DNA from: a virus | Direction: 5' to 3' (one strand) | Length of the DNA stretch: 11,633 nt | Virus genome (UHGV): UHGV-0141986 | Part shown: positions 1-11,633 of the stretch, piece by piece | How the letters are laid out: every line of letters begins with the position of its first letter | Numbering within the stretch: position 1 is the stretch's first letter | Made by a program: the position numbers and the translations under genes | Notes under the pieces: model-generated | Told to the model about the DNA's origin: nothing | What the model saw: the letters and a program-made list of their open reading frames with translations, nothing else | The model's database searches: none

Positions 1-605
1 GTTAATCTTAATGTAAGGCTCAGGCCAGTTTGGGTTTAATGCTTTGAGATAACGCTGTGTTCCATCTTCTATCAATCGCTTGAAGGTGGTTTCGCCTGTA
101 TCGTGCATCAATGCAATAACGTCGTCACCGTGGCAGGCAGGGACTTCGGGATCAACAAAAATCATGTCTCCAGGGCGGTACTCATCAATCATTGAATCAC
201 CAATCACCCGCAAGATATAAGTCATTTCGCCACAGGGTACAGGGCAGGGATAAGTTTCTGCTGTGCTCAAATCAACCTCAGAATAGCCAACTTCTTTCCA
301 TGCTCCGGCCTGTACCCATGATATGACAGGGACTAACGTTATTTGTTTGTTAGTGATTGAAACATCAGGTTTTTTTGTGATGTTCGTTGTCTGGTGTTCT
401 TGATCAAGCCATCCGACAGGCAGGTCGAAACATTTTTCGATGTGCCGTGCCATGCTGTCACCGATATTTTAGTAGCGCCATCCCCCATAAACCTGCTGGT
501 TTGGGTTGGCTCGCGATCAATCATGGTGGCAAAGGATGAATTTCCGCCAACACCATCTCTCAGTTTTCTGGCGTTAGACCGCCGGATGTCATGGATTGTT
601 TTCAT
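1..605 (-). pseudogene. cI-type prophage repressor (N-terminal HTH plus S24/LexA-like autopeptidase domain); C-terminus runs off the window start; apparent 1-nt frameshift near 466-471
   Basis: Minus-strand translation from 453 down to 1 gives MARHIEKCFDLPVGWLDQEH...VPVISWVQAGAW...ILRVIGDSMIDEYRPGDMIFVDPEVPACHGDDVIALMHDTGETTFKRLIEDGTQRYLKALNPNWPEPYIKIN, with the GDSM serine and TFKRL lysine motifs typical of S24 peptidases. The HTH part (MKTIHDIRRSNARKL...SFATMIDREPTQTSRFMGDG, track ORF 339..605) is in a different frame. The two frames can only be joined by a 1-nt indel around the T4 run at 467-470. Confidence 0.6.
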
Positions 606-695
606 AACGAAATTAAAACCTTTGTACCGATAAGGTGCAAGTATCTTGAAGGTTCATTTCAATCATGTAATATGTATACCGGAGGTACATATTGT
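606..695. promoter_or_regulatory. Divergent immunity-region promoter/operator: candidate rightward promoter (-35 TTGAAG 646-651, -10 TAATAT 668-673), candidate leftward leaderless promoter (-35 at 640-635, -10 at 617-612), dyad operators
   Basis: Intergenic region between divergent repressor and Cro-like genes. Inverted repeats ACCTT(618-622)-N9-AAGGT(632-636) and TTGAA(646-650)-N7-TTCAA(658-662); third AAGGT half-site at 649-653. Hexamers read by eye, not scored. Confidence 0.4.
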
Positions 696-896
696 ATGAA
701 AGCGTATTGGGACTCTTTAACCAAAGAACAGCAGGGCGAGTTGGCCGGAAAAGTTGGCTCAACACCTGGCTACTTACGGCTGGTTTTCAATGGTTATAAA
801 AAAGCCAGTTTTGTGCTGGCGAAAAAACTTGAGCAATGCACGTCAGGTGCAATTACGAAATCTGACTTAAGACCGGATATCTATCCGAAAGATTAA
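696..896 (+). CDS. Cro-like HTH transcriptional regulator (YdaS-type Cro/CI family)
   Basis: 66 aa: MKAYWDSLTKEQQGELAGKVGSTPGYLRLVFNGYKKASFVLAKKLEQCTSGAITKSDLRPDIYPKD. GGAGG at 681-685 precedes ATG 696. Track ORF 591..896 has an implausible N-terminal extension into the operator region. Confidence 0.85.
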   Translation: MKAYWDSLTKEQQGELAGKVGSTPGYLRLVFNGYKKASFVLAKKLEQCTSGAITKSDLRPDIYPKD

Positions 897-927
897 CAGA
901 ACACCTTCAATTTTTAACCACAGAACG

Positions 928-1491
928 ATGAGGCTAACCGTGGGTAAGTATCACTGGAAAGTAGAAAAACAGCCTGAGTGGTACGTGAAAGCTGTCAGAA
1001 AAACTATCGCAGCGTTGCCGGGTGGTTACGCTGAAGCAGCTGACTGGCTGGATGTAACAGAGAACGCATTATTTAACCGCCTTCGTGCCGATGGCGATCA
1101 GATTTTCCCGCTGGGATGGGCAATGGTTTTACAGCGCGCGGCTGGCACTCACTACATTGCGGATGCTGTCGCACAGTCTGCTGGTGGGGTGTTCGTATCG
1201 CTTCCTGAAATTGAGGAAGTAGAGAACGCCGATATAAACCAGCGCCTGCTGGAAGTCATCGAACAGATCGGGAATTACTCAAAGCAGATTCGTTCGGCAA
1301 TCGAAGATGGGGTCGTGGAGCCACACGAGCAGACAGCAATTAATGATGAGTTGTATCTGTCAATTTCGAAGCTCCAGGAGCATGCAGCACTGGTCTACAA
1401 AATCTTTTGCGCCCCAGAAAAGAGTGACGCCCGCGAGTGTGCAGCTCCGGGCGTCGTGGCGTTTTGTGTCTGTGGAGAAACTAACGCATGA
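928..1491 (+). CDS. CII-like phage regulatory protein (CP76 / YdaT-like family); true start may be the in-frame GTG at 940
   Basis: 187-aa ORF directly after the cro-like gene. The segment NALFNRLRADGDQIFPLGWAMVL...YIADAVAQ resembles the HTH region of CII(CP76)-type regulators as I recall them. GAGG at 930-933 sits 6 nt before GTG 940. Confidence 0.65.
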   Translation: MRLTVGKYHWKVEKQPEWYVKAVRKTIAALPGGYAEAADWLDVTENALFNRLRADGDQIFPLGWAMVLQRAAGTHYIADAVAQSAGGVFVSLPEIEEVENADINQRLLEVIEQIGNYSKQIRSAIEDGVVEPHEQTAINDELYLSISKLQEHAALVYKIFCAPEKSDARECAAPGVVAFCVCGETNA

Positions 1492-1636
1492 ACAGTTTAA
1501 CGGCAAATAACCGTTTGTCGCAACAGCTGGTGGTCAGTGTCGCTGAACACCTGTTGTTACGGCATGAATGCAGATTACCAAATCACCTGGCTGTAAGTAA
1601 CCACAGAGAACTTTACCTGACTGTGGGGGGCGAGTT

Positions 1637-1816
1637 GTGCGGGAACTTAACCGCTGGTTTCGTGACGGAAGAGGGCTTTATGTCCATGTTATTCGTTGGG
1701 AACCAGAAACACAGCGCGTTATCTATCTTCGCAAAGACTACCCGCATGAGTGCTTTAGTCCTTTGTGGAAATTCAGGCGTGATTTTGTTGAGTGTGAAGG
1801 ACCACCAGCACATTGA
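1637..1816 (+). CDS. Small conserved prophage protein (DUF4222-like motif, from memory); GTG start, absent from ORF track (59 aa)
   Basis: Frame open from stop at 1598-1600 to TGA 1814-1816. GTG 1637 preceded by GGGGGG (1625-1630). Translation VRELNRWFRDGRGLYVHVIRWEPETQRVIYLRKDYPHECFSPLWKFRRDFVECEGPPAH is more protein-like than the overlapping 202-aa track ORF and resembles the ORF at 2292-2528. Confidence 0.4.
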   Translation: MRELNRWFRDGRGLYVHVIRWEPETQRVIYLRKDYPHECFSPLWKFRRDFVECEGPPAH

Positions 1817-2065
1817 TTCTTCCATTCCGGGACGTTACACTGTTCAGGCACCTTATAAAGCGGGTGCCGGGATTGGCGTCCTGGAAATGTTATCGGCGAT
1901 ATATGACGCGCCAGCGTTTTTTTTATCGTCTGCGTCTGCGCACACCCAAATTATGGTGGGCTGGACGGGGGCACCGAAAGGTGCGCCGGTTTCCGATAAC
2001 GCCGGTTACGCCAACCCCGTTCAGTTCACCACCAGCGAAATTCACTGTTATCGGAGGCTGCCATC

Positions 2066-2299
2066 ATGGCTACTGTCCCAGCCCTCACTCGTCTGAATGA
2101 TGAAGACTTACATAAACTCAGTTATGTAACAACTGCACTACGTGCTCTGCGCAAGGTAACTCTTTCGGATCCGCAGGCGCATCAGGTTCTGGTAGAAACC
2201 CTTCTTAACTTGCAGGCTGAACGTATTCGTCTGGCGGGTAAGGCTAATTTTCATATTCACCGTCTTCTGAATATCAGCGGAGGGCATCGTCATGCTTAA
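2066..2299 (+). CDS. Hypothetical small phage early protein (77 aa)
   Basis: ATG 2066 with GGAGG at 2053-2057; stop overlaps the next start (translational coupling). No family recognised. Confidence 0.6.
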   Translation: MATVPALTRLNDEDLHKLSYVTTALRALRKVTLSDPQAHQVLVETLLNLQAERIRLAGKANFHIHRLLNISGGHRHA

Positions 2300-2528
2300 T
2301 CCGTTGATCCTCAATATTTGCCGTTTGCTTCAGCGTAAAAAAACATCAATTCCTACCGTTGGTCAGTGGTATACCACGCCTGCAGGGCATGTTCTACGTG
2401 TTAGCCTGGTTGACCGTGAATGTCAGAAGGTGGTTTGTGAACCGCTGGGCCGTAATTACCGCGTCAGTATGCCGCTTATAGCCTTTCGCTCCGGAAAAAA
2501 CATGAAGCATCTCGGAGGTGCAGCATGA
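2292..2528 (+). CDS. Hypothetical small phage protein (78 aa), possible paralog of the 1637-1816 product
   Basis: ATG 2292 with GGAGGG at 2279-2284. Segment GQWYTTPAGHVLRVSLVDRECQKVVCEPLGRNYRVSMPLIAF shares a Y..G.V.V...RV...YP.EC..P..F-type pattern with the 1637-1816 product. Stop overlaps the next start (ATGA at 2525). Confidence 0.6.
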   Translation: MLNPLILNICRLLQRKKTSIPTVGQWYTTPAGHVLRVSLVDRECQKVVCEPLGRNYRVSMPLIAFRSGKNMKHLGGAA

Positions 2529-3364
2529 GTATGGAGCTGATGGTTAAAGCGATGAAAATTCGAGTGGGTAATCCATTGCGAAAACTGGTTCTGATCAAGC
2601 TGGCTGATAATGCCAGCGATCAGGGTGAGTGCTGGCCCAGCTACCAGCATATTGCTGACCAGTGCGAGATTAGCAAACGTTCTGTGATGAATCATATTGC
2701 GGCCCTTTGTGAGTCCGGGCTGGTAAAAAAAGTCACCCGGAAAGGTGAAAAAGGTAACTCAAGTAATATCTATCTCCTTCATCTGGATGGTGCAGGAGAT
2801 TCACTAGGGGGTAGTGCAAATAATTCACTATCTGGTGCAGCAAATTCACCAGGTAGTGCAGGAGTTGCACCAGGTAGTGCAGGAGTTGCACCAGGGGGTA
2901 GTGCAGGAGATTCACCCAGAACCAGTCACTCTTTTGAACCAGTCAAAGAATCAGTCAATGAACCAATAGCTGTTGGTGCATCTGCTGATGAGTCTGTGCG
3001 AGTTCGTTCAAACCGACCGGAATACTCTCCGGAGTTTGAGCAGGCATGGCTGGCATATCCCAAACGTGCTGGTGGCAATTCAAAATCAGCAGCCTTCAAA
3101 GCCTGGAAAGCCCGTTTGAACGAGGGGGTAAACCCCGAAACCATGCTGGAAGGTGTGAATCGCTACGCGGGCTGGGTATCTGCGATGGGCAATAGCGGTA
3201 CACAATTTGTGAAACAGGCTGTCACGTTCTTTGGTCCGGATCGTCATTTCGAAGAATCCTGGGAAGTTCCTGCGGTATCTGCAGCCAGACGCGAGGACCC
3301 GTACTTCAAAGCCAGTTACGACAAAGTGGACTACAGCCAGATCCCGGCAGGATTCAGGGGGTGA
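2525..3364 (+). CDS. Phage replication initiation protein (N-terminal winged-HTH replisome-organizer domain, Gly/Ser/Ala-rich linker, C-terminal domain)
   Basis: 279 aa. N-terminus LRKLVLIKLADNASDQGECWPSYQHIADQCEISKRSVMNHIAALCESGLVKKV matches the HTH_36-type domain of phage replication initiators (from memory). GGAGG at 2513-2517. The linker is encoded by the repeat array at 2789-2917. Confidence 0.75.
   Translation: MSMELMVKAMKIRVGNPLRKLVLIKLADNASDQGECWPSYQHIADQCEISKRSVMNHIAALCESGLVKKVTRKGEKGNSSNIYLLHLDGAGDSLGGSANNSLSGAANSPGSAGVAPGSAGVAPGGSAGDSPRTSHSFEPVKESVNEPIAVGASADESVRVRSNRPEYSPEFEQAWLAYPKRAGGNSKSAAFKAWKARLNEGVNPETMLEGVNRYAGWVSAMGNSGTQFVKQAVTFFGPDRHFEESWEVPAVSAARREDPYFKASYDKVDYSQIPAGFRG
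2789..2917. repeat. Array of six iteron-like direct repeats (core GTGCA-N5-TKCAC, 21-24 bp spacing) inside the replication gene; candidate replication origin
   Basis: Core elements start at 2790, 2814, 2835, 2856, 2877 and 2901. Units at 2852-2872 and 2873-2893 are identical 21-mers (GGTAGTGCAGGAGTTGCACCA). Each core has internal dyad symmetry (GTGCA / TGCAC). Confidence 0.6.
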
Positions 3365-3366
3365 TC

Positions 3367-3855
3367 ATGAGTCTGTTAAATGACGTTCAGAAATTCATTG
3401 AAGCCCATCCTGGGTGTACTTCCGGAGACATTGCGGATGCTTTTGCAGGTTACTCACGGCAGCGCGTTCTGCAGTCTGCAAGCAAGTTACGTCAGAGTGG
3501 GCGTGTGGCTCACCGTTGTGAAGGATATACACGCAGACATTTCCCGCGCCTGACTGAGAGAGCGCAGGAGCCGGAACCACAACCAGTTCGTGAAACCAGA
3601 CCTGTGCGCAATTTCTATGTCGGCACTAACGATCCCCGGGTGATTTTGTGCCTGACCCGCCAGGCTGAAGAACTGGAGTCCAGGGGCTTATACCGTCGTG
3701 CTGCAACCGTGTGGATGGCGGCATTCCGTGAAAGCCACTCCCAGCCAGAACGAAACAATTTTCTGGCACGTCGTGAGCGGTGCTTACGGAAAAGCAGCAA
3801 GCGCGCTGTATCGGGTGATGAGTGGTATCTGTCAGGGAATTACGTGGGGGCTTAA
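3367..3855 (+). CDS. PerC-family-like putative transcriptional regulator
   Basis: ATG 3367 preceded by GGGGG (3356-3360). C-terminal segment LTRQAEELESRGLYRRAATVWMAAF resembles the conserved PerC/Pch core (from memory). Stop overlaps the Dam start (TAATG). Confidence 0.6.
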   Translation: MSLLNDVQKFIEAHPGCTSGDIADAFAGYSRQRVLQSASKLRQSGRVAHRCEGYTRRHFPRLTERAQEPEPQPVRETRPVRNFYVGTNDPRVILCLTRQAEELESRGLYRRAATVWMAAFRESHSQPERNNFLARRERCLRKSSKRAVSGDEWYLSGNYVGA

Positions 3856-4478
3856 TGAGTAATAAATATTGCCAGGAGCTGGTGGAGCTGCGGAACAAAC
3901 CAGCCCATGAACTGAAGGAAGTGGGCGATCAGTGGCGCACGCCGGATAACATTTTCTGGGGAATTAACACCCTGTTTGGCCCGTTTGTCCTGGATCTGTT
4001 TACTGACGGTGATAACGCCAAATGTACCGCGTATTACACGGCGGAAGACAACGCGCTGGCGCATGACTGGTCAGAACGTCTTGCGGAGCTTAAAGGTGCT
4101 GCCTTTGGTAATCCCCCATACAGCCGCGCCAGTCAGCATGAGGGGCAATACATCACCGGCATGCGTGATAAAGGCGGGCGCTATGTTTTCCTGATCAAAG
4201 CTGCCACCAGCGAAGTGTGGTGGCCGGAAGATGCAGATCATATTGCTTTTATTCGCGGGCGTATTGGTTTTGAACTGCCTGCCTGGTTTATCCCGAAAGA
4301 TGAGAAGCAGGTGCCGACAGGCGCTTTCTTCGCTGGTGCTATTGCTGTTTTCGACAAGACCTGGAAGGGACCGGCAATCAGCTACATCGGGCGCGATGAA
4401 CTTGAGGCATGTGGTGAGGCGTTTCTGGCGCAGGTTCGCCAGCAGGCGGAAAAACTGGTCAGGGAGATGGCGGCATGA
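3855..4478 (+). CDS. Phage DNA N-6-adenine methyltransferase (Dam, phage-type)
   Basis: MSNKYCQELVELRNKPAHELKEVGDQWRTPDNIFWGINTLFGPFVLDLFTDGDNAKCTAYYTAEDNALAHDWSE...AAFGNPPYS carries the NPPY catalytic motif and the N-terminal WxTP signature. Track start 3822 overlaps the upstream gene; ATG 3855 is preferred. Confidence 0.85.
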   Translation: MSNKYCQELVELRNKPAHELKEVGDQWRTPDNIFWGINTLFGPFVLDLFTDGDNAKCTAYYTAEDNALAHDWSERLAELKGAAFGNPPYSRASQHEGQYITGMRDKGGRYVFLIKAATSEVWWPEDADHIAFIRGRIGFELPAWFIPKDEKQVPTGAFFAGAIAVFDKTWKGPAISYIGRDELEACGEAFLAQVRQQAEKLVREMAA

Positions 4479-4801
4479 CGACTTTAACTCAATGCCAGCA
4501 GCAGGTGCTGGATATGCTGATTTCTTATCAGAAAGAACGTGGCTTCCCGCCAACCAATCAGGAGGTGGCAACCATGCTGGGATACCGTTCAGTGAATGCA
4601 GCGGTGGAGCATCTTCGCGCACTGGAGAAAAAAGGCGTCATCACGATAAAGCGTGGTGTGGCCCGGGGGATCACGCTTCATACCGTGGTGAAGGACGACG
4701 ACAGCGAGGCGGTCGGGATTATCCGCTCACTGCTTGCCGGTGAGGAAAACGCCAGGCTGCGTGCAGCCCACTGGTTACATGAGAGGGGCCTGAAAGTATG
4801 A
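4475..4801 (+). CDS. LexA-like protein with DNA-binding domain only (no S24 peptidase domain)
   Basis: 108 aa. First ~70 aa (MTTLTQCQQQVLDMLISYQKERGFPPTNQEVATMLGYRSVNAAVEHLRALEKKGVITIKRGVARGITLH) align by eye to the E. coli LexA N-terminal winged helix. The 39-aa tail has no Ser/Lys peptidase motifs. ATGA overlap with Dam stop. Confidence 0.8.
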   Translation: MTTLTQCQQQVLDMLISYQKERGFPPTNQEVATMLGYRSVNAAVEHLRALEKKGVITIKRGVARGITLHTVVKDDDSEAVGIIRSLLAGEENARLRAAHWLHERGLKV

Positions 4802-5193
4802 AGCTGATCCTGCCTTTTCCGCCCAGCGTGAACACGTACTGGCGACACCCCAACAAAGGGGCGTTTGCTGGTAAGAGCCTGATAAGCGCGGCGGGGCGAA
4901 AATTCCAGAGCGCGGCGTGTGCAGCAATAGTTGAGCAGTTACGTCGTCTGCCAAAACCAACGTCGGCACCTGCTTCAGTGGAGATCGTGTTGTTTCCTCC
5001 GGATAACCGGATCCGCGATCTGGACAACTATAACAAGGCGCTGTTTGACGCCCTGACCCACGCGGGTGTGTGGGAAGACGACAGTCAGGTGAAAAGAATG
5101 CTGGTGGAGTGGGGACCGGTTATCCCGGAGGGGAAGGTCGAGATCACTATCAGTAAGTACGAAAAAGCGAGTTGCAAATTAGCAACTCGGTAA
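4798..5193 (+). CDS. rusA: Holliday-junction resolvase RusA
   Basis: 131 aa. LPFPPSVNTYWRH...RDLDNYNKALFDALTHAGVWEDDSQV matches the RusA family including the catalytic Asp-rich RDLDN region. ATGA overlap with upstream stop. Confidence 0.9.
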   Translation: MKLILPFPPSVNTYWRHPNKGAFAGKSLISAAGRKFQSAACAAIVEQLRRLPKPTSAPASVEIVLFPPDNRIRDLDNYNKALFDALTHAGVWEDDSQVKRMLVEWGPVIPEGKVEITISKYEKASCKLATR

Positions 5194-5238
5194 CGGAATT
5201 GAGCAACACCCTAAATTTGGGTATTACCTCGTTAAAGA

Positions 5239-5258
5239 TACTGTATTTATGAACAGTG
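5239..5258. promoter_or_regulatory. Candidate LexA (SOS) box TACTGTATTTATGAACAGTG upstream of the KilA-N gene
   Basis: CTGT-N8-ACAG with AT-rich spacer; 16 of 20 positions match consensus TACTGTATATATATACAGTA. It lies about 100 nt upstream of ATG 5356, next to a candidate promoter (-35 TTGATA 5264-5269, -10 TAAGTT 5287-5292). Confidence 0.55.
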
Positions 5259-5355
5259 TATCCTTGATAACTATTAAAAATCGCAGTAAGTTCATCCTGC
5301 ATCAACGAAAAGGGAGTGCAGTCCCGCTCGTGGATAAAAATTTGTGGAGAAACCA

Positions 5356-6171
5356 ATGAATCAGTTGCTTGTAATTGATGGCGTTTCTGTGCGCCAGTAC
5401 TTCGAATCTAACTACTGTCTTAACGACCTTCAGAAAGCTGCTCTTCTTGCCGCTGGTGAGAATCGCTCCTCCCGTTCGCTGGAAGTTCACGAGTTTATGC
5501 GTCGTCCTGAAACGAAGGCTCTTGTGGAATTATTGGAAGAAGAAACTACGGGAGATTCCCGTAGTATTCCTGTCATCACCATTCAGGGGCGCAATGGTGG
5601 GACGTATGTCTGTAAAGAGCTGGTCTATGCATATGCAATGTGGATCAGCCCGGCATTCAGCTTAAAAGTGATACGTACTTTTGATGCGCTTCATAATTCA
5701 TCACCAGAAGAAACCACATCCGACAAAATTAAATCCGGGGTCATTCTGCTTGAATCAGCAGCAAAGACTCTAAATCTGTCAAACTCCTCGAAACTTGGTG
5801 CATACCAGAAATTATCAAAGGTAGCTGGTCTTCCTGAACTTATGCCGATCTATGCCATTGATGCACCTGCTGATGCGCCAGATGGTTCAAGCCGCCCTAC
5901 GCTGTCGCTGAGTGCACTGCTGAAGCAGTATGGTATCCGCCTGACGGCTAATCAGGCATATCACCAGATGGCGAAGCTGGGGATCGTTGAACAACGCGAA
6001 CGATACAGTCGTACCGCGATTAACAACATCAAAAAATTCTGGTCGCTGACCGCGAAAGGCTGCATGTTCGGCAAGAACATCACCAGTCCTGCAAATCCGC
6101 GCGAGACGCAGCCGCATTTCTTCGAATCCCGATTCCCTGAGCTGTTAAAGCTGCTCGATACCGTTCATTGA
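5356..6171 (+). CDS. KilA-N domain protein (antirepressor/Roi-like)
   Basis: GGAG at 5346-5349 precedes ATG 5356. N-terminal domain ...GRNGGTYVCKELVYAYAMWISPAFSLKVIRTF fits the KilA-N signature. Track start GTG 5344 is less likely. Confidence 0.75.
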   Translation: MNQLLVIDGVSVRQYFESNYCLNDLQKAALLAAGENRSSRSLEVHEFMRRPETKALVELLEEETTGDSRSIPVITIQGRNGGTYVCKELVYAYAMWISPAFSLKVIRTFDALHNSSPEETTSDKIKSGVILLESAAKTLNLSNSSKLGAYQKLSKVAGLPELMPIYAIDAPADAPDGSSRPTLSLSALLKQYGIRLTANQAYHQMAKLGIVEQRERYSRTAINNIKKFWSLTAKGCMFGKNITSPANPRETQPHFFESRFPELLKLLDTVH

Positions 6172-6172
6172 G

Positions 6173-7168
6173 GTGACCGTGAGAGCACTACTGACCCCTG
6201 AAATTGCCCCGCGTATGGGGATCGTATTGTTCAGACCAGGTTCAGAGCTGATGCCCTTGTTTATGCAGGGGCGTGTCCTGCTGGAGCCTGAGCCGGAACG
6301 TTATTCATCTTTCGCCAGTGGTGCCGTTCCGGCGGCATCACAACCGCTGGCGGATGATCCTGCCGTTCGGGCCGTGTTCCGCAATGAGGCAGTGATCCGT
6401 CGTGCTGGTGGCGTGGAATGTCTTGAAAGCTGGTTACTTCGTGAAAAAGGCTGCCAGTGGCCTCATTCCGACTGGCACAGCGAGAATATGACAACAATGC
6501 GACACGCTCCGGGCGCAATCCGTCTGTGCTGGCACTGCGATAACCAGCTGCGCGATCAGTTCACGGAACGGCTGGAATCAATGGCAACGGATAACTGTGC
6601 CCGCTGGGTGTTGTCTGTTGTGCGTCGGGATCTCGGTTTTGATGACAGTCATGTTGTGACAATGCCGGAACTGTGCTGGTGGCTGATTCGTAATGATCTG
6701 GCGGATGCCTTACCGGAAAGTGCAGCCCGTAAGGCACTGAGATTACCGAAGCCTGTTGTGCCGTCTGTTACCCGGGAAAGTGACCTTGTGCCTTCGGTTC
6801 CTGCCACCAGCATCATCCAGGATAAGGCGAAAAAGGTGCTGGCGCTGAAAGTGGATCCGGAGTCGCCGGAGTCTTTTATGTTACGCCCAAAACGTCACCG
6901 CTGGGTTAATGAAAAGTACACGCGCTGGGTTAAGACGCAGCCGTGCGCATGTTGTGGAAAACCTGCTGATGATCCCCACCACCTGATAGGCCACGGTCAG
7001 GGGGGAATGGGTACAAAAGCGCATGACCTTTTTGTGTTGCCTTTGTGCAGAAAGCATCACGACGAGCTGCATGCGGATACCGTGGCATTTGAAGAGAAGT
7101 ATGGCTCCCAGCTGGAGCTGATATTTCGTTTTATCGATCGTGCGCTGGCAATAGGCGTACTGGCGTAA
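6173..7168 (+). CDS. DUF968-family prophage protein (YdfU-like) with C-terminal Cys/His cluster
   Basis: 331 aa. C-terminus CACCGKPADDPHHLIGHGQGGMGTKAHDLFVLPLCRKHHDELH. Position immediately upstream of Q matches ydfU in K-12 Qin (from memory). Start may be GTG 6173 or GTG 6179. Confidence 0.7.
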   Translation: MTVRALLTPEIAPRMGIVLFRPGSELMPLFMQGRVLLEPEPERYSSFASGAVPAASQPLADDPAVRAVFRNEAVIRRAGGVECLESWLLREKGCQWPHSDWHSENMTTMRHAPGAIRLCWHCDNQLRDQFTERLESMATDNCARWVLSVVRRDLGFDDSHVVTMPELCWWLIRNDLADALPESAARKALRLPKPVVPSVTRESDLVPSVPATSIIQDKAKKVLALKVDPESPESFMLRPKRHRWVNEKYTRWVKTQPCACCGKPADDPHHLIGHGQGGMGTKAHDLFVLPLCRKHHDELHADTVAFEEKYGSQLELIFRFIDRALAIGVLA

Positions 7169-7181
7169 GTGGAGAACGAGC

Positions 7182-7934
7182 ATGAACCTTGAAGCCTTAC
7201 CAAAATATTACTCCCCAAAATCTCCAAAATTGAGTGATGACGCACCGGCGACAGGCTCTGGTGGTTTAACGATTACGGATGTGATGGCTGCGCAGGGGAT
7301 GGTGCAATCGAAAGCACCGCTTGGGTTTGCCTTATTCCTGGCAAAAGTTGGTGTTCAGGATCCTCAGTTTGCGATTGAAGGTCTGCTCAATTACGCGATG
7401 GCACTGGATAACCCGACATTGAATAAATTGAGTGAAGAAACCCGGCTACAGATTATTCCTTACCTTGTGAATTTTGCCTTTGCTGATTATTCCAGGTCTG
7501 CGGCAAGTAAGGCTCGTTGTGAGCATTGTGCTGGTACTGGATTTCATAATGTATTGCGCGAAGTGGTGAAACACTCCAGAAGCGGGGAATCTGTTATCAA
7601 AGAAGAGTGGGTGAAGGAACTATGTCAGCATTGCCATGGTAAGGGAGAAGTCAGCACAGCGTGCAGAGGGTGTAAGGGTAAAGGTATTGTCCTGGATGAA
7701 AAAAGGACCCGGCTTCATGGCACACCTGTTTATAAGATTTGTGGGCGTTGCAATGGAAAACGGTTTAGTCGTTTACCAACCACACTGGCGCGGCATCATG
7801 TCCAGAAGCTGGTACCGGACCTGAGTGATTATCAGTGGTATAAAGGATATGCAAATGTCATTGATAAACTGGTTACAAAGTGCTGGCAGGAGGAATCTTA
7901 CGCTGAAGCACAATTGAGAAAGGTGACGAGATAA
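7182..7934 (+). CDS. Late-gene antitermination protein Q (QuuQ-like, phage 21/82 type)
   Basis: 250 aa with multiple Cys pairs (CEHCAGTG, CQHCHGKG, CRGCKGKG, CGRCNGKRF). GGAG at 7171-7174 precedes ATG 7182. Followed by a promoter-plus-terminator leader, as expected for Q. Confidence 0.85.
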   Translation: MNLEALPKYYSPKSPKLSDDAPATGSGGLTITDVMAAQGMVQSKAPLGFALFLAKVGVQDPQFAIEGLLNYAMALDNPTLNKLSEETRLQIIPYLVNFAFADYSRSAASKARCEHCAGTGFHNVLREVVKHSRSGESVIKEEWVKELCQHCHGKGEVSTACRGCKGKGIVLDEKRTRLHGTPVYKICGRCNGKRFSRLPTTLARHHVQKLVPDLSDYQWYKGYANVIDKLVTKCWQEESYAEAQLRKVTR

Positions 7935-7955
7935 GTGATTTTCGCCGAAGATGGC

Positions 7956-7983
7956 GACGTGATGCTTGCATTTTCAAAAAATA
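7956..7983 (+). promoter_or_regulatory. Candidate late promoter PR' (-35 TTGCAT 7956-7961, 16-bp spacer, -10 TAAAAT 7978-7983)
   Basis: Located directly downstream of Q and about 55 nt upstream of a strong intrinsic terminator, the arrangement expected for a Q-modified late leader. Hexamers identified by eye. Confidence 0.35.
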
Positions 7984-8038
7984 TGGATAAAATTTTTTCA
8001 ACGATGGGCTTTGTATACCCGAAGTTAAGAAAAAGTAG

Positions 8039-8066
8039 AAAACCCGCTGATGAGCGGGTTTTTGTG
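8039..8066 (+). terminator. Rho-independent terminator (tR'-like)
   Basis: AACCCGCT (8041-8048), loop GATG, AGCGGGTT (8053-8060), followed by TTTGTGCTTT. Confidence 0.65.
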
Positions 8067-8355
8067 CTTTAAATAGGGTAATAGAGATGTTGAATCTCAT
8101 TACGGGATTCATGTTAGTTTACTTATTATTTATCGGGTGACTTTGTTTTTTGCCTGATGTTTAAAATGTTTTCTTCCAGTACAATGTCCATAGATACAAT
8201 GAGTTTGCTTATTACATTATTAGCAGAGCTATTAAGGTCAAAGTACAGCATAAGCTTTTAAAGCCAATCAACCAGTCATCAAGACAGACGGGTTTATTCA
8301 TGAAAACTCTCCATGTTTGATTCGATGGGGCTTGAAGTTAAAGCTTTAATATAGC

Positions 8356-8568
8356 TCATGAAAGGTAAACATTGGCAGCTGATGGTCCACGCAGACCATT
8401 TATCCGGCAAAATTCCACGCGTAATCCGGTGGTAATTTCTTCTGCATCGCGGAGATTGAGCGCTGAAACATGAAGCTGGACATCGATACGACCATCGGAT
8501 GGGGTTATAAGACCTTTGCCGCTTTTGCCGTCAAAGGTTTTGAGAATTCCTGTCATTTTACGGGACAA
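8356..8568 (-). CDS. cspF: Cold-shock-like protein CspF/CspH type (lacks canonical RNP motifs); TTG start
   Basis: [70 protein letters not shown]. First codon on the minus strand is TTG (8568-8566), preceded by TAAGGA; first ATG is at 8556. Divergent from cspB as in Qin. Confidence 0.85.
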
Positions 8569-8867
8569 AAAATTCCTTAATACTGATAACTTGGCGCACT
8601 ATACACACGTTCCTGAAGAAAGCTATAGTTTTTTGATGGGGTTGAAGATGGCTGGATGTCTAAAATAAACATTGCTTCATATGTTCAACTATGCGTTAAT
8701 GATTGCGTCGGTTTGAAGAACAGACGATATACGAAGTAGTTTACTAAAGCAGTTCTCATTTCAGGTGTTATTCACTTATTCCTTCTTTGAGTCTCTCCAA
8801 TTAAGTACGAAGTCGTTTCTGTTATACAAGCCATTTATGCCGAAAGGCTCAAGTTAAGGAATGTAGA
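8569..8867. promoter_or_regulatory. Divergent cspF/cspB promoter region and long cspB 5' UTR
   Basis: 299-bp AT-rich intergenic region between divergent csp genes. Long structured 5' UTRs are a known property of cold-shock mRNAs. TAAGGA SD 7 nt before cspB ATG. Individual elements not resolved. Confidence 0.35.
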
Positions 8868-9083
8868 ATGTCAAATAAAATGACTGGTTTAGTAAAATGG
8901 TTTAACGCTGATAAAGGTTTTGGCTTTATTTCTCCTGTTGATGGTAGTAAAGATGTGTTTGTGCATTTTTCTGCGATTCAGAATGATAATTATCGAACCT
9001 TATTTGAAGGTCAAAAGGTTACCTTCTCTGTAGAGAGTGGTGCTAAAGGTCCTGCAGCAGCAAATGTCATAATTACTGATTAA
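8868..9083 (+). CDS. cspB: Cold-shock protein CspB-like (CspA family)
   Basis: [71 protein letters not shown] with RNP1 (KGFGFI) and RNP2 (VFVHF) motifs. Confidence 0.9.
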
Positions 9084-9364
9084 AATTCATAGTTTGTCTG
9101 TATACGATAACGAAGAAGGCTGATGCCTGAGTGGAGATACAGACAGAGTGGTGAATATTGGATCTCTTTAATAAATAGTAAGGAGGTCCAATACATGAAA
9201 CAATGGCCAGCATATTTGGCAATAACTTAATCAGGAAAAGTATGCTAACCATTGTGGTGAAGTGCAGGTTTGCTGCATGAATAGTTTTACAGCAGAAGCT
9301 AACTGCTGGCATAGCAAAACAAAGTGCGTAAGTGGATGACTCCCACAAAAAGTACCACAATATT

Positions 9365-9391
9365 AAACCCGCTCAGGCGGGTTTTTTATTA
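9365..9391 (+). terminator. Rho-independent terminator
   Basis: AAACCCGC (9365-9372), loop TCAG, GCGGGTTT (9377-9384), then TTTTATT. Partly symmetric, so it may also serve the minus-strand small gene at 9447-9617. Confidence 0.6.
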
Positions 9392-9446
9392 TCTGCTTTA
9401 AATATGTTATTAAAATATAAAAAATACTTGTTACGAATAAAATCAA

Positions 9447-9617
9447 TCAAGCTACAGCTTTAAGATTTGTCTGGAATACTTTGTTGCAATGAGGGCAGAT
9501 CAAAAGGGCACCTTTTTGTATTCTTGAAAAACTGTGTTCTGACTCTTGGGTGCAGTTTGGGCAGGAACATTTAACGAGATAATTACGGCGTGATTTTGAG
9601 TCTTTACGTTCTGACAT
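9447..9617 (-). CDS. Small zinc-ribbon protein (56 aa, two CxxC pairs); possibly YnfQ/YmcF-like cold-shock-associated small protein
   Basis: MSERKDSKSRRNYLVKCSCPNCTQESEHSFSRIQKGALLICPHCNKVFQTNLKAVA. AGGAA SD 7 nt upstream of ATG at 9617-9615. Track start 9668 adds an implausible extension. Family assignment is from memory. Confidence 0.55.
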   Translation of the reverse strand: MSERKDSKSRRNYLVKCSCPNCTQESEHSFSRIQKGALLICPHCNKVFQTNLKAVA

Positions 9618-9835
9618 AGGCTTTTCCTGTATAAATGGCCGTATACAGTACACTAAATATGAAAACATATCTCGTATTATTATTTAACATATGATTTTCT
9701 TTTAAAATAATTACCCACATTTTTAATGTGTCTGTTTTTTAGCGCCGTTGAGAACAACGTTTGCTATAAAAACTACCCCATAGACTCCGATCTTTTCAAA
9801 CATATTGCACCATCTGTGTACATCGGGGTGAGGAT

Positions 9836-10051
9836 ATGAAATCAATGGATAAGTTAACAACAGGTATCGCCTATGGCACATCGGCTGGTAATGCTGGTTT
9901 CTGGGCATTGCAGTTACTCGATAAAGTAACTCCGTCACAGTGGGCTGCAATCGGTGTGCTGGGTAGTCTGGTATTTGGCTTGCTGACGTACCTGACAAAC
10001 CTTTATTTCAAGATTAAAGAAGACAAGCGTAAGGTTGCACGGGGAGAGTAA
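9836..10051 (+). CDS. Class II holin (phage-21 S-type pinholin) with dual-start motif MKSMDK
   Basis: [71 protein letters not shown]. Two transmembrane segments and a charged C-terminus. Starts at Met1 and Met4 mirror the S21 antiholin/holin pair. GAGG precedes the ATG. Confidence 0.9.
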
Positions 10052-10055
10052 TTCA

Positions 10056-10154
10056 ATGACACAAAACTATGAACTGATTGTGAAAGGGATCCGCAATTTT
10101 GAGAATAAAGTTGCGGTAACTGTAGCTCCTTTTCCTTCTCCGGCAACAAGTTGA
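10056..10154 (+). pseudogene. Truncated ydfR-like gene (33-codon N-terminal fragment)
   Basis: MTQNYELIVKGIRNFENKVAVTVAPFPSPATS-stop. The first ~24 residues match the YdfR N-terminus as I recall it; the sequence then diverges and terminates. GGAG at 10043-10046. Confidence 0.4.
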
Positions 10155-10340
10155 TTAGGGCTACGACTGCTTGCCTGAGTGCGATTAAATCAGCAAAAGT
10201 TTGTTTTGGTAGATTTGTGTAATCCATAGTCACCTCTGTGTTTATCAGATTGACATCCTCCTCCCGCCAGTGCCCATCACTGGTGAGGTAAGATTTAACA
10301 TATCCAGGGATTTGAAGCCGATAAATCCTGATAAATATCC

Positions 10341-11368
<1,028 letters not shown>

Positions 11369-11633
11369 ATTAATATTAAATCGGATTATTTTTAGCGCTG
11401 AATGTGAAATTTAAATAAAAAGGACTCTTCCATGAGTCAAAATCCTTGAAATCTTAAGGGTAAGATAAAAGGTCATTAGACAGAATGACACGTTTTATTA
11501 ATAAATAAAGCTATTGTTTCATTCGTGTGTTTTTCTTTACAAAAGTAATCCTTGCTATGGTTGGTTAATCATGCGTTAACACTGATGCCCCCTCCCAGGA
11601 GCAGGTTCGTGTAAAAACTATGCTTAATAGCAC

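Follow-up and report, generated by a model that had tools for sequence, protein, structure and literature searches.

The stretch of DNA analysed here, referred to as the window, is an 11,633-nucleotide sequence from a virus (UHGV virus genome UHGV-0141986), and all coordinates given below are positions in it. Positions 606 to 695 form the intergenic gap between ymfK, a cI-like gene on the minus strand, and ymfT, a cro-like gene on the plus strand that is followed by the cII-like gene ymfL. This gene order is common to the window, to e14 of Escherichia coli K-12 and to phage SfV. The features of the locus are collected in Table 1.

Table 1. Genes, predicted promoter elements and candidate operators of the immunity region, with the offsets of the candidate operators from the cI ATG and their range in 18 lineages
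Feature	Position	Strand	Sequence and remarks	Offset from cI ATG	Range (18 lineages)
ymfK (cohE)	1..605	-	cI-like; predicted N-terminal DNA-binding region and C-terminal S24 peptidase domain		
PRM -10	612..617	-	TTTAAT; a 6-nt discriminator (611-606) separates it from the ATG at 605, the predicted +1		
OR3 (candidate operator)	623..639		TGTACC-GATAA-GGTGCA; overlaps PRM -35	+18	+18 to +19
PRM -35	635..640	-	TTGCAC; spacer of 17 nt to the -10; lies within the OR3 right arm		
OR2 (weak candidate)	640..656		AGTATC-TTGAA-GGTTCA; contains PR -35	+35	+35 to +36
PR -35	646..651	+	TTGAAG; 16 nt to the -10		
PR -10	668..673	+	TAATAT; predicted start near 679-681		
OR1 (candidate operator)	673..689		TGTATA-CCGGA-GGTACA; overlaps the end of PR -10, the predicted start and the ymfT Shine-Dalgarno sequence	+68	+68 to +69
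ymfT	696..896	+	cro-like; 66 aa; YdaS-family helix-turn-helix		
ymfL	928..1491	+	cII-like; 187 aa; follows cro in the rightward operon		
OL1 (candidate operator)				-737	-735 to -764
OL2 (candidate operator)				-757	-755 to -784

Positions 1 to 1000 of the window were 96-99.8% identical in nucleotide sequence to the phages 2H10 (99.6%), Ayreon, cdtI, SfV (96.4%) and SfIV and to Stx2c-converting phages. Copies with at least 96% identity were found in 26 phage records and in about 1,300 complete E. coli genomes. Among 5,426 complete E. coli genomes, 1,323 carried at least 80% of this segment, with the genes under the names ymfK, ymfT and ymfL, and up to four copies of the immunity region were present per genome. 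Alignment with e14 of K-12 gave a layout matching that of the window, and the SfV GenBank feature "putative operator region" mapped onto positions 622-690. The intergenic regions of e14 and SfV were 95-97% identical to that of the window; K-12 differed from it at positions 621, 630 and 677 and SfV at 633, 658 and 679, all of them in spacers. Judged by identity and gene order, the region is an immunity region of the e14/SfV lambdoid type. The element was already known, and the window holds an ordinary further copy of a common E. coli prophage family.

YmfT matched the Pfam models YdaS_toxin and HTH_3, in both cases below threshold, and weakly matched the solved Cro proteins 8co2 and 8c7k; its orthologues bear the annotation cro in SfV and cdtI, and ymfT in E. 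coli. A Shine-Dalgarno sequence, GGAGG, precedes ymfT at 681-685. YmfL matched Phage_CP76, the Pfam model of the phage regulatory protein CII (E = 1.2e-14), in agreement with the annotation of its relatives. An earlier interpretation of the window made from its letters alone (hereafter, the sequence-only reading) had proposed an immunity switch between divergent repressor and cro-like genes, and this is borne out by the identity to known phages, by the annotation in relatives and by the Pfam matches.

The repressor gene and the state of its copy in the window

The N-terminus of YmfK, read leftwards from 605 on the minus strand, is MKTIHDIRRSNARKLRD..., and the final 69 nucleotides of the gene fall past the left edge of the window. 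The Pfam model Peptidase_S24 matched the intact 2H10 allele (E = 1.5e-26), and the C-terminal domain of YmfK is homologous to that of lambda CI. Direct reading of the translation showed an Ala-Gly pair (in VQAGAW) and the serine motif GDSM, and the Lys of TFKRL in YmfK aligned with the lambda CI motif TFKKL. No Pfam helix-turn-helix model matched the N-terminal domain at E ≤ 0.01.

In the window, however, the S24 motifs sit in another frame than the N-terminal domain (...GDSMARHIEKCFDLPVGWLDQ...VQAGAW...GDSMIDEY...TFKRL...). Alignment to SfV and 2H10 revealed a 1-bp deletion, the window having four T residues at 467-470 where its relatives have five, so that the ymfK frame is lost after codon 46; the remaining open reading frame has 88 codons' worth of protein (88 aa, 339-605), and an intact repressor frame of 224 aa is absent. 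The repressor ATG had been placed at 605 by the sequence-only reading; this start position is correct, but the gene downstream of it is frameshifted here, a lesion that did not figure in that reading.

None of the 5,426 complete E. coli genomes has the run of four T residues at 467-470, nor does any of 83 close relatives, defined as loci with an identical or near-identical Cro. A second change private to the window is the substitution A637G, which affects the OR3 right arm and the PRM -35 alike: A637 was present in all 83 close relatives and G637 in none of the 5,426 genomes. When compared with e14 and SfV, the window alone carries A637G and the ymfK deletion. No identical copy of its exact intergenic sequence was found in 1,149 E. 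coli genomes. Elsewhere in the window we detected another private deletion reducing five T residues to four, in non-coding DNA at 7971-7974 and likewise absent from all 5,426 genomes, as well as a private 24-bp deletion at 2038/2039, at the edges of which a short AATT repeat was seen by eye in the alignment, and a changed repeat copy number.

The switch in the window's copy thus appears damaged by the ymfK frameshift and A637G, and because the repressor frame is broken, the switch may not operate in this copy. The window's copy could then be a non-functional relic with real lesions, either silent or kept repressed by another prophage that shares its immunity type. The absence of both lesions from all the genomes and relatives surveyed speaks for such a relic, as does the resemblance of the other private changes (the 24-bp deletion and the repeat copy number) to real mutations, and repression in trans is plausible given that a genome may hold up to four copies of the immunity region. 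Against this, two identical homopolymer undercalls in 11.6 kb are what errors in sequencing or assembly would be expected to produce. These two deletions suggest sequencing error, whereas the A637G substitution and the 24-bp deletion look like real mutations. We therefore consider a relic with real lesions quite possible, if somewhat short of probable. Such a state of the window's copy fits alongside the explanation that we prefer for the family as a whole.

Promoters and the leaderless repressor mRNA

To extend the comparison of the intergenic region beyond its close relatives, species-representative genomes were scanned, which gave 16 distant loci whose repressors share 74-88% identity with YmfK. 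These loci belong to Pseudocitrobacter, Atlantibacter, Klebsiella, Leclercia, Phytobacter, Enterobacter, Pantoea, Trabulsiella, Kluyvera, Limnobaculum, Rahnella, Edwardsiella and others; together with K-12 and SfV they make up the 18 lineages referred to below. Both promoters proposed by the sequence-only reading, a rightward one of the form TTGAAG-16-TAATAT and a leftward one with its -10 about 6 nt from the repressor ATG, lie at the coordinates given for them and held up in this comparison. For the rightward promoter (PR), the TTG of the -35 (646-648) was present in 17 of the 18 lineages (TTT in Pantoea), with variation in the last three bases; in the -10, A669 and T673 were invariant and position 5 nearly so, and the 16-nt spacing was constant. 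The PR start at 679-681 is a prediction from these elements.

For the leftward promoter (PRM), the -10 had the form NNNAAT and lay 6 nt from the ATG (7 in one lineage), with a variable discriminator; in most lineages it lacked the usual A at -11. Among the 83 close relatives no variable position was found from the PRM -10 to the ATG. The PRM -35 reads TTGTAC in every relative, and its columns were invariant except for the G637 of the window. Neither PRM nor PR was reported by a simple promoter scan, which required 9 of the 12 consensus positions where each of them has 8. The leftward promoter PL of K-12 (TTGACA-16-CATAAT) matches 11 of 12; its spacer holds OL1, and OL2 covers its start. A further leftward promoter, mirrored on the right arm of OR1 (TACAAT, 697-692), was rejected for want of a usable -35.

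On the minus strand the sequence reads TTTAAT-TTCGTT-ATG, and the ymfK ATG is not preceded by a Shine-Dalgarno sequence, which is the layout of a leaderless gene. According to differential RNA-seq in K-12, transcription of ymfK starts on the A of its ATG, so that the leader has a length of 0 nt (Romero et al., 2014; PMC4681348, Table S3), and just five leaderless mRNAs, that of ymfK among them, are listed for E. coli K-12 (PMC4681348). The leaderless repressor transcript that the sequence-only reading had suggested is thus already published for the K-12 copy. K-12 is identical to the window over 560-620, which includes the -10, the discriminator and the ATG, while the -35 of the window differs by one base; by extension from this orthologue, a leaderless start is predicted in the window too. 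The supplement of the same study (PMC4681348) has no start-site entry for ymfT or ymfJ, as is expected of repressed promoters.

Candidate operators in the intergenic region

The repeated and conserved element of the region is a 17-mer, TGTAYC-N5-GGTACA. When the window was searched for TGTAYC-N5-GRTACA with at most two mismatches, matches were found at 623, 640, 673 and 9806, with 1.15 expected in 11.6 kb. The first three are the candidate operators OR3, OR2 and OR1. The fourth match, a 17-mer at 9806-9822 ahead of the holin gene (11.6 bits with the matrix described below), was treated as due to chance, because the same sequence occurs in phages such as PhiR63_1, whose match to the window starts at 912 and so excludes cI-cro. 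The PR spacer was also inspected by eye at 653-669 for a third repressor site like OL1, and no match to the consensus was seen.

In all relatives OR3 is a perfect dyad, TGTACC-N5-GGTACA, with the extended form TTGTACC-N5-GGTACAA at 622-640. It spans positions -18 to -34 of PRM, the -35 included, so that its predicted role is autorepression or the shut-off of PRM by Cro. OR2, with two mismatches to the consensus, adjoins OR3 at 17 bp centre to centre, and its centre at 648 corresponds to -43 of the PRM start. OR1, with one mismatch, spans -7 to +10 of PR; an operator over the PR start and the ymfT Shine-Dalgarno sequence was absent from the sequence-only reading. The centres of the three sites (631, 648 and 681) are spaced by 17 and 33 bp. 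Several dyad sites thus overlap both promoters, as in a lambda-like multipartite operator, and the spacing of adjacent sites departs from the 23-24 bp of the lambda type.

The sites recur at PL/OL in relatives, OL itself lying past the left edge of the window. In SfV and K-12 the motif occurs twice directly past the cI stop codon (OL1 and OL2, 20 bp apart), and in the 16 distant loci the leftward sites lie 51-131 bp past it. Outside the sites, only two matches with at most two mismatches were found in about 85 kb of the 16 distant lineages. Throughout the 18 lineages the operator arms were invariant, apart from the OR2 left arm, which decays in four of them, and the 5-nt spacers were freely variable. 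Among the 83 close relatives the common polymorphisms spared the operator arms and the promoter hexamers, and those in OR1 were limited to the spacer and the Y position of the left arm.

A position weight matrix (PWM) was trained on OR3, OR1 and OL1 only, leaving OR2 out. OR3 scored 23.3 bits in its ancestral form and 16.0 bits in the window, and OR1 scored 18.5 bits. OR2 reached 9.8-12.3 bits in 11 of the 18 lineages, exceeding all 91,430 background 17-mers; in the four most distant lineages, where its left arm has decayed, the score was -9 to -1.5. The GGTTCA of OR2 was invariant in all 18 lineages despite its position in a promoter spacer. A literal search for the operator sequences in a library of papers returned no match. 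The operator map and its 17/33-bp geometry are those that conservation predicts.

Collectively, we judge it probable (about 0.85) that positions 606-695 are the OR region of an e14/SfV-type lambdoid prophage, with divergent PRM and PR promoters controlled from 17-bp repressor sites. The main rival within this scheme concerns the number of sites. Only OR3 and OR1 may bind the repressor, the invariant GGTTCA(T) at 651-657 being conserved for another reason, such as a contact specific to Cro (YmfT), a polymerase contact or another factor. The two mismatches of OR2 and the degraded left arm in distant lineages would be in keeping with this, as would its failure to pass the two-mismatch threshold in 4 of the 16 distant lineages, and its direct abutment on OR3 is an unusual geometry for two dimers. 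However, OR2 outscores the entire background in most lineages with a matrix to which it did not contribute, its register with OR3 is exact in all lineages, and a strong site with a weak neighbour is also seen at OL1/OL2. In lambda the centre of OR2 lies at -42 of PRM, a position that the -43 of the present OR2 matches. An OR with two operators is accordingly unlikely in our estimation, albeit worth keeping in mind, and we continue with three sites.

The geometry of the three sites also allows another mode of action, in which OR3 and OR2 would be occupied in a mutually exclusive manner, toggling PRM between activation and repression, or in which looping between OR1 and OR3 would replace the cooperativity of adjacent dimers. 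Both ideas follow from the location of the best operator on the PRM -35, abutting a weak site at -43, and from the distance of OR1, 33 and 50 bp away. We hold them to be rather improbable.

Two shorter dyads had been taken for the operators by the sequence-only reading, ACCTT (618-622)-N9-AAGGT (632-636) and TTGAA (646-650)-N7-TTCAA (658-662), with AAGGT as a shared half-site. Both strings are present exactly at these positions, the second dyad overlaps the PR -35, and AAGGT does occur again at 649-653, 17 bp from the first copy. The 90-nt gap (33% GC) contains four inverted repeats with 5-bp arms and spacers of 3-12 nt. Dinucleotide shuffles gave a mean of 1.2 such repeats, with at least two in 33% of shuffles (P = 0.33) and at least four at P = 0.067, and the dyad patterns were not enriched over the whole window.

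Comparison of half-site conservation in related prophages, which the same reading had put forward as a check, went against the dyads and in favour of TGTAYC-N5-GGTACA. Among the 83 close relatives, the most frequent polymorphisms fell in the arms of the dyads. Position 621 was T or C in a ratio of 42:41 and position 633 A or G in 65:18, C621 and G633 never occurring together, so that dyad 1 is broken by 621C or 633G in 59 of them without compensation. Position 658 varied in 27 and position 660 in 14 of the 83 loci, with no compensation at 650 or 648, and changes at 658-660 break dyad 2 in about 40. Neither dyad was found in the 16 distant lineages, despite their 74-88% identical repressors, and PL of the relatives carries two TGTAYC-N5-GGTACA 17-mers and neither dyad pattern. 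The symmetry axis of the first true operator is at 631, 4 bp from the 627 of the earlier assignment. The AAGGT repeat is real: its two copies form the inner edges of the right arms in a pair of adjoining 17-bp operators, AAGGTACA and AAGGTTCA, and it had been paired with the wrong partners. It is very improbable that the 5-bp dyads are the operators.

It is just as hard to credit that the palindromes act in RNA, a hairpin at 663-699 hiding the ymfT start and OR3 with its T run terminating leftward transcripts: RNA of 660-702 does fold at -12.6 kcal/mol (z = -3.7), the K-12 OR3 palindrome (-11.4 kcal/mol) is terminator-like by a simple scan and the OR1 symmetry reaches 13 positions from the centre in many lineages, but the PR -10 falls within the left arm of the hairpin (663-676), which would be missing from the PR transcript because the predicted start, at about 680, is downstream of it, RNA from 678 on does not fold unusually (z = 0.27), OR3 is followed by a T run that is short and interrupted (GGTTTTAATT), and conserved arms with variable spacers that recur on the PL core are the signature of protein sites.

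Proposed switch and comparison with known systems

In the OR arrangement that we favour, two divergent sigma-70 promoters would share the 90-bp gap. PRM, on the minus strand, would yield a leaderless mRNA for the cI-like and predicted RecA-cleavable YmfK, and PR, on the plus strand, would drive ymfT, ymfL and the early right operon. A repressor dimer would bind the 17-bp TGTAYC-N5-GGTACA sites. Repressor at OR1 and OR2 and at both OL sites would silence both early (lytic) operons, filling of OR3 by repressor or Cro would switch PRM off, and SOS-induced self-cleavage of the repressor would release both operons. The assignment of proteins to the sites and the order in which these are filled are, like the activation of PRM from OR2, parts of the scheme that we infer.

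Published transcriptome data from K-12 bear on this scheme. The e14 genes ymfJ, of the left arm, and ymfM, of the right arm, are induced late in the SOS response (PMC11002266), and genes of both arms belong to one co-regulated iModulon together with sulA and recN (PMC12132413). These data are consistent with a single SOS-sensitive repressor acting over both arms of e14.

The region resembles lambda OR in its divergent promoters separated by a gap of about 90 bp, in a leaderless cI-type mRNA with the -10 located 6 nt from the AUG, and in three 17-bp dyads lying over the PR start and -10, the PR -35 and PRM, with operators repeated at PL. The repressor, too, is of the S24 type, is predicted to cleave itself and shares the homologous C-terminal domain of lambda CI. 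In contrast, the operator sequence differs from that of lambda, and the spacings are 17 and 33 bp in the e14/SfV type and 23-24 bp in lambda, because of which pairwise cooperativity in the lambda style cannot be assumed. Unlike in lambda, the best match to the consensus in the e14/SfV type is the PRM-side OR3 and not OR1, two OL sites are detected, and the Cro analogue is a YdaS-family helix-turn-helix protein without the lambda Cro fold. The e14/SfV switch may be no simple copy of that of lambda.

Leaderless regulators are also found in other prophages of E. coli K-12, where racR of Rac (0-nt leader) and dicA of Qin (3-nt leader) are listed together with ymfK (PMC4681348). Each of the three genes faces a divergent cro-like gene, that of Rac being ydaS, the namesake of the YmfT family. 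The operators of racR and dicA are unrelated in sequence to those of the e14/SfV type. To our knowledge, RacR and DicA have no S24 self-cleavage domain.

The importance of these results lies mainly in correct annotation, and reaches little further. If its lesions are real, the window's copy would represent a natural double mutant of the circuit, combining a repressor-null allele with a change in OR3 and the PRM -35. For the family, the analysis provides a map of three OR and two OL candidate positions. This immunity type is present in about one quarter of complete E. coli genomes, in Stx2c- and CDT-converting phages and in Shigella serotype-converting phages, and since it is so widespread, a correct operator map would aid the prediction of homoimmunity, of the SOS inducibility of toxin phages and of the control of the e14 division inhibitor YmfM.

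Private changes in the ymfK coding sequence and in OR3

Analysis of the cI-like repressor gene ymfK revealed that a T5 run, read as A5 on the coding strand, has lost 1 bp (window positions 467-470), which shifts the reading frame after codon 46 and leaves an ORF of 88 aa (339-605). This deletion was found in no complete E. coli genome and in none of the 83 related loci. A second private T5-to-T4 deletion was observed at 7971-7974, in non-coding DNA just 3' of the Q antiterminator gene, and because this change is of the same type as the ymfK frameshift, it is possible that both are homopolymer sequencing errors.

The window also carries a private A-to-G substitution at position 637, within an operator arm of OR3, where all 83 close relatives have an A, as do all 17 remaining sequences in the alignment of 18 lineages. 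Owing to A637G, the -35 element of PRM, the leftward ymfK promoter, reads TTGCAC instead of TTGTAC, and the OR3 palindrome is weaker, with an RNA folding energy of -3.5 kcal/mol compared to -11.4 kcal/mol in the K-12 copy.

Symmetry around OR1 and an operator-like sequence near the holin gene

The symmetry of the predicted operator OR1 reaches arms of 14 nt (663-699; TCATGTAATATGTA and TACATATTGTATGA), which link the -10 element of the rightward promoter PR on one side with the start codon of the cro-like gene ymfT on the other. Many distant lineages show a partly extended OR1 symmetry, up to 13 positions from the centre. This extension could reflect wider protein contacts or merely AT-rich flanks.

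Far downstream, the holin gene starts at 9836 and is preceded, at a distance of 14 nt, by a 17-mer resembling the operators, TGCACCATCTGTGTACA (9806-9822; 11.6 bits on the operator position-weight matrix). Phages outside the homoimmune hits carry this 17-mer as well, e.g., PhiR63_1, whose match to the window begins only at position 912. The likeness to an operator at this site is probably due to chance.

Further features and mosaicism of the late region

Additional features are listed in the table.

Additional genes and RNA elements located in the window
Feature	Position	Remarks
isrK Hfq-binding RNA	1848-1924	Rfam match above gathering score
C4 antisense RNA	1949-2036	Rfam match above gathering score
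ash/antirepressor-like ORF	starts 2066	downstream of the isrK and C4 matches
helix-turn-helix/replication-type gene	2525-3364	contains 21-bp and 12-bp tandem repeats
108-aa ORF, nin-like region	4475-4801	YDC107 homologue annotated 'LexA family transcriptional regulator'
Q antiterminator gene	7182-7934	
cspA thermoregulator	8707-9146	full-length Rfam match, 156.7 bits; encloses cspB-like gene
cspB-like cold-shock gene	8868-9083	

The tandem repeats of the replication-type gene (21 bp in 3.2-3.5 copies, and a 12-bp repeat; 2810-2916 and 2936-2965) may be origin iterons, and their copy number differs in the nearest genome, that of E. coli YDC107 (L084), which lacks one 21-bp unit present in the window. 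The product of the 108-aa ORF is a second small LexA-like protein of the same element. The cspA thermoregulator and the cspB-like gene are located in the late region, with the Q antiterminator on one side and the lysis genes on the other.

At 10126/10127 and 11578-11580, two segments of YDC107 are absent from the window, one of 588 bp in the lysis region and another of about 1.5 kb, which holds cspI, ymcF, ynfN and gnsA/B-like genes. Both absences are unremarkable cases of module mosaicism in the late region.

A possible second immunity layer

Around the isrK and C4 matches, the window shows a private SNP at position 1821 and a private 24-bp deletion at 2038/2039, immediately after the C4 match. 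In SfV, the neighbouring orf37 is labelled 'immunity region'. Together, isrK, C4 and the ash/antirepressor-like ORF look like a second immunity layer resembling immI of P1.

What the first reader, a model, noticed from the sequence alone, without database searches (positions are those of the whole stretch)
1492..2065. Gene missed by the ORF track in a region where the long track ORF is probably spurious
The 202-aa track ORF (1488..2096) has a low-information translation and overlaps the well-supported gene starting at 2066. In another frame, 1637-1816 encodes a compact basic/aromatic 59-aa protein from a GTG start with a G-rich SD, probably missed for being non-ATG and short. Its pattern (RDGRG-YVHVI...RVIY-R-DYP-EC-SPL-F) recurs loosely in the 2292-2528 product, suggesting two paralogous small-domain proteins. 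What, if anything, 1817-2065 encodes is unresolved.
Basis: partly seen in the sequence, partly recalled or inferred. Interest (0 to 1): 0.45.

Follow-up and report, generated by a model that had tools for sequence, protein, structure and literature searches.

The report
Nested small gene plus RNA switch
The missed 59-residue gene is real but already annotated elsewhere; it lies out of frame inside a conserved prophage gene (the ymfM cell-division-inhibitor family), and the unresolved DNA after it encodes a known antisense-RNA switch, not an ordinary protein.

Summary
The 59-aa GTG ORF (1637-1816) is a genuine DUF4222 gene: Pfam 50.9 bits against a cut-off of 27, and dN/dS 0.10. RefSeq already annotates the identical protein in near-identical E. 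coli prophages.

The 202-aa ORF is not simply spurious. It has three layers.
- **1488-1636:** the N-terminal domain of the e14 YmfM family, whose start overlaps the ymfL stop (ATGA). In relatives its dN/dS is 0.25, against 1.2 in shifted frames.
- **1637-1816:** the same frame crosses the DUF4222 gene. Its sequence is unconstrained, but it is kept free of stops by biased synonymous codon choice in 45 of 45 distinct Enterobacterales sequences.
- **1817-2065:** a P1-immI / Gifsy-1-type RNA cassette. It holds a promoter-like site, an IsrK-like sRNA (1848-1924), a C4 antisense RNA (1949-2036), and the C4 target overlapping the ribosome-binding site of the ORF at 2066. The Pfam "Ash" match covers the same DNA.

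A 25-bp deletion, found in no other sequence searched, removes one C4 target (a2) and splits an ancestral 278-aa ORF (SfV orf37).

Paralogy with the 2292-2528 product is plausible only at fold level.

One by-product: K-12 ymfM contains an unannotated DUF4222 ORF, and the published filamentation experiments do not tell the two products apart.

The parts
1488..1636 (+). 5' part of ORF202: the YmfM-family N-terminal coding segment. Its ATG overlaps the stop of the ymfL-like cII gene (gcATGAac).
   Evidence: A custom HMM built from 38 YmfM N-termini scores 25.4 bits; the best of 2000 shuffles scores 7.4. In 26 relatives dN/dS is 0.25 in this frame and about 1.2 in shifted frames. This frame has no stops in the upstream 150 nt in any locus examined, while the DUF4222 frame has 0-5 and the third frame 0-4. 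Within the window's own lineage the constraint is weak (S:N 10:16).
1625..1634 (+). G-rich Shine-Dalgarno-like stretch for the DUF4222 gene (GGGGGGCGAG).
   Evidence: Sequence. Relatives carry GGAGG-type sites 7-10 nt upstream of an aligned ATG, GTG or TTG start.
1637..1816 (+). DUF4222 gene, 59 aa, GTG start. It lies in the -1 frame relative to ORF202 and inside it.
   Evidence: Pfam PF13973 E 1.1e-13. phrog_1343 over full length. RefSeq WP_071593530.1 is annotated at the same place in relatives. dN/dS 0.10. S:N 11:2 in close relatives. The AlphaFold2 model has pLDDT 87 and an SH3/Tudor-like barrel.
1638..1816 (+). ORF202 (ymfM) frame across the DUF4222 gene. Its sequence is unconstrained, but it is kept free of stop codons.
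   Evidence: 45 of 45 distinct sequences are open. At dipeptides where a purine-ending codon would create a stop, only T/C-ending codons occur, although CTG is 25/45 at a no-risk Leu. P(open) averages 0.06 with E. coli codon usage. The product over 15 divergent representatives is 2e-7 even under a within-gene synonymous shuffle. dN/dS in this frame is 1.6-1.8, like the control frame. RgdR, a DUF4222 gene outside this context, has stops in that frame.
1813..1841 (+). Promoter-like site of the RNA cassette: -35 TTGATT 1813-1818 (contains the DUF4222 stop TGA 1814-1816), a 17-nt spacer, -10 TACACT 1836-1841.
   Evidence: Hexamers read from the sequence. Comparable hexamers appear at about the same distance upstream of IsrK in loci from different genomic contexts, judged by eye from the printed sequences, with spacers not measured individually. 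The site falls below the threshold of the consensus scan (8/12).
1848..1926 (+). IsrK-like sRNA. The a1 target (TTGGCGT 1873-1879) sits in its second hairpin loop, and an intrinsic terminator follows (stem 1905-1918, U-run to 1926).
   Evidence: Rfam RF01394, 61.7 bits (gathering 50), full length. c4-a1b1 RF03163 at 1835-1887, 21.4 bits, below threshold. Terminator scan. a1 covaries with a' in 4 variants.
1949..2036 (+). C4-type antisense RNA. b' loop TCCGATAAC 1992-2000; a' ACGCCAA 2008-2014.
   Evidence: Rfam RF01695, 82.8 bits (gathering 45), full length. On 14 variants 100% of 377 cells pair, 11 pairs show compensatory changes, and 0 of 500 shuffles reach this. The ViennaRNA MFE reproduces the structure.
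1953..2096 (+). Upstream ORF in the ORF202 frame, starting at the conserved AUG at the 5' edge of C4. It is 47 aa in this window. It is the positional equivalent of Gifsy-1 orf45, and runs in frame into the downstream gene in intact relatives.
   Evidence: Gifsy-1 orf45 is translated and needed for anrP translation (PMC4825925). Translation here was not tested.
2038..2039 (.). Junction of a 25-bp deletion (AATTGGCGTTTCCGGTGGTGAAGGT, between AATT repeats). It removes the a2 target and a conserved GGTGGTGA element, and shifts the ORF202 frame.
   Evidence: Alignment to L001 shows 1 mismatch plus this gap. The junction is absent from 5,426 complete E. coli genomes and from IMG/VR. All phage hits carry the 25 bp. 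The longest a':downstream complement falls from 7 nt to 3 nt.
2047..2057 (+). b2 target of C4 (GTTATCGGA 2047-2055), overlapping the Shine-Dalgarno GGAGG (2053-2057) of the ORF at 2066.
   Evidence: It has a 9-nt Watson-Crick complement to the b' loop. 13 distinct b' loops each match their own b2 over 6-10 nt. The layout and spacing match the curated P1 a2/b2/icd annotation.
2066..2299 (+). 77-aa ORF under the C4/IsrK cassette, in the position of P1 icd. In sister loci a Rha-family antirepressor starts at the same MAT(V/I)P codon.
   Evidence: phrog_4908/3960. No similarity to P1 Icd. Found only in SfV-like phages.
2292..2528 (+). 78-aa protein with an N-terminal helix plus an SH3-like barrel. 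It is a possible remote relative of DUF4222, and its stop overlaps the start of the replication gene.
   Evidence: phrog_1153. AlphaFold2 pLDDT 83.7. KOW/Tudor/SH3 fold hits, none significant. hhalign against DUF4222 gives E 0.018.

Best explanation
The interval is a densely layered stretch of the early-right operon of an SfV/e14-like lambdoid prophage.

1. Translation that ends at the ymfL-like cII gene can restart at the overlapping ATG 1488. This ORF begins with a YmfM-family N-terminal domain.
2. Inside this ORF, in the -1 frame, a 59-aa DUF4222 protein starts independently from its own G-rich ribosome-binding site and GTG 1637. It is a small SH3/Tudor-like barrel of the RgdR family. Both frames are under selection in relatives. 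The DUF4222 frame is selected for sequence. The YmfM frame is selected for sequence in its non-overlapping N-terminus, and only for staying open across the overlap.
3. Directly after the DUF4222 stop an autonomous RNA cassette begins. It holds a promoter-like site, an IsrK-like terminated sRNA carrying target a1, and a C4 antisense RNA. The b' loop of C4 pairs with b2 over the Shine-Dalgarno of the ORF at 2066. Its a' segment pairs with a1 and, in relatives, with a2. By analogy with P1 c4-icd-ant and Gifsy-1 isrK-orf45-anrP, this cassette gates translation of the downstream gene.
4. In this window a private 25-bp deletion removed a2 and shifted the frame. The ancestral 278-aa ORF therefore appears as ORF202 plus a separate 77-aa ORF.

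Shown here: homology, selection on both frames, RNA structure, and target covariation. Inferred: actual translation of either frame, transcription from the promoter-like site, repression by C4, and the effect of the deletion.
For: **DUF4222 gene.**
- It matches the Pfam and PHROG families. All but a few of the 51 homologs carry DUF4222.
- RefSeq annotates it in relatives.
- dN/dS is 0.10.

**YmfM frame.**
- The ATGA start overlap with ymfL recurs, in a conserved context, in most loci.
- N-terminal dN/dS is 0.25, against 1.2 in shifted frames.
- The window's N-terminus scores 25.4 bits against the family HMM.
- Stops are avoided at synonymous sites. RgdR serves as a negative control.
- The position matches K-12 ymfM.

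**RNA cassette.**
- IsrK and C4 score above their gathering thresholds. The same pair occurs in all 13 other loci scanned for both; P1 has C4 and c4-a1b1 but no IsrK hit.
- The C4 helices pair in 100% of cells, with 11 compensatory pairs.
- 13 b' variants and 4 a' variants covary with their targets.
- The terminator is present.
- The layout is identical to the curated P1 immI region.
- The Gifsy-1 mechanism is published (PMC4825925).

**Deletion:**
Against: - No expression data exist for this locus.
- The YmfM tail shows no sequence constraint. Within the window's own SfV-like lineage the N-terminal segment is only weakly constrained (S:N 10:16). It has also lost the conserved PQLR..P.PG motif, so it may be decaying here.
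- The 'Ash' frame has no stop across the cassette in 85 of 85 SfV-like relatives. Only 3-nt length differences occur, while the other frames carry up to 7 stops. Translation through the RNA genes in this context therefore cannot be excluded.
- The promoter-like site fails the consensus scan.
- b1 is not convincingly present.
- The 25-bp deletion could be an assembly error.
Confidence: 0.8

Rival explanations
1. The 59-aa DUF4222 gene is the only real feature. ORF202 is a chance ORF, and 1817-2065 encodes nothing identifiable.
For: DUF4222 is clearly real. The ORF202 frame shows no amino-acid constraint over the overlap. PGAP omits ymfM in thousands of genomes.
Against: N-terminal dN/dS is 0.25 in relatives. 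Stops are avoided at synonymous sites. The window's N-terminus scores 25.4 bits against the family HMM. Two Rfam families lie in 1848-2036.
Confidence: 0.08
2. The RefSeq/PGAP view. There are two protein genes: DUF4222, and a 181-aa Ash-family regulator that starts at GTG 1779. The window carries a frameshifted Ash pseudogene.
For: Pfam Phage_ASH is above its cut-off (40.6 bits here; 68.4 bits in the intact relative). The frame is open in 85 of 85 SfV-like loci with only 3-nt indels. PGAP annotates it this way.
Against: - The Pfam match (1836-2042) coincides with IsrK plus C4.
- In VT2-Sakai, TL-2011b, ArgO145, a Yersinia phage and P1 the conserved blocks fall in different frames or contain stops. 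Four of the five have no + strand CDS annotated across the cassette.
- An intrinsic terminator sits inside the supposed gene.
- The variable segments are exactly the RNA loops and their targets, and they covary as base pairs.
Confidence: 0.2
3. The phage SfV annotation. A single 278-aa regulatory protein (orf37) runs from ATG 1488 to the end of the 77-aa ORF and is truncated here by the deletion. The DUF4222 ORF is incidental.
For: The ORF is continuous in 85 of 85 relatives. It is annotated as orf37 in SfV. Some PGAP Rha-family calls start at the same MNSLT codon.
Against: DUF4222 is the frame under strong purifying selection in the overlap (dN/dS 0.10 against 1.7). It has its own conserved start and ribosome-binding site. 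The RNA evidence is as above.
Confidence: 0.03
4. A programmed -1 ribosomal frameshift fuses the YmfM N-terminal domain to the DUF4222 domain, so the two are not separate products.
For: The DUF4222 frame is -1 relative to ymfM. A Shine-Dalgarno-like sequence lies just upstream, as at some frameshift sites.
Against: The DUF4222 frame has stops shortly upstream of its start (10 codons upstream in K-12). An aligned ATG, GTG or TTG with a ribosome-binding site is conserved. No slippery heptamer was seen when I read the junction in the window and in the commonest relative type; there was no systematic search.
Confidence: 0.03

Closest known systems
RgdR (ECs1581) of E. coli O157:H7 prophage Sp7/CP-933C, the characterised DUF4222 protein (PMC3378721, PMC10877973)
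   Same: It has the same Pfam domain (RgdR E 2e-23; window protein E 1e-13). BLASTP gives 41% identity over 34 residues. Both are small basic prophage proteins.
   Different: RgdR is 99 aa with N- and C-terminal extensions and an RGD motif that matters for its activity. The window protein is 59 aa and has no RGD. RgdR sits in a P4-like element upstream of a primase and is not overprinted by another frame, since its +1 frame has stops. No function has been tested here.
YmfM (b1148), the 'SfiC' cell-division inhibitor of K-12 prophage e14 (bioRxiv 10.1101/2020.11.19.390815)
   Same: The position after ymfL is the same, with an ATGA start overlap. The N-terminal domain is homologous, and a DUF4222 ORF is embedded in the same relative frame.
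   Different: e14 YmfM stops about 20 nt before the DUF4222 stop, just upstream of the replication gene. In the window lineage that stop is absent, the frame runs on into the RNA cassette, and the N-terminus is divergent. Whether the window ORF inhibits division is unknown.
Phage P1/P7 immI: c4 antisense RNA, icd, ant (curated P1 record NC_005856.1; PMC8201110)
   Same: The order is the same: promoter, a1(b1), C4, a2, b2 over the ribosome-binding site, a 73-77-aa ORF, then an overlapping next ORF. The spacing is alike, with b2 ending 10 nt before the ATG in both. The Rfam family is the same.
   Different: The downstream ORF is unrelated to Icd, and the next gene is not Ant. An IsrK-type terminator lies between a1 and C4. 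a2 is deleted in the window. b1 is not evident.
Salmonella Gifsy-1 isrK-orf45-anrP locus (PMC4825925)
   Same: The IsrK family is matched at full length with its terminator. A promoter-like site lies just upstream, a short ORF starts about 30 nt after IsrK, and in sister loci an antirepressor (Rha) gene lies downstream.
   Different: In Gifsy-1 short IsrK activates translation in trans by remodelling the read-through mRNA, and the published account read here does not discuss a C4 element. In intact relatives of the window the uORF is fused in frame to the downstream gene. The downstream gene here is a 77-aa protein of unknown function.
Phage SfV orf37 ('immunity region') and RefSeq 'ash family protein'
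   Same: The DNA is 94-98% identical.
   Different: These annotations treat the interval as one protein (278 aa) or as DUF4222 plus Ash (181 aa). Neither records the RNA genes, and the window lacks 25 bp that both have.

Membership tests
DUF4222 (Pfam PF13973) | Profile HMM score at or above the gathering cut-off over the whole domain | tested here: met
   50.9 bits against 27; residues 4-52 on profile positions 5-51 of 53.
DUF4222 / RgdR subfamily | RGD tripeptide, shown to matter for RgdR activity (PMC3378721) | tested here: not met
   The 59-aa sequence contains RDGRG but no RGD. BLASTP aligns only residues 24-57 with RgdR.
YmfM (e14 SfiC) family | ORF start overlapping the stop of the ymfL-like gene (ATGA) | tested here: met
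   gcATGAac at 1486-1493. The same context occurs in most of the 48 loci.
YmfM (e14 SfiC) family | Homologous N-terminal domain. No curated model exists: Pfam and NCBIfam give nothing for K-12 YmfM. | tested here: met
   A custom HMM of 38 N-termini scores 25.4 bits over positions 1-48; the best of 2000 shuffles scores 7.4. The PQLR..P.PG motif is not conserved in the window.
YmfM (e14 SfiC) family | Stop codon about 20 nt before the DUF4222 stop and 7-10 nt before the replication-gene ATG | tested here: not met
   There is no stop. The frame continues to 2096, or to the end of the downstream gene in 85 of 85 relatives.
YmfM (e14 SfiC) family | Blocks Z-ring formation and causes filamentation when expressed | not testable with these tools
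   Only K-12 ymfM has been tested, and that construct also contained the DUF4222 ORF.
C4 antisense RNA (Rfam RF01695; P1 immI type) | Covariance-model score at or above gathering, full length | tested here: met
   82.8 bits against 45; model positions 1-87 of 87.
C4 antisense RNA (Rfam RF01695; P1 immI type) | Long closing stem with two inner hairpins, supported by covariation | tested here: met
   100% of 377 cells pair, 11 pairs carry changes on both sides, 0 of 500 shuffles reach this, and slid controls pair in 36-50% of cells.
C4 antisense RNA (Rfam RF01695; P1 immI type) | a' and b' complementary to a2 and b2 at the ribosome-binding site of the downstream gene | tested here: inconclusive
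   b'/b2 is a 9-nt perfect match over the Shine-Dalgarno. a2 is deleted in the window but present, and covarying, in all relatives.
C4 antisense RNA (Rfam RF01695; P1 immI type) | Downstream icd and ant homologs | tested here: not met
   No BLASTP alignment between the 77-aa ORF and P1 Icd. Sister loci carry Rha-family genes instead.
IsrK (Rfam RF01394; Gifsy-1 type) | Covariance-model score at or above gathering, with an intrinsic terminator | tested here: met
   61.7 bits against 50, full length. Terminator stem 1905-1918 plus a U-run.
IsrK (Rfam RF01394; Gifsy-1 type) | Own promoter, and read-through mRNA whose uORF translation switches on the antirepressor | not testable with these tools
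   A promoter-like site appears at about the same position upstream of IsrK in 9 loci, judged by eye. A uORF starts at 1953. No expression data.
Ash protein family (Pfam PF10554) | Profile HMM score at or above the gathering cut-off | tested here: met
   40.6 bits against 26, truncated at profile position 79 of 107 by the deletion. The intact relative scores 68.4 bits.
Ash protein family (Pfam PF10554) | A reading frame conserved among homologous sequences, as expected of a protein domain | tested here: not met
   In five phages from other contexts, P1 included, the conserved blocks lie in different frames or are interrupted by stops. The frame is conserved only in the SfV-like context and phiP27.

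The most novel reading that the evidence does not exclude
The ymfM ('SfiC') locus of e14-like prophages is present in about 2,000 of 5,426 complete E. coli genomes, including K-12. It may be a conserved dual-coding locus.

An independently initiated DUF4222 (RgdR-family) protein is encoded out of frame inside ymfM. In K-12 it runs from TTG at 1,204,001 to 1,204,180 and is unannotated in NC_000913.3.

Selection keeps both frames. The SOS-inducible filamentation attributed to YmfM could be due wholly or partly to the DUF4222 protein, because every published construct and deletion contained both ORFs.
Probability: 0.35. Interest if true: 0.65.

Novelty: new member of a known kind. Interest (0 to 1): 0.5.

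Why it matters
For this window the result is mostly a correction.
- The missed gene is real but already known.
- The unresolved DNA is a known kind of antisense-RNA switch.
- The 'well-supported' gene at 2066 is the regulated target of that switch.

Three wider points follow.
1. Reference K-12 annotation and RefSeq/PGAP make mutually exclusive calls at the same locus: ymfM only, or DUF4222 only. The comparative data say both frames are maintained. That makes the identity of the e14 division inhibitor directly testable with frame-specific mutations.
2. The 'ash family protein' label and Pfam PF10554 coincide with IsrK and C4 RNA genes. They fail a frame-conservation test outside one genomic context. 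This suggests a protein family built at least partly on translated RNA genes.
3. The private 25-bp deletion removes one of the two C4 target sites. By analogy with changes near the C4 binding site in P1vir, it could loosen control of the downstream gene.

Tried and rejected
- **NCBIfam** gave no model for any of the proteins.
- **PHROG hits** were not used as evidence of coding. The antisense 70-aa ORF (1613-1825, minus strand) also has a full-length PHROG family. The phrog_1170 (YmfM-length) hit to ORF202 covers only the part constrained by DUF4222.
- **The protein search with the ORF202 N-terminus** returned mostly truncated SfV-like ORF calls and no e14-type YmfM. A structure prediction of the YmfM domain was therefore not attempted, because the alignment would have been too shallow.
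- **-1 frameshift fusion** was rejected (stops upstream, conserved start).
- **The 95-aa ORF** (1813-2100, third frame) has no family hit. It is open only because the RNA region is poor in stops.
- **Icd homology of the 77-aa ORF** gave no alignment.
- **Searches for the deletion junction** in E. coli genomes and IMG/VR found nothing.
- **Duplex energies** ignore intramolecular structure, so I did not rely on them.
- **A proteomic data set of the SOS response** lists the ymfM transcript as induced but lists no YmfM protein. This is uninformative.
Full report
**1. What is at the coordinates**

The ORF list and sequence show four ORFs on the + strand:

| ORF | Coordinates | Length | Notes |
|---|---|---|---|
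| ORF202 | 1488-2096 | 202 aa | ATG overlaps the stop of the upstream gene (gcATGAac) |
| DUF4222 ORF | 1637-1816 | 59 aa | GTG start, preceded by GGGGGGCGAG (1625-1634) |
| 77-aa ORF | 2066-2299 | 77 aa | preceded by GGAGG |
| 78-aa ORF | 2292-2528 | 78 aa | |

The neighbours identify an e14/SfV-like lambdoid early-right operon. There is a CII-like YmfL homolog at 928-1491 and an O-like replication initiator at 2525-3364. The DNA is 98.5% identical to prophages in many E. coli genomes.

**2. The 59-aa gene is real, and already known**

- It matches Pfam DUF4222 (E 1.1e-13, 50.9 bits, cut-off 27) and phrog_1343 end to end.
- RefSeq annotates the same ORF, with the identical protein sequence, as WP_071593530.1 in near-identical loci.
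- 51 homologous protein clusters were found, nearly all carrying the DUF4222 domain.
- Among 45 distinct sequences from Enterobacterales genomes, its frame has dN/dS about 0.10 at dS about 1.4.
- Among close relatives, polymorphisms split 11 synonymous to 2 non-synonymous.
- The start column is conserved: ATG 38, GTG 5, TTG 2. A GGAGG-type site lies upstream.
- The AlphaFold2 model (pLDDT 87) is a five-stranded SH3/Tudor-like barrel. Only generic fold matches were found.
- The one characterised family member is RgdR of E. coli O157 (PMC3378721). It is a pleiotropic regulator that binds DNA non-specifically. The window protein shares the domain but not the RGD motif.

**3. ORF202, 5' part: a YmfM homolog overprinted on DUF4222**

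In K-12 e14 the gene after ymfL is ymfM (b1148, annotated 'cell division inhibitor YmfM'). Translating the K-12 DNA in the other frames revealed a DUF4222 ORF inside ymfM. It starts at a TTG with GGAGA 7 nt upstream, has 59 codons, spans genome positions 1,204,001-1,204,180, and scores Pfam E 8.6e-19.

NC_000913.3 annotates ymfM and not this ORF. PGAP-annotated genomes, including another MG1655 assembly, annotate the DUF4222 ORF and not ymfM.

I then asked which frame is maintained. The test set was 48 loci from different Enterobacterales species.

*Upstream, non-overlapping 150 nt:*
- The ymfM frame has no stop in any locus examined. The DUF4222 frame has 0-5 and the third frame 0-4.
- In 26 loci that align without gaps, the 55-codon N-terminus has dN/dS 0.25 in the ymfM frame. 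Both shifted frames give about 1.2.

*Across the overlap:*
- The ymfM frame shows no amino-acid constraint: dN/dS is 1.6-1.8, against 1.9-2.0 in the control frame.
- Yet it is open in all 45 distinct sequences.
- At the four dipeptides where a purine-ending Leu or Val codon would create a stop, only CTT/CTC/GTT/GTC/ATY occur. CTG is 25 of 45 at a no-risk Leu, and GTG occurs at no-risk Val sites.
- Given the protein sequence and E. coli codon usage (a table entered from memory), the chance of an open frame averages 0.06 per sequence.
- Under a conservative within-gene synonymous shuffle, the product over 15 representatives with under 65% third-position identity is 2e-7. The +2 frame carries as many stops as expected.
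- RgdR, a DUF4222 gene outside this context, has several stops in that frame.
- The ymfM stop is usually made by the rare codon ATA followed by G (32 of 45). It lies 7-10 nt before the ATG of the replication gene, which itself overlaps the DUF4222 stop.

*The window's own lineage:*
- The first 49 residues score 25.4 bits against an HMM of these N-termini. The best of 2000 shuffles scores 7.4.
- The constraint is weak (S:N 10:16).
- The conserved stop is missing.

**4. ORF202, 3' part: an RNA cassette**

Rfam places two families above their gathering scores on the + strand, inside the 'Ash' part of ORF202:
- IsrK (RF01394) at 1848-1924, 61.7 bits.
- C4 antisense RNA (RF01695) at 1949-2036, 82.8 bits.

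Both are full length. A sub-threshold c4-a1b1 match lies at 1835-1887. The IsrK terminator was found independently (stem 1905-1918, then a U-run).

The IsrK-C4 pair recurs in all 13 other loci scanned for both. P1, also scanned, has C4 and c4-a1b1 but no IsrK hit.

On 14 C4 variants, all 377 cells of the 27 model pairs are standard pairs. Eleven pairs carry compensatory changes, 0 of 500 shuffles reach this, and slid controls pair in 36-50% of cells.

The specificity elements covary with their targets:
- 13 different b' loops each have a 6-10-nt perfect complement immediately upstream of, or over, the Shine-Dalgarno of the downstream gene. In the window, TCCGATAAC (1992-2000) pairs with GTTATCGGA (2047-2055), and the SD is GGAGG (2053-2057).
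- 4 different a' segments each have a perfect 7-nt complement. One lies in the second IsrK hairpin loop (a1, 1873-1879). The other lies just after C4 (a2).

This order and spacing equal the curated P1 immI annotation: a1, b1, c4, a2, b2, icd, ant. In P1, C4 represses icd/ant translation (PMC8201110).

A promoter-like site sits directly upstream: -35 TTGATT 1813-1818, a 17-nt spacer, -10 TACACT 1836-1841. By eye, similar hexamers occur at about the same distance in cassettes from unrelated contexts. It is too weak for the consensus scan. Its -35 contains the DUF4222 stop codon, so the cassette begins exactly where the small gene ends.

In Gifsy-1 the homologous isrK-orf45-anrP locus is an autonomous unit. 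Translation of a short ORF after IsrK switches on the antirepressor (PMC4825925). The window has such an ORF from the conserved AUG at 1953.

**5. Is 'Ash' a protein?**

The Pfam Phage_ASH match covers window 1836-2042. In the intact relative it also reaches through the a2/b2 region. That is the same DNA as the RNAs.

Evidence against a conserved protein:
- In VT2-Sakai, TL-2011b, ArgO145 and a Yersinia phage the cassette lies upstream of Rha, Bro-N or other downstream genes. Three of the four have no + strand CDS across it.
- Its conserved blocks translate in different frames, or contain stops. TL-2011b has a stop in all three frames.
- P1 also has stops.

Evidence that translation may occur in this particular context:
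- In the SfV-like context, 85 of 85 loci keep this frame open over 274 or 277 nt. The other frames carry up to 7 stops.
- phiP27 is also open.

I therefore regard the RNA function as established by comparative evidence. Translation through the cassette in this context remains unresolved. The general protein family is doubtful. I could not inspect the Pfam seed.

**6. The 25-bp deletion**

Against near-identical relatives the window differs by one substitution and by the loss of AATTGGCGTTTCCGGTGGTGAAGGT, which lies between AATT repeats.
- The junction was not found in 5,426 complete E. coli genomes or in IMG/VR.
- All phage relatives carry the 25 bp.
- The deletion removes a2 and a conserved GGTGGTGA element that is complementary to the 3' arm of the C4 stem.
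- It shifts the frame. SfV's 278-aa orf37 appears here as ORF202 plus the 77-aa ORF.
- b2 and the Shine-Dalgarno remain.

By analogy with P1vir changes near the C4 binding site (PMC8201110), control of the ORF at 2066 may be loosened. This is an inference, and an assembly error is not excluded.

**7. The proposed paralogy**

- hhalign of the two families gives probability 2.5% and E 0.018.
- Reciprocal PHROG hits are weak, and Pfam finds nothing for the 78-aa protein.
- Both models are small barrels with the same order of strands and a short helix. They share several fold-search targets, including SMN Tudor, Spt5 KOW and TnsB.

Remote homology is plausible but unproven.

**8. Literature on function**

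Ansari et al. cloned the whole ymfM ORF in pBAD24 and deleted the whole gene. Earlier screens recovered fragments containing all of ymfM. All of these include the DUF4222 ORF with its ribosome-binding site, so the filamentation phenotype cannot be assigned to one frame.

I found no paper that mentions both ymfM and DUF4222.

**9. Verdict**

- The parts are members of known families: DUF4222/RgdR, YmfM, and IsrK and C4 RNAs. The missed gene is already in RefSeq.
- Not described in what I could search: the conserved dual coding of ymfM and DUF4222, and the coincidence of the Ash family with RNA genes.

Noticed in passing
window 8707-9146 (+): Rfam cspA thermoregulator (RF01766) at 156.7 bits, full length. 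This implies a cold-shock-protein gene with its long 5' UTR inside the same window.
   Followed up: no
window 1613-1825 (-): A 70-aa ORF antisense to the DUF4222 gene matches phrog_14536 over its full length (E 1.4e-46). It is most likely a family of spurious ORF calls, which shows that a PHROG hit alone is not evidence of a gene.
   Followed up: partly
L003 6002-6181 (K-12 MG1655 NC_000913.3, 1,204,001-1,204,180): An unannotated 59-codon DUF4222 ORF lies inside ymfM (TTG start, GGAGA ribosome-binding site, Pfam E 8.6e-19). PGAP-annotated genomes, including another MG1655 assembly, annotate this ORF and omit ymfM.
   Followed up: yes
L001 2658-2665 and homologous positions in all cassette variants; deleted in the window at 2038|2039: A conserved GGTGGTGA lies just downstream of a2. 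It is complementary to the 3' arm (TCACCACC) of the C4 closing stem, so it may form an alternative pairing in the unprocessed transcript.
   Followed up: no
L085-L130 at about 1660-1680; L134 18305-18604: DUF4222 genes sit immediately upstream of a replication gene and overlap its start in two unrelated element types. These are the O-like initiator in e14-like prophages and a primase in the P4-like Sp7 element that encodes RgdR.
   Followed up: partly
window 2525-3364 (+): The replication initiator contains a repetitive GSAGVAPGSAGVAPGGSAG stretch. The corresponding gene in the closest relative (L001) is flagged as frameshifted by PGAP.
   Followed up: no
window 3361-3855 and 3822-4478 (+): By position and near-identity to L001 these are a PerC-family regulator and a phage N-6-adenine methyltransferase.
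   Followed up: no
L004-L084 (IMG/VR and genome loci), cassette region: At least 13 immunity-like specificity variants of the C4 b' loop and b2 target circulate among otherwise near-identical SfV-like prophages. They are combined with either a 77-aa ORF or Rha-family antirepressors, which points to modular exchange of the cassette.
   Followed up: partly

What the first reader, a model, noticed from the sequence alone, without database searches (positions are those of the whole stretch)
2789..2990. Six dyad-symmetric iterons at two-helical-turn spacing inside the replication-initiator gene: probable origin
Six copies of a 15-bp element GTGCA-N5-TKCAC start at 2790, 2814, 2835, 2856, 2877 and 2901, spaced 24/21/21/21/24 bp. 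They include a perfect tandem 21-mer (2852-2872 and 2873-2893). Each element is internally palindromic, and the array encodes the Gly/Ser/Ala-rich linker (GSAGVAPGSAGVAP...). This mirrors lambda, where ori iterons lie in the linker-coding part of O and are bound by the O N-terminal domain. Immediately downstream (2918-2965) is a more AT-rich stretch with three CAGTCA repeats that could act as the unwinding element.
Basis: partly seen in the sequence, partly recalled or inferred. Interest (0 to 1): 0.6.

Follow-up and report, generated by a model that had tools for sequence, protein, structure and literature searches.

The report
Phage replication origin inside initiator gene
The six repeats are almost certainly the binding sites of a prophage replication origin lying inside its own initiator gene, as in phage lambda, and next to them is a 36-base DNA element kept nearly unchanged in related phages from E. 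coli to Pseudomonas and Vibrio.

Summary
GTGCA-N5-TKCAC occurs six times on the + strand at the stated positions, against 0.13 expected by chance. The spacing is 24/21/21/21/24 bp. The array lies in the disordered linker of a 279-aa initiator with an N-terminal winged helix (HTH_36/DnaD_N type).

The origin interpretation is strongly supported by comparison, not by experiment:
- In 28 of 40 relatives carrying the motif, one copy is read in another reading frame, so the DNA is what is conserved, not the peptide.
- Every relative examined has 2-9 dyads at 21-24 bp spacing at the same place.
- The half-site sequence follows residues 53-55 of the recognition helix without exception in 61 distinct combinations.
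- Relatives of this gene sit directly upstream of lambda-P-like, DnaC-like or DnaB-like genes.

New here: the stretch with the "CAGTCA repeats" is a 36-bp core, AGAACCAGTCACTCTTYTGAACCAGTCAAnGAACC. It is conserved at synonymous sites across gamma-proteobacterial phages whatever the iteron type or C-terminal domain. In GC-rich hosts it is the least stable duplex locally.

This is a new member of a known kind (a lambdoid origin embedded in the initiator gene). No paper describing this origin family was found. Function still needs a replication assay.

The parts
2525..3364 (+). Replication-initiator gene (279 aa; intact counterpart of the K-12 CPS-53 yfdO remnant; ortholog of SfV/mEp460 'replication protein')
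   Evidence: ORF. Pfam HTH_36 1.9e-11. PHROG 270 at 7e-88. 94% identical to mEp460 gp43.
2525..2794 (+). Coding region of the N-terminal winged-helix domain (aa 1-90), the presumed iteron reader. The recognition helix is at about aa 49-64 (window 2669-2716).
   Evidence: AF2 pLDDT 80-90 with topology H-H-H-H-E-E. HTH_36 and DnaD_N hits. Foldseek returns only generic winged-helix matches, including DnaD-N 2v79. Helix residues 53-55 partition with the iteron half-site.
2790..2804 (+). Iteron 1, GTGCAGGAGATTCAC
2814..2828 (+). Iteron 2, GTGCAAATAATTCAC (24-bp gap from iteron 1; preceded by G5 tract 2807-2811)
2835..2849 (+). Iteron 3, GTGCAGCAAATTCAC
2856..2870 (+). Iteron 4, GTGCAGGAGTTGCAC (perfect dyad; unit of the perfect tandem 21-mer)
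2877..2891 (+). Iteron 5, GTGCAGGAGTTGCAC. This is the copy-number-variable unit: most close relatives have one copy, the window has two, and L007 has three.
2894..2898 (.). G5 tract that makes the last inter-iteron gap 24 bp
   Evidence: A G5 or C5 tract is at this place in 100 of 116 unique relatives, and the last gap is 24 bp in 114 of 116.
2901..2915 (+). Iteron 6 (core-proximal), GTGCAGGAGATTCAC, joined to the core by the dinucleotide CC
   Evidence: The CC joint is present in 114 of 116.
2918..2953 (+). Invariant 36-bp origin core, AGAACCAGTCACTCTTTTGAACCAGTCAAAGAATCA (family consensus AGAACCAGTCACTCTTYTGAACCAGTCAAnGAACC). Proposed unwinding or ssDNA-recognition element.
   Evidence: Near-identical DNA in 76 loci from many genera. 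Third-codon-position conservation is 0.89, against 0.58 in the N-domain. Rare-codon test in Pseudomonas. Duplex stability lies in the lowest 2.5% locally (median over 78 loci). Found in 139 phage records, one place each, always in a replication-protein gene.
2948..2965 (+). Third GAAYCAGTCA copy and GAACCA tail. This part is less conserved across the family.
3017..3232 (+). Coding region of the helical C-terminal domain (aa 165-236). Presumed to couple to the helicase or loader. The domain is exchangeable between family members.
   Evidence: AF2 helices with pLDDT 60-80. PHROG hits 'DnaD-like helicase loader' and 'primosomal protein'. The same domain occurs behind a different N-terminal region (no match to window aa 1-132) in the O gene of Stx1_14744, which is followed by genes the record names 'DNA helicase' and 'replication protein'.

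Best explanation
Window 2790-2953 is the replication origin of a lambdoid (SfV/mEp460/CPS-53-like) prophage, embedded in the linker-coding part of its own initiator gene.

Proposed mechanism:
1. Dimers of the initiator's N-terminal winged-helix domain bind the six 15-bp dyads GTGCA-N5-TKCAC. The dyads are spaced about two helical turns apart, so the dimers line up on one face of the DNA and form a wrapped nucleoprotein complex like the lambda O-some.
2. The stress this creates opens the adjacent 36-bp core (2918-2953), which is joined to the last iteron at a fixed distance.
3. The core is probably recognised sequence-specifically, most plausibly as single-stranded DNA by a conserved surface of the initiator. 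This would resemble what is described for lambda O and for plasmid Rep proteins on their unwinding elements.
4. The C-terminal domain then brings in the replicative helicase. In this lineage no phage loader or helicase gene is present, so host DnaB/DnaC would be used.

Shown here: the repeats and their phasing; DNA-level selection on both the iterons and the core; covariation between the recognition helix and the half-site; the replication-module gene context.

Inferred: binding, wrapping, melting at the core, and helicase recruitment.
For: - Motif statistics and phasing.
- The initiator is identified by family searches and by the annotation of viable phages.
- AF2 shows winged helix aa 1-90, disordered aa 91-164 and helical aa 165-236. 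Iterons (aa 89-131) and core (aa 132-143) therefore lie in the linker.
- The motif is retained across Escherichia, Phytobacter, Kosakonia, Enterobacter, Pseudomonas, Aeromonas and Marinomonas at the same gene position. In 28 of 40 loci one copy is in a different reading frame, giving peptide VVQEIHQ instead of SAGDSL.
- All 81 family loci have 3-7 phased repeats. The dyads differ by N-domain type: GTGAC..GTCAC, GGTCA..TGACC, GGGCA..TGCCC, TGCCA..TGGCA, GTGTA..TACAC.
- Helix residues 53-55 partition perfectly with the half-site class in 61 unique combinations.
- Core element: third-codon-position conservation is 0.89, against 0.58 in the N-domain. In 44 Pseudomonas genes Arg is AGA 44/44 in the core against 7/569 elsewhere, and GC3 is 0.30 against 0.76.
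- The core lies in the least-stable 2.5% of local 36-step windows (median of 78 loci).
- Fixed architecture: last gap 24 bp in 114 of 116, G5/C5 tract in 100 of 116, CC joint in 114 of 116.
- Relatives are followed by lambda-P-like, IstB/DnaC-like or DnaB-like genes, and in phi24B by a large 'P' gene annotated with a Gp4D-type helicase region.
- Copy number ranges from 2 to 9 in E. coli prophages. No homolog without repeats was found.
- The lambda precedent (iterons plus AT-rich tract in the middle of O; two proximal iterons plus the AT-rich region suffice for unwinding; O binds ssDNA) is stated in PMC7466680.
Against: - There is no experimental evidence for binding, unwinding or replication in this family. 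No paper on it was found.
- In the window itself the core is only moderately AT-rich (42% GC) and sits at the 5% level of local instability. A second low-stability patch lies upstream of the array, at 2741-2770.
- The core is always read in one frame in intact genes, so a peptide-level role for PRTSHSFEPV cannot be excluded on top of the DNA role.
- The window's lineage has no helicase-loader gene, so the helicase-recruitment step is conjecture. The C-domain model is of low confidence and has no structural match.
- The prophage's repressor gene appears frameshifted, so this particular copy may be a defective prophage whose origin no longer fires.
Confidence: 0.85

Rival explanations
1. The repeats are only a by-product of a slippage-prone, low-complexity Gly/Ser/Ala linker. 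Only the flexible peptide matters, and the DNA has no binding function.
For: The array encodes a predicted disordered linker. Copy number varies by whole 21-bp units between close relatives, as expected from slippage.
Against: The same 15-bp dyad is kept in two reading frames in 28 of 40 loci. Within the window the arms are invariant while the 5-bp spacer and the encoded residues vary. The dyad class switches together with the recognition-helix residues. Phasing of 21-24 bp is preserved even where the codon register is not, for example 23+22.
Confidence: 0.03
2. The dyads are initiator binding sites used for autoregulation or copy control (an operator, roadblock or handcuffing function), and the origin where strands open lies elsewhere.
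For: Plasmid iterons serve both initiation and control (general knowledge; reviews listed). No experiment locates the origin. The window has a second low-stability patch upstream of the array.
Against: No further copies of the dyad occur elsewhere in the 11.6-kb window, including the promoter-proximal region. The array is rigidly coupled (CC joint, 24-bp last gap) to a locally unstable, invariant element, which matches the architecture of oriLambda. The two roles are not mutually exclusive.
Confidence: 0.07
3. The 36-bp core is conserved because its peptide (PRTSHSFEPVxEP) is a protein interaction motif, for example for the helicase or a host factor, or because it serves as a homology patch for exchanging N- and C-terminal modules. 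On this view it is not an origin element.
For: The element is read in the same frame in every intact gene. C-terminal domains diverge immediately after it and are clearly shuffled, as a recombination linker would predict.
Against: A peptide constraint cannot explain fixed synonymous positions or the use of codons that are rare in the host: AGA 44/44 against 1%, GAA 88/88 against 30%, GC3 0.30 against 0.76. Selection for evolvability alone is unlikely to hold 36 bp invariant from Vibrio to Pseudomonas to Escherichia. The partner proteins differ (P-like, DnaC-like, DnaB-like, a Gp4D-type helicase gene, or none), so there is no common phage-encoded interaction partner.
Confidence: 0.1

Closest known systems
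oriLambda inside gene O of phage lambda and lambda-like Stx phages (933W, P27)
   Same: The origin lies in the middle of the initiator gene, between the DNA-binding N-domain and the C-domain that contacts the loader. It has an array of dyad-symmetric initiator sites about two helical turns apart, flanked on the downstream (promoter-distal) side by an easily melted tract. Iteron number is polymorphic between related phages, 4 against 6 in lambda and Stx phages (PMC7466680) and 2-9 here.
   Different: The initiator is not a detectable lambda O homolog: it hits HTH_36/DnaD_N, not Phage_rep_O. The iteron sequence differs. The gap to the last iteron is fixed, with a G5/C5 tract. Where lambda has an AT-rich tract, this family has a specific 36-bp sequence that is invariant across genera. 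This lineage has no P gene.
P22 gene 18 and phage L gene 18 origins
   Same: These are lambdoid initiators of differing specificity, each carrying its own repeats inside the coding region. The origin is predicted from the repeats (PMC8022706).
   Different: The repeat sequences and protein families differ. Those modules pair the initiator with a DnaB-type helicase (gp12), whereas the window lineage has none. No cross-genus invariant core has been described for them in the text I read.
Iteron plasmid origins (RK2 TrfA, F RepE), where Rep binds one strand of the DUE sequence-specifically
   Same: Winged-helix initiators bind phased repeats next to an unwinding element that contains short repeated motifs. 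Rep binds the ssDNA of the DUE in a sequence-specific way (PMC4081077 and PMC10602881). This is the best precedent for a sequence-conserved unwinding element like the GAACCAGTCA repeats.
   Different: There is no Rep_3 or WH1-WH2 homology. The plasmid origins are intergenic, whereas here the origin is inside the gene. No DnaA boxes occur nearby.
DnaD/DnaB-type replisome organisers and their phage relatives (e.g. SPP1 G38P, TP901-1 Rep, whose origins lie inside the rep gene; these phage examples are from my own knowledge and were not checked here)
   Same: The N-terminal winged helix resembles DnaD_N (Pfam 27.7 bits against a cut-off of 27 for the isolated domain; Foldseek hit 2v79). The binding sites lie inside the initiator's own gene.
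   Different: The hosts are gamma-proteobacterial lambdoid phages. The C-domain shows no DnaD-C/DnaB_2 hit in Pfam.

Membership tests
Lambdoid initiator-embedded iteron origin (architecture of oriLambda) | Several repeated initiator-binding sites inside the initiator gene, between the N- and C-terminal domains | tested here: met
   Six dyads at 2790-2915, corresponding to aa 89-131, lie within the disordered linker aa 91-164.
Lambdoid initiator-embedded iteron origin (architecture of oriLambda) | Sites are dyad-symmetric and phased at about two helical turns | tested here: met
   GTGCA-N5-TKCAC at spacing 24/21/21/21/24. Spacing is 21-24 bp in all 81 family loci.
Lambdoid initiator-embedded iteron origin (architecture of oriLambda) | An easily unwound (AT-rich) tract directly flanks the array on one side | tested here: met
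   The core 2918-2953 is 42-43% GC, against 57-58% in the adjacent part of the array. It lies in the least-stable 5% locally in the window and 2.5% as the family median, reaching 0.1-1% in Pseudomonas. In the window the dip is modest.
Lambdoid initiator-embedded iteron origin (architecture of oriLambda) | The initiator N-domain binds the repeats specifically | not testable with these tools
   Indirect support only: recognition-helix residues 53-55 partition perfectly with the half-site class in 61 unique combinations.
Lambdoid initiator-embedded iteron origin (architecture of oriLambda) | The initiator gene is followed by a helicase-loader or helicase gene (O-P or 18-12 arrangement) | tested here: not met
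   In the window the next genes are PerC-like and Dam, as in mEp460. The feature is met in relatives of the same initiator family: lambda P-like, IstB/DnaC-like, DnaB-like, and a Gp4D-type helicase gene in phi24B.
Lambdoid initiator-embedded iteron origin (architecture of oriLambda) | The fragment confers initiator-dependent replication | not testable with these tools
   Requires a plasmid replication assay.
Lambda O protein family (Pfam PF04492 Phage_rep_O) | Sequence match to the family profile | tested here: not met
   The Pfam scan returns HTH_36, DnaD_N and generic HTH families only. PHROG names such as 'O-like' are functional labels.
HTH_36 / DnaD_N-type winged-helix phage replication initiators (PHROG 270) | Profile match above the curated cut-off, and a winged-helix fold | tested here: met
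   HTH_36 at 44-47 bits (cut-off 25). DnaD_N at 27.7 bits (cut-off 27) for the isolated domain. PHROG 270 at 7e-88. AF2 winged helix with pLDDT 80-90.
Iteron-plasmid Rep initiators (Rep_3, WH1-WH2) | Rep_3-type profile match and directly repeated asymmetric iterons in an intergenic oriV | tested here: not met
   No Rep_3 hit. The sites are dyads inside a gene.
DnaA-dependent origins (oriC type) | A cluster of DnaA boxes TTWTNCACA at the origin | tested here: not met
   There is a single match in the window, at 6953, and none near 2500-3400; 1.58 are expected by chance.

The most novel reading that the evidence does not exclude
This prophage origin would belong to a large, so far undescribed origin family of gamma-proteobacterial temperate phages. 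On this reading the family has two layers.

- A programmable layer: 15-bp dyad iterons whose half-site is set by about three residues of the initiator's recognition helix (S-V-M/I gives GTGC/A; T-V-K gives GGGC; T-V-R gives TAGG; A-V-R gives TGCC).
- An invariant layer: a 36-bp core, AGAACCAGTCACTCTTYTGAACCAGTCAAnGAACC, placed exactly 2 bp after the last iteron.

The core would be a sequence-specific opening and loading site, read by a conserved surface of the initiator (for example as ssDNA) or by a universal host factor. It would not be a generic AT-rich unwinding element. It would work with at least four kinds of helicase or loader partner, or with none encoded by the phage.
Probability: 0.5. 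Interest if true: 0.65.

Novelty: new member of a known kind. Interest (0 to 1): 0.5.

Why it matters
- It places the replication origin of a very common E. coli and Shigella prophage type. Sequence similar to this 1.6-kb region occurs in 2812 of 5426 complete E. coli genomes, and 841 of them carry at least 80% of it. The type includes SfV, cdtI, mEp460, ST64B, Stx2c phages and phi24B.
- It gives a ready-made comparative data set. There are several natural specificity classes in which a few helix residues and the DNA half-site change together. That is a testable recognition code for building orthogonal phage or plasmid replicons.
- The invariant core is unusual. Unwinding elements are normally conserved in base composition, not in sequence. 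This one is held at synonymous sites against host codon bias from Vibrio to Pseudomonas. That points to a sequence-specific step in origin opening or helicase loading, which could be probed with synonymous recoding.
- Practically, the core is a one-copy-per-genome marker for finding this origin in prophages, viromes and phage-plasmids.

Tried and rejected
- PDB sequence search with the whole protein gave nothing meaningful.
- Foldseek with the full model returned only generic winged-helix matches, with E at least 0.02.
- A separate AF2 model of the C-domain had low confidence (pLDDT 58) and no fold match. The way the helicase is recruited therefore stays open.
- Pfam on the isolated C-domain found nothing. 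NCBIfam found nothing useful.
- There is no DnaA box near the array.
- There is no sigma-70-like promoter in 2000-4000. An internal promoter as the reason for core conservation is therefore unsupported.
- Rfam finds no RNA family over 2500-3400.
- Literature searches (replication modules, mEp460, yfdO, SfV with iterons, phi24B with iterons, and the string GAACCAGTCA) found no description of this origin. The SfV genome paper is not held, and Weigel & Seitz 2006 did not surface in the searches. An earlier in-silico mention there cannot be excluded.
- I looked for a further GTGCA half-site at 2975-2979, which forms inverted repeats I2/I3 with the array. It is not conserved in relatives, so I dropped it.
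- The alternative-frame ORFs 2814..2969 (+) and 2733..2915 (-) are by-products of the repeat, not genes.
Full report
**Observation**

The pattern GTGCA-N5-TKCAC occurs six times on the + strand, at 2790, 2814, 2835, 2856, 2877 and 2901, and nowhere else in the 11.6-kb window. Dinucleotide-preserving shuffles give 0.13 matches on average, and none of 200 reaches the observed count. Allowing one mismatch adds only one stray site, at 3518. The start-to-start spacing is 24/21/21/21/24, and Tandem Repeats Finder reports period 21. The perfect tandem 21-mer at 2852-2872 and 2873-2893 is real.

Two details need refining. Only copies 4 and 5 are perfect dyads; the other four have TTCAC as the right arm. 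The two 24-bp gaps are exactly those that carry a GGGGG tract. Downstream, GAAYCAGTCA occurs three times, at 2919, 2936 and 2948. That stretch is 42-43% GC, against 57-58% in the 3' half of the array.

**The host gene**

ORF 2525..3364 encodes 279 aa. It matches Pfam HTH_36 (and DnaD_N when the domain is scanned alone) and PHROG 270 'replication initiation protein' at 7e-88. It is 94% identical to gp43 'replication protein' of the phage mEp460, whose annotation notes similarity to the 'replication protein' of SfV. It is the intact counterpart of the yfdO remnant of the K-12 CPS-53 prophage.

AlphaFold2 gives a confident winged helix for aa 1-90, a disordered stretch for aa 91-164, and a helical C-domain for aa 165-236. 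The iterons (aa 89-131) and the downstream repeats (aa 132-143) therefore lie entirely in the linker.

The gene sits in a typical lambdoid early-right operon: CII-like, Ash, initiator, PerC, Dam, LexA-like, RusA, KilA-N, DUF968, Q.

**Is the DNA or the peptide conserved?**

Eighty close relatives from IMG/VR carry the same array with 4-7 copies. The variable unit is the perfect 21-mer. Protein lengths in the large protein database run from 242 to 302 aa in steps of 7-8 aa, which corresponds to 2-9 copies. A 250-aa variant has just two iterons plus the downstream element. No homolog without repeats was seen.

Eighty more distant loci from one-genome-per-species contigs were then examined. GTGCA-N5-TKCAC arrays occur at the same gene position in Phytobacter, Kosakonia, Enterobacter, Pluralibacter, Lelliottia, Pseudomonas, Aeromonas and Marinomonas. 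In 28 of the 40 loci that have the motif, one copy is read in a different frame, with spacing 23+22 and peptide VVQEIHQ instead of SAGDSL. The DNA motif is kept while the encoded peptide is not. This excludes a purely peptide-level explanation.

**Covariation with the initiator**

A de novo search for the best repeated 15-mer in the linker of all 81 loci finds 3-7 repeats at 21-24 bp spacing in every one. The dyad differs between N-domain types: GTGAA..TGCAC, GTGAC..GTCAC, GGTCA..TGACC, GGGCR..TGCCC, TGCCR..TGGCA, TAGGC..AAGCA and GTGTA..TACAC.

Aligning the N-domains shows that residues 53-55 of the recognition helix partition perfectly with the half-site class across 61 distinct helix/iteron combinations:
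- S-V-M/I/V goes with GTGC/GTGA.
- T-V-K goes with GGGC.
- T-V-R goes with TAGG/TAGC.
- A-V-R goes with TGCC.
- T-A-I goes with GTGT.

The loci are phylogenetically related, so this is a handful of independent switches rather than 61. Even so, it is the signature expected if the winged helix reads the dyads.

**Gene context in relatives**

The same initiator family, with the same N-domain, iterons and downstream element, is followed by different partner genes in different phages:
- lambda-P-like genes (L089, L124);
- IstB/DnaC-like plus DnaB-like genes (L085, L116, L129);
- a DnaB-like gene (L082);
- in the Stx phage phi24B, a large 'P' gene annotated with a Gp4D-type helicase region.

This confirms the gene as the O-equivalent of lambdoid replication modules. 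The window's lineage (SfV, mEp460, CPS-53-like) has no such partner gene. Because mEp460 and SfV are isolated phages, that module presumably works with the host helicase and loader.

**The downstream element**

Directly after the last iteron, joined by CC in 114 of 116 unique sequences, lies AGAACCAGTCACTCTTYTGAACCAGTCAAnGAACC. It is nearly identical at the nucleotide level in Escherichia, Pseudomonas, Aeromonas, Shewanella, Xenorhabdus, Marinomonas, Photobacterium and others, whatever the iteron class or C-terminal domain.

The evidence for selection on the DNA itself is as follows:
- Major-base frequency at third codon positions is 0.89 in the element. It is 0.58 in the well-conserved N-domain and 0.43 just downstream.
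- In 44 Pseudomonas genes the element's Arg codon is AGA 44/44, against 7/569 elsewhere in the same genes. Glu is GAA 88/88, against 30%. GC3 is 0.30, against 0.76.

Further properties:
- The element is among the least stable 2.5% of 36-step windows within 1.5 kb either side (median of 78 loci). The figure is 0.1-1% in Pseudomonas and 5% in this window.
- It occurs once per record in 139 deposited phage genomes, always under a replication-protein gene. These include SfV, cdtI, ST64B, mEp460, Stx2c phages, phi24B, Min27, and Vibrio, Klebsiella, Stenotrophomonas, Pectobacterium and Aggregatibacter phages.
- The last inter-iteron gap is 24 bp in 114 of 116 sequences, with a G5 or C5 tract in 100 of 116.

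**Mechanism**

The best-supported reading is an origin built like oriLambda. There, the iterons and an AT-rich tract lie in the middle of gene O. Two proximal iterons plus the AT-rich tract suffice for unwinding, and O binds the single-stranded AT-rich DNA (PMC7466680).

Here, dimers of the winged-helix domain would bind the phased dyads and open the adjacent core. Because the core is conserved in sequence and not merely in composition, I infer a sequence-specific step. The phage-encoded partners differ between family members, so the only common phage component is the initiator's conserved N-domain. Its binding to one strand of the core would parallel the sequence-specific binding of plasmid Rep proteins to DUE ssDNA (PMC4081077 and PMC10602881). 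A universal host factor is the alternative. This step is inference.

**Rivals**

- A slippage-only linker is contradicted by the frame switches and the covariation.
- A purely regulatory role for the dyads is possible in addition to the origin role, but it does not explain the rigid coupling to the unstable invariant core.
- A peptide motif or a recombination linker may contribute to the conservation of the core. Neither explains the fixed synonymous sites against host codon bias.

**Comparison and novelty**

In architecture this is a lambdoid origin embedded in the initiator gene. In membership, the protein is not a detectable lambda O (PF04492) homolog. It is an HTH_36/DnaD_N-type winged-helix initiator. 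It has no Rep_3 homology, and no DnaA boxes lie nearby.

That lambdoid initiators of different specificity carry their own repeats inside the gene is an established idea (PMC8022706). The finding is therefore a new member of a known kind. I found no paper describing this family's origin, its invariant core or the helix/half-site code. However, the SfV genome paper is not held, and the Weigel & Seitz review did not surface in the searches.

**Caveats**

Everything rests on sequence comparison. The prophage in the window may be defective, because its repressor gene looks frameshifted. The route to the helicase is unknown, because the C-domain gave no structural or family match.

Noticed in passing
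window 1848-1924 (+) and 1949-2036 (+): Rfam hits above gathering score to isrK Hfq-binding RNA (61.7 bits) and C4 antisense RNA (82.8 bits). They lie inside the mechanically listed 'Ash-family' ORF 1488..2096. This looks like a P1/P7-type C4-RNA antirepressor control cassette just upstream of the replication gene, so part of ORF 1488..2096 is probably not coding.
   Followed up: no
window 339-605 (-): The LexA/S24-type prophage repressor (ymfK-like; 215-230 aa in relatives L001, L285 and L286) appears here as an 88-aa ORF whose tail looks frameshifted after about 46 aa. The DNA is otherwise 95% identical to L001. The prophage may be cryptic, or the sequence may carry an error.
   Followed up: partly
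window 1488-2528: The region between the CII-like gene and the initiator is split into ORFs of 202, 77 and 78 aa. The first two match the N-terminal (1-84) and C-terminal (100-176) parts of one PHROG family, phrog_3960. mEp460 has a single 383-aa gene there. This suggests a deletion or frameshift in the antirepressor-like gene.
   Followed up: no
window 8707-9146 (+): A full-length cspA thermoregulator 5'-UTR element (Rfam RF01766, 156.7 bits) spans the cold-shock gene 8868..9083. A second csp-like gene lies on the opposite strand at 8356..8568. This is typical cargo of Qin/CPS-53-like prophages.
   Followed up: no
window 3289-3900, compared with E. coli K-12 strains (H19-H21): K-12 derivatives match only from query base 990 onwards, that is the last ~75 nt of the initiator gene plus yfdN and yfdM. 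The K-12 CPS-53 'yfdO' remnant has therefore lost the N-domain, the iterons and the core, and so the predicted origin.
   Followed up: partly
L110 (Erwinia rhapontici) and L114 (Pseudomonas bharatica): In these two loci the initiator gene is frameshifted within the iteron array, giving truncated ORFs of 218 and 133 aa, while the iterons and core DNA are retained. They are probably decaying prophages. The repeat array may be a frameshift hotspot.
   Followed up: no
L283 (Stx1a phage Stx1_14744) 3048-3956: A gene annotated 'phage replication protein O' shares only the C-terminal domain with the window protein: 65% identity over aa 133-257, with no match to aa 1-132. It is followed by genes named 'DNA helicase' and 'replication protein'. 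This is direct evidence that N- and C-domains are exchanged at the linker/origin.
   Followed up: partly

What the first reader, a model, noticed from the sequence alone, without database searches (positions are those of the whole stretch)
3367..3855. PerC-like regulator carried in the prophage early region
The C-terminal half carries a PerC-like core (AEELESRGLYRRAATVWMAAF). In pathogenic E. coli, prophage-encoded PerC homologs can activate host virulence regulons, so this gene could cross-regulate host genes. The first ~65 residues look like a separate domain I do not recognise.
Basis: partly seen in the sequence, partly recalled or inferred. Interest (0 to 1): 0.35.

Follow-up and report, generated by a model that had tools for sequence, protein, structure and literature searches.

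The report
Known prophage gene yfdN, PerC family

Summary
The ORF is real: ATG 3367, stop 3853-3855, 162 aa. Comparison with the Salmonella phage ST64B ortholog gives dN/dS 0.17, so it is under purifying selection. Pfam PerC (PF06069) scores 38.1 bits against a cut-off of 22.6 over aa 98-151. EPEC PerC itself aligns to the same stretch (BLASTP 2e-7; profile comparison 97.7% probability). The gene is yfdN. Megablast finds it in 2674 of 5426 complete E. coli genomes, including K-12 prophage CPS-53, annotated "PerC family transcriptional regulator". It also occurs in phages SfV, SfII, SfIV, mEp460, Stx2c phages and ST64B. The unrecognised N-terminal part (aa 1-63) is a winged helix-turn-helix, shown by an AlphaFold model, Foldseek matches to BlaI, SmtB and Hop2, and profile hits to BlaI and MarR. 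A disordered linker joins it to a three-helix PerC domain, which is also related to the ANR (AraC negative regulator) family. The gene is translationally coupled in the early-right operon between an O-like replication gene and a Dam methylase. Activation of host virulence genes is untested, and what is published on other non-group-1 PerC homologues shows little or no LEE activation, or repression. Verdict: the observation and family assignment are correct, the gene is already known, and interest is low.

The parts
3367..3855 (+). yfdN-type coding sequence (162 aa plus TAA stop). RefSeq starts it at GTG 3361, giving 164 aa.
   Evidence: ORF list and sequence. PHROG 1324 matches full length at 4.8e-78. 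Annotated yfdN / PerC family in 2674 of 5426 E. coli genomes. dN/dS 0.167 against ST64B sb43.
3356..3361 (+). Shine-Dalgarno-like AGGGGG, 5 nt upstream of ATG 3367. It lies at the end of the upstream gene, whose TGA stop is at 3362-3364.
   Evidence: Read directly from the sequence. Homologues start at the same Met.
3367..3555 (+). N-terminal winged helix-turn-helix domain, aa 1-63. Helices at 3-13, 19-25 and 31-44 (the last is the predicted recognition helix); beta-hairpin wing at 47-52 and 55-60.
   Evidence: AlphaFold2 blocks have pLDDT 88-94. Foldseek matches BlaI DNA-binding domain (rmsd 2.1 A over 67 aligned columns), Hop2 winged helix (TM 0.79), YgaV and SmtB. The family profile hits BlaI (2.9e-4), MarR and MecI in the PDB. 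10 of 35 homologues hit Pfam MarR_2 and 9 of 35 hit Penicillinase_R. The helix-3-plus-wing segment has pI 11.8.
3556..3633 (+). Pro/Glu-rich linker, aa 64-89, variable in length among homologues.
   Evidence: pLDDT below 50 for aa 64-79 and no secondary structure up to aa 89. The alignment is gappy here.
3634..3795 (+). PerC domain, aa 90-143: three helices (90-105, 109-122, 126-143) carrying the invariant residues L103, R111, A112 and C139.
   Evidence: Pfam PF06069 38.1 bits over aa 98-151. EPEC PerC aligns here. pLDDT 94-97. Invariant columns listed. Sub-threshold NCBIfam ANR match over aa 96-142; 24 of 35 homologues hit the ANR model.
3796..3852 (+). C-terminal tail, aa 144-162, with a conserved W-x-L-[AS]-G-x-[YF]-x-G ending and no predicted structure.
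   Evidence: L155, G157, Y159 and G161 are conserved in 60-91% of 35 homologues. pLDDT about 50. The tail is absent from EPEC PerC.
2525..3364 (+). Upstream neighbour: O-like replication initiator (HTH_36 / DnaD_N) with iteron-like 21-nt repeats at 2786-2916. Its stop codon lies 2 nt before the yfdN ATG.
   Evidence: Pfam and repeats. The same neighbour is found in SfV, ST64B and in Lelliottia, Cronobacter and Erwinia prophages.
3855..4478 (+). Downstream neighbour: phage Dam N6-adenine methyltransferase. Its ATG overlaps the yfdN stop (TAATG).
   Evidence: Pfam PF05869 at 5.9e-44. Overlap read from the sequence. No sigma-70-like promoter on either strand and no + strand terminator-like site in 2200-5300.

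Best explanation
The locus is an intact copy of yfdN, the two-domain branch of the PerC family carried by SfV-like / lambdoid prophages of Enterobacterales. What is shown: it is a 162-aa basic protein (pI 10) made of an N-terminal winged helix-turn-helix, a disordered linker, a three-helix PerC domain and a short conserved tail. It is translationally coupled to its neighbours inside the early-right operon, between the O-like replication initiator and the Dam methylase. It should therefore be made with the delayed-early genes after prophage induction or infection, not in the repressed lysogen. What is inferred: it acts as a DNA-bound transcription modulator. The winged helix would place it on DNA. 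The PerC/ANR-type helical domain would act by protein-protein contact on nucleoid-associated or activator proteins (H-NS/StpA-type silencers, or AraC/XylS-type activators), as reported for short Pch proteins and for ANR proteins. Its most likely role is to adjust silencing or activation of phage genes, and incidentally host genes, during lytic development. A dedicated role as an activator of host virulence regulons is less likely.
For: Identity and family: Pfam PerC above threshold; all 35 diverged homologues hit PerC; EPEC PerC aligns; RefSeq annotates it yfdN / PerC family in 2674 of 5426 genomes; it is present in SfV, SfII, SfIV, mEp460, Stx2c phages and ST64B. Architecture: AlphaFold2 model; Foldseek winged-helix matches; profile hits to BlaI, MarR and MecI; MarR_2 and Penicillinase_R hits in homologues; basic recognition helix and wing. 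Both domains are under purifying selection. Early-operon setting: Pfam context; overlapping stop and start codons; no internal promoter-like site and no + strand terminator-like site. The trio HTH_36 gene, this gene, Dam is kept at 25-40% protein identity in Lelliottia, Cronobacter and Erwinia prophages. Mechanistic analogy: PchA reduces H-NS occupancy at the LEE1 promoter and needs H-NS/StpA/Hha to show any effect (PMC4764244). ANR proteins Aar and Rnr bind H-NS, Ler and AraC-type activators (PMC10148876). The PerC domain here is related to ANR (23.5 bits, E 3.6e-5; 24 of 35 homologues hit the model, best 4e-9). The best structural neighbours of the PerC domain alone are TPR/MIT-type protein-binding helical hairpins, not DNA-binding folds.
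Against: No experiment on YfdN was found. It is still called uncharacterised (bioRxiv 10.1101/2025.05.07.652715), and the only phenotypes are from screens: altered glycogen accumulation on over-expression (PMC2853380) and co-induction with prophage genes under NO stress (PMC5320621). The authors of PMC4764244 report no co-precipitation of PchA with H-NS (their unpublished observation), so a direct PerC-H-NS contact is doubtful. The Foldseek matches for the PerC domain are not significant (best E 0.38). DNA binding by the winged helix is predicted, not shown; the window protein itself reaches no Pfam HTH threshold. Winged-helix domains can also bind proteins, as the RPA32 C-terminal domain among the profile hits does (its protein-binding role is from my own knowledge). 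No candidate operator was found near the gene.
Confidence: 0.7

Rival explanations
1. Host virulence cross-regulator, the first reader's idea: the prophage protein works like EPEC PerC or EHEC PchA/B/C and switches on host regulons such as LEE through the ler (LEE1) promoter.
For: It is a true PerC-family member. PerC and PchA/B/C activate LEE1 (PMC5931665, PMC4764244). Uhlich et al. considered yfdN enough of a possible confounder to delete it from their K-12 ler::lacZ reporter strain (PMC5931665). The gene is carried by Stx2c-converting phages of O157 at 97.5% identity.
Against: Outside group 1, the PerC homologues that have been tested do not behave this way. PchD has no effect and PchE less than a 2-fold effect on ler (PMC5931665). 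PerC-like proteins of EcCIEDL933 and EcCICFT073 have no effect on LEE1 fusions, and EcCIMP1_025 represses LEE1 (PMC11773190). The window protein is only 32% identical to PerC over 56 aa and has a different architecture. The gene is present in 2674 of 5426 complete E. coli genomes including K-12, and in Salmonella, Kluyvera, Erwinia, Cronobacter and Lelliottia prophages. Its operon position predicts expression only after induction.
Confidence: 0.1
2. ANR-like anti-activator: the PerC/ANR domain binds and inactivates a transcription factor (an AraC/XylS-type activator, or an H-NS-family protein) purely by protein-protein contact, so the protein is a negative regulator. The winged helix would serve as a second interaction surface or for tethering.
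For: The NCBIfam ANR model matches aa 96-142 (E 3.6e-5), and 24 of 35 homologues match it (best 4e-9). A PerC-annotated PICI protein represses LEE1, and its authors suggest it is really ANR-like (PMC11773190). ANR proteins bind H-NS, Ler and AraC-type proteins (PMC10148876). The PerC domain has TPR/MIT-like structural neighbours.
Against: The ANR score (23.5 bits) is below the curated cut-off of 32, while Pfam PerC is above its own cut-off. ANR proteins are single-domain proteins of 4.4-9.5 kDa (PMC10148876), whereas this protein has 162 aa. No AraC-family gene lies in the window, whereas Aar and Rnr are each named after a partner AraC-type activator (AggR, RegA; PMC10148876).
Confidence: 0.15
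3. Replication-module or Ren-like accessory protein: its job is tied to the neighbouring O-like initiator or the Dam methylase (for example at the origin), or it protects the phage from exclusion as lambda Ren does, rather than regulating transcription.
For: It directly follows the HTH_36 replication gene, with abutting or overlapping stop and start codons, in the window and in the SfV-like prophage loci of seven other genera or phages. That is the map position of ren in lambda. The N-terminal domain weakly resembles the Ren-like PHROG 142 (window E 0.012; 7 of 35 homologues, best 2.4e-5) and lambda Ren itself (hhalign E 0.0037). Natural 234-aa fusions of the O N-terminus to YfdN exist.
Against: In Kluyvera prophages the two-domain homologue sits in the early-left recombination/integration operon instead (DUF3799 exonuclease, RecT, this gene, DUF4060, Xis, Int), with no replication gene or Dam nearby. 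In many E. coli genomes Dam is absent and a LexA-like gene follows directly. The Ren similarity has only 8.9% hhalign probability and may reflect only the shared winged-helix fold. No PADLOC defence model matches.
Confidence: 0.05

Closest known systems
E. coli K-12 YfdN (b2357, prophage CPS-53/KpLE1) and its phage orthologues SfV orf40 and ST64B sb43
   Same: Same gene. The K-12-derived genomes match over all 489 nt at 95.7% identity. The protein is 96.3% identical to the SfV copy and 68.5% identical to the ST64B copy. The neighbours are the same: O-like replication gene upstream, Dam (yfdM) downstream.
   Different: Nothing of substance; allelic differences only. In K-12 the surrounding prophage is defective (the ST64B record describes the yfdM product as a 10.3-kDa protein), whereas the window carries an apparently intact early region.
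EPEC PerC (plasmid pMAR2) and EHEC PchA/B/C, Pfam PF06069
   Same: Homologous three-helix core with the L-E-x-x-G-[LF]-[YW]-R-R-A-A motif and the conserved Cys. Carried on a mobile element.
   Different: PerC (89 aa) and Pch group 1 (315 bp, PMC5931665) consist essentially of the PerC core, which starts at about residue 5, plus an unrelated C-terminal extension. They have no winged-helix domain. The window protein adds a 63-aa winged helix and a linker in front, and a different conserved tail. Identity is 32% over 56 aa. LEE1 activation has been shown for PerC and PchA/B/C but never tested for YfdN.
ANR family (Aar, Rnr; NCBIfam NF033650)
   Same: The PerC domain matches the ANR profile over 47 of its 54 positions, and 24 of 35 homologues do too. 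Both are small basic helical modules on mobile DNA of enteric bacteria that affect H-NS-controlled genes.
   Different: The score is below the curated ANR cut-off (23.5 against 32). ANR proteins are single-domain (4.4-9.5 kDa) negative regulators, and Aar and Rnr each have a partner AraC-type activator (PMC10148876). Here there is no AraC gene, and there is an extra DNA-binding-type domain.
Winged-helix domains of BlaI/MecI, MarR and ArsR/SmtB repressors
   Same: The N-terminal 63 residues have the same fold: three helices and a beta-hairpin wing, with rmsd 1.7-2.8 A over about 58-67 aligned columns. Profile similarity exists as well.
   Different: No BlaI/MecI or MarR dimerisation domain follows. 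The window sequence itself reaches no Pfam HTH threshold.
Lambda Ren (PHROG 142)
   Same: A small protein that aligns in register with the winged helix, encoded immediately after the replication genes.
   Different: The similarity is weak (hhalign probability 8.9%). Ren has no PerC domain. The position is not conserved in Kluyvera prophages.

Membership tests
PerC family (Pfam PF06069) | Profile score above the curated gathering threshold | tested here: met
   38.1 bits against a cut-off of 22.6, E 1.9e-9, aa 98-151 matching profile positions 5-58 of 90. All 35 diverged homologues also hit the model.
PerC family (Pfam PF06069) | Detectable homology to the founder protein, PerC of EPEC E2348/69 plasmid pMAR2 | tested here: met
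   BLASTP E 2e-7 with 32% identity over 56 aa. hhalign of the C-terminal family profile against PerC gives 97.7% probability and E 1.9e-12.
PerC family (Pfam PF06069) | Conserved core residues: Leu of the L-E motif, R-A of R-R-A-A, and the Cys in helix 3 | tested here: met
   L103, R111, A112 and C139 are invariant in 35 sequences and are present in EPEC PerC in the alignment.
PerC family (Pfam PF06069) | Small single-domain architecture of the characterised members (PerC 89 aa; PchA/B/C 315 bp) | tested here: not met
   The protein has 162 aa, with an extra N-terminal winged helix and a linker. This is a sub-family difference and is not part of the Pfam definition.
PerC family (Pfam PF06069) | Activates the LEE1/ler promoter by relieving H-NS-dependent silencing | not testable with these tools
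   Needs reporter assays. Published data show this property is limited to group-1 Pch and PerC (PMC5931665, PMC4764244, PMC11773190).
ANR family (NCBIfam NF033650) | Profile score above the curated cut-off | tested here: not met
   23.5 bits against a cut-off of 32. 24 of 35 homologues match at E <= 0.01, so the two are related, but this protein is not a member.
ANR family (NCBIfam NF033650) | Single-domain protein under 10 kDa with a partner AraC/XylS-type activator | tested here: not met
   The protein has 162 aa and two domains. No AraC-family gene is in the window. Sizes and partners of ANR proteins are from PMC10148876.
Winged helix-turn-helix (MarR / BlaI-MecI type) | Three-helix bundle followed by a beta-hairpin wing | tested here: met
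   The AlphaFold2 model has helices at 3-13, 19-25 and 31-44 and strands at 47-52 and 55-60, with pLDDT 88-94. Foldseek: BlaI DNA-binding domain rmsd 2.1 A, Hop2 winged helix TM 0.79, YgaV rmsd 1.8 A.
Winged helix-turn-helix (MarR / BlaI-MecI type) | Sequence-profile membership in a curated HTH family | tested here: inconclusive
   The window protein has no Pfam HTH hit at E <= 10 and only PHROG 1687 at 9.6e-5. 10 of 35 homologues hit MarR_2 and 9 of 35 hit Penicillinase_R. The family profile hits BlaI in the PDB at 2.9e-4.
Winged helix-turn-helix (MarR / BlaI-MecI type) | Sequence-specific DNA binding | not testable with these tools
   The only indirect evidence is the basic recognition helix and wing: pI 11.8, with 9 Lys/Arg against 1 Asp/Glu.
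Lambda Ren-like proteins (PHROG 142) | Profile match to the Ren family | tested here: inconclusive
   Window E 0.012. 7 of 35 homologues match, best 2.4e-5. hhalign against lambda Ren gives E 0.0037 but only 8.9% probability.

The most novel reading that the evidence does not exclude
YfdN-type proteins could be a DNA-tethered form of the PerC/ANR module. The winged helix would dock at specific phage sites, for example the AT-rich (36-39% GC) block between Q and the lysis genes. The PerC domain would then locally dismantle H-NS-family silencing complexes after induction. If true, this would supply the missing mechanism for the whole PerC/Pch/ANR superfamily: a protein-contact module that needs a DNA-targeting partner, fused here and supplied in trans for the short PerC/Pch proteins. 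It would also identify a phage-encoded, early-expressed anti-silencer present in half of E. coli genomes.
Probability: 0.15. Interest if true: 0.45.

Novelty: already known. Interest (0 to 1): 0.12.

Why it matters
It matters little as a discovery. The gene, its family and its prophage setting are already in RefSeq, Pfam and PHROGs. The modest added value has three parts. First, the unplaced N-terminal half is a winged helix-turn-helix, so this common branch of the PerC family pairs a DNA-binding-type domain with the PerC core. Second, PerC and ANR cores belong to one superfamily whose nearest structural neighbours are protein-binding helical hairpins. That fits a protein-contact mechanism better than direct DNA binding by the PerC core. 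Third, the gene is a conserved delayed-early phage gene across Enterobacterales, so labelling it a virulence regulator goes beyond the evidence. YfdN is present in E. coli K-12 and has never been characterised, so it would be an easy and safe model for working out what PerC-type domains do.

Tried and rejected
(1) Is this PchE, PchD or 'PchX' of O157? PchE lies in the P4-like island OI-51/Sp7 and is one of the small variants (PMC3378721), so it is not the yfdN type. A text search for pchX returned only unrelated papers.

(2) Porter et al. 2005 (PMC543544), the paper that tested PerC-like proteins on LEE1, is not held in the library. Its result is cited only through PMC11773190.

(3) No solved structure was found by sequence for the whole protein or for the PerC domain profile (best E 0.14). 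Foldseek on the PerC domain alone gave only non-significant TPR/MIT-like neighbours.

(4) The search for related loci could not build search patterns from alignments A1 or A3. A degenerate DNA pattern for G-L-[YFW]-R-R-A-A-T-[VIM]-W was used instead. It returned 24 stretches, of which about two thirds came from Enterobacterales (Kluyvera, Buttiauxella, Escherichia, Shigella) and 15 held an A1-profile hit.

(5) I considered that the gene is obligatorily linked to the replication initiator or to Dam. The Kluyvera prophages, where it sits between RecT and Xis/Int, count against this. So do the E. coli copies that are followed directly by a LexA-like gene.

(6) No defence-system match in PADLOC.

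(7) No repeated or palindromic candidate operator was found in or next to the gene. The only strong repeats are the iteron-like units inside the O-like gene.

(8) The overlapping ORFs on other frames and strands (for example 3626-3898 on the minus strand) were not pursued. The conservation pattern and dN/dS fit the + strand frame.

Full report
OBSERVATION. The window contains an open reading frame on the + strand ending at TAA 3853-3855. It can start at GTG 3361 or at ATG 3367. The ATG is the better start. An AGGGGG Shine-Dalgarno-like sequence at 3356-3361 lies 5 nt upstream of it. Most of 35 diverged homologues begin at exactly this Met (M1 conserved in 86% of rows). The SfV record uses the same ATG, while RefSeq uses the GTG and gives 164 aa. 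The reading frame is under purifying selection. Against the 68.5%-identical orthologue sb43 of Salmonella phage ST64B, Nei-Gojobori dN/dS is 0.167 overall, 0.15 for residues 1-63 and 0.10 for residues 90-143.

Pfam PerC (PF06069) matches residues 98-151 with 38.1 bits, above its gathering cut-off of 22.6. PHROG 1324 ('transcriptional activator') matches the full length at 4.8e-78. I retrieved the founder PerC from EPEC E2348/69 plasmid pMAR2. It aligns directly with BLASTP E 2e-7 and 32% identity over 56 residues. A profile of the C-terminal halves of the family matches it with 97.7% hhalign probability and E 1.9e-12. Four columns are invariant across 35 sequences that are 23-98% identical to the window protein: L103, R111, A112 and C139. 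PerC-family membership is therefore met.

IT IS A KNOWN GENE. Megablast finds the 489-nt gene in 2674 of 5426 complete E. coli genomes, mostly at 95-99% identity. It is annotated 'yfdN: PerC family transcriptional regulator', and the hits include K-12-derived genomes, where it lies next to yfdM in prophage CPS-53. tblastn finds it in 56 phage records, among them SfV orf40, SfII, SfIV, mEp460, Stx2c-converting phages and ST64B sb43. The whole window is 99.3% identical to a prophage of strain YDC107 and about 95-97% identical to phages 2H10 and SfV. One paper calls yfdN 'the K12 unique PerC homologue' and deletes it from a reporter strain as a precaution (PMC5931665). A 2025 preprint still lists YfdN as uncharacterised (10.1101/2025.05.07.652715). 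The only phenotypic mentions found are an over-expression glycogen screen (PMC2853380) and co-induction with prophage genes under NO stress (PMC5320621).

THE UNRECOGNISED N-TERMINAL DOMAIN. An exhaustive HMMER search of 1.84 billion cluster representatives found only 100 at E <= 0.001. About thirty of these are full-length two-domain proteins at 25-47% identity. An AlphaFold2 model built on 35 of these sequences (mean pLDDT 82) shows helices at 3-13, 19-25 and 31-44 followed by a beta hairpin at 47-52 and 55-60. Confidence is low for residues 64-79, and there is no secondary structure before residue 90. Helices follow at 90-105, 109-122 and 126-143, and then comes a low-confidence tail. Foldseek against the PDB returns winged-helix DNA-binding domains for the N-terminal part: BlaI (rmsd 2.1 A over 67 aligned columns), Hop2 (TM 0.79), YgaV, SmtB, MepR and DriD. 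The family profile hits BlaI (E 2.9e-4), MarR proteins, MecI and other winged-helix domains in PDB sequences. Among the 35 homologues, 10 hit Pfam MarR_2 and 9 hit Penicillinase_R. The predicted recognition helix plus wing is strongly basic, with pI 11.8. So the first ~63 residues are a winged helix-turn-helix. One database homologue is in fact already named a BlaI/MecI/CopY-family regulator and carries PF03965 plus PF06069.

THE PerC DOMAIN. Modelled alone (pLDDT 80), it is a three-helix unit. Its nearest structural neighbours are TPR- and MIT-type helical hairpins, which are protein-binding scaffolds, but none of these matches is significant (best E 0.38). No solved structure is detectable by sequence. 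The domain also matches the NCBIfam model for the ANR (AraC negative regulator) family, below that model's cut-off (23.5 bits against 32). 24 of the 35 homologues match the same model, the best at 4e-9. PerC and ANR cores therefore belong to one superfamily, a link also noted in PMC11773190. The last 19 residues have no predicted structure but end in a conserved L-[AS]-G-x-[YF]-x-G motif that EPEC PerC lacks.

CONTEXT. Pfam assigns the neighbours as follows: a Cro/YdaS-like gene, CII (CP76), an O-like replication initiator at 2525-3364 (HTH_36 / DnaD_N), this gene, Dam methyltransferase at 3855-4478, a LexA DNA-binding-domain protein, RusA, KilA-N, DUF968 and antiterminator Q at 7182-7934. The O-like stop codon (3362-3364) lies 2 nt before the ATG, and the TAA stop overlaps the Dam ATG (TAATG). 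No sigma-70-like promoter, and no terminator-like site on the + strand, was found between 2200 and 5300. The gene is therefore a translationally coupled member of the early-right operon and should be expressed after induction with the delayed-early genes. The trio O-like gene, this gene, Dam recurs in SfV and ST64B. It also recurs, at only 25-40% protein identity, in prophages of Lelliottia, Cronobacter and Erwinia. The linkage is not universal. In Kluyvera prophages the two-domain homologue lies in the early-left operon between RecT and DUF4060/Xis/Int, and in many E. coli genomes a LexA-like gene follows directly instead of Dam.

HOW IT MOST LIKELY WORKS. The identity, architecture and operon position are shown. 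The function is inferred. The protein pairs a DNA-binding-type winged helix with a PerC/ANR core. For the short relatives, two mechanisms have been published. PchA lowers H-NS occupancy at the LEE1 promoter and has no effect once H-NS, StpA and Hha are removed (PMC4764244). ANR proteins bind H-NS, Ler and AraC-type activators directly (PMC10148876). The best-supported model is therefore an early-expressed, DNA-bound modulator that acts on nucleoid-associated or activator proteins during lytic development. I put the mechanistic part at about one in three. It is weakened by the reported failure to co-precipitate PchA with H-NS (an unpublished observation reported in PMC4764244) and by the absence of any experiment on YfdN.

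RIVALS. Only group-1 Pch proteins activate ler strongly, while PchD and PchE have minimal effect (PMC5931665). PerC-like proteins of two phage-inducible chromosomal islands (PICIs) had no effect on LEE1, and one represses it (PMC11773190). The gene is also widespread, being present in K-12 and in genera such as Kluyvera and Erwinia. (b) An ANR-like anti-activator role fits the sub-threshold ANR match, but the protein fails the ANR cut-off, size and gene-neighbourhood criteria. (c) A replication-module or Ren-like role is suggested by the map position and by weak similarity of the N-terminal domain to lambda Ren (PHROG 142 E 0.012; 7 of 35 homologues; hhalign probability 8.9%). The Kluyvera context weighs against it.

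NOVELTY AND VERDICT. The finding is correct and its family assignment holds, but the gene is an already annotated, very common prophage gene. The added points are small refinements: the winged-helix identity of the N-terminal domain, the PerC-ANR superfamily link, TPR-like structural neighbours, and conserved early-operon placement. Interest is 0.12 and novelty is 'already known'. The most novel reading not excluded is a fused, DNA-tethered anti-silencer that would explain how PerC-type modules work. I give it about 15% probability.

Noticed in passing
window 2786-2916: Four to five direct repeats of about 21 nt (GGTAGTGCAGGAGTTGCACC, two copies identical) lie inside the O-like replication gene (2525-3364) and encode a GSAGVAPG repeat. 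They look like origin iterons embedded in the initiator gene, as in lambda O.
   Followed up: partly
window 4475-4801 (+): A 108-aa protein that consists of a LexA DNA-binding domain only (PF01726, 2.9e-19), with no S24 peptidase domain. It is conserved in SfV and Cronobacter prophages, two genes downstream of yfdN. It could be a non-cleavable competitor at LexA boxes.
   Followed up: no
window 7182-7934 (+): The antiterminator Q carries a DnaJ-type CXXCXGXG zinc-finger stretch (31.2 bits, just under the Pfam cut-off of 32.7) in front of the Antiterm domain.
   Followed up: no
window 8000-10000: An AT-rich block (36-40% GC, against about 50% elsewhere) lies between Q and the lysis genes. It holds accessory (moron-like) genes: cspF-like (8356-8568, minus strand), cspB-like (8868-9083, plus strand) and a ynfU-like zinc-binding ORF (9447-9668, minus strand). 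This is a plausible H-NS target downstream of the late promoter.
   Followed up: partly
window 3367-3555; L004 1681-1971 (lambda ren): The N-terminal winged helix weakly resembles the lambda Ren family (PHROG 142: window E 0.012; 7 of 35 homologues, best 2.4e-5; hhalign against lambda Ren E 0.0037, probability 8.9%). The gene occupies ren's map position, just after the replication genes.
   Followed up: partly
L017 4418-4888; L030 2892-3308 (Kluyvera prophages): Two-domain winged-helix-PerC homologues sit in a different operon here: DUF3799 PDDEXK exonuclease, RecT, the homologue, DUF4060, Xis, Int. The gene therefore moves between early-left and early-right modules.
   Followed up: yes
proteins P0026, P0027, P0028, P0040: 234-aa variants from several sources join the HTH_36 N-terminus of the O-like protein to nearly the whole of YfdN (92% coverage, 95-98% identity). 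They look like in-frame deletion fusions of the two adjacent genes.
   Followed up: no
protein P0192: A 214-aa relative has two tandem winged-helix domains in front of one PerC domain. This suggests the N-terminal module can be duplicated.
   Followed up: no
window 5344-6171 (+): The KilA-N protein gives a weak match (E 7.6e-10) to PADLOC candidate defence family PDC-S22.
   Followed up: no

Follow-up and report, generated by a model that had tools for sequence, protein, structure and literature searches.

The 20-mer TACTGTATTTATGAACAGTG, found at positions 5239-5258 of the window (the whole 11,633-nucleotide stretch of the virus genome UHGV-0141986 analyzed herein), is best read from its sequence as a genuine high-affinity operator for the host LexA, and on balance we favor the interpretation that this operator would render the KilA-N and DUF968 genes, and probably also the antiterminator gene Q, an SOS-inducible unit in the nin region of a lambdoid prophage. 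As summarized in Table 1, the site lies inside the 162-bp gap between rusA and the KilA-N gene, and the extent of this gap, from the rusA end at 5193 to the ATG at 5356, was as originally predicted.

Table 1. Features of the window discussed in the text, in order of position
Feature	Position	Strand	Basis or remarks
e14 ymfK-like gene for a cI-type repressor, with a frameshift and truncated at the window edge	1-605	-	HTH and S24 parts in different frames
cII-like	928-1491	+	
Replication protein	2525-3364	+	
PerC-like	3361-3855	+	
Dam methylase	3822-4478	+	
LexA N-terminal DNA-binding-domain-only protein, 108 aa, no S24 protease domain	4475-4801	+	Pfam LexA_DNA_bind, E=2.9e-19
rusA Holliday-junction resolvase	4798-5193	+	Pfam RusA
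rusA–KilA-N gap	5194-5355		
Near-consensus LexA operator (SOS box) TACTGTATTTATGAACAGTG	5239-5258	.	Matrix score, HI, invariant core
Predicted sigma-70 promoter: -35 TTGATA (5264-5269), 17-bp spacer, -10 TAAGTT (5287-5292)	5264-5292	+	Relaxed matrix and conservation
Leader hairpin: upper stem-loop GGGA-GUGCAG-UCCC (5312-5325) on lower stem ACGA/UCGU	5305-5331	+	Covariation
Shine-Dalgarno GGAG, 6 nt before the ATG at 5356	5346-5349	+	
271-aa protein with an N-terminal KilA-N/APSES domain, a helical linker, and an uncharacterised domain at the C-terminus	5356-6171	+	Pfam PF04383
DUF968/HNH nuclease-like protein, 331 aa	6173-7168	+	Pfam DUF968, E=3.4e-81; HNHc_6; PHROG 96 'HNH endonuclease'
Late antiterminator Q, PF03589 type, 250 aa	7182-7934	+	Pfam Antiterm, E=1.5e-53
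csp genes (cspB/cspF-like), then lysis cassette	downstream of Q	+	

The SOS-box palindrome CTGT-N8-ACAG was matched exactly at 5241-5256, with both arms intact around an AT-rich 8-bp spacer as the original prediction had described, and TACTGTATTTATGAACAGTG differed from TACTGTATATATATACAGTA at four positions, all of which are weakly weighted. The check proposed along with that prediction, namely the scoring of the site with a LexA matrix and heterology index (HI), was performed with a matrix compiled from 31 E. coli LexA operators and symmetrised, and gave 21.0-21.8 bits and an HI of 5.5. This HI falls between those of sulA/recA (5.2) and yebG (6.2), and well inside the range of the training operators (2.1-12.1, median 6.5). 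When the window was randomised 2000 times with a first-order Markov model, a score of 21.8 bits was reached once, and the match is not a product of chance. The second-best LexA site of the window reached 10.9 bits, while the spacer of the other exact CTGT-N8-ACAG (1591-1606) is rich in GC and the score there is just about 6.7 bits; the earlier wording that 5239-5258 is the only strong site of this type in the window is therefore fair. In the 39.8-kb genome of Shigella phage SfIV as well, the box in the rusA–KilA-N gap was the sole strong LexA box, the runner-up having 10.8 bits.

The window represents an e14/SfIV-like lambdoid prophage having an e14-like immunity region (ymfK/ymfT/ymfL), and shares 99.5% identity with Escherichia phage PhiR49_1 (4160-7164) and 98.5% with SfIV (4469-7164). 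Relative to these two phages it is mosaic: the segment 1502-3288, comprising hypothetical ORFs and most of the replication gene, is a different module, and the Q gene and the late region beyond 7164 likewise belong to modules that differ from theirs. Just before the gap, the last rusA codons contain a palindrome CGAGTTGCAAATTAGCAACTCG with a perfect 8-bp stem (5168-5189, 50 bp before the box), which has no plus-strand T-tract, is terminator-like on the minus strand, resembles the palindromes preceding the Gifsy LexA boxes, and is mutated at one stem position in strain AZ187. Behind the gap, the genes are tightly packed, with 1 nt between KilA-N and DUF968 and 13 nt between DUF968 and Q, and no convincing plus-strand terminator was found between 5356 and 7934. 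Any promoter in the gap should thus transcribe DUF968 and Q in addition to KilA-N. Approximately 100 bp past Q, a hairpin AAAACCCGCTGATGAGCGGGTTTT with a strong 10-bp stem (8039-8062) is flanked by A and T runs and resembles a bidirectional terminator, possibly the one of the tR' type in the late promoter region.

A strict sigma-70 scan of 4700-5700 gave no promoter in the gap, and both a relaxed matrix and cross-genus conservation were needed to find the one at 5264-5292. With this promoter matrix, its score of 10.2 was the best in the gap and exceeded the 95th percentile of the 260-bp tiles of the window. An alignment of the gap with its orthologs (Kluyvera georgiana, a second Kluyvera, and one each from Kosakonia, Leclercia, and Raoultella) showed no variation among the six lineages in the TG of the -35 hexamer, in the TAAnnT of the -10 hexamer, or in the spacing of exactly 17 bp, the sequence of the spacer being variable. 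These comparisons provide good evidence for a real promoter with a predicted start near 5299, having a weak -10 hexamer (three of six consensus matches). Other candidate promoters in the gap, on the minus strand or overlapping the box, were rejected for their poor scores in the window (8.1 and -4.3).

With the start near 5299, the box is placed at about -60 to -41 and centered at about -51, so that it lies upstream of the entire -35/-10/+1 region, its end being 5 bp from the -35 hexamer. This is an unusual position for LexA. Since the box covers the zone where the UP element/alpha C-terminal domain would dock, however, we infer that repression from there is plausible. In an undamaged lysogen, LexA bound at this zone next to the -35 hexamer would damp the weak promoter, and upon DNA damage, the RecA-stimulated self-cleavage of LexA would allow transcription of the KilA-N and DUF968/HNH genes with read-through from the gap promoter into Q. 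Such damage-driven expression of the three genes would not depend on PR, the main early promoter, and, if the box works, would constitute a repressor-independent route from the SOS response to late-gene expression.

LexA-controlled prophage genes set how and when DNA damage, including that caused by quinolone antibiotics, wakes prophages and their cargo, and prophages with the present box or unit occur in pathogenic E. coli O104:H4, O157:H7, O111, and O103 as well as in Shigella serotype-converting phages. The exact gap was found in only five phage records, all of the PhiR49_1 and SfIV types, and in 186 of 5426 complete E. coli genomes (approximately 3%), where it was always chromosomal (e.g., O104:H4 C227-11, S88, and O157:H7 FRIK944). 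The core ACTGTATTTATGAACAGT was invariant in the five E. coli/Shigella variants, the flanks of which vary by substitutions and an 11-bp deletion. Position 20 of the box is either G or A, and SfIV, having the consensus A, reaches 23.6 bits with an HI of 4.3.

We further surveyed 80 KilA-N homolog loci, taken from one genome per species, together with ten closer loci, and counted as LexA-like any site of at least 11 bits located up to 260 bp upstream of the KilA-N start. Such sites were present in 8 of the 17 loci with a gap of at least 100 bp and in none of the 16 with a gap of at most 66 bp, as compared with 11 of 684 control windows (1.6%) from the same loci. The classical LexA geometry, with the box overlapping the -10 hexamer of a good promoter, was seen in Erwinia (TTGCCA-17-TATATT), Serratia, and Rahnella. 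In the class to which the window belongs, the position of the palindrome is kept but its quality is not constant, the HI being 10.4 (Raoultella), 12.1 (Leclercia), 14.0 (Kosakonia), or 15.8 (Kluyvera georgiana). From these comparisons, LexA control appears to be recurrent in the KilA-N gene family and not universal, and the E. coli/Shigella site is the best of all.

Several other LexA boxes were encountered among these genomes. SfII (locus L099) carries a near-perfect box TACTGTTTTTATATACAGTA at 29167-29186, with 26.7 bits and an HI of 2.1, inside the cI coding sequence. Boxes of 22.6 bits, such as TACTGTAAAAATAAACAGTG, were located in Kluyvera, Rosenbergiella, and Providencia prophages (L004:6156, L012:5951, and L031:5460), in each case within the first codons of a gene for a DPPY-motif DNA methyltransferase downstream of Q, and the base changes among them preserve the box.

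The host LexA is not the only conceivable ligand of the site, as the prophage itself encodes a protein with a LexA-type DNA-binding domain two genes upstream of KilA-N and 440 bp upstream of the box. In this 108-aa protein, the LexA_DNA_bind domain covers residues 1-65, and the alignments to residues 2-86 of E. coli LexA and to positions 1-91 of the 203 of TIGR00498 indicate a counterpart of LexA residues 1 to approximately 90. Its recognition helix is nearly identical to that of E. coli LexA, keeping S39, N41, A42, A43, and E45, and its 'LAGE' motif aligns with the Ala-Gly cleavage region of LexA. In many enterobacterial prophages, the gene has been preserved in front of rusA. The protein could be a RecA-insensitive LexA mimic, and it is conceivable, though unlikely, that the box would be shared with, or would mainly serve, this truncated LexA made from the early operon, which might either activate the gap promoter or re-silence both this promoter and the host SOS genes after the onset of lytic growth. 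Consistent with this alternative, all loci in which the box stands just upstream of the -35 hexamer carry the gene two genes upstream of KilA-N, the position of the box and the poor -10 hexamer fit an upstream activator, and the palindrome position persists in relatives even where the left arm is unfit for the host LexA (GTG for CTG). A strict co-occurrence of the box with this gene nevertheless does not hold: the gene is present in phages having neither the box nor the gap (SfII and the Stx2c phages), and good boxes occur in the Erwinia, Serratia, and Rahnella loci that have no such gene, so that the two are not strictly coupled. Moreover, the 108-aa protein lacks the LexA dimerisation domain, and the monomeric N-terminal domain of LexA binds weakly.

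An experimentally demonstrated precedent for a truncated LexA acting on a phage promoter is gp6 of GIL01, which activates the late promoter P3 that the host LexA represses (PMC6182141). GIL01 and the window are alike in that a temperate phage encodes a protease-less LexA DNA-binding domain and has host LexA boxes at a promoter that feeds, or in the window probably feeds, late functions. They differ in that gp6, from a Gram-positive tectivirus, has a distinct palindrome centered at -43.5, whereas the recognition helix of the window protein is almost identical to that of the host LexA and its candidate site is the canonical SOS box at about -51. Slightly less probable than the preceding alternative is a circuit in which the cleavable host LexA and the protease-less phage LexA share the box, amounting to an equivalent of the LexA/gp6 circuit of GIL01 in a lambdoid phage of Gram-negative bacteria: DNA damage would free the site, which would next be occupied by the phage paralog, and this would either activate the entry into late-gene expression or shut down the SOS regulon again.

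It appears improbable, and more so than either role of the phage LexA, that the box is inert or decaying, in which case read-through from PR would feed KilA-N, DUF968, and Q, and the box would be a relic to which LexA binds to no effect or, at most, a minor roadblock or sink. Such an interpretation would be in line with the location of the box outside the core promoter and with the fate of its orthologs in close genera, since these are degraded in Leclercia, Kosakonia, Kluyvera, and Cedecea (HI 12-16) and lost in one Kluyvera (L004), while the promoter and the leader hairpin persist. In Citrobacter farmeri, the related site is degenerate (HI 21.6), and the shorter gap lacks this promoter segment. 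The degradation or loss of the orthologous boxes in loci where the promoter persists indicates that LexA control is not essential to the promoter. The majority of the KilA-N family members, furthermore, need no such control. A gap of at most 66 bp and no box was found in 16 of the 33 loci that have a full-length homolog and a gap that could be defined; the rusA–KilA-N gap of SfII, ST64B, and the Stx2c and Stx2k phages measures 16-19 bp and contains neither the box nor the promoter; and in the SfII, Stx2c, ST64B, Proteus, and Morganella prophages, KilA-N follows the preceding gene by 16-42 bp, again with no box or promoter. Against an inert site, however, the E. coli/Shigella box is near-perfect with an invariant core, its SfIV variant is closer still to the consensus, and boxes recur independently across genera in two promoter geometries at a frequency far above the control rate.

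The product of the gene following the box carries, as predicted, a KilA-N domain, which was identified by the PF04383 profile over residues 10-114 above the gathering score (E=1.3e-15), and the protein belongs to PHROG 129 (phrog_129), 'transcriptional regulator'. The N-terminal domain is clearly of the KilA-N type and shares 37% identity with P1 KilA over approximately 105 residues, whereas the C-terminal part of the window protein is unrelated to KilA-C/ANT. This part (residues 114-271, 158 aa) matched no Pfam family up to E=10, including ANT/KilA-C (PF03374). NCBIfam had no model for the protein, a PDB sequence search gave no functional clue, and PADLOC returned only a 36-bit partial match to PDC-S22. 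In the AlphaFold (AF2) model, with a pLDDT of 77, a helical linker connects the KilA-N/APSES domain, which gave fold matches to Mbp1 and poxvirus KilA-N proteins, to an alpha/beta domain at the C-terminus, which gave only weak, non-significant matches of a winged-helix-like type.

The KilA-N gene is adjacent to the DUF968/HNH gene in many genera (5356-7168 in the window; loci L002-L039 and L088-L097). Where a full-length KilA-N gene is present, DUF968 lies directly 3' in nearly all loci and rusA usually 5', while the Q family further downstream varies among PF03589, PF06530, and DUF1133. This conservation suggests that the KilA-N and DUF968 proteins work together, and the KilA-N product is best described, judging from its domains and gene neighborhood, as a DNA-binding regulator-like protein that would act with the adjacent DUF968 nuclease-like protein.

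The original prediction had placed this product in a candidate SOS-controlled antirepressor module. Its SOS part is well supported, on computational grounds, by the quality of the operator, the adjoining conserved promoter, and the boxes in other genera; its antirepressor part is not supported, and the label is best abandoned on the present evidence. No antirepressor family in Pfam, PHROGs, or NCBIfam matched the protein, no ANT domain was detected at E=10, and none of the best 120 of 2727 homologs was named an antirepressor, these being designated 'KilA-N domain-containing protein' or 'DNA-binding protein'. When 45 phage homologs were sampled at successively lower ranks, an antirepressor label, by annotation only, was seen on two that are distant and partial: Ruminococcus phage gp25, a distant homolog of the C-terminal part, and Mx9, a homolog of the N-terminal part. 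Besides these labels, KilA-N/Bro-N N-terminal domains are found in some proteins annotated as antirepressors, and a LexA box before a gene outside the immunity region is an arrangement also known from Gifsy, 186, and N15 (PMC3121763). Most relatives, however, express KilA-N from the early operon only, behind gaps of 16-42 bp with no box, and being delayed-early genes with no promoter of their own, they are incompatible with an ancestral antirepressor role. Given also that the tight linkage to DUF968 suggests a joint DNA-metabolic or regulatory role and that the cognate cI type itself carries an S24 autocleavage domain, we consider it highly improbable that KilA-N is a LexA-repressed antirepressor inactivating the cI of its own or a co-resident prophage as a second SOS input.

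As for this cI, the repressor had been described as carrying an autocleavage domain. The S24 peptidase part, with its VQAGAW and GDSM motifs, is indeed encoded, but the gene is not intact in the window: relative to the intact cI of PhiR49_1, one nucleotide is missing from a T5 run near 466-470, which leaves the S24 part out of frame, and the last 22 cI codons lie outside the window. The frameshift represents either a real pseudogene of a defective prophage or a homopolymer sequencing error, and for the cI stretch no complete E. coli genome matched above 98.9%. Because the cI of the window is broken, the proposal that such a prophage has two SOS inputs is applicable only to intact relatives such as PhiR49_1 and SfIV, in which it is possible.

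A literature search on the operator sequence, PhiR49, SfIV with KilA-N, and DUF968 found nothing bearing on the KilA-N–DUF968 module. Among the well-characterized systems, the box and its unit parallel the LexA-controlled operon of the Gifsy phages in architecture, with a different payload. In the dinI–antirepressor operon of Gifsy-1/2/3, as in the window, the LexA box lies in a nin-type region after the replication genes and outside the immunity region (PMC3121763), and a palindrome precedes the box; the unit of the window would, like that of Gifsy, be SOS-inducible independently of the main repressor. The payload is a DinI homolog with small antirepressors in Gifsy, in contrast to KilA-N with DUF968/HNH (and Q) in the window, and unlike in Gifsy, the box of the window is upstream of the -35 hexamer. 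Furthermore, the LexA-controlled antirepressors of Gifsy are paired with repressors having no autocleavage domain (Lemire et al., 2011, PMC3121763), whereas the cI type of the window has an S24 domain. 186 Tum and N15 AntC, insofar as they are described in PMC3121763, share with the control proposed for the present unit the feature that the host LexA directly controls a phage gene linking DNA damage to development, and no sequence or domain similarity between them and the KilA-N protein of the window was detected. The SOS-linked Gifsy-1 genes STM14_3218-3220 (PMC9879122) were considered as a KilA-N/DUF968 counterpart and rejected, as they lie in the immunity region, code for a ParA-like ATPase along with two hypothetical proteins, and are unrelated.

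Between the promoter and the KilA-N start codon, which is preceded by a GTGGAG conserved in nearly all KilA-N homolog loci, the leader can form a hairpin that, together with the phage LexA domain, constitutes a candidate regulatory part beside the box. The leaders were compared in anchored registers, their MAFFT alignment having been of no structural use. The motif TGCAG was found 26-75 nt upstream of the KilA-N start in 23 of 38 distinct upstream regions, where approximately 0.12 would be expected per region, and a stem of at least 4 bp was present at 19 of these 23 as compared with 17% of background TGCAGs (Fisher p=8e-11). The covariation of the hairpin was 0.81 versus 0.27 in shuffles, none of 500 of which reached 0.81, and at most 0.36 in slid registers; in the fixed register, none of the four inner pairs is ever broken, and each of them changes on both sides. 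The hairpin, in which the UGCAG loop is invariant, is conserved across Enterobacteriaceae, Erwiniaceae, and Yersiniaceae homologs. As the hairpin is also present in short-gap phages, where it falls within the rusA 3' end, it is part of the translation-initiation region of KilA-N and not of the SOS promoter, and it probably adds translational or stability control. An Rfam search of 4400-8400 with E up to 1 gave nothing but a chance Phe-leader match after Q, leaving the hairpin unmatched.

Near the hairpin there is often a second copy containing UGCA, which in the window is CUGCAU (5297-5302), and pairing between this copy and the self-complementary loop would be possible. Another 'conserved hairpin', ctttGTGCAGaaag at 7041-7054, was discarded, as it is the coding sequence for the LCRK part of the HNH motif. 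At 5330-5338, the minus strand carries the DnaA-box-like TTATCCACG, which matches TTATCCACA at eight of nine positions and falls within the 11 bp (CTCGTGGATAA) deleted in E. coli variants of 95% identity such as FRIK944.

Follow-up and report, generated by a model that had tools for sequence, protein, structure and literature searches.

The late control region of phage λ comprises gene Q, the promoter PR', the qut site, a σ70-dependent pause, the terminator tR' and the 6S RNA. For λ PR', the function of the -10-like σ70 pause-inducing element at +1 to +6 is established. In the Qin prophage of Escherichia coli K-12 MG1655, the corresponding region is annotated with the gene order ydfT/quuQ - ynfS - cspF - cspB - ynfU - essQ - ydfR - rrrQ - rzpQ. 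A literature search on ydfT, quuQ, essQ and cspB yielded no study of late transcription in Qin. In other phages with a closely similar Q gene, the DNA preceding the holin gene is of a different kind. SfV and mEp460 possess a DNA methylase gene and small ORFs at this site, an Stx2k phage tRNA genes and stx2.

The DNA analyzed here (the window) is a stretch of 11,633 nucleotides of the virus genome UHGV-0141986. It very probably contains the genes for late control and lysis of a lambdoid prophage of the Qin type from E. coli, the cargo slot of which is occupied by an AT-rich cassette that would use its own signals in the lysogen and be traversed by Q-dependent late transcription after induction. 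Following the Q gene, which ends at 7934, PR', tR', ynfS (minus), cspF (minus), a gap of 299 bp, cspB (plus), ynfU (minus) and, from 9836, the holin gene are arranged in this order. The individual features are:

7182-7934, plus strand: antiterminator gene Q (QuuQ/YdfT type, λ-Q family; Pfam PF03589, E = 1.5e-53)
7966-7993, plus strand: PR'-type late promoter aligning with λ PR' (-35 TTGCAT at 7966-7971, 16-nt spacer, -10 TAAAAT at 7988-7993)
7998-8008, plus strand: TCAACGATGGG block, invariant in all six aligned sequences including λ
8000-8005, plus strand: AACGAT, by homology the counterpart of the -10-like σ70 pause-inducing element (+1 to +6 of λ PR')
8039-8066, no strand assigned: tR', the intrinsic terminator that ends the short Q leader (stem CCCGCT/AGCGGG at 8043-8058, followed by a T-run)
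8067-9823, no strand assigned: cargo (moron) slot, bounded by tR' and the ribosome-binding site of the holin gene (sibling homology ends at 8066 and resumes in mEp460 at 9824)
8212-8301, minus strand: ynfS, small protein gene (29 aa; Pfam PF23697 YnfS, E = 1.2e-19; annotated in K-12)
8356-8568, minus strand: cspF (70 aa; TTG start at 8568-8566, Shine-Dalgarno (SD) sequence AAGGAA at 8578-8573, AGGA-N5-TTG; Pfam CSD PF00313, E = 8e-21)
8598-8603, minus strand: conserved putative -10 element of cspF, TATAGT, implying a leader of approximately 23 nt
8672-8700, plus strand: putative cspB promoter in conserved blocks (-35 TTGCTT at 8672-8677, 17-nt spacer, -10 GTTAAT at 8695-8700; AT-rich block upstream at 8660-8669)
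8707-8867, plus strand: cspB 5' leader of 161 nt, cspA-type thermoregulator (Rfam RF01766)
8868-9083, plus strand: cspB (71 aa, ATG start; identified by Pfam)
9084-9365, plus strand: conserved structured 3' region of cspB (RNAalifold consensus, 53 pairs)
9365-9384, no strand assigned: second intrinsic terminator, between the convergent genes cspB and ynfU (fold -15.5 kcal/mol on the plus and -15.4 kcal/mol on the minus strand)
9447-9617, minus strand: ynfU, gene of a 56-aa zinc-ribbon protein (Pfam PF23499, E = 1e-30; annotated in K-12 and the closest genomes)
9836-10051, plus strand: essQ, class II (P21-type) holin gene (Pfam PF04971, E = 1e-33)
10341-10874, plus strand: lysozyme gene (Pfam PF00959)
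10871-11368, plus strand: gene of an Rz-like DUF2514 protein (Pfam PF10721)

Genes, order and orientations match those of K-12 Qin, to which the window is 94.5% identical at the nucleotide level across 7100-10126. Both have TTG as the cspF start and agree in the PR' block and the two terminators, while the window is one T shorter in the spacer between the cspF SD sequence and TTG as well as in the PR' spacer, and its CspF contains the exchange Val9Leu. The early region is unlike that of K-12 Qin, the DUF968 protein being just 56% identical to YdfU. The original prediction read the architecture correctly from the sequence; however, this layout is a general one that had been known before, being the reference annotation of Qin. 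At least 80% of positions 7900-9900 is present in 1410 of 5426 complete E. coli genomes. The module is also carried by five deposited phage genomes, of which 2H10, PhiR63_1, PhiR42_1 and HannyBb cover all of 7900-9900 (95-98% identity) and Tritos 77% of it, from ynfS to the holin gene. Among 116 copies in viral contigs, cspF was antisense to Q and the holin gene wherever those were found, and antisense to the lysozyme gene in all contigs but one; where cspB was found, it diverged from cspF and was thus co-oriented with the late operon. With the layout occurring in about a quarter of the complete E. coli genomes, the analysis carries little weight for discovery and its value is corrective. The prophage may be defective, because compared to the closest genome ydfR is truncated and the cspI module deleted, and because an IS3 element is present in the head-tail joining region of a genome that shows 100% identity over 7900-9900.

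The Q protein belongs to the same family as λ Q (35% identity, BLASTP E = 5e-42), among PDB entries it is closest to the λ Q structures 7UBM (E = 1e-37) and 4MO1, and it is 92% identical to K-12 YdfT. Contrary to λ Q, it contains an additional CxxC zinc-module insertion. As in λ, the antiterminator gene lies directly upstream of the late operon, and just past it there is a promoter followed by the identical initial transcribed block TCAACGATGGG, an intrinsic terminator and, downstream, the lysis genes. A PR'-like promoter at this place had been predicted, though at 7956-7983, 10 nt off its true position. PR' was not flagged by a simple σ70 consensus scan of 7800-10100 since just 8 of its 12 positions fit the consensus, and it was therefore identified via its homology to λ and the sibling phages. 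An alignment demonstrated its conservation in K-12 Qin, SfV, mEp460 and one Stx2k phage; the spacer measures 16 nt in the window versus 17 nt in K-12, SfV and mEp460. The DNA between -35 and -10, the Q binding region of λ, differs between λ and the window. As AACGAT matches +1 to +6 of λ PR', transcription probably starts at approximately 8000, and by analogy this -10-like motif in the initial transcribed region may act as a pause element as it does in λ. The strong terminator proposed at 8039-8066 was confirmed, the RNA of the plus strand at 8000-8070 folding with -25.5 kcal/mol (z = -4.2), and the SfV annotation has an equivalent terminator. On the minus strand, where the fold amounts to -14.4 kcal/mol, the scan also flagged a terminator, which looks like one that would end cspF-ynfS transcripts. 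The leader comprises approximately 65 nt compared to approximately 194 nt in λ. Downstream of tR', the co-oriented holin, lysozyme and Rz genes follow on the plus strand from 9836. Due to the cargo, the holin gene lies approximately 1.84 kb from the start site, compared to approximately 0.6 kb in λ.

The extent of the cargo became apparent by comparison with the siblings. SfV, mEp460 and the Stx2c/Stx2k phages match the Q-PR'-tR' cassette of the window with 93-95% identity; the match stops precisely at base 8066 and is followed by 1.6, 2.2 and 4.2 kb of other DNA before the holin gene. Therefore, positions 8067-9823 are the usual moron slot of these phages and a holin start at 9836, 1770 bp past the terminator as had been pointed out (1.8 kb), is normal. 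The common flanks enclosing different DNA at the same site agree with a moron, as does the base composition, with a GC content of 0.34-0.44 over 8000-9950 compared to 0.46-0.56 in the Q and DUF968 genes and 0.48-0.52 in the lysozyme and Rz genes. The non-essential cargo of the siblings is for the most part read in the direction of late transcription, whereas ynfS, cspF and ynfU, three out of four genes in the slot of the window, are antisense to it. The exact boundaries, 8066/8067 and 9823/9824, are useful for the annotation of cargo in this phage group, in which the same slot behind the same Q-PR'-tR' cassette carries Shiga toxin genes. Of the genes in the slot, cspF and cspB had been recognized correctly, whereas ynfS, ynfU, the terminator at 9365-9384 and the terminator-like appearance of tR' on the minus strand had been overlooked.

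The cargo contains conserved promoter elements, terminators and a cspA-type leader, i.e. putative signals for an expression of its own, and the detection of the YnfS and YnfU proteins in uninduced K-12 (10.1101/511675) suggests that it is expressed independently of the lytic programme of the phage. The divergent orientation of cspF and cspB and the gap of 299 bp (8569-8867) between them agree with the ORF coordinates. The putative core promoters of the two genes are placed back to back, approximately 70 bp apart. The putative cspB promoter is positioned for a start at 8707, which is the first position of the match to RF01766 (8707-9146, model positions 1-428; 156.7 bits compared to a gathering score of 78, E = 1e-41). 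To call the 299 bp a shared regulatory region seems overstated, however, because 161 nt of them are predicted to be the transcribed cspB leader. Likewise, the two genes are a cold-shock pair by name, but the thermosensor leader belongs to cspB only. The window CspB is 98.6% identical to CspB of K-12 and CspF 97% identical to its K-12 counterpart. CspF begins with MSRKMTG and has GKGLITP and VQLHV where CspB has KGFGFISP and VFVHF, which places it in the CspF/CspH clade; its residues at the RNP1/RNP2 positions are non-aromatic.

The description of the pair as a host-type module was supported. E. coli cspH-cspG and the cspF/H-cspB/G-ynfU clusters of other Enterobacteriaceae are likewise divergent pairs, with 267-308 bp between the start codons. 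Their cspF/H side has, as in the window, a TTG start, the SD sequence AAGGAA and the -10 element TATAGT, their cspB/G side an ATG start, the -35 element TTGCTT and a long leader. Behind cspG of E. coli, however, ymcF-ymcE-gnsA are located, whereas cspB of the window is followed by the structured 3' region and ynfU. Within 8-kb loci around the cspF-like/cspB-like/ynfU-like clusters of other genera, no match to five tested Qin-type phage proteins (including Q, holin, lysozyme and DUF968) was detected. Its presence in other genera without a prophage context suggests that the cspF-cspB-ynfU core is of host origin.

From this arrangement, a model of late transcription may be proposed. In the lysogen, the cassette would run on its own signals. 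The σ70 promoter and the 161-nt thermosensing leader would render cspB cold-inducible, while the TATAGT element, the short leader and the family-wide TTG of cspF would together result in low-level translation. The hairpin terminators at 8039-8066 and 9365-9384, both bidirectional by appearance, would insulate the cassette. Upon induction, Q would engage RNA polymerase paused just past PR' and make it terminator-resistant, and the late transcript would extend for approximately 1.8 kb, passing tR', the cargo and the terminator at 9365-9384 before entering essQ, rrrQ and rzpQ. Within the cargo, only cspB would be transcribed in the sense direction, whereas ynfS, cspF and ynfU would be read in antisense. 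A PR' transcript could indeed reach the holin gene only in this way, as had been argued for cspF and cspB, and the layout of K-12 Qin is the same. The sequence elements with their homology and conservation, the cargo boundaries and the ancestral TTG are directly shown. The activity of the promoters, the transcription starts and the read-through under Q, the standard assumption for such a layout, are inferred from homology, and the five phage genomes with this module lend indirect support to the read-through, which might in turn affect the csp genes.

Alternatively, essQ-rrrQ-rzpQ might be driven by a promoter inside the cargo upstream of the holin gene and not by read-through from PR'. A candidate at 9684-9711 (TTAACA, 16 nt, AATAAT) lies 125 nt upstream of the ATG, fits the consensus better than any other site of the region (10 of 12 positions) and was retained in K-12, according to the alignment, in a version with 9 of 12; a transcript starting there would not have to cross two terminators and three antisense genes. 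On the other hand, promoter-like sites in 7800-10100 did not exceed the number in shuffled sequence (7 found, 7.7 expected), and the candidate is located in AT-rich DNA that is likely to be the promoter region of ynfU on the other strand as well. In mEp460, whose holin is 92% identical, homology begins only at 9824 so that the site is absent there. Moreover, constitutive expression of holin and lysozyme would be harmful to a lysogen. An internal lysis promoter is very improbable.

It is also conceivable that the cassette is part of the late programme itself, CspB made from the Q-modified transcript serving as an RNA chaperone or antiterminator that aids late transcription or translation, e.g. 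at low temperature, and late antisense transcription deliberately silencing cspF, ynfS and ynfU. The co-orientation of cspB with the late operon in the viral contigs would fit this idea, as would the statement that CspA-family proteins can be transcription antiterminators (Bae et al. 2000, as cited in PMC9765468). However, overproduction of CspB, CspF or CspH did not significantly alter the outcome of an assay for terminator read-through (PMC9765468) and changed the baxL-bax and gdx mRNAs only little, although CspB accumulated poorly in the latter experiments (PMC11648934). Due to these published overexpression assays, an assistance of the csp genes in late antitermination was rejected. The siblings with the same Q cassette bear unrelated cargo in the slot, and the clusters of other genera lack nearby matches to the tested phage proteins, both of which speak against a late function as well. 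Altogether, we regard such a role as very unlikely. CspE is said to have been linked to Q-mediated antitermination by Hanna and Liu in 1998; this was not used as evidence, and a literature search on CspE and Q-mediated antitermination found nothing. The preferred reading remains an insulated cassette that is traversed by late transcription from PR'.

TTG as start codon of cspF, preceded by a good SD sequence, had been noted correctly, and TTG is generally a weaker initiator than ATG, but the further suggestion that an ATG of K-12 was changed to TTG in this strain, lowering translation, has virtually no probability and was rejected, since in K-12 MG1655 the annotated start codon is TTG both for cspF (RefSeq b1558, N6 spacing), for which ATG had been assumed, and for the paralogous cspH. 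The same codon was present in 44 of 44 CspF/H-family matches from at least 10 genera (GTDB representatives, one genome per species), with a fixed AGGA-N6-TTG spacing, as well as in 115 of 116 viral-contig copies of cspF, none of which had ATG. ATG, by contrast, was found in 33 of 33 paired cspB/G-like genes. The survey covered members with the N-terminal codons Ser-Arg-Lys-Met-Thr-Gly and an upstream AGGA, and members with a different N-terminus fall outside this sample. Judged by these homologues, TTG is the ancestral, family-wide start of cspF, the very finding that the original prediction had named as speaking against it. Compared locally with K-12, the window differs solely by lacking one T between the SD sequence and TTG, an N5 allele shared by 5 of the 116 viral copies, nearly all others having N6. 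Further upstream, ACTATAC is the largest invariant or near-invariant block in 21 cspF/H-type intergenic regions of at least eight genera, which suggests that TATAGT works as the -10 element of the cspF promoter.

Two further readings are possible rather than probable, namely that the invariant TTG with its fixed AGGA-N6 spacing, compared to ATG in the paired cspB/G-like genes, has been selected as a translational throttle instead of persisting as a neutral relic, and that the region downstream of cspB is an undescribed 3'UTR regulatory element or gives rise to a 3'UTR-derived sRNA. Neither reading concerns the window or the Q-to-lysis layout in particular. No Rfam family matched the cspB 3' region past the point where the cspA model ends. 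A permissive Rfam search of 7935-9840 returned, besides the cspA model, sub-threshold matches at chance level alone and accordingly no known sRNA in the leader, the intergenic region or the cspB 3' region. A coding explanation of the conservation was rejected because the small ORFs do not fit. An 11-aa ORF at 9196-9231 with the SD sequence TAAGGAGGT has no counterpart outside the E. coli copies, and ORFs seen by eye at approximately 9253-9291 and 9288-9350 overlap conserved helices, vary in length and show changes that are not mainly synonymous. Since positions 9225-9360 folded singly were no better than shuffles (z = -0.47), the support for a structure comes from the comparative analysis only. 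In the latter, 94.7% of cells were paired compared to 28-43% in slid controls, and compensatory changes occurred at 12 pairs. Judging from this covariation, the approximately 280-nt region at 9084-9365 is a structured RNA conserved across Enterobacteriaceae, which may merit a separate follow-up.

The late-control and lysis region of the window contains the following genes and signals between the antiterminator gene and the holin gene:

Up to 7934, plus strand: antiterminator Q, 250 aa, Pfam PF03589
7966-7993, plus strand: PR'-type late promoter, by homology to λ PR' (TTGCAT at 7966-7971, 16-nt spacer, TAAAAT at 7988-7993)
8039-8066: tR', intrinsic terminator of the Q leader, stem CCCGCT/AGCGGG followed by a T-run
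8212-8301, minus strand: ynfS
8356-8568, minus strand: cspF, TTG start at 8568-8566, four bases past the Shine-Dalgarno (SD) sequence AAGGAA
8868-9083, plus strand: cspB
9365-9384: second hairpin terminator, which appears functional in both directions
9447-9617, minus strand: ynfU
From 9836, plus strand: P21-type holin

This architecture is the known layout of Qin. In MG1655, whose Qin prophage is 94.5% identical to the window over 7100-10126, the annotated order is ydfT - ynfS - cspF - cspB - ynfU - essQ - ydfR - rrrQ - rzpQ. At least 80% of 7900-9900 was found in 1410 of 5426 complete E. coli genomes. The original prediction had described a PR'-like promoter and a terminator after Q, followed by divergent cspF and cspB genes ahead of the holin. 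Except for the promoter, which had been placed 10 nt too low, the observation was real: the ORF list and the sequence agree on the divergent pair and its 299-bp gap. Not recognized had been ynfS, ynfU and the terminator at 9365-9384.

It had further been assumed that K-12 cspF starts with ATG and that the start codon was changed in the window. This claim is refuted, and by the outcome that the prediction itself had named: homologs start with TTG. The TTG start and its SD are present as described, but the K-12 gene (b1558) also begins with TTG (context AAGGAATTTTT-TTG), as does its paralog cspH. To cover other species, one genome per GTDB species was scanned with the pattern AGGA, 4-11 nt, NTG TCN CGN AAR ATG ACN GG, which leaves open the initial base of the start codon but prescribes the codons that follow, so that relatives with another N-terminus lie outside the sample. 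Within this limit, all 44 matches belonging to the CspF/H family (41 of full length) had TTG with AGGA-N6-TTG spacing (N6, six nucleotides between AGGA and TTG). They came from Escherichia, Shigella, Salmonella, Citrobacter, Kluyvera, Enterobacter, Kosakonia, Phytobacter, Yokenella, Klebsiella and Pseudescherichia. ATG matches of the pattern were rejected as family members, being unrelated proteins. ATG was the start codon of all 33 divergently paired cspB/G-like genes. Among 116 IMG/VR copies of cspF, 115 had TTG, one CTG and none ATG. What does differ from K-12 is the spacer (8569-8572), which has one T fewer in a homopolymer run (N5 versus N6); N5 occurred in five IMG/VR copies and N6 in 111. 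The exact 91-nt start region (8535-8625) was found in 13 of 1378 genomes carrying the locus. The gene is an ordinary one, and this start region is a minority allele of it.

The distance of approximately 1.8 kb between tR' and the holin had been noted correctly, but it is usual in this phage group. Q and its leader are 90-95% identical in 35 phage records including SfV, mEp460, Ayreon, 15 Stx2c-converting phages and a Stx2k phage, and in most of them, among these SfV, mEp460 and the Stx2 phages, the match stops at 8066, the last base of tR'. Homology to mEp460 returns at 9824, 12 nt ahead of the holin ATG, and therefore the gap is a cargo slot extending from 8067 to 9823. Its GC content is 0.34-0.44 compared to 0.46-0.56 in the flanking phage genes. 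The slot is filled differently in the related phages: SfV carries an ORF and a DNA methylase gene (1.6 kb to S), mEp460 three ORFs including a methylase gene (2.2 kb), and the Stx2k phage several ORFs, three tRNAs, stx2AB and iraM (4.2 kb). Hence, a long gap is the rule in this group.

Divergent cspF-like/cspB-like pairs, often followed by a ynfU-like gene, were detected in Kosakonia, Kluyvera, Enterobacter, Yokenella and other genera, with start codons 267-308 bp apart. Five Qin-type phage proteins (Q, holin, lysozyme, DUF968 and Rz) had no match within the 8-kb loci of these clusters; such loci with all three genes are L007, L009, L013, L015-L017, L042, L044, L045 and L055 (GTDB loci of Kosakonia, Kluyvera and Enterobacter). 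The designation as a host-type module was therefore a fair description, and the sequence comparison suggests a chromosomal cluster as the source from which the Qin cargo was captured. In Citrobacter, DUF968 and lysozyme genes lie next to this type of cluster.

The PR' assignment rests on homology, because the site matches only 8 of 12 positions of the σ70 consensus and was not listed by a consensus scan. Q of the window is 35% identical to λ Q, whose structures are the nearest solved relatives. The DNA past Q aligns with λ PR', and the 11-mer TCAACGATGGG at 7998-8008 is identical in λ, K-12 Qin, SfV, mEp460, the Stx2k phage and the window. In λ, AACGAT at +1 to +6 acts as a -10-like element pausing σ70-bound polymerase and thereby allowing Q to load. 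Homology would place the start of the late transcript at about 8000; without Q, a leader of approximately 65 nt ending at tR' would result. The spacer of PR' is 16 nt long, one T fewer in a homopolymer run than the 17 nt of K-12, SfV, mEp460 and the Stx2k phage. The terminator prediction proved right in view of the stem, the T-run and the fold of the RNA 8000-8070 (-25.5 kcal/mol, z = -4.2). A pattern scan flagged the tR' hairpin on the minus strand as well (tail CTACTTTTTC), and therefore cspF-ynfS transcripts heading to Q, to which they are antisense, may also be ended there. A 45-codon ORF (7935-8072, plus strand; GTG start, ATG in K-12, SfV and mEp460) overlaps PR', leader and tR'. Small hypothetical ORFs are annotated across the equivalent stretch of the Stx2k phage record. 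The 45-codon ORF is probably no real gene.

In the lysogen, the cargo genes would be expressed from their own signals, bracketed by the two hairpin terminators. In uninduced K-12, both YnfS and YnfU have been detected as proteins (10.1101/511675). Upon induction, Q-modified polymerase from PR' would pass tR' and the 9365-9384 terminator to reach the lysis genes, with ynfS, cspF and ynfU being crossed in the antisense and cspB in the sense direction. No study on late transcription in Qin was found in the literature searched. As an alternative to read-through, a promoter-like site near the holin (9684-9711) was considered, which agrees with the consensus at 10 of 12 positions. However, it lies within AT-rich cargo DNA, promoter-like sites in the region are no commoner than in shuffled sequences, and the 92% identical holin of mEp460 lacks it. 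A role of CspB or CspF as antitermination helper found no support. Phages 2H10, PhiR63_1, PhiR42_1 and HannyBb of the phage collection contain the entire 2-kb stretch at 95-98% identity, and Tritos has 77% of it, the part between ynfS and the holin; this indirectly suggests that a functional lytic cycle can proceed with this layout. Across the 116 IMG/VR copies, Q and the holin gene, wherever found, lie antisense to cspF, as does the lysozyme gene in all contigs but one.

The window itself may belong to a cryptic element. Compared to the closest genome, YDC107 (98-100% identical piece by piece), 588 bp are missing at 10126/10127, truncating ydfR, and 1525 bp at 11579, whereby cspI-ymcF-ynfN-gnsB is lost; all that is left there is upstream DNA, with a promoter motif resembling that of cspB, the breakpoint following TTGCTA...ATGCGTTAAC. 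Moreover, an IS3 element lies in the head-tail joining region of a genome that matches the window at 100% identity over 7900-9900. It is from these defects that the element is possibly cryptic, in which case late read-through would be of little practical importance. In the prophage early region, adjoining Rfam matches at gathering level were obtained for isrK (1848-1924, plus strand, 61.7 bits) and C4 antisense RNA (1949-2036, plus strand, 82.8 bits).

The 299-bp gap had been regarded as a shared regulatory region. Both putative core promoters do lie inside it, back to back and about 70 bp apart, but the Rfam cspA thermoregulator model matches 8707-9146 (156.7 bits, threshold 78), so 161 bp of the gap are transcribed cspB leader. 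A cold-shock leader is present on cspB only, not on cspF. Alignment of 21 intergenic regions revealed as invariant or nearly so the cspF start (CAA on the plus strand) and its SD, ACTATAC at 8598-8604 (read as a putative cspF -10, TATAGT, which would make the leader about 23 nt long), TTGCTT at 8672-8677 with an AT-rich block ahead of it, and TGCGTTAATG, which contains the putative cspB -10 at 8695-8700. The proteins differ in their motifs, GKGLITP and VQLHV in CspF versus the aromatic KGFGFISP and VFVHF in CspB.

Downstream of cspB, the region 9084-9365 (plus strand) is, as judged from comparative alignment, a structured RNA conserved across Enterobacteriaceae. Its cross-genus conservation is 75-84% compared to 64-75% for the coding sequences. 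The consensus structure has 53 pairs in nine helices, with 94.7% of cells paired versus 28-43% when partners were slid, and compensatory changes in 12 pairs (covariation score 0.279 versus 0.184 in shuffles, 0 of 500 as high). Helix 1 is equivalent to the terminal hairpin in the Rfam cspA model, except that in this region its loop is large and conserved and a U-tract is lacking; the other helices matched no Rfam family. The region is possibly a regulatory element of the 3'UTR, or else an sRNA derived from the 3'UTR. An 11-codon ORF (9196-9231, plus strand, MKQWPAYLAIT) that is not conserved in the other genera compared lies downstream of cspB behind a near-perfect SD (TAAGGAGGT); its K-12 counterpart, MKQWLAYLAKS, is unannotated.

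What the first reader, a model, noticed from the sequence alone, without database searches (positions are those of the whole stretch)
9084..9391. Structured RNA region with an 11-codon mini-ORF behind a perfect Shine-Dalgarno, ending at an intrinsic terminator
Right after the cspB stop there is a 9-bp perfect inverted repeat (TGTCTGTAT 9095-9103 and ATACAGACA 9137-9145). It is followed by AGGAGGT (9181-9187) 7 nt before ATG 9195 encoding MKQWPAYLAIT-stop (9195-9230), further hairpins (for example CAGCAG-N7-CTGCTG at 9290-9308), and the terminator at 9365-9391. A consensus-strength SD in front of an 11-codon ORF is unusual. Candidates are a regulatory leader peptide, a micro-protein, an sRNA, or the remnant of a lost gene start.
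Basis: seen in the sequence. Interest (0 to 1): 0.45.

Follow-up and report, generated by a model that had tools for sequence, protein, structure and literature searches.

The report
Conserved structured RNA tail of cspB
The stretch after the prophage cold-shock gene cspB is a conserved, multi-hairpin RNA tail that ends in a four-way junction and belongs to no catalogued RNA family, while the eye-catching 11-codon mini-gene in it is most likely an accident of one hairpin.

Summary
The emphasis on the mini-ORF is probably misplaced.

The window is a Qin-like lambdoid prophage of E. coli. Positions 9084-9391 are the unannotated spacer between cspB and the convergent ynfU.

Homologues from about six clades of Enterobacteriaceae prophages, phage-plasmids and plasmids show a conserved RNA on the cspB strand:
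- hairpin H1
- a variable hairpin H2
- hairpin H3
- a 111-nt four-way junction (9251-9361)
- a terminator in the Escherichia-type, phage-plasmid, L011 and L157/L158 clades; the Enterobacter/Kosakonia-type clade has a U-rich stretch instead

Compensatory base changes support H1, H3 and all four junction helices. Rfam has no matching family.

The "perfect" Shine-Dalgarno is the 3' arm of H2 (-18.7 kcal/mol). SD and ATG occur only in the Escherichia Qin-type lineage. All six ORF changes seen there are non-synonymous or nonsense. Published K-12 Term-seq puts the dominant RNA 3' end on the ATG itself.

Best reading: this is a processed, structured cspB 3'UTR. H1 and H2 cap the message, and the conserved junction is a regulatory RNA domain of unknown partner. 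It is a new RNA family of a known kind and of moderate interest.

The parts
8868..9083 (+). cspB coding sequence (context). The structured RNA is its 3' untranslated region.
   Evidence: Pfam CSD E=1e-31. Annotated cspB in CFT073 and K-12. Rfam cspA thermoregulator covers 8707-9146.
9093..9147 (+). H1, a conserved hairpin. The inner stem is 9117-9120/9125-9128. The conserved internal-loop sequences are ACGAUAACGAAGA and CCUGAGUGGAG.
   Evidence: Fold -19.0 kcal/mol, z -5.5. In alignment A2 of 20 sequences, 8 of 10 outer-stem pairs show compensatory changes, and the outer stem is 89% paired; over all 14 pairs 84.9% are paired against 24-40% when partners are slid.
9156..9193 (+). H2, a 15-bp hairpin specific to the Escherichia Qin-type lineage. 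Its 3' arm contains the 'Shine-Dalgarno' AAGGAGGT (9180-9187). Other clades carry unrelated hairpins or sequence at this position.
   Evidence: Fold -18.7 kcal/mol, z -5.4. Inverted repeat I1. Natural stem variants keep pairing (G.U to A-U, C-G to U.G) while weakening the SD, except AAGGCGG (L048), which puts a C.U mismatch in the stem; the loop is hypervariable.
9195..9230 (+). The 11-codon mini-ORF (MKQWPAYLAIT). It overlaps the 5' arm of H3 and is judged incidental.
   Evidence: Variants are MKQWLAYLAKS..AKS..AKP..LVIT and MKQ-stop: six changes, none synonymous. It is absent outside the Qin-type lineage.
9196..9198 (+). Position equivalent to the dominant RNA 3' end mapped in E. coli K-12 (1641226 and 1641224, minus strand), 3-5 nt after the H2 stem and inside the ATG.
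   Evidence: Term-seq table of Adams et al. 2021 (PMC7815308, Supplementary file 1). Average counts were 604,404, 1,233,565 and 2,464,295 in three conditions. Coordinates were mapped through.
9201..9254 (+). H3, a conserved hairpin with arms 9201-9217 and 9238-9254. Its basal 4 bp (9201-9204 with 9251-9254) compete with the outer part of P1.
   Evidence: Fold -18.1 kcal/mol, z -4.0. In alignment A5 of 22 sequences, 13 pairs are 94.3% paired against 25-43% when slid, and 5 pairs show compensatory changes.
9251..9361 (+). Conserved four-way junction. P1 is 9251-9259/9353-9361, P2 is 9262-9267/9273-9278, P3 is 9290-9295/9303-9308 (loop AAGCUAA), and P4 is 9332-9335/9343-9346. The linker AAAGUGCGUAAG lies at 9321-9332.
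   Evidence: RNAalifold and pair counts give 98.2% (28 sequences) and 97.6% (44 sequences) of cells paired, against 22-63% when slid. Eight to nine of 24 pairs show compensatory changes, five of them in P1. Covariance model R1 scores the window 135 bits, E about 1e-30.
9365..9391 (+). Intrinsic terminator (8-bp stem, 5 G-C pairs, 6 U), bidirectional, preceded by an A/U-rich spacer.
   Evidence: Terminator scan and inverted repeat I5. The Cyrano/Klebsiella, L011 and L157/158 clades have a terminator in the same place. K-12 Term-seq shows the ynfU-sense 3' end at 1641060 but no curated cspB-sense 3' end here.
9447..9617 (-). ynfU, a convergent zinc-ribbon small-protein gene (context). It is often but not always part of the cassette cspF | cspB-RNA | ynfU.
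   Evidence: Pfam YnfU E=6e-31. Annotation. Cassette survey.

Best explanation
Positions 9084-9391 are the long, structured 3' untranslated region of the prophage cold-shock gene cspB. I read it as a conserved RNA element, not a coding or leader-peptide unit.

Proposed mechanism:
1. Transcription from the cspB promoter runs through about 300 nt to the terminator at 9365-9391 (inferred).
2. The RNA folds into H1, H2, H3 and a four-way junction closed by P1 (the folds are shown by covariation).
3. The transcript is cut or trimmed in the short single-stranded stretch just after H2 (a 3' end there is shown in K-12).
4. The cspB message is left capped by the H1 and H2 hairpins, which I infer block 3'-to-5' exonucleases and so set its lifetime.
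5. The downstream piece, H3 plus junction plus terminator (about 195 nt), carries the most conserved sequence: the P3 loop GAAGCUAAC, the linker AAAGUGCGUAAG and the junction strands. I infer it is a recognition domain for a host protein or RNA.
6. The four bases 9251-9254 can pair either with the base of H3 or with the 3' end of P1. This could open or close the junction (inferred).

I think the domain most likely controls cspB mRNA processing or decay in cis, and may also act in trans after release.

The SD/ATG/11-codon ORF is a lineage-specific by-product of hairpins H2 and H3.
For: **Location**
- The region lies between cspB and ynfU in a Qin-like prophage and is unannotated in 1640 E. coli records.

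**Distribution**
- Homologues lie about 110-175 nt downstream of a cspB-like gene, on the same strand, in Escherichia, Enterobacter, Kosakonia, Kluyvera, Phytobacter, Raoultella, Superficieibacter, Pseudescherichia, and in Klebsiella and Citrobacter phage-plasmids.

**Structure**
- Compensatory changes support every helix.
- Pairing is better on the cspB strand than on the opposite strand: 98.2 vs 94.3% (core), 84.9 vs 76.7% (H1), 94.3 vs 78.8% (H3).

**Not coding**
- Variable sites are spread evenly over codon positions (8/18, 9/18, 8/17).
- 1-nt indels and a 49-nt repeat insertion are tolerated.
- ORFs over the core differ between clades.

**SD and mini-ORF**
- The SD is buried in H2.
- H2 stem variants preserve pairing but not the SD.
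- SD and ATG are missing in other clades and in L026 and L075.

**Transcript ends**
- The K-12 Term-seq 3' end falls on the ATG, 3-5 nt past H2.

**Alternative pairing**
- There is three-way covariation between the H3 base, the shared tetranucleotide and the P1 3' end: CAAT/ATTG/CAAT, CAAC/GTTG/CAAC, TATC/GATG/C(G/A)TC.

**Transcription unit**
- No sigma-70-like promoter was found on the plus strand between cspB and the element.
Against: - No function has been measured.
- In K-12 at 37 C there is no curated cspB-sense 3' end at the terminator, so RNA carrying the junction is at least about 25-100 times rarer than the H2-ended species under those conditions. That table's minus-strand threshold is high.
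- The essQ-cspB spacer is used as a neutral landing pad in MG1655, so disrupting it has no obvious laboratory cost. The exact insertion point is unknown.
- The family is narrow (Enterobacteriaceae mobile elements, about six clades), so independent covariation events are few.
- Most homologues were fetched with patterns that required the two 'invariant' motifs. Their invariance is only partly tested, by BLAST-found homologues and by L157/158, where the P3 loop differs.
- The Enterobacter/Kosakonia clade lacks a canonical terminator right after P1.
- Translation of the mini-ORF from read-through transcripts cannot be excluded.
Confidence: 0.6

Rival explanations
1. The mini-ORF is really translated and acts as a regulatory leader or 'uORF-like' peptide or as a micro-protein. 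Ribosomes on 9195-9230 would unwind H3 and free 9251-9254 to close P1.
For: - The SD is consensus-strength with 7-nt spacing to the ATG.
- ATG and ORF length are kept in 96 of 97 Qin-type copies; one copy (L042) has a premature stop.
- The ORF overlaps the H3 5' arm, so translation would plausibly affect the H3/P1 competition.
- Csp proteins melt RNA hairpins (general knowledge), which could expose the SD in the cold.
Against: - The SD sits in a -18.7 kcal/mol hairpin.
- The dominant K-12 RNA ends inside the ATG.
- SD and ATG are absent from all other clades and from L026 and L075, while the RNA structure is kept.
- The six ORF changes include one nonsense and no synonymous change, and there are SD-weakening variants.
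- The SD+ATG pattern is not rarer than chance.
Confidence: 0.1
2. The junction plus terminator is mainly a trans-acting small RNA derived from the 3'UTR. It would be released by RNase E cleavage after H2 and use the conserved single-stranded AAAGUGCGUAAG or the P3 loop as a seed on host mRNAs, probably with Hfq or ProQ.
For: - An intrinsic terminator with a 6-U tail is preceded by an A/U-rich spacer in four clades.
- A processing-type 3' end lies just upstream, between H2 and H3.
- The core persists in L108, where cspB is gone, and in L075, where the H2/H3 region is replaced by unrelated sequence and cspB stops only ~88 nt before the core.
- Single-stranded motifs are conserved.
- Mobile-element sRNAs that act on host genes are well known (general knowledge).
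Against: - No curated 3' end at the terminator in K-12 at 37 C.
- No own promoter was found.
- A covarying four-way junction is atypical for Hfq sRNAs.
- No complementary site within the window.
- The Enterobacter clade has no terminator hairpin.
- No target or protein partner could be tested.
Confidence: 0.2
3. The region is only a strong transcription stop or insulator. It would keep cold-induced cspB transcription, or ynfU transcription from the other side, out of the lysis genes. The hairpins would have no further role.
For: - The terminator is bidirectional and used in vivo on the ynfU strand.
- In lambdoid prophages the cassette sits just upstream of holin and lysozyme genes.
Against: - A single hairpin would do this job.
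- The junction, its loops and linker are conserved with covariation in phage-plasmids and plasmids where no lysis genes follow.
- The Enterobacter-type copies keep the junction without the terminator hairpin.
Confidence: 0.07
4. The region is decayed coding sequence. It could be the start of a lost gene, or a real gene on the minus strand (the 95-aa ORF 9073-9360, which some phage records annotate as hypothetical).
For: - Three phage records annotate a hypothetical protein under the region.
- PHB10 has a 41-aa plus-strand ORF in frame with the mini-ORF.
- The paralogues cspG and cspI are followed by small ORFs.
Against: - No Pfam or PHROG family for the 95-aa ORF.
- ORFs differ in frame, start and length between clades.
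- No codon periodicity.
- No similarity to YmcF, YnfQ or YmcE.
- G.U pairs favour a plus-strand RNA.
Confidence: 0.03

Closest known systems
3'UTR-derived regulatory RNAs of enterobacteria (for example CpxQ from cpxP, SroC from gltI; from my own knowledge)
   Same: - Lies downstream of a stress-induced ORF on the same strand.
- Shares the mRNA's intrinsic terminator with a U tail.
- Has an A/U-rich stretch before the terminator.
- K-12 shows a processing-type RNA end upstream.
   Different: - Much larger and more structured, with a covarying four-way junction plus H3.
- No stable released RNA has been documented; no terminator 3' end is listed at 37 C.
- No Hfq or target data.
- One clade lacks the terminator hairpin.
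mRNA 3'-end stabiliser hairpins and protein-protected 3'UTRs (REP-type stabilisers; ProQ protection of the cspE 3' end in Salmonella; from my own knowledge)
   Same: The dominant K-12 3' end lies 3-5 nt after a very stable hairpin (H2), as expected for exonuclease trimming back to a barrier. The gene is also a csp-family message.
   Different: H2 is lineage-specific, whereas H1, H3 and the junction are the conserved parts. Protection was not measured, and no protein partner is known.
Rfam RF01766, cspA thermoregulator
   Same: The same mRNA matches it at 8707-9146, 156.7 bits. It is an RNA structure that controls a cold-shock message.
   Different: That family is the 5'UTR, the coding region and a short terminator. 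Its last hairpin is merely forced onto H1. Nothing in it corresponds to H2, H3 or the junction, and cspA, cspG and cspI regions give no hit with the junction model.
Riboswitch-type aptamers (a multi-helix junction closed by P1 next to a terminator)
   Same: The junction is closed by a P1 helix, has conserved junction and loop nucleotides, and is followed within 3-20 nt by a terminator. One P1 strand has an alternative partner.
   Different: It lies in a 3'UTR, not a leader. No antiterminator pairing with the terminator was found, the spacer to the terminator varies, there is no Rfam match, and no ligand is suggested by the gene context.
tRNA-like cloverleaf elements
   Same: The order of helices is similar: a closing stem, a first arm, a 6-bp arm with a 7-nt loop, a long linker and a last arm with a 7-nt loop.
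   Different: ARAGORN finds no tRNA and there is no tRNA hit in Rfam at E<=10. The spacers between arms are far too long, and there is no T-loop or D-loop consensus.

Membership tests
Any Rfam 15 family (core junction, H1-H3) | Score at or above the family's gathering threshold | tested here: not met
   The gathering scan gives only cspA (8707-9146), C4 and isrK elsewhere. The E<=10 scan of 9050-9450 gives only sub-threshold hits to the terminator region, the best being 26 bits against a 51-bit cut-off.
tRNA / tmRNA | Cloverleaf recognised by ARAGORN | tested here: not met
   No genes in the window.
Translated small ORF / leader peptide | SD and start codon conserved in homologous loci | tested here: not met
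   Present only in the Qin-type Escherichia lineage. Absent in Cyrano, Klebsiella, Enterobacter, Kosakonia, Kluyvera, L011 and L157/158, and in Escherichia L026 and L075.
Translated small ORF / leader peptide | Purifying selection on the peptide, or at least an accessible ribosome-binding site | tested here: not met
   Six changes, none synonymous, one nonsense. The SD is paired in a -18.7 kcal/mol stem. The K-12 RNA 3' end lies within the ATG.
Translated small ORF / leader peptide | Ribosome occupancy at the start codon | tested here: inconclusive
   The supplements of the ribosome-profiling papers that were reachable held no coordinates for this region, not even for the known neighbour ynfU, so the look-ups are uninformative.
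3'UTR-derived, Hfq-type small RNA | Intrinsic terminator with a U tail, preceded by an A/U-rich stretch | tested here: met
   Window 9359-9391. The same holds in the Cyrano, Klebsiella, L011 and L157/158 clades. It does not hold in the Enterobacter clade.
3'UTR-derived, Hfq-type small RNA | A discrete stable RNA ending at that terminator | tested here: not met
   The K-12 Term-seq tables for three 37 C conditions list no cspB-sense 3' end at about 1641031-35. Cold-shock data were not available.
3'UTR-derived, Hfq-type small RNA | Binding to Hfq or ProQ, and base-pairing targets | not testable with these tools
   RIL-seq supplements are not held. No complementary site within the window. Unrestricted duplex prediction with the cspB 5'UTR and with RyhB was not better than shuffles.
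Conserved structured RNA (general criterion) | Helices maintained by compensatory changes, more than in controls, on one strand | tested here: met
   Core 97.6-98.2% paired with 8-9 covarying pairs. H1 has 8 of 10 outer-stem pairs covarying. H3 has 5 of 13. Slid controls give 22-63%.
Riboswitch | Aptamer in a leader, with mutually exclusive terminator and antiterminator | tested here: not met
   The location is a 3'UTR. By inspection, nothing pairs with the terminator arm, and the spacer between P1 and the terminator varies from 3 to 20 nt.

The most novel reading that the evidence does not exclude
The H3/four-way-junction unit is a previously undescribed RNA switch that travels with mobile cspB genes. 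Bases 9251-9254 would toggle between H3 and P1. The position of that toggle would be set by temperature or by the RNA-melting activity of CspB itself. It would decide whether the junction is closed and recognised by a host factor such as an RNase, ProQ or Hfq. That would give the cold-shock message a feedback sensor in its 3'UTR, complementing the known 5'UTR thermosensor.
Probability: 0.2. Interest if true: 0.7.

Novelty: new member of a known kind. Interest (0 to 1): 0.45.

Why it matters
cspB is a classic cold-shock gene of E. coli K-12, and its control has been studied almost entirely through the 5'UTR. These results point to a roughly 300-nt 3'UTR with three covariation-supported domains. 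It is shared by prophages, phage-plasmids and plasmids of many Enterobacteriaceae, it is unannotated and it is absent from Rfam.

If the junction is functional, it adds a 3'-end layer to cold-shock mRNA control, or a mobile-element regulatory RNA. It can be tested directly in K-12.

The result also has practical value. It shows that a textbook-looking SD+ATG can be a by-product of a hairpin, so gene callers and small-ORF screens should not annotate this mini-ORF, or the 95-aa antisense ORF, without translation data. It also warns that the 'neutral' essQ-cspB landing-pad locus contains a conserved RNA.

Tried and rejected
- **Rfam.** Gathering and E<=10 scans gave no family for the region.
- **tRNA.** ARAGORN found none.
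- **Promoter.** The scan found no plus-strand sigma-70-like site between cspB and the element.
- **Coding tests.** ORFs on both strands are inconsistent between clades, variation shows no codon periodicity, and the 95-aa antisense ORF has no Pfam or PHROG family.
- **Homology to paralogue neighbours.** Comparison with the genes after cspG and cspI (YmcF, YnfQ, YmcE) and with their DNA gave only noise.
- **Junction model elsewhere.** Searching the K-12 cspA, cspG/cspH and cspI regions found nothing.
- **RNA-RNA pairing.** Unrestricted duplex prediction of the 3'UTR with the cspB 5'UTR and with RyhB was not better than shuffles, and this is a crude test.
- **Local targets.** A search for sites complementary or identical to the conserved linker and P3 loop inside the window found none beyond chance.
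- **Neighbouring genes in other contexts.** Pfam on these gave only YnfU and a DUF.
- **Wider homologue hunts.**
  - One-motif patterns added a fifth clade (L157/158).
  - They also returned random hits (L156, L159, L175), which were discarded.
  - The metagenome scan added no new clade.
- **Literature.**
  - No paper in the library discusses a cspB 3'UTR element.
  - One coordinate search was useless.
  - Ribosome-profiling and RIL-seq supplements were not held or were uninformative.
Full report
**1. Where we are**

The window is a Qin-like lambdoid prophage of E. coli. Positions 9084-9391 are 100% identical to CFT073, S88, APEC O1 and O145:H28 genomes and 95.5% identical to the K-12 Qin prophage. 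They occur in 1639 of 5426 complete E. coli genomes and never carry an annotation. In CFT073 and K-12 the order is Q antiterminator, cspF (minus), cspB (plus), this spacer, ynfU (minus), then holin essQ, lysozyme and Rz. The finding is therefore the cspB-ynfU intergenic region, read on the cspB strand.

**2. The observation**

- the 9-bp perfect inverted repeat 9095-9103/9137-9145
- AGGAGGT at 9181-9187
- ATG at 9195 with an 11-codon ORF ending at TAA 9228-9230
- CAGCAG-N7-CTGCTG at 9290-9308
- an intrinsic terminator at 9365-9391

The region as a whole folds far better than shuffled sequence: -104.7 against -72.1 +/- 4.5 kcal/mol, z = -7.2. The SD-plus-ATG pattern on its own is not statistically remarkable. 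There are two matches in the window against 0.54 expected, and 24 of 200 shuffles reach two.

Three further inverted repeats matter more than those listed: 9156-9173/9176-9193 (H2), 9200-9217/9238-9255 (H3) and the long-range pair 9251-9258/9354-9361 (P1).

**3. Relatives**

A sensitive BLAST found about 79% matches to 9249-9391 in the phage-plasmid Cyrano and in phage PHB10. In both cases the match lies downstream of a csp gene, which is unannotated in Cyrano.

Pattern scans then collected homologues from several sources:
- species genomes: Escherichia, Enterobacter, Kosakonia, Kluyvera, Phytobacter, Raoultella, Superficieibacter, Pseudescherichia
- viral contigs
- metagenomes

BLAST without any motif requirement added Klebsiella and Citrobacter SSU5-like phage-plasmids and a Klebsiella aerogenes conjugative plasmid.

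In nearly all loci where the upstream flank was available, a cspB-like gene ends about 110-175 nt upstream on the same strand. cspF lies divergently upstream in most, and ynfU lies convergently downstream in many but not all. Two Escherichia variants break the pattern: L108 has lost cspB and L075 has lost the H2/mini-ORF stretch, yet both keep the junction. A covariance model of the junction finds nothing near K-12 cspA, cspG/cspH or cspI.

**4. The RNA structure**

The core (window 9251-9361) is a four-way junction:
- P1: 9251-9259/9353-9361
- P2: 9262-9267/9273-9278
- P3: 9290-9295/9303-9308
- P4: 9332-9335/9343-9346

RNAalifold predicts it from 28 distinct sequences. In that set 98.2% of pair cells are standard pairs, against 22-63% when the 3' partners are slid by 1-3 columns, and 8 of 24 pairs show changes on both sides, four of them in P1. 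With 44 distinct sequences aligned by the covariance model the figures are 97.6% and 9 of 24.

H1 has 8 of 10 outer-stem pairs with compensatory changes, plus conserved internal-loop sequences. H3 has 13 pairs, 94.3% paired, 5 with compensatory changes.

Pairing is consistently better on the cspB strand than on its complement because of G.U pairs (98.2 vs 94.3%, 84.9 vs 76.7%, 94.3 vs 78.8%). The structure therefore belongs to an RNA made in the cspB direction.

A terminator follows the junction in the Escherichia, Cyrano/Klebsiella, L011 and L157/158 clades. In the Enterobacter/Kosakonia clade a U-rich stretch follows P1 directly.

Rfam has no family for any of this. Its cspA model covers 8707-9146 and only forces its last hairpin onto H1. 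ARAGORN finds no tRNA.

**5. A possible toggle**

The four bases 9251-9254 (ATTG) are the last bases of the H3 3' arm and the first bases of the P1 5' arm. They can pair with 9201-9204 (CAAT) or with 9358-9361 (CAAT). Across clades all three segments change together:
- CAAT/ATTG/CAAT in Escherichia
- CAAC/GTTG/CAAC in the Klebsiella plasmids
- TATC/GATG/C(G or A)TC in the Kosakonia type
- CATC/GATG/CTTC in Kluyvera (pairs 16:72 and 17:71, pairs 7:119 and 8:118)

This suggests that both pairings are used, either in succession during folding or as a switch. That is an inference from few independent lineages.

**6. The mini-ORF**

The SD is the 3' arm of H2, a 15-bp hairpin of -18.7 kcal/mol (z = -5.4).

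Among 97 Qin-type copies, most stem variants keep pairing. The SD change G to A turns a G.U into an A-U, and two C to T changes in the 5' arm give G.U. One variant, AAGGCGG (L048), instead puts a C.U mismatch in the stem. The H2 loop is hypervariable, and the SD is weakened in several variants.

The ORF differs between variants by P/L, I/K, T/S, S/P, A/V and one TGG to TGA. That is six changes, none synonymous. The P to L change of K-12 restores a base pair in H3.

Outside this lineage there is no SD or ATG at the homologous place, and other clades have unrelated hairpins where H2 sits.

Variation across the core shows no three-base periodicity (8/18, 9/18 and 8/17 variable sites at codon positions 1, 2 and 3). 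One-base indels and a 49-nt tandem insertion in Raoultella are tolerated, and the ORFs that happen to cross the core differ in frame and ends between clades. The 95-aa antisense ORF matches no protein family. The region has no similarity to the small genes that follow cspG and cspI.

**7. Experimental data from the literature**

The Term-seq tables of Adams et al. 2021 (PMC7815308, Supplementary file 1) list, for K-12 MG1655, an 'orphan' minus-strand 3' end at three conditions:
- 1641226 (LB, OD 0.4; average count 604,404)
- 1641224 (LB, OD 2.0; 1,233,565)
- 1641224 (M63; 2,464,295)

The table prints 50 nt upstream, the end nucleotide and 10 nt downstream. The ends therefore fall on the T of the mini-ORF's ATG, or 2 nt further, which is 3-5 nt after the H2 stem (coordinates). 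This corresponds to window 9196-9198.

Minus-strand counts in that table run about 27 times higher than plus-strand ones. The fair comparison is therefore with other minus-strand ends: rpsT terminator 304,673, dapD 242,146, and the attenuated cspB 5'UTR end 56,964.

No cspB-sense 3' end is listed at the terminator. The hairpin is recorded only as the ynfU-sense end at 1641060. So at 37 C the abundant species stops at H2 and lacks an intact start codon for the mini-ORF, and RNA that includes the junction is much rarer. An end a few bases past a stable hairpin with no U-run is what exonucleolytic trimming back to a barrier leaves; that reading is my inference.

The essQ-cspB spacer has been used as a neutral landing pad in MG1655. 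No paper in the searchable library discusses a cspB 3'UTR element. The ribosome-profiling and RIL-seq supplements I could reach were absent or uninformative.

**8. Interpretation**

Shown:
- a conserved, strand-specific, multi-domain RNA structure linked to mobile cspB genes
- an SD buried in a lineage-specific hairpin
- a dominant RNA end at that hairpin in K-12

Inferred:
- The element is co-transcribed with cspB, since no promoter was found.
- The transcript is cut or trimmed after H2.
- H1 and H2 protect the message from 3' exonucleases.
- The junction with its conserved loop (GAAGCUAAC) and linker (AAAGUGCGUAAG) is a recognition domain for a host factor.
- The H3/P1 competition modulates that recognition.

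My order of preference is a cis role in cspB mRNA processing or decay first and a released trans-acting RNA second. The two are not exclusive.

Caveats:
- The family is narrow.
- Most homologues were fetched with the two motifs as bait, so their invariance is only partly tested. It does hold in BLAST-found homologues, while the P3 loop differs in L157/158.
- No expression data exist for the cold.

**9. Verdict**

The mini-ORF reading is unlikely. The real feature is a conserved structured 3'UTR RNA with a four-way junction. It is absent from Rfam and from genome annotation, present in E. coli K-12 itself, and of unknown partner. I class it as a new family of a known kind (structured 3'UTR or 3'UTR-derived regulatory RNA) and of moderate interest.

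Noticed in passing
window 1848-1924 and 1949-2036 (+): Rfam hits above threshold to isrK (61.7 bits) and to C4 antisense RNA (82.8 bits), side by side in the early region of the prophage.
   Followed up: no
window 8707-9146 (+): The cspB 5'UTR, coding region and start of the 3'UTR match the Rfam cspA thermoregulator (156.7 bits). The model's terminal hairpin is stretched over H1 with a 33-nt insertion, so the family's 3' boundary does not describe this gene.
   Followed up: partly
L018 4462-4630 (Raoultella lignicola): Seven tandem copies of AAGCCTG (49 nt) are inserted between P2 and P3 of the junction. The covariance model still scores 84 bits, so this junction strand tolerates a large insertion.
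   Followed up: partly
window 9365-9391; K-12 1641033-1641060: The terminator is bidirectional. In K-12 Term-seq it is recorded as the 3' end of the convergent ynfU transcript (1641060, plus strand), not of the cspB-sense RNA.
   Followed up: partly
L002 (K-12 Qin) and L232 (K-12 cspH-cspG region): There are three paralogous csp cassettes. cspG and cspI are followed 10 nt later by a co-directional zinc-ribbon ORF (ymcF, ynfQ). cspB is followed by the structured RNA and then by a convergent zinc-ribbon ORF (ynfU). No sequence similarity was detected between the two kinds of downstream region.
   Followed up: partly
window 9148-9155 and 9254-9261: The direct repeat GTGGTGAA lets 9148-9153 substitute for the P1 5' arm in the minimum-energy fold of the whole UTR. 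K-12 has GTAGTGAA at the first copy, so the alternative is probably not conserved.
   Followed up: partly
L003 2131-2346 (phage Cyrano, OV696614.1): A complete cspB-like gene (84% identical protein) is not annotated in the deposited phage record. The RNA element lies between it and the end of the convergent dnaE.
   Followed up: partly
window 9117-9136 within H1: The conserved internal-loop strands (..CGAAGA / GAGUGGAG; in most clades ..CGAUGA / GAGUAGA) flank the inner stem with GA/AG steps. This resembles a sheared-G.A or bulged-G type internal loop, a common protein-binding motif. That is by inspection only.
   Followed up: no

Follow-up and report, generated by a model that had tools for sequence, protein, structure and literature searches.

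The ynfU locus and its product

The window analysed here is a stretch of viral DNA of 11,633 nucleotides (UHGV virus genome UHGV-0141986). Within it, the gene under study lies among cold-shock and lysis genes:

7182-7934: Q antiterminator gene
8356..8568, minus strand: cspF, of the CspF/H type (NCBIfam CspF, 158 bits, cut-off 111), divergent from cspB
8868..9083, plus strand: cspB, CspA-type cold-shock protein (NCBIfam CspA subfamily, 143 bits), convergent with ynfU
9447..9617, minus strand: ynfU coding sequence, 56 codons plus stop (ORF and translation, Pfam and NCBIfam matches, PGAP)
9836..10051, plus strand: essQ, class II holin, divergent from ynfU and 218 nt away from it

A six-frame list of ORFs gave a 73-aa ORF on the minus strand at 9447..9668, and an internal methionine with its ATG at 9617 yields a 56-aa protein, MSERKDSKSRRNYLVKCSCPNCTQESEHSFSRIQKGALLICPHCNKVFQTNLKAVA. 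This product carries two knuckles, CPNC (C19/C22) and CPHC (C41/C44), and is basic (pI 9.4; 10 K/R versus 4 D/E), with a mass of 6.4 kDa. The GC content is 39.8% in the coding sequence, 26.2% in the upstream region at 9618-9720, and 47.4% in the whole window. We take the 56-aa start to be the correct one because MSERK is where conservation across genera starts, extra N-terminal residues in some database entries are not conserved, and PGAP calls a 171-nt coding sequence. The sequence-only reading had described a 56-aa opposite-strand ORF with two CxxC pairs, convergent to cspB and situated between the csp module and the holin, with a good Shine-Dalgarno sequence and an AT-rich upstream region. 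Coordinates, motifs, and composition all agree with that description.

Family assignment, distribution, and selection

The product matched Pfam PF23499 'YnfU' over all 49 profile positions (1-49; E=6e-31, 106.5 bits, cut-off 27) and NCBIfam NF038384 'YnfU family zinc-binding protein' over positions 1-51 of 52 (E=9.5e-23, 79.5 bits, cut-off 36). With the four CxxC cysteines in a C4 pattern, these matches uphold the earlier description of the gene as coding for a small zinc-ribbon protein. A 1.8-kb query around ynfU was 100% identical to several E. coli chromosomes, and window positions 8300-10100 were 100% identical to strains 2013C-4282, YDC107, and others. In such 100%-identical genomes, PGAP annotates the order cspF, cspB, 'ynfU: putative zinc-binding protein YnfU', essQ. 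Given family models above curated cut-offs and RefSeq annotation in identical genomes, the identity of the ORF as YnfU is practically certain. The gene was already known: PGAP annotates it, Pfam and NCBIfam each have a model for it, and its protein has been detected, so the gene call itself adds nothing new.

The YnfU of the E. coli K-12 Qin prophage occupies the same position (cspF-cspB-ynfU-essQ), has the same CPNC and CPHC knuckles, and is 96% identical; two substitutions, D6N and I33V, separate the window protein from the K-12-like sequence. The window copy belongs to a Qin-like prophage of an E. coli strain other than K-12. The K-12-like Qin order begins relE, hokD, rem, ydfU, ydfT(Q), cspF, cspB, ynfU, essD/Q and continues ydfR, rrrQ, rzpQ, cspI, ynfQ, ynfR, ynfN, gnsB.

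Among complete E. coli genomes, 1650 of 5426 contained the ynfU region, nearly always as a single copy; plasmid occurrences were rare (10 records). Eight records of isolated temperate phages also contained the family. Copies were seen in the Escherichia phages 2H10, Tritos, and HannyBb and in PhiR63_1 and PhiR42_1, and more distant ones in Klebsiella phage ST13-OXA48phi12.4 and Escherichia phage PHB10. HannyBb has many tiny annotated ORFs, and no tRNA array was found there to account for them.

A word-indexed search returned 31 clusters, and an exhaustive HMM search of 1.84 billion representatives recovered just 43 YnfU proteins at E<=1e-3; as far as these searches reach, YnfU is a narrow family without informative distant relatives. 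Scanning one genome per species gave 80 loci in about 17 enterobacterial genera: Escherichia, Shigella, Citrobacter, Klebsiella, Raoultella, Enterobacter, Kosakonia, Kluyvera, Atlantibacter, Phytobacter, Yokenella, Leclercia, Silvania, Scandinavium, Superficieibacter, Franconibacter, and Salmonella. Matches from Veillonella, Vagococcus, Kocuria, Azospira, and Bacillota, which might have signalled a wider distribution, were set aside as probable enterobacterial contamination because they lie on short contigs or in MAGs and are 69-98% identical to Escherichia or Enterobacter copies. The family is thus probably limited to Enterobacteriaceae. PADLOC models gave no match to YnfU at E<=1, and PHROGs gave only three weak matches (E 0.003-0.009), all of unknown function.

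The family alignment and the translations of the 80 loci share the core RNYLVKCxCPxCxxxSEHSF[ST]RVQKGxxLxCPxCxxLF, which the window protein fits. In the family alignment C19, P20, and C22 were invariant; no fewer than 90% of rows retained C44, and C41 was missing in a few rows only, two of them frameshifted. C17 was dispensable. Relative to the window copy, dN/dS was 0.04-0.2 where dS was unsaturated, values that indicate strong purifying selection on ynfU. Family-model scores above cut-offs, 80 species-level loci, retained CxxC cysteines, and these dN/dS values together mark the ORF as real, far beyond chance.

Evidence for expression

The K-12 gene was found by Ribo-RET, a form of ribosome profiling with stalled initiation complexes (Weaver et al., bioRxiv 10.1101/511675). 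In that study YnfU-SPA, expressed from the cryptic Qin prophage, was confirmed by immunoblot and exceeded the other newly found small proteins in abundance; 'a pair of zinc knuckles' was noted in it, with zinc binding inferred from sequence. PIRT-Seq independently detected K-12 YnfU (PMC12350097). With homologs present and the K-12 protein detected, the outcome that the sequence-only reading had named as its refutation, no homologs and no detectable expression, did not occur.

Other mentions of the gene are brief. The SProtFP authors cite YnfU as a possible metal binder, a later paper lists an intergenic ynfU/cspB polymorphism, and a 2026 preprint places ynfU among iron-metabolism genes whose expression rises in lag phase and under hypomagnetic conditions. 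We found no functional study of ynfU in the published literature, and nothing on ynfU at low temperature in the full-text articles and supplements searched.

Candidate transcription signals around ynfU

The noncoding regions around the csp and ynfU genes contain several candidate signals:

7966-7993: TTGCAT-N16-TAAAAT, a pR'-like motif just after the Q gene
8040-8062: strong hairpin with a T-run, terminator-like, after the 7966-7993 motif
9365..9384, no strand assigned: G+C-rich hairpin AAACCCGCTCAGGCGGGTTT separating the convergent cspB and ynfU, preceded by an A-run and accompanied by a T-run on the plus strand (terminator scan)
9618..9690, minus strand: conserved 5' block, probable core promoter and short leader (multi-genus upstream alignment)
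9618..9720, no strand assigned: AT-rich region upstream of ynfU, 26% GC (composition)
9628-9621, minus strand: Shine-Dalgarno sequence AGGAAAAG, its AGGA core ending 7 nt before the ATG (read from the sequence)

In an upstream alignment of 37 loci, conservation was confined to about 75 nt before the ynfU ATG. Other genera share the pattern RAGCWA-N15-GTGTATGGT-N7-CC-ATTnAATCAGGAA-N6-ATG; the elements of this block in the window are GTGTACTGT at 9653-9645 and ACGAGATA at 9675-9668, and CAGGAA or AGGAG stands at the same Shine-Dalgarno position in all genera aligned. The block is probably a core promoter, with TAYKGT as the -10 element and a poor -35, followed by a short leader. Promoter-like hexamers also occur in the AT-rich region on the minus strand (TTTAAA-16-AATAAT at 9706-9679) and, directed toward the holin, on the plus strand (TTAACA-16-AATAAT at 9684-9711). 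A sigma-70 consensus scan returned 7 sites against 8.1 expected from shuffles, and such matches alone are no evidence of function.

We considered a structured leader or thermosensor 5' of ynfU and rejected it: the fold of the leader was not exceptional (z = -1.13), and conservation of the 7-bp hairpin beside the E. coli Shine-Dalgarno sequence does not extend to other genera. The conserved block leaves room for a short leader only, and the Rfam cspA thermoregulator model matched cspB (8707-9146) and not ynfU. In the ynfU/cspB intergenic region, Rfam yielded only sub-threshold matches driven by the terminator. The hairpin at 9365-9384, which is conserved in Escherichia, Citrobacter, and Superficieibacter loci, is likely a bidirectional terminator closing both the cspB and the ynfU units, because it combines the plus-strand T-run with the preceding A-run. 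Taken with the conserved 5' block and the lower GC content of the coding sequence, it suggests that ynfU is an autonomous unit.

The 7966-7993 motif and the 8040-8062 hairpin look like a pR'/tR' pair. If this reading is right, Q-modified polymerase would traverse three genes on its way to the holin, first cspF in antisense, then cspB in sense, and last ynfU, again in antisense.

ynfU is linked to csp genes rather than to the lysis cassette

We surveyed gene context by mapping Csp, YmcF-like, and lysis proteins onto the 80 ynfU loci, one genome per species. A csp gene lay no more than 700 bp from ynfU in 56 of the 80, a count to be read with the relatedness of the species in mind, as the loci are not independent events. 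By our own estimate, from 9 csp genes per 4.6 Mb, the chance of meeting a csp gene in a 1.6-kb interval is about 0.3%. Lysis genes were within 1.3 kb in only 10 loci, leaving 70 without one. A YmcF-like ORF was present within 1.3 kb in 16 loci and was typically divergent from ynfU. These three features of the synteny are what the present analysis adds.

We distinguished 25 local architectures; the commonest, 'ynfU> <cspB cspF>' and 'ynfU> cspF>', recurred across genera. Several loci were clearly chromosomal, such as those of Klebsiella and Raoultella, where the flanking genes code for a dehydrogenase, a LysR regulator, and a product resembling acetolactate decarboxylase. In phage PHB10, a ynfU-csp-csp cluster sits near the integrase and away from the lysis genes. 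This variety of architectures and flanking genes argues for a maintained csp linkage. Because csp genes are near in 56 of the 80 loci and lysis genes in 10, we regard the csp module, and not the holin or lysis cassette, as the conserved and durable partner of ynfU in these genomes. The synteny thereby yields a concrete and cheap hypothesis: over about 17 genera, the companions of ynfU are csp genes rather than the lysis cassette.

The location just upstream of the holin had led the sequence-only reading to propose that ynfU transcription would oppose late read-through. In the form of this idea that gives the peptide a secondary part, the ynfU promoter would interfere with the late holin-bound transcript, or make an antisense RNA to it, and so keep the lysis genes quiet in the lysogen. 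The head-on geometry is plausible: in Escherichia prophages ynfU is divergent from the holin at a distance of about 190-220 nt, and late transcripts initiated at the pR'-like motif and passing the 8040-8062 hairpin would run antisense across it. Klebsiella phage ST13-OXA48phi12.4 has the same layout, with a ynfU that is only 55% identical and divergent from the holin; no csp gene is annotated in the 6-kb stretch around that copy. Against this stand the scarcity of lysis genes near ynfU, the existence of non-phage loci, and the strong purifying selection on a protein that accumulates in cells. On these grounds, opposition to late read-through cannot, in our judgement, be the main reason for the existence of ynfU, and the regulatory role as a whole is very improbable.

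The gap between Q and S is a general insertion hot spot for morons in lambdoid phages, and it holds the stx genes in Stx phages and nmpC in DLP12; this also weakens the case for a role tied to the holin. The position of ynfU before the holin reflects the use of this gap as a cargo site. Four moron traits were seen for ynfU: its place between the Q gene and the holin, a terminator hairpin, a promoter-like block, and lower GC. Like the lambdoid Q-S morons, the unit appears to be self-contained, is lower in GC than its surroundings, and in K-12 is expressed from a resident prophage. It differs from them in forming part of a csp-associated cargo cluster that in many Enterobacteriaceae also exists outside prophages. 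The cargo of Qin-like phages includes an entire cold-shock cluster of host type.

YnfU and YmcF-like proteins are distinct

The sequence-only reading had pointed, without certainty, to small cold-inducible proteins, YnfQ/YmcF, encoded next to csp genes in E. coli. In general this was right, although it concerns another gene: in genomes identical to the window, the gene immediately following cspI, which falls outside the window on the right, is annotated by PGAP as 'ynfQ: cold shock small protein YmcF'. Its product has 62 aa with CxxC motifs, starts ITNHIHFRCPCCHGSQYRTSSFDVSDRNPFGAKCIFCKSMMITFDN, and belongs to Pfam PF23641 'YmcF-like' (113 bits). ynfQ is listed elsewhere as 'Qin prophage, cold shock induced' (PMC11228462). 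Gene names in this region are inconsistent between sources; in VanOrsdel et al., ynfQ is a 37-aa ORF between ydfJ and ydfK, and the cold-induced protein is the 21-aa YnfR.

That YnfU might itself be a paralog of these proteins draws on their shared plan of about 55-62 aa with two CxxC pairs and a gene beside csp, and on the 16 ynfU loci that have a YmcF-like ORF nearby. The BLASTP and HMM comparisons that the earlier reading had called for did not bear out this kinship. PF23499 and PF23641 are distinct families, and PF23641 was not among the best 25 of 30 Pfam matches of YnfU at E<=10. BLASTP of YnfU against the ynfQ/YmcF product gave E=11, and hhalign of a 20-sequence YnfU alignment against an 11-sequence YmcF-like alignment gave a probability of 1.25%, over nine columns around one CxxC knuckle. 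The knuckles are 18 residues apart in YnfU and 21 in YmcF-like proteins, and the conserved motifs, SEHSFSRVQKG and HGSQYRTSxFD...NPFGAK, respectively, are unrelated. Homology of YnfU to YmcF/YnfQ was therefore rejected at the sequence level, and we consider the paralog idea hardly credible.

By these comparisons, the two are analogous small C4 proteins without detectable homology. Both are small, csp-adjacent, and often in the same cluster, but a YmcF-like gene lies downstream of a csp gene and is co-oriented with it. In contrast, ynfU forms its own unit on the opposite strand, convergent with cspB and with a 5' region of its own. A further difference is that ynfQ is listed as cold-shock induced, while no such report for YnfU was found in the published literature. 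The earlier observation on ynfU was thus correct, though ordinary as a discovery; its YnfQ/YmcF theme was right and the homology wrong.

Predicted structure and remote similarities

AlphaFold2 with the family alignment modelled YnfU at pLDDT 74.6, with four short strands at 14-18, 25-29, 38-40, and 47-49. This strand pattern is that of a zinc ribbon, a fold in which two beta-hairpins, each with a CxxC knuckle, surround one metal ion. Foldseek of this model against the PDB gave a best E of 0.11 (Tim15), followed by several archaeal ribosome-bound zinc fingers and HVO_2753; against viral models the best E was 0.1, to unnamed zinc-ribbon proteins. In a profile search of PDB sequences, eL42/L44e ranked top (E=0.008-0.04), with a local match over CPxC-x4-EHSxS-x3-KG, and PA0128 followed at E=0.99. 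Ribosomal zinc ribbons are over-represented in the PDB. None of the remote similarities is significant and we treat them as a lead only; fold and profile searches together point to a generic zinc ribbon and nothing more specific.

The nearest structural analogues are ribosomal and ribosome-bound mini zinc ribbons (eL42/L44e; HVO_2753-like/aS34-type), which are likewise basic C4 ribbons of about 50-60 aa. These are archaeal or eukaryotic proteins and resemble YnfU at E-values of 0.008-0.8 and TM-scores of about 0.45-0.5. In L44e, moreover, the second knuckle lies about 55 residues past the first, compared with 18 in YnfU.

A proposed role for YnfU

We propose that ynfU, a translated gene with its own promoter-like 5' block and Shine-Dalgarno sequence and a likely hairpin terminator shared with cspB, is an independently transcribed moron occupying the Q-holin gap of a Qin-like lambdoid prophage. 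It would belong to an old Enterobacteriaceae cluster built around cspB-type and cspF-type genes, often with a YmcF-like ORF. A phage would have captured this csp-ynfU cluster, with ynfU forming no part of the lysis cassette, and the lysogen, not the late operon, would be the source of the protein.

The prediction for the protein is a minimal zinc ribbon, with one zinc ion held by the four cysteines of the paired CPxC knuckles. The likely interaction surface would be RNYLVKCxCPxCxxxSEHSF[ST]RVQKG together with the basic N-terminal tail. YnfU may act stoichiometrically, as a small binding module stabilised by zinc, whose ligand would be RNA, the ribosome, or a member of the Csp/RNA-metabolism protein network. 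The suggestion of a binding module comes from the pI of 9.4 and from weak similarities that are only to small zinc ribbons binding rRNA or ribosomes. The account as a whole, a translated moron product serving as a zinc-stabilised binding module in the Csp/RNA-metabolism network, is our best explanation, and we give it an even chance of being right. For the functional link to the csp module, which the synteny suggests, the chances appear about equal either way. Binding to RNA or the ribosome specifically is a tentative proposal, with the balance of probability against it.

YnfU might instead work by protein-protein contact alone, regulating one larger protein, with nucleic acid not being its ligand. 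Several characterised small bacterial proteins act in this way. Candidate partners would be a Csp, RNA polymerase, a helicase or RNase, or a topoisomerase, the last after the example of YacG, a zinc-finger inhibitor of gyrase. The similarities behind this proposal are, however, no more significant than those to ribosomal proteins. Contact with a single protein partner is possible but doubtful, including for the candidates named, and an RNA or ribosome ligand seems somewhat more likely.

The knuckles also raise the idea of a metal-handling or redox protein, either with a rubredoxin-like iron site or as a zinc buffer or sensor in metal homeostasis. The CPxC...CPxC pattern of YnfU resembles the knuckles of rubredoxin. 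The SProtFP mention of a possible metal binder and the placement among iron-metabolism genes in the 2026 preprint would fit this idea, although the preprint offers no support for its 'iron' label. The glycine after each knuckle that is a hallmark of rubredoxin is missing in YnfU, and no rubredoxin family appeared among the best 25 of 30 Pfam matches at E<=10. Furthermore, the most conserved part of the protein is the non-ligand SEHSFxRVQKG, which suggests a binding surface and not a metal site only, and it is csp genes rather than metal transporters that accompany ynfU in genomes. We therefore regard this role as improbable; both metal handling and transcriptional interference are less likely than a binding module.

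A broader version of the binding-module proposal is more speculative. YnfU and the unrelated YmcF-like protein could be two small zinc-ribbon parts of a conserved, mobile cold-shock island of Enterobacteriaceae, carried as cargo by lambdoid phages, and YnfU could be a cold-adaptation factor that binds RNA or the ribosome beside the Csp chaperones. Such an island may comprise a ymcF-like gene, ynfU, a structured RNA in the cspB 3'-UTR, a cspB-type gene, and a cspF-type gene. We think it rather unlikely that this extended scheme holds. If true, it would give bacteria, in YnfU, an equivalent of the ribosome-bound zinc micro-proteins that structures of archaeal ribosomes have recently revealed.

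A structured RNA and a mini-ORF 3' of cspB

The cspB-ynfU spacer also contains a block of about 165 nt (9198-9363, plus strand) that is conserved in at least six genera. It folds into a hairpin followed by a long-range helix (TTGTGGT/ACCACAA in the window) that encloses three hairpins. In a hand-made alignment of 12 sequences, 91.8% of cells paired, against 26-56% in slid controls, and seven pairs showed compensatory changes; a model-fitted alignment, which leans towards structure, showed them in 13 pairs. Of 80 sources searched with a covariance model, 21 contained the block, in each case on the sense strand of csp, and frequent G:U pairs favour the plus strand. In Yokenella the block follows cspB and lies about 900 nt from ynfU, from which we infer that the element belongs to cspB and not to ynfU.

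The block matched no Rfam family, and RefSeq has no annotation for it in E. coli genomes, K-12 among them. With its covariation and lack of annotation, this structured RNA may be more novel than ynfU itself. One further small feature overlaps its 5' end:

9196-9231: mini-ORF of 11 codons with a perfect Shine-Dalgarno sequence, TAAGGAGGT-N7-ATG

This mini-ORF is confined to Escherichia.

An apparently structured RNA downstream of cspB

The cspB 3′ region contains a conserved block that is apparently a structured RNA. It ends immediately 5′ of the hairpin at 9365-9384, the likely bidirectional terminator of cspB and the convergent zinc-ribbon gene ynfU, and its first helix overlaps a mini-ORF.

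9198-9363, plus strand: conserved RNA block, cspB 3′ region
9196-9231, plus strand: 11-codon mini-ORF, MKQWPAYLAIT, with a perfect Shine-Dalgarno sequence (TAAGGAGGT) and a 7-nt spacer

The block consists of one hairpin followed by a long-range helix (TTGTGGT/ACCACAA) around three further hairpins. Paired cells made up 92-93% in alignments of the block, compared with 26-56% in slid controls (at least six genera). Compensatory changes were found at seven pairs in a hand-made alignment and at 13 pairs in an alignment fitted by the covariance model, and G:U pairs favoured the plus strand as that of the RNA. The covariance model was run against 80 sources and matched in 21, every match lying 3′ of a cspB-type gene; at one of them ynfU was ~900 nt distant, with the cspB-type gene still upstream. 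The block matched no Rfam family and carries no annotation in RefSeq E. coli, including K-12. It is apparently an RNA with conserved structure, and a candidate for either an sRNA derived from the 3′-UTR or an mRNA stability element.

The mini-ORF was seen in Escherichia loci and phages only, and its C-terminal residues differ among copies (..LAKS).

Other RNA elements of the window

The Rfam cspA thermoregulator gave a full-length match at 8707-9146 on the plus strand (156.7 bits), spanning the cspB 5′ UTR, the coding sequence and a covarying hairpin (9090-9146) directly 3′ of the cspB stop codon. Two further RNAs were matched at the Rfam gathering level, adjoining each other in the prophage early region.

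1848-1924, plus strand: isrK RNA (61.7 bits)
1949-2036, plus strand: C4 antisense RNA (82.8 bits)

Promoter- and terminator-like sites

7966-7993, plus strand: TTGCAT-N16-TAAAAT, immediately 3′ of the Q antiterminator gene (7182-7934)
8040-8062, both strands: strong hairpin AAAACCCGCTGATGAGCGGGTTTT with a T-run, ~45 nt 3′ of the preceding site
9684-9711, plus strand: TTAACA-16-AATAAT, sigma-70-like (10/12), the top match of the region in a consensus scan

In sequence, the first two elements resemble a lambdoid pR′/tR′ late promoter/terminator pair; read on the minus strand, the hairpin could also be the terminator of cspF. The third site points towards the holin gene, back to back with minus-strand promoter-like sites 5′ of ynfU. 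It may represent a holin-proximal promoter inside the AT-rich spacer, in a scan that showed no overall enrichment of sigma-70-like sites in the region relative to shuffled sequences.

Small ORFs near ynfU in other loci

Among the 80 loci of the one-genome-per-species ynfU scan (L-numbers), 16 had a YmcF-like ORF (Pfam PF23641) within 1.3 kb of ynfU. In many non-Escherichia genera this ORF is divergent from ynfU, with start codons ~135-150 bp apart and often a non-ATG start, which gives a compact cluster, ymcF-like < > ynfU > < cspB cspF >. A second family, of ~75-aa proteins, is encoded on the strand opposite to ynfU, ~150-600 bp 5′ of it. Neither Pfam nor NCBIfam gave a match to this family, which may overlap with the YmcF-like region.

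~3680-3870, minus strand: YmcF-like ORF divergent from ynfU (L044, L056, L063, L064, L068, L073, L075 and others)
3626-3853 of L080, minus strand: ~75-aa protein family (MKKVIIFFNGKPSKVITVLKGV...), also in 25 other loci

YnfU loci assigned to Veillonella parvula, Vagococcus, Kocuria, a Bacillota MAG and Azospira (L004, L025, L036, L038 and P0003) showed 69-98% identity to Escherichia/Enterobacter copies, and probably reflect contamination of non-enterobacterial assemblies by enterobacterial DNA.

Gene names and comparison with strain 2013C-4282

The naming of ynfQ and ynfR is inconsistent between PGAP and the literature. PGAP applies 'ynfQ' to a 62-aa YmcF-family ORF 3′ of cspI (13244-13432 in L001, the locus of strain 2013C-4282), whereas ynfQ was described as a 37-aa ORF flanked by ydfJ and ydfK, and a cold-induced 21-aa ORF adjoining cspI was called 'ynfR' (VanOrsdel et al. 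2018).

Downstream of the holin gene, at 10051-10341, the window is ~590 bp shorter than L001 at 10752-11630, and the ydfR remnant and 261-nt hypothetical CDS of L001 are absent from the window or rearranged there. Strain 2013C-4282 is otherwise identical to the window.

What the first reader, a model, noticed from the sequence alone, without database searches (positions are those of the whole stretch)
10052..10340. Lysis cassette interrupted: truncated ydfR-like gene, antisense ORF with a strong SD, endolysin without an SD
Between holin and endolysin, a ydfR-like ORF stops after 33 codons (10056-10154). The next ~185 bp contain a perfect 6-bp hairpin (CCAGTG-cccat-CACTGG, 10266-10283) and, on the minus strand, GAGGTG followed 3 nt later by ATG at 10227 (MDYTNLPKQTFADLIALRQAVVAL...) running antisense into the holin 3' end. 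The endolysin ATG at 10341 has no purine-rich SD. This looks like a deletion or rearrangement scar that could impair endolysin expression, or a small antisense gene inserted into the cassette.
Basis: partly seen in the sequence, partly recalled or inferred. Interest (0 to 1): 0.5.

Follow-up and report, generated by a model that had tools for sequence, protein, structure and literature searches.

The report
Deletion scar in prophage lysis cassette
A 588-base deletion, seen only in this contig, destroyed two accessory genes between the holin and endolysin genes of an E. coli lambdoid prophage and left the lysis genes untouched, which is ordinary prophage decay.

Summary
All four observations are real. 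The truncated ydfR ORF, the hairpin, the antisense ORF with a strong SD and the SD-less endolysin start are all there; only the hairpin start is off by one base.

The cause is a blunt 588-bp deletion at window 10126|10127. Relatives with 100% identical flanks (E. coli 2013C-4282, YDC107) carry two genes here, and so do plaque-forming phages (2H10, PhiR63_1). One is a 183-aa DUF1327/YdfR-family gene. The other is an 86-aa gene on the opposite strand (phrog_2572) with its own SD and terminator.

The deletion removed the 3' parts of both genes. The two 5' stubs now read into each other, giving chimeric ORFs of 32 aa and 74 aa.

The junction is absent from 5,426 complete E. coli genomes and from three contig collections. 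The window is a single whole SPAdes contig.

The holin, SAR endolysin and Rz/Rz1 genes are intact. The 214 bp upstream of the endolysin are unchanged.

The SD-less endolysin start is native to this gene family. In K-12 Qin it overlaps the ydfR stop (ATGA). In viable phages it stands uncoupled.

This is a deletion scar with no sign of impaired endolysin expression. Interest is low.

The parts
9836..10051 (+). Phage-21-type class II holin (pinholin), 71 aa, dual-start motif MKSM; intact
   Evidence: Pfam PF04971 E=1.1e-33. PHROG holin families. 100% identical to essQ of L001.
10056..10154 (+). Truncated DUF1327/YdfR-family gene. 24 native residues (10056-10126, with codon 24 spanning the junction), then 8 foreign codons (PFPSPATS) and a stop.
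   Evidence: Identical to the intact 183-aa ORF of L001 up to 10126. The intact relative hits PF07041 at E=9e-43.
10126..10127 (.). Deletion junction. 588 bp (L001 1798-2385) are missing, with no microhomology.
   Evidence: The exact prefix (297 nt) and suffix (754 nt) matches add up to the 1051-nt query. The junction is absent from 5,426 complete E. coli genomes and from the viral, GTDB and metagenome contig collections.
10003..10227 (-). Chimeric 74-aa antisense ORF. Codons 1-33/34 (10227-10127) are the 5' end of a conserved 86-aa gene (phrog_2572, WP_001306174.1). The rest is antisense of the ydfR 5' end and the holin 3' end.
   Evidence: This exact 74-aa product is on record only for this contig.
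10231..10236 (-). Shine-Dalgarno sequence GAGGTG of the antisense gene
   Evidence: -7.1 kcal/mol pairing with the anti-SD. Conserved in L001 and L007.
10228..10340 (.). Head-to-head spacer between the antisense gene and the endolysin, unchanged by the deletion. It should hold the antisense gene's promoter.
   Evidence: 100% identical to L001/L003 and 98.6-99.1% to phages 2H10 and PhiR63_1. No sigma-70 consensus match was found. Part of it is conserved next to a different antisense gene in phage Perceval and next to a distant homologue in L013.
10260..10290 (.). Hairpin with core CCAGTG-CCCAT-CACTGG (10267-10283) and an outer CCUC/GAGG stem
   Evidence: Fold. Sequence-level conservation in L007, Perceval and L013, without compensatory changes.
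10327..10340 (+). CCTGATAAATATCC, the conserved SD-less translation initiation region of the endolysin
   Evidence: Shared with mEp460, Perceval and 2H10. In K-12 the homologous ATAAATATCTATGA is the ydfR stop/rrrQ start overlap.
10341..10874 (+). SAR-type endolysin (RrrQ-like), 177 aa, with E35/D44/T50; intact
   Evidence: PF00959 E=2.6e-24. Matches the phage 21 lysozyme (3hde/3hdf) and RrrD (4zpu) at E about 1e-16. 100% identical to WP_001101173.1 of L001.
10871..11368 (+). Rz-like i-spanin (DUF2514); intact
   Evidence: PF10721 E=1.9e-38; phrog_312.
11064..11318 (+). Embedded Rz1-like o-spanin lipoprotein (lipobox LTSC, proline-rich)
   Evidence: Translation. An 84-aa homologue is embedded in the same way in L013.

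Best explanation
Window 10052-10340 is what remains of an ~877-bp holin-endolysin spacer after one blunt 588-bp deletion at 10126|10127.

In the undeleted form the spacer holds two accessory genes that converge and overlap tail to tail. One is a 183-aa DUF1327/YdfR-family gene on the late-operon strand. The other is an 86-aa gene of unknown function on the opposite strand, with its own SD and a stem-loop plus T-run terminator just past its stop.

The deletion removed ydfR codons 25-183. It also removed codons 35-86 of the antisense gene together with its terminator. The two 5' stubs now run into each other's antisense sequence, giving a 32-aa and a 74-aa chimeric ORF. Neither is expected to make a working protein.

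The lysis genes themselves are intact: pinholin, SAR endolysin and Rz/Rz1. The endolysin's upstream region is untouched.

The SD-less endolysin start is inherited. In K-12 Qin-type cassettes it overlaps the ydfR stop codon (ATGA), which would allow translational coupling. In cassettes such as mEp460 and 2H10 it stands alone, and those phages still form plaques.

Shown: the deletion, its breakpoints, its uniqueness in the data searched, and the intact lysis genes. Inferred: that the deletion is real rather than an assembly error, and that it is a neutral accessory-gene loss typical of prophage decay, with lysis competence unchanged.
For: - **Breakpoints:** the flanks are 100% identical to E. 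coli 2013C-4282 and YDC107. The prefix and suffix matches sum exactly to the query length, so the breakpoints are unambiguous.
- **Direction of change:** the missing segment holds the 3' ends of two ORFs whose 5' ends are in the window, so this is a deletion here and not an insertion elsewhere.
- **Spread of the intact form:** it occurs in 283 of 5,426 complete E. coli genomes and in phages 2H10, PhiR63_1, PhiR5_1 and PhiR12_x.
- **Uniqueness of the junction:** it is absent everywhere else searched. The 74-aa fusion product is on record only for this contig.
- **Antisense gene terminator:** the AAAACGCCGC-N12-GCGGCGTTTT+T-run inverted repeat (I8) lies at L001 2176-2207, inside the deleted segment. 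Searches show it in L001 and L007.
- **Lysis genes:** all recognised and full length.
- **Endolysin upstream region:** identical to relatives. Its last 14 nt are shared with mEp460, Perceval and 2H10. K-12 shows the ATGA overlap of ydfR and rrrQ.
Against: - The window is a single short-read SPAdes contig, and no reads were available, so the junction cannot be verified directly.
- A second junction, also found nowhere else, lies exactly 55 nt (one SPAdes k-mer) from the contig end. This raises some doubt about the assembly.
- There is no microhomology at the breakpoint, which is less typical of spontaneous deletions.
- Neutrality for lysis is inferred, not measured. The antisense stub keeps its upstream region but has lost its terminator, so antisense RNA across the holin gene is conceivable.
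Confidence: 0.78

Rival explanations
1. Assembly or library artefact. The 588-bp skip comes from chimeric reads or a mis-join in the SPAdes graph, and the real genome carries the intact spacer.
For: The window is one whole contig, NODE_134_length_11633_cov_334.9, seen in one sample only. The junction is found nowhere else. A second unique junction lies exactly one k-mer (55 nt) from the contig end. Other short ENA contigs carry odd truncations of the same 86-aa gene.
Against: De Bruijn mis-joins need a repeat of at least k bases at the join. Here the two sides share not a single base, and no repeat links the breakpoints. The junction k-mers must therefore be present in the reads. The contig runs 1.5 kb past the junction at high coverage without a break, which suggests the short path is the dominant one. 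This last point is inference from how SPAdes works.
Confidence: 0.15
2. The deletion is real and changes lysis. One version, the first reader's, is that it lowers endolysin expression. Another is that antisense transcription from the surviving stub, now without a terminator, runs across the holin gene.
For: The endolysin has no SD and is not coupled to an upstream ORF here. The antisense gene's terminator is in the deleted segment. No terminator-like site follows on the minus strand down to 9700.
Against: The endolysin's 214-bp upstream region is unchanged, and it serves viable phages in the same uncoupled, SD-less state. mEp460 shares only the last 14-20 nt of that region. This argues that the elements needed for translation start lie well downstream of the breakpoint. 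No sigma-70 consensus promoter was found for the antisense stub. Q-modified late transcription is expected to far exceed it (general knowledge of lambdoid late operons).
Confidence: 0.1
3. The 74-aa antisense ORF, or the 32-aa ydfR stub, is a functional small gene in its present form.
For: A strong SD and an ATG are retained. A gene caller called the ORF.
Against: Only 33-34 of its 74 residues are native, covering helix 1 and the start of helix 2 of a predicted three-helix protein. The remainder is antisense of ydfR and holin coding sequence. The product exists in one contig only. No family matches it.
Confidence: 0.03

Closest known systems
Lysis region of the E. coli K-12 Qin cryptic prophage (essQ-ydfR-rrrQ-rzpQ/rzoQ, flanked by cspF-cspB-ynfU and cspI)
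   Same: Same gene order and neighbours: Q, cspF, cspB, ynfU, holin, ydfR, endolysin, Rz. The holin-ydfR 5' segment is 92.8% identical. The endolysin start is SD-less in both.
   Different: In K-12, ydfR is 103 aa and its stop overlaps the rrrQ start (ATGA), with no antisense gene. Here ydfR is cut to 24 native residues, a stub of an antisense gene is present, and the endolysin start is uncoupled.
Escherichia phages 2H10 (LR595862/NC_049950) and PhiR63_1 (PV340573), and prophages of E. coli 2013C-4282, YDC107 and CFT073
   Same: 98-100% identical across the holin, endolysin and Rz genes and the spacer ends. Same antisense gene start, SD, hairpin and endolysin upstream region.
   Different: They keep the 588 bp: a full 183-aa DUF1327 gene, the full 86-aa antisense gene and its terminator.
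Phage 21 pinholin / SAR-endolysin / spanin lysis system (S21, R21, Rz/Rz1)
   Same: The holin belongs to the P21 holin S family and has the MKSM dual start. The endolysin matches the R21 structures and has E35/D44/T50 plus an Ala/Ser-rich N-terminal segment. Rz1 is embedded in Rz.
   Different: Only distantly related at sequence level (E about 1e-16 for the endolysin). Extra accessory genes, or their remnants, lie between the holin and the endolysin.
Lambdoid 'morons' (for example lambda bor, encoded antisense to the late operon next to the lysis genes)
   Same: In relatives the 86-aa gene is a small unit antisense to the late operon, with its own SD and terminator. A distant homologue sits downstream of Rz/Rz1, in the bor-like position.
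   Different: No promoter could be identified, and the function and fold are unknown. In the window the unit is broken.

Membership tests
Phage-21-type pinholin-SAR endolysin-spanin lysis cassette | Class II holin of the P21 S family with a dual-start motif | tested here: met
   PF04971 E=1.1e-33. MKSM at the N-terminus.
Phage-21-type pinholin-SAR endolysin-spanin lysis cassette | Lysozyme-family endolysin with an N-terminal signal-anchor-release segment and the E-D-T catalytic triad | tested here: met
   PF00959. Matches 3hde/3hdf and 4zpu. E35, D44 and T50 and the [17 protein letters not shown] segment were read from the translation. Membrane release itself is not testable here.
Phage-21-type pinholin-SAR endolysin-spanin lysis cassette | Rz i-spanin with an embedded Rz1 lipoprotein o-spanin | tested here: met
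   PF10721 and phrog_312. The embedded ORF has the lipobox LTSC.
DUF1327 / YdfR family | A complete DUF1327 domain (profile of 93 positions) | tested here: not met
   Only 24 native residues remain before the junction. The intact relative covers profile positions 1-92.
phrog_2572 (86-aa antisense protein, WP_001306174.1) | Full-length match to the 86-position profile (three predicted helices) | tested here: not met
   The window product shares residues 1-34 only. The full-length relative matches positions 1-86 at E=1.2e-53. The model has helices at 8-26, 30-48 and 56-74.
Moron (autonomous promoter-gene-terminator unit in a prophage) | Own promoter upstream of the gene | tested here: inconclusive
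   No sigma-70 consensus match in the window or in L001. A conserved upstream block exists.
Moron (autonomous promoter-gene-terminator unit in a prophage) | Own intrinsic terminator downstream of the gene | tested here: not met
   Present in relatives as a 10-bp inverted repeat plus T-run at L001 2176-2207. It is deleted in the window, and no minus-strand terminator-like site lies between 10227 and 9700.
Translationally coupled ydfR-endolysin pair (K-12 Qin type) | The upstream ORF's stop overlaps the endolysin start (ATGA) | tested here: not met
   Met in K-12. In the window the ydfR stub stops at 10154, 186 nt upstream. The only ORF ending at the ATGA has no SD (my reading of the sequence).

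The most novel reading that the evidence does not exclude
The intact form of the antisense gene may be an uncharacterised moron that is practically restricted to Escherichia. It would consist of the 86-aa three-helix protein and a convergent partner ORF. It carries a conserved upstream block, which includes the hairpin and abuts the endolysin start. It is lodged inside the lysis cassette, where it separates the endolysin from ydfR, to which K-12 couples it.

If this unit modulates lysis timing or lysogen fitness, the window would be a natural knock-out of it. That knock-out would also leave an unterminated antisense transcript across the holin gene.
Probability: 0.12. Interest if true: 0.4.

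Novelty: already known. Interest (0 to 1): 0.12.

Why it matters
It matters little biologically. It is one more strain-specific deletion in the accessory part of a well-known lambdoid lysis cassette.

It has three practical uses:
- It shows that the two short ORFs here should be annotated as gene remnants.
- It shows that the SD-less endolysin start is the normal state of this gene family and not damage.
- It points to a conserved but unstudied antisense gene between the holin and endolysin genes in about 5% of complete E. coli genomes.

Tried and rejected
- **Exact junction searches:** a 29-mer across the junction was searched in the viral, GTDB-genome and metagenome contig collections. Nothing was found.
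- **Look-up of the 76-aa GTG-start product:** not on record. The 74-aa ATG-start form identified the source contig.
- **Repeats at the breakpoints:** I searched for direct or inverted repeats that could explain the deletion. None coincide with the breakpoints.
- **Terminator-like hairpin at the junction (10109-10137):** it is flagged by the scan but folds no better than shuffles (z = -0.27). Rejected as a meaningful feature.
- **Upstream ORF coupled to the endolysin ATGA:** the only frame ending there has just GTG/TTG starts and no SD. Rejected.
- **Plus-strand promoter from the perfect TTGACA at 10251-10256:** no acceptable -10 element follows. Rejected.
- **Function of the 86-aa protein:** Pfam, NCBIfam and PADLOC gave nothing. 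PHROGs gave only an unknown-function family. The AlphaFold model (pLDDT 73) had no Foldseek match in PDB or BFVD. HMMER hits to large TPR/CHAT proteins look like repeat or compositional noise.
- **Perceval's antisense protein:** it shows no detectable similarity to the 86-aa protein.
- **Rfam:** no family in 9950-10420.
- **Literature on ydfR/DUF1327:** no functional information found.

Full report
**What the window is**

The 11,633-bp window is one complete SPAdes contig, ena:ERZ652585:NODE_134_length_11633_cov_334.929. It is 98-100% identical to lambdoid prophages of E. coli.

Its right-hand part has the gene order of the K-12 Qin prophage. The order is Q antiterminator, cspF, cspB, ynfU, holin, ydfR, endolysin, then Rz/Rz1.

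**Checking the observation**

- The + strand ORF 10056-10154 has 32 sense codons and a stop.
- The hairpin is CCAGTG(10267-10272)-CCCAT-CACTGG(10278-10283), one base to the right of the reported start. In RNA it extends by a G-U pair and an outer CCUC/GAGG stem.
- On the minus strand, GAGGTG (10236-10231) precedes ATG at 10227 by 3 nt. The ORF runs to 10003 and overlaps the holin 3' end.
- The endolysin ATG at 10341 has no anti-SD pairing in the 22 nt upstream (0 kcal/mol). The holin, ydfR, antisense ORF, Rz and Rz1 starts score -5.6 to -8.4 kcal/mol.

A 6-bp hairpin is expected by chance about 0.4 times in 289 nt (my calculation), so alone it means little.

**What it is**

Megablast of 9830-10880 against 5,426 complete E. 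coli genomes gave full-coverage hits at 100% identity. Every one came in two pieces and spanned 1,639 bp instead of 1,051 bp.

An exact comparison with E. coli 2013C-4282 (L001) shows 297 identical bases up to window 10126 and 754 identical bases from 10127. These add up to exactly the query length. The window therefore lacks L001 1798-2385, which is 588 bp. The join is blunt, with no microhomology. No repeat in the intact sequence coincides with the breakpoints.

In the intact relatives the holin-endolysin spacer holds two genes.
- **A 183-aa ORF on the late strand.** Its N-terminal 112 residues are a DUF1327/YdfR domain (PF07041, E=9e-43; phrog_2091).
- **An 86-aa ORF on the opposite strand** (WP_001306174.1; phrog_2572, E=1.2e-53).

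The two ORFs converge and overlap by 53 nt.

Just past the stop of the 86-aa gene lies a 10-bp perfect inverted repeat followed by a T-run. On the gene's own strand it reads AAAACGCCGC-N12-GCGGCGTTTTTTTT. It is conserved in L007 and is a plausible intrinsic terminator.

The deletion removed ydfR codons 25-183, codons 35-86 of the antisense gene, and that terminator. Both stubs in the window are 5' ends whose 3' ends lie in the missing segment. The event is therefore a deletion here, not an insertion in the relatives.

The stubs read into each other's antisense sequence. The products are MTQNYELIVKGIRNFENKVAVTVA+PFPSPATS, and MDYTNL...EKEKE followed by 40 foreign residues.

**How widespread each form is**

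The intact spacer is present at 80% coverage or more in 283 of 5,426 complete genomes. It is also in phage genomes 2H10, PhiR63_1, PhiR5_1 and the PhiR12 series, whose records name E. coli K-12, C or ECOR13 as hosts.

The deletion junction was found nowhere else:
- No complete E. coli genome covers a 120-bp junction probe in one piece.
- A 29-mer across it is absent from the viral, GTDB-genome and metagenome contig collections.
- The 74-aa fusion product is on record for this contig only.

**Is the deletion real?**

I could not inspect reads. A de Bruijn mis-join needs a shared repeat, and the two sides share no base. The junction k-mers must therefore have been in the reads. The contig also continues 1.5 kb past the junction. 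This favours a real deletion in the sequenced DNA.

Two points call for caution. The contig is a singleton. A second junction, also unique, skips 1,525 bp holding cspI, ymcF, ynfN and gnsB. That junction lies exactly 55 nt from the contig end, the length of a common SPAdes k-mer. I put an artefact at about 15%.

**Consequences for lysis**

The lysis genes are all full length and identical to those of the relatives:
- The holin is a P21-type class II holin with the MKSM dual start.
- The endolysin matches the phage 21 lysozyme structures 3hde/3hdf and DLP12 RrrD 4zpu. It has E35/D44/T50 and an Ala/Ser-rich N-terminal segment.
- Rz carries an embedded Rz1 lipoprotein.

The 219 nt up to and into the endolysin start are 100% identical to L001 and L003. 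They are 98.6-99.1% identical to phages 2H10 and PhiR63_1.

The last 14 nt before the ATG, CCTGATAAATATCC, are also shared with mEp460 and Perceval, whose spacers are otherwise different.

In K-12 Qin the homologous sequence, ATAAATATCTATGA, is the 3' end of ydfR, and its TGA overlaps the rrrQ ATG. This gives a likely historical reason for the missing SD, namely translational coupling. In mEp460-type and 2H10-type cassettes the coupling partner ends 55 to about 320 nt upstream, and these are complete phage genomes with named propagation hosts.

The SD-less start is thus the native state, and the deletion, 214 nt further upstream, does not touch it. In the predicted fold the AU-rich stretch around the ATG is unpaired. 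This fits SD-independent initiation, but that is inference.

**The antisense gene**

Its family is narrow. All close members are from E. coli. Only one locus turned up among GTDB species representatives. Two remote small homologues of 89 and 93 aa exist.

The ratio of non-synonymous to synonymous change is about 0.5, based on only 13 differences. That is compatible with a coding gene but is weak evidence.

AlphaFold predicts three helices at moderate confidence (pLDDT 73). No fold match was found in PDB or BFVD. Pfam, NCBIfam and PADLOC gave no hit.

In locus L013 the 93-aa homologue lies antisense just downstream of Rz/Rz1. It is tail to tail with a 73-aa ORF that weakly resembles the C-terminal extension of the 183-aa YdfR protein. 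Its upstream region retains the CCTGATAAATAT block and the hairpin-like sequence. This suggests a mobile convergent two-gene unit of the moron kind.

Phage Perceval carries an unrelated antisense ORF behind the same upstream block.

No sigma-70 consensus promoter was detected. The hairpin shows sequence conservation but no compensatory changes, so its role is open. It could be a DNA site, a 5' UTR stem, or nothing. No Rfam family matches the region.

**Verdict**

The finding is a correctly observed deletion scar. It inactivated two accessory genes of unknown function and left a complete pinholin, SAR endolysin and spanin set.

Nothing indicates impaired endolysin expression, and the antisense ORF is a remnant and not a new gene. 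This is ordinary prophage decay in a known kind of cassette. The only mildly interesting by-product is the uncharacterised antisense gene unit seen in the intact relatives.

Noticed in passing
window 11579-11633: The last 55 nt of the contig match relatives 1,525 bp further downstream (L003 14229-14283), skipping cspI, ymcF, ynfN and gnsB. This junction is also absent from all 5,426 complete E. coli genomes. It lies exactly one common SPAdes k-mer (55) from the contig end. It is either a second real deletion or a graph-end effect.
   Followed up: partly
window ~4160-4166: The window has a 30-bp in-frame gap in the phage Dam methyltransferase gene relative to YDC107. The gap is flanked by a 7-bp direct repeat, CATGCGT, the classic slipped-strand pattern.
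   Followed up: partly
window 1848-1924, 1949-2036 and 8707-9146: Rfam gathering-score matches to isrK Hfq-binding RNA (61.7 bits), C4 antisense RNA (82.8 bits) and the cspA thermoregulator upstream of and over cspB (156.7 bits).
   Followed up: no
L009 2811 (E. coli K-12 derivative J53, Qin prophage): The ydfR stop codon overlaps the rrrQ start codon (ctATGA). This suggests translational coupling as the reason this endolysin family has no SD.
   Followed up: partly
L006 1139-1510 (phage Perceval): The 370-bp gap between ydfR and the endolysin has no annotated gene. It holds a different antisense ORF of about 79 aa (MQKEVFINITADCSS...), behind the same conserved upstream block and a similar hairpin. 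BLASTP finds no similarity to the 86-aa protein.
   Followed up: partly
L013 2369-2945 (IMG/VR UViG_2713897197_000004): A 93-aa homologue of the antisense protein sits downstream of Rz/Rz1, tail to tail with a 73-aa ORF. Its upstream region keeps the CCTGATAAATAT block although no endolysin gene is adjacent. The unit seems to move as a module.
   Followed up: partly
window 10109-10137: The deletion junction creates a terminator-like weak hairpin followed by CCTTTTCCTT on the + strand. It folds no better than shuffled sequence (z = -0.27).
   Followed up: yes
L001 1727-2062: RefSeq marks the ydfR-family gene of the intact relatives as a partial pseudogene. The ORF is in fact open for 183 codons (1727-2278) and matches phrog_2091 end to end. 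It looks like a DUF1327 domain fused to a C-terminal extension, not a broken gene.
   Followed up: partly
proteins P0012, P0013, P0014, P0017 (short ENA/NCBI contigs): Several other truncated or fused versions of the 86-aa protein exist on contigs of 0.5-2.4 kb. The cause could be contig-end effects or further rearrangements at this locus.
   Followed up: no
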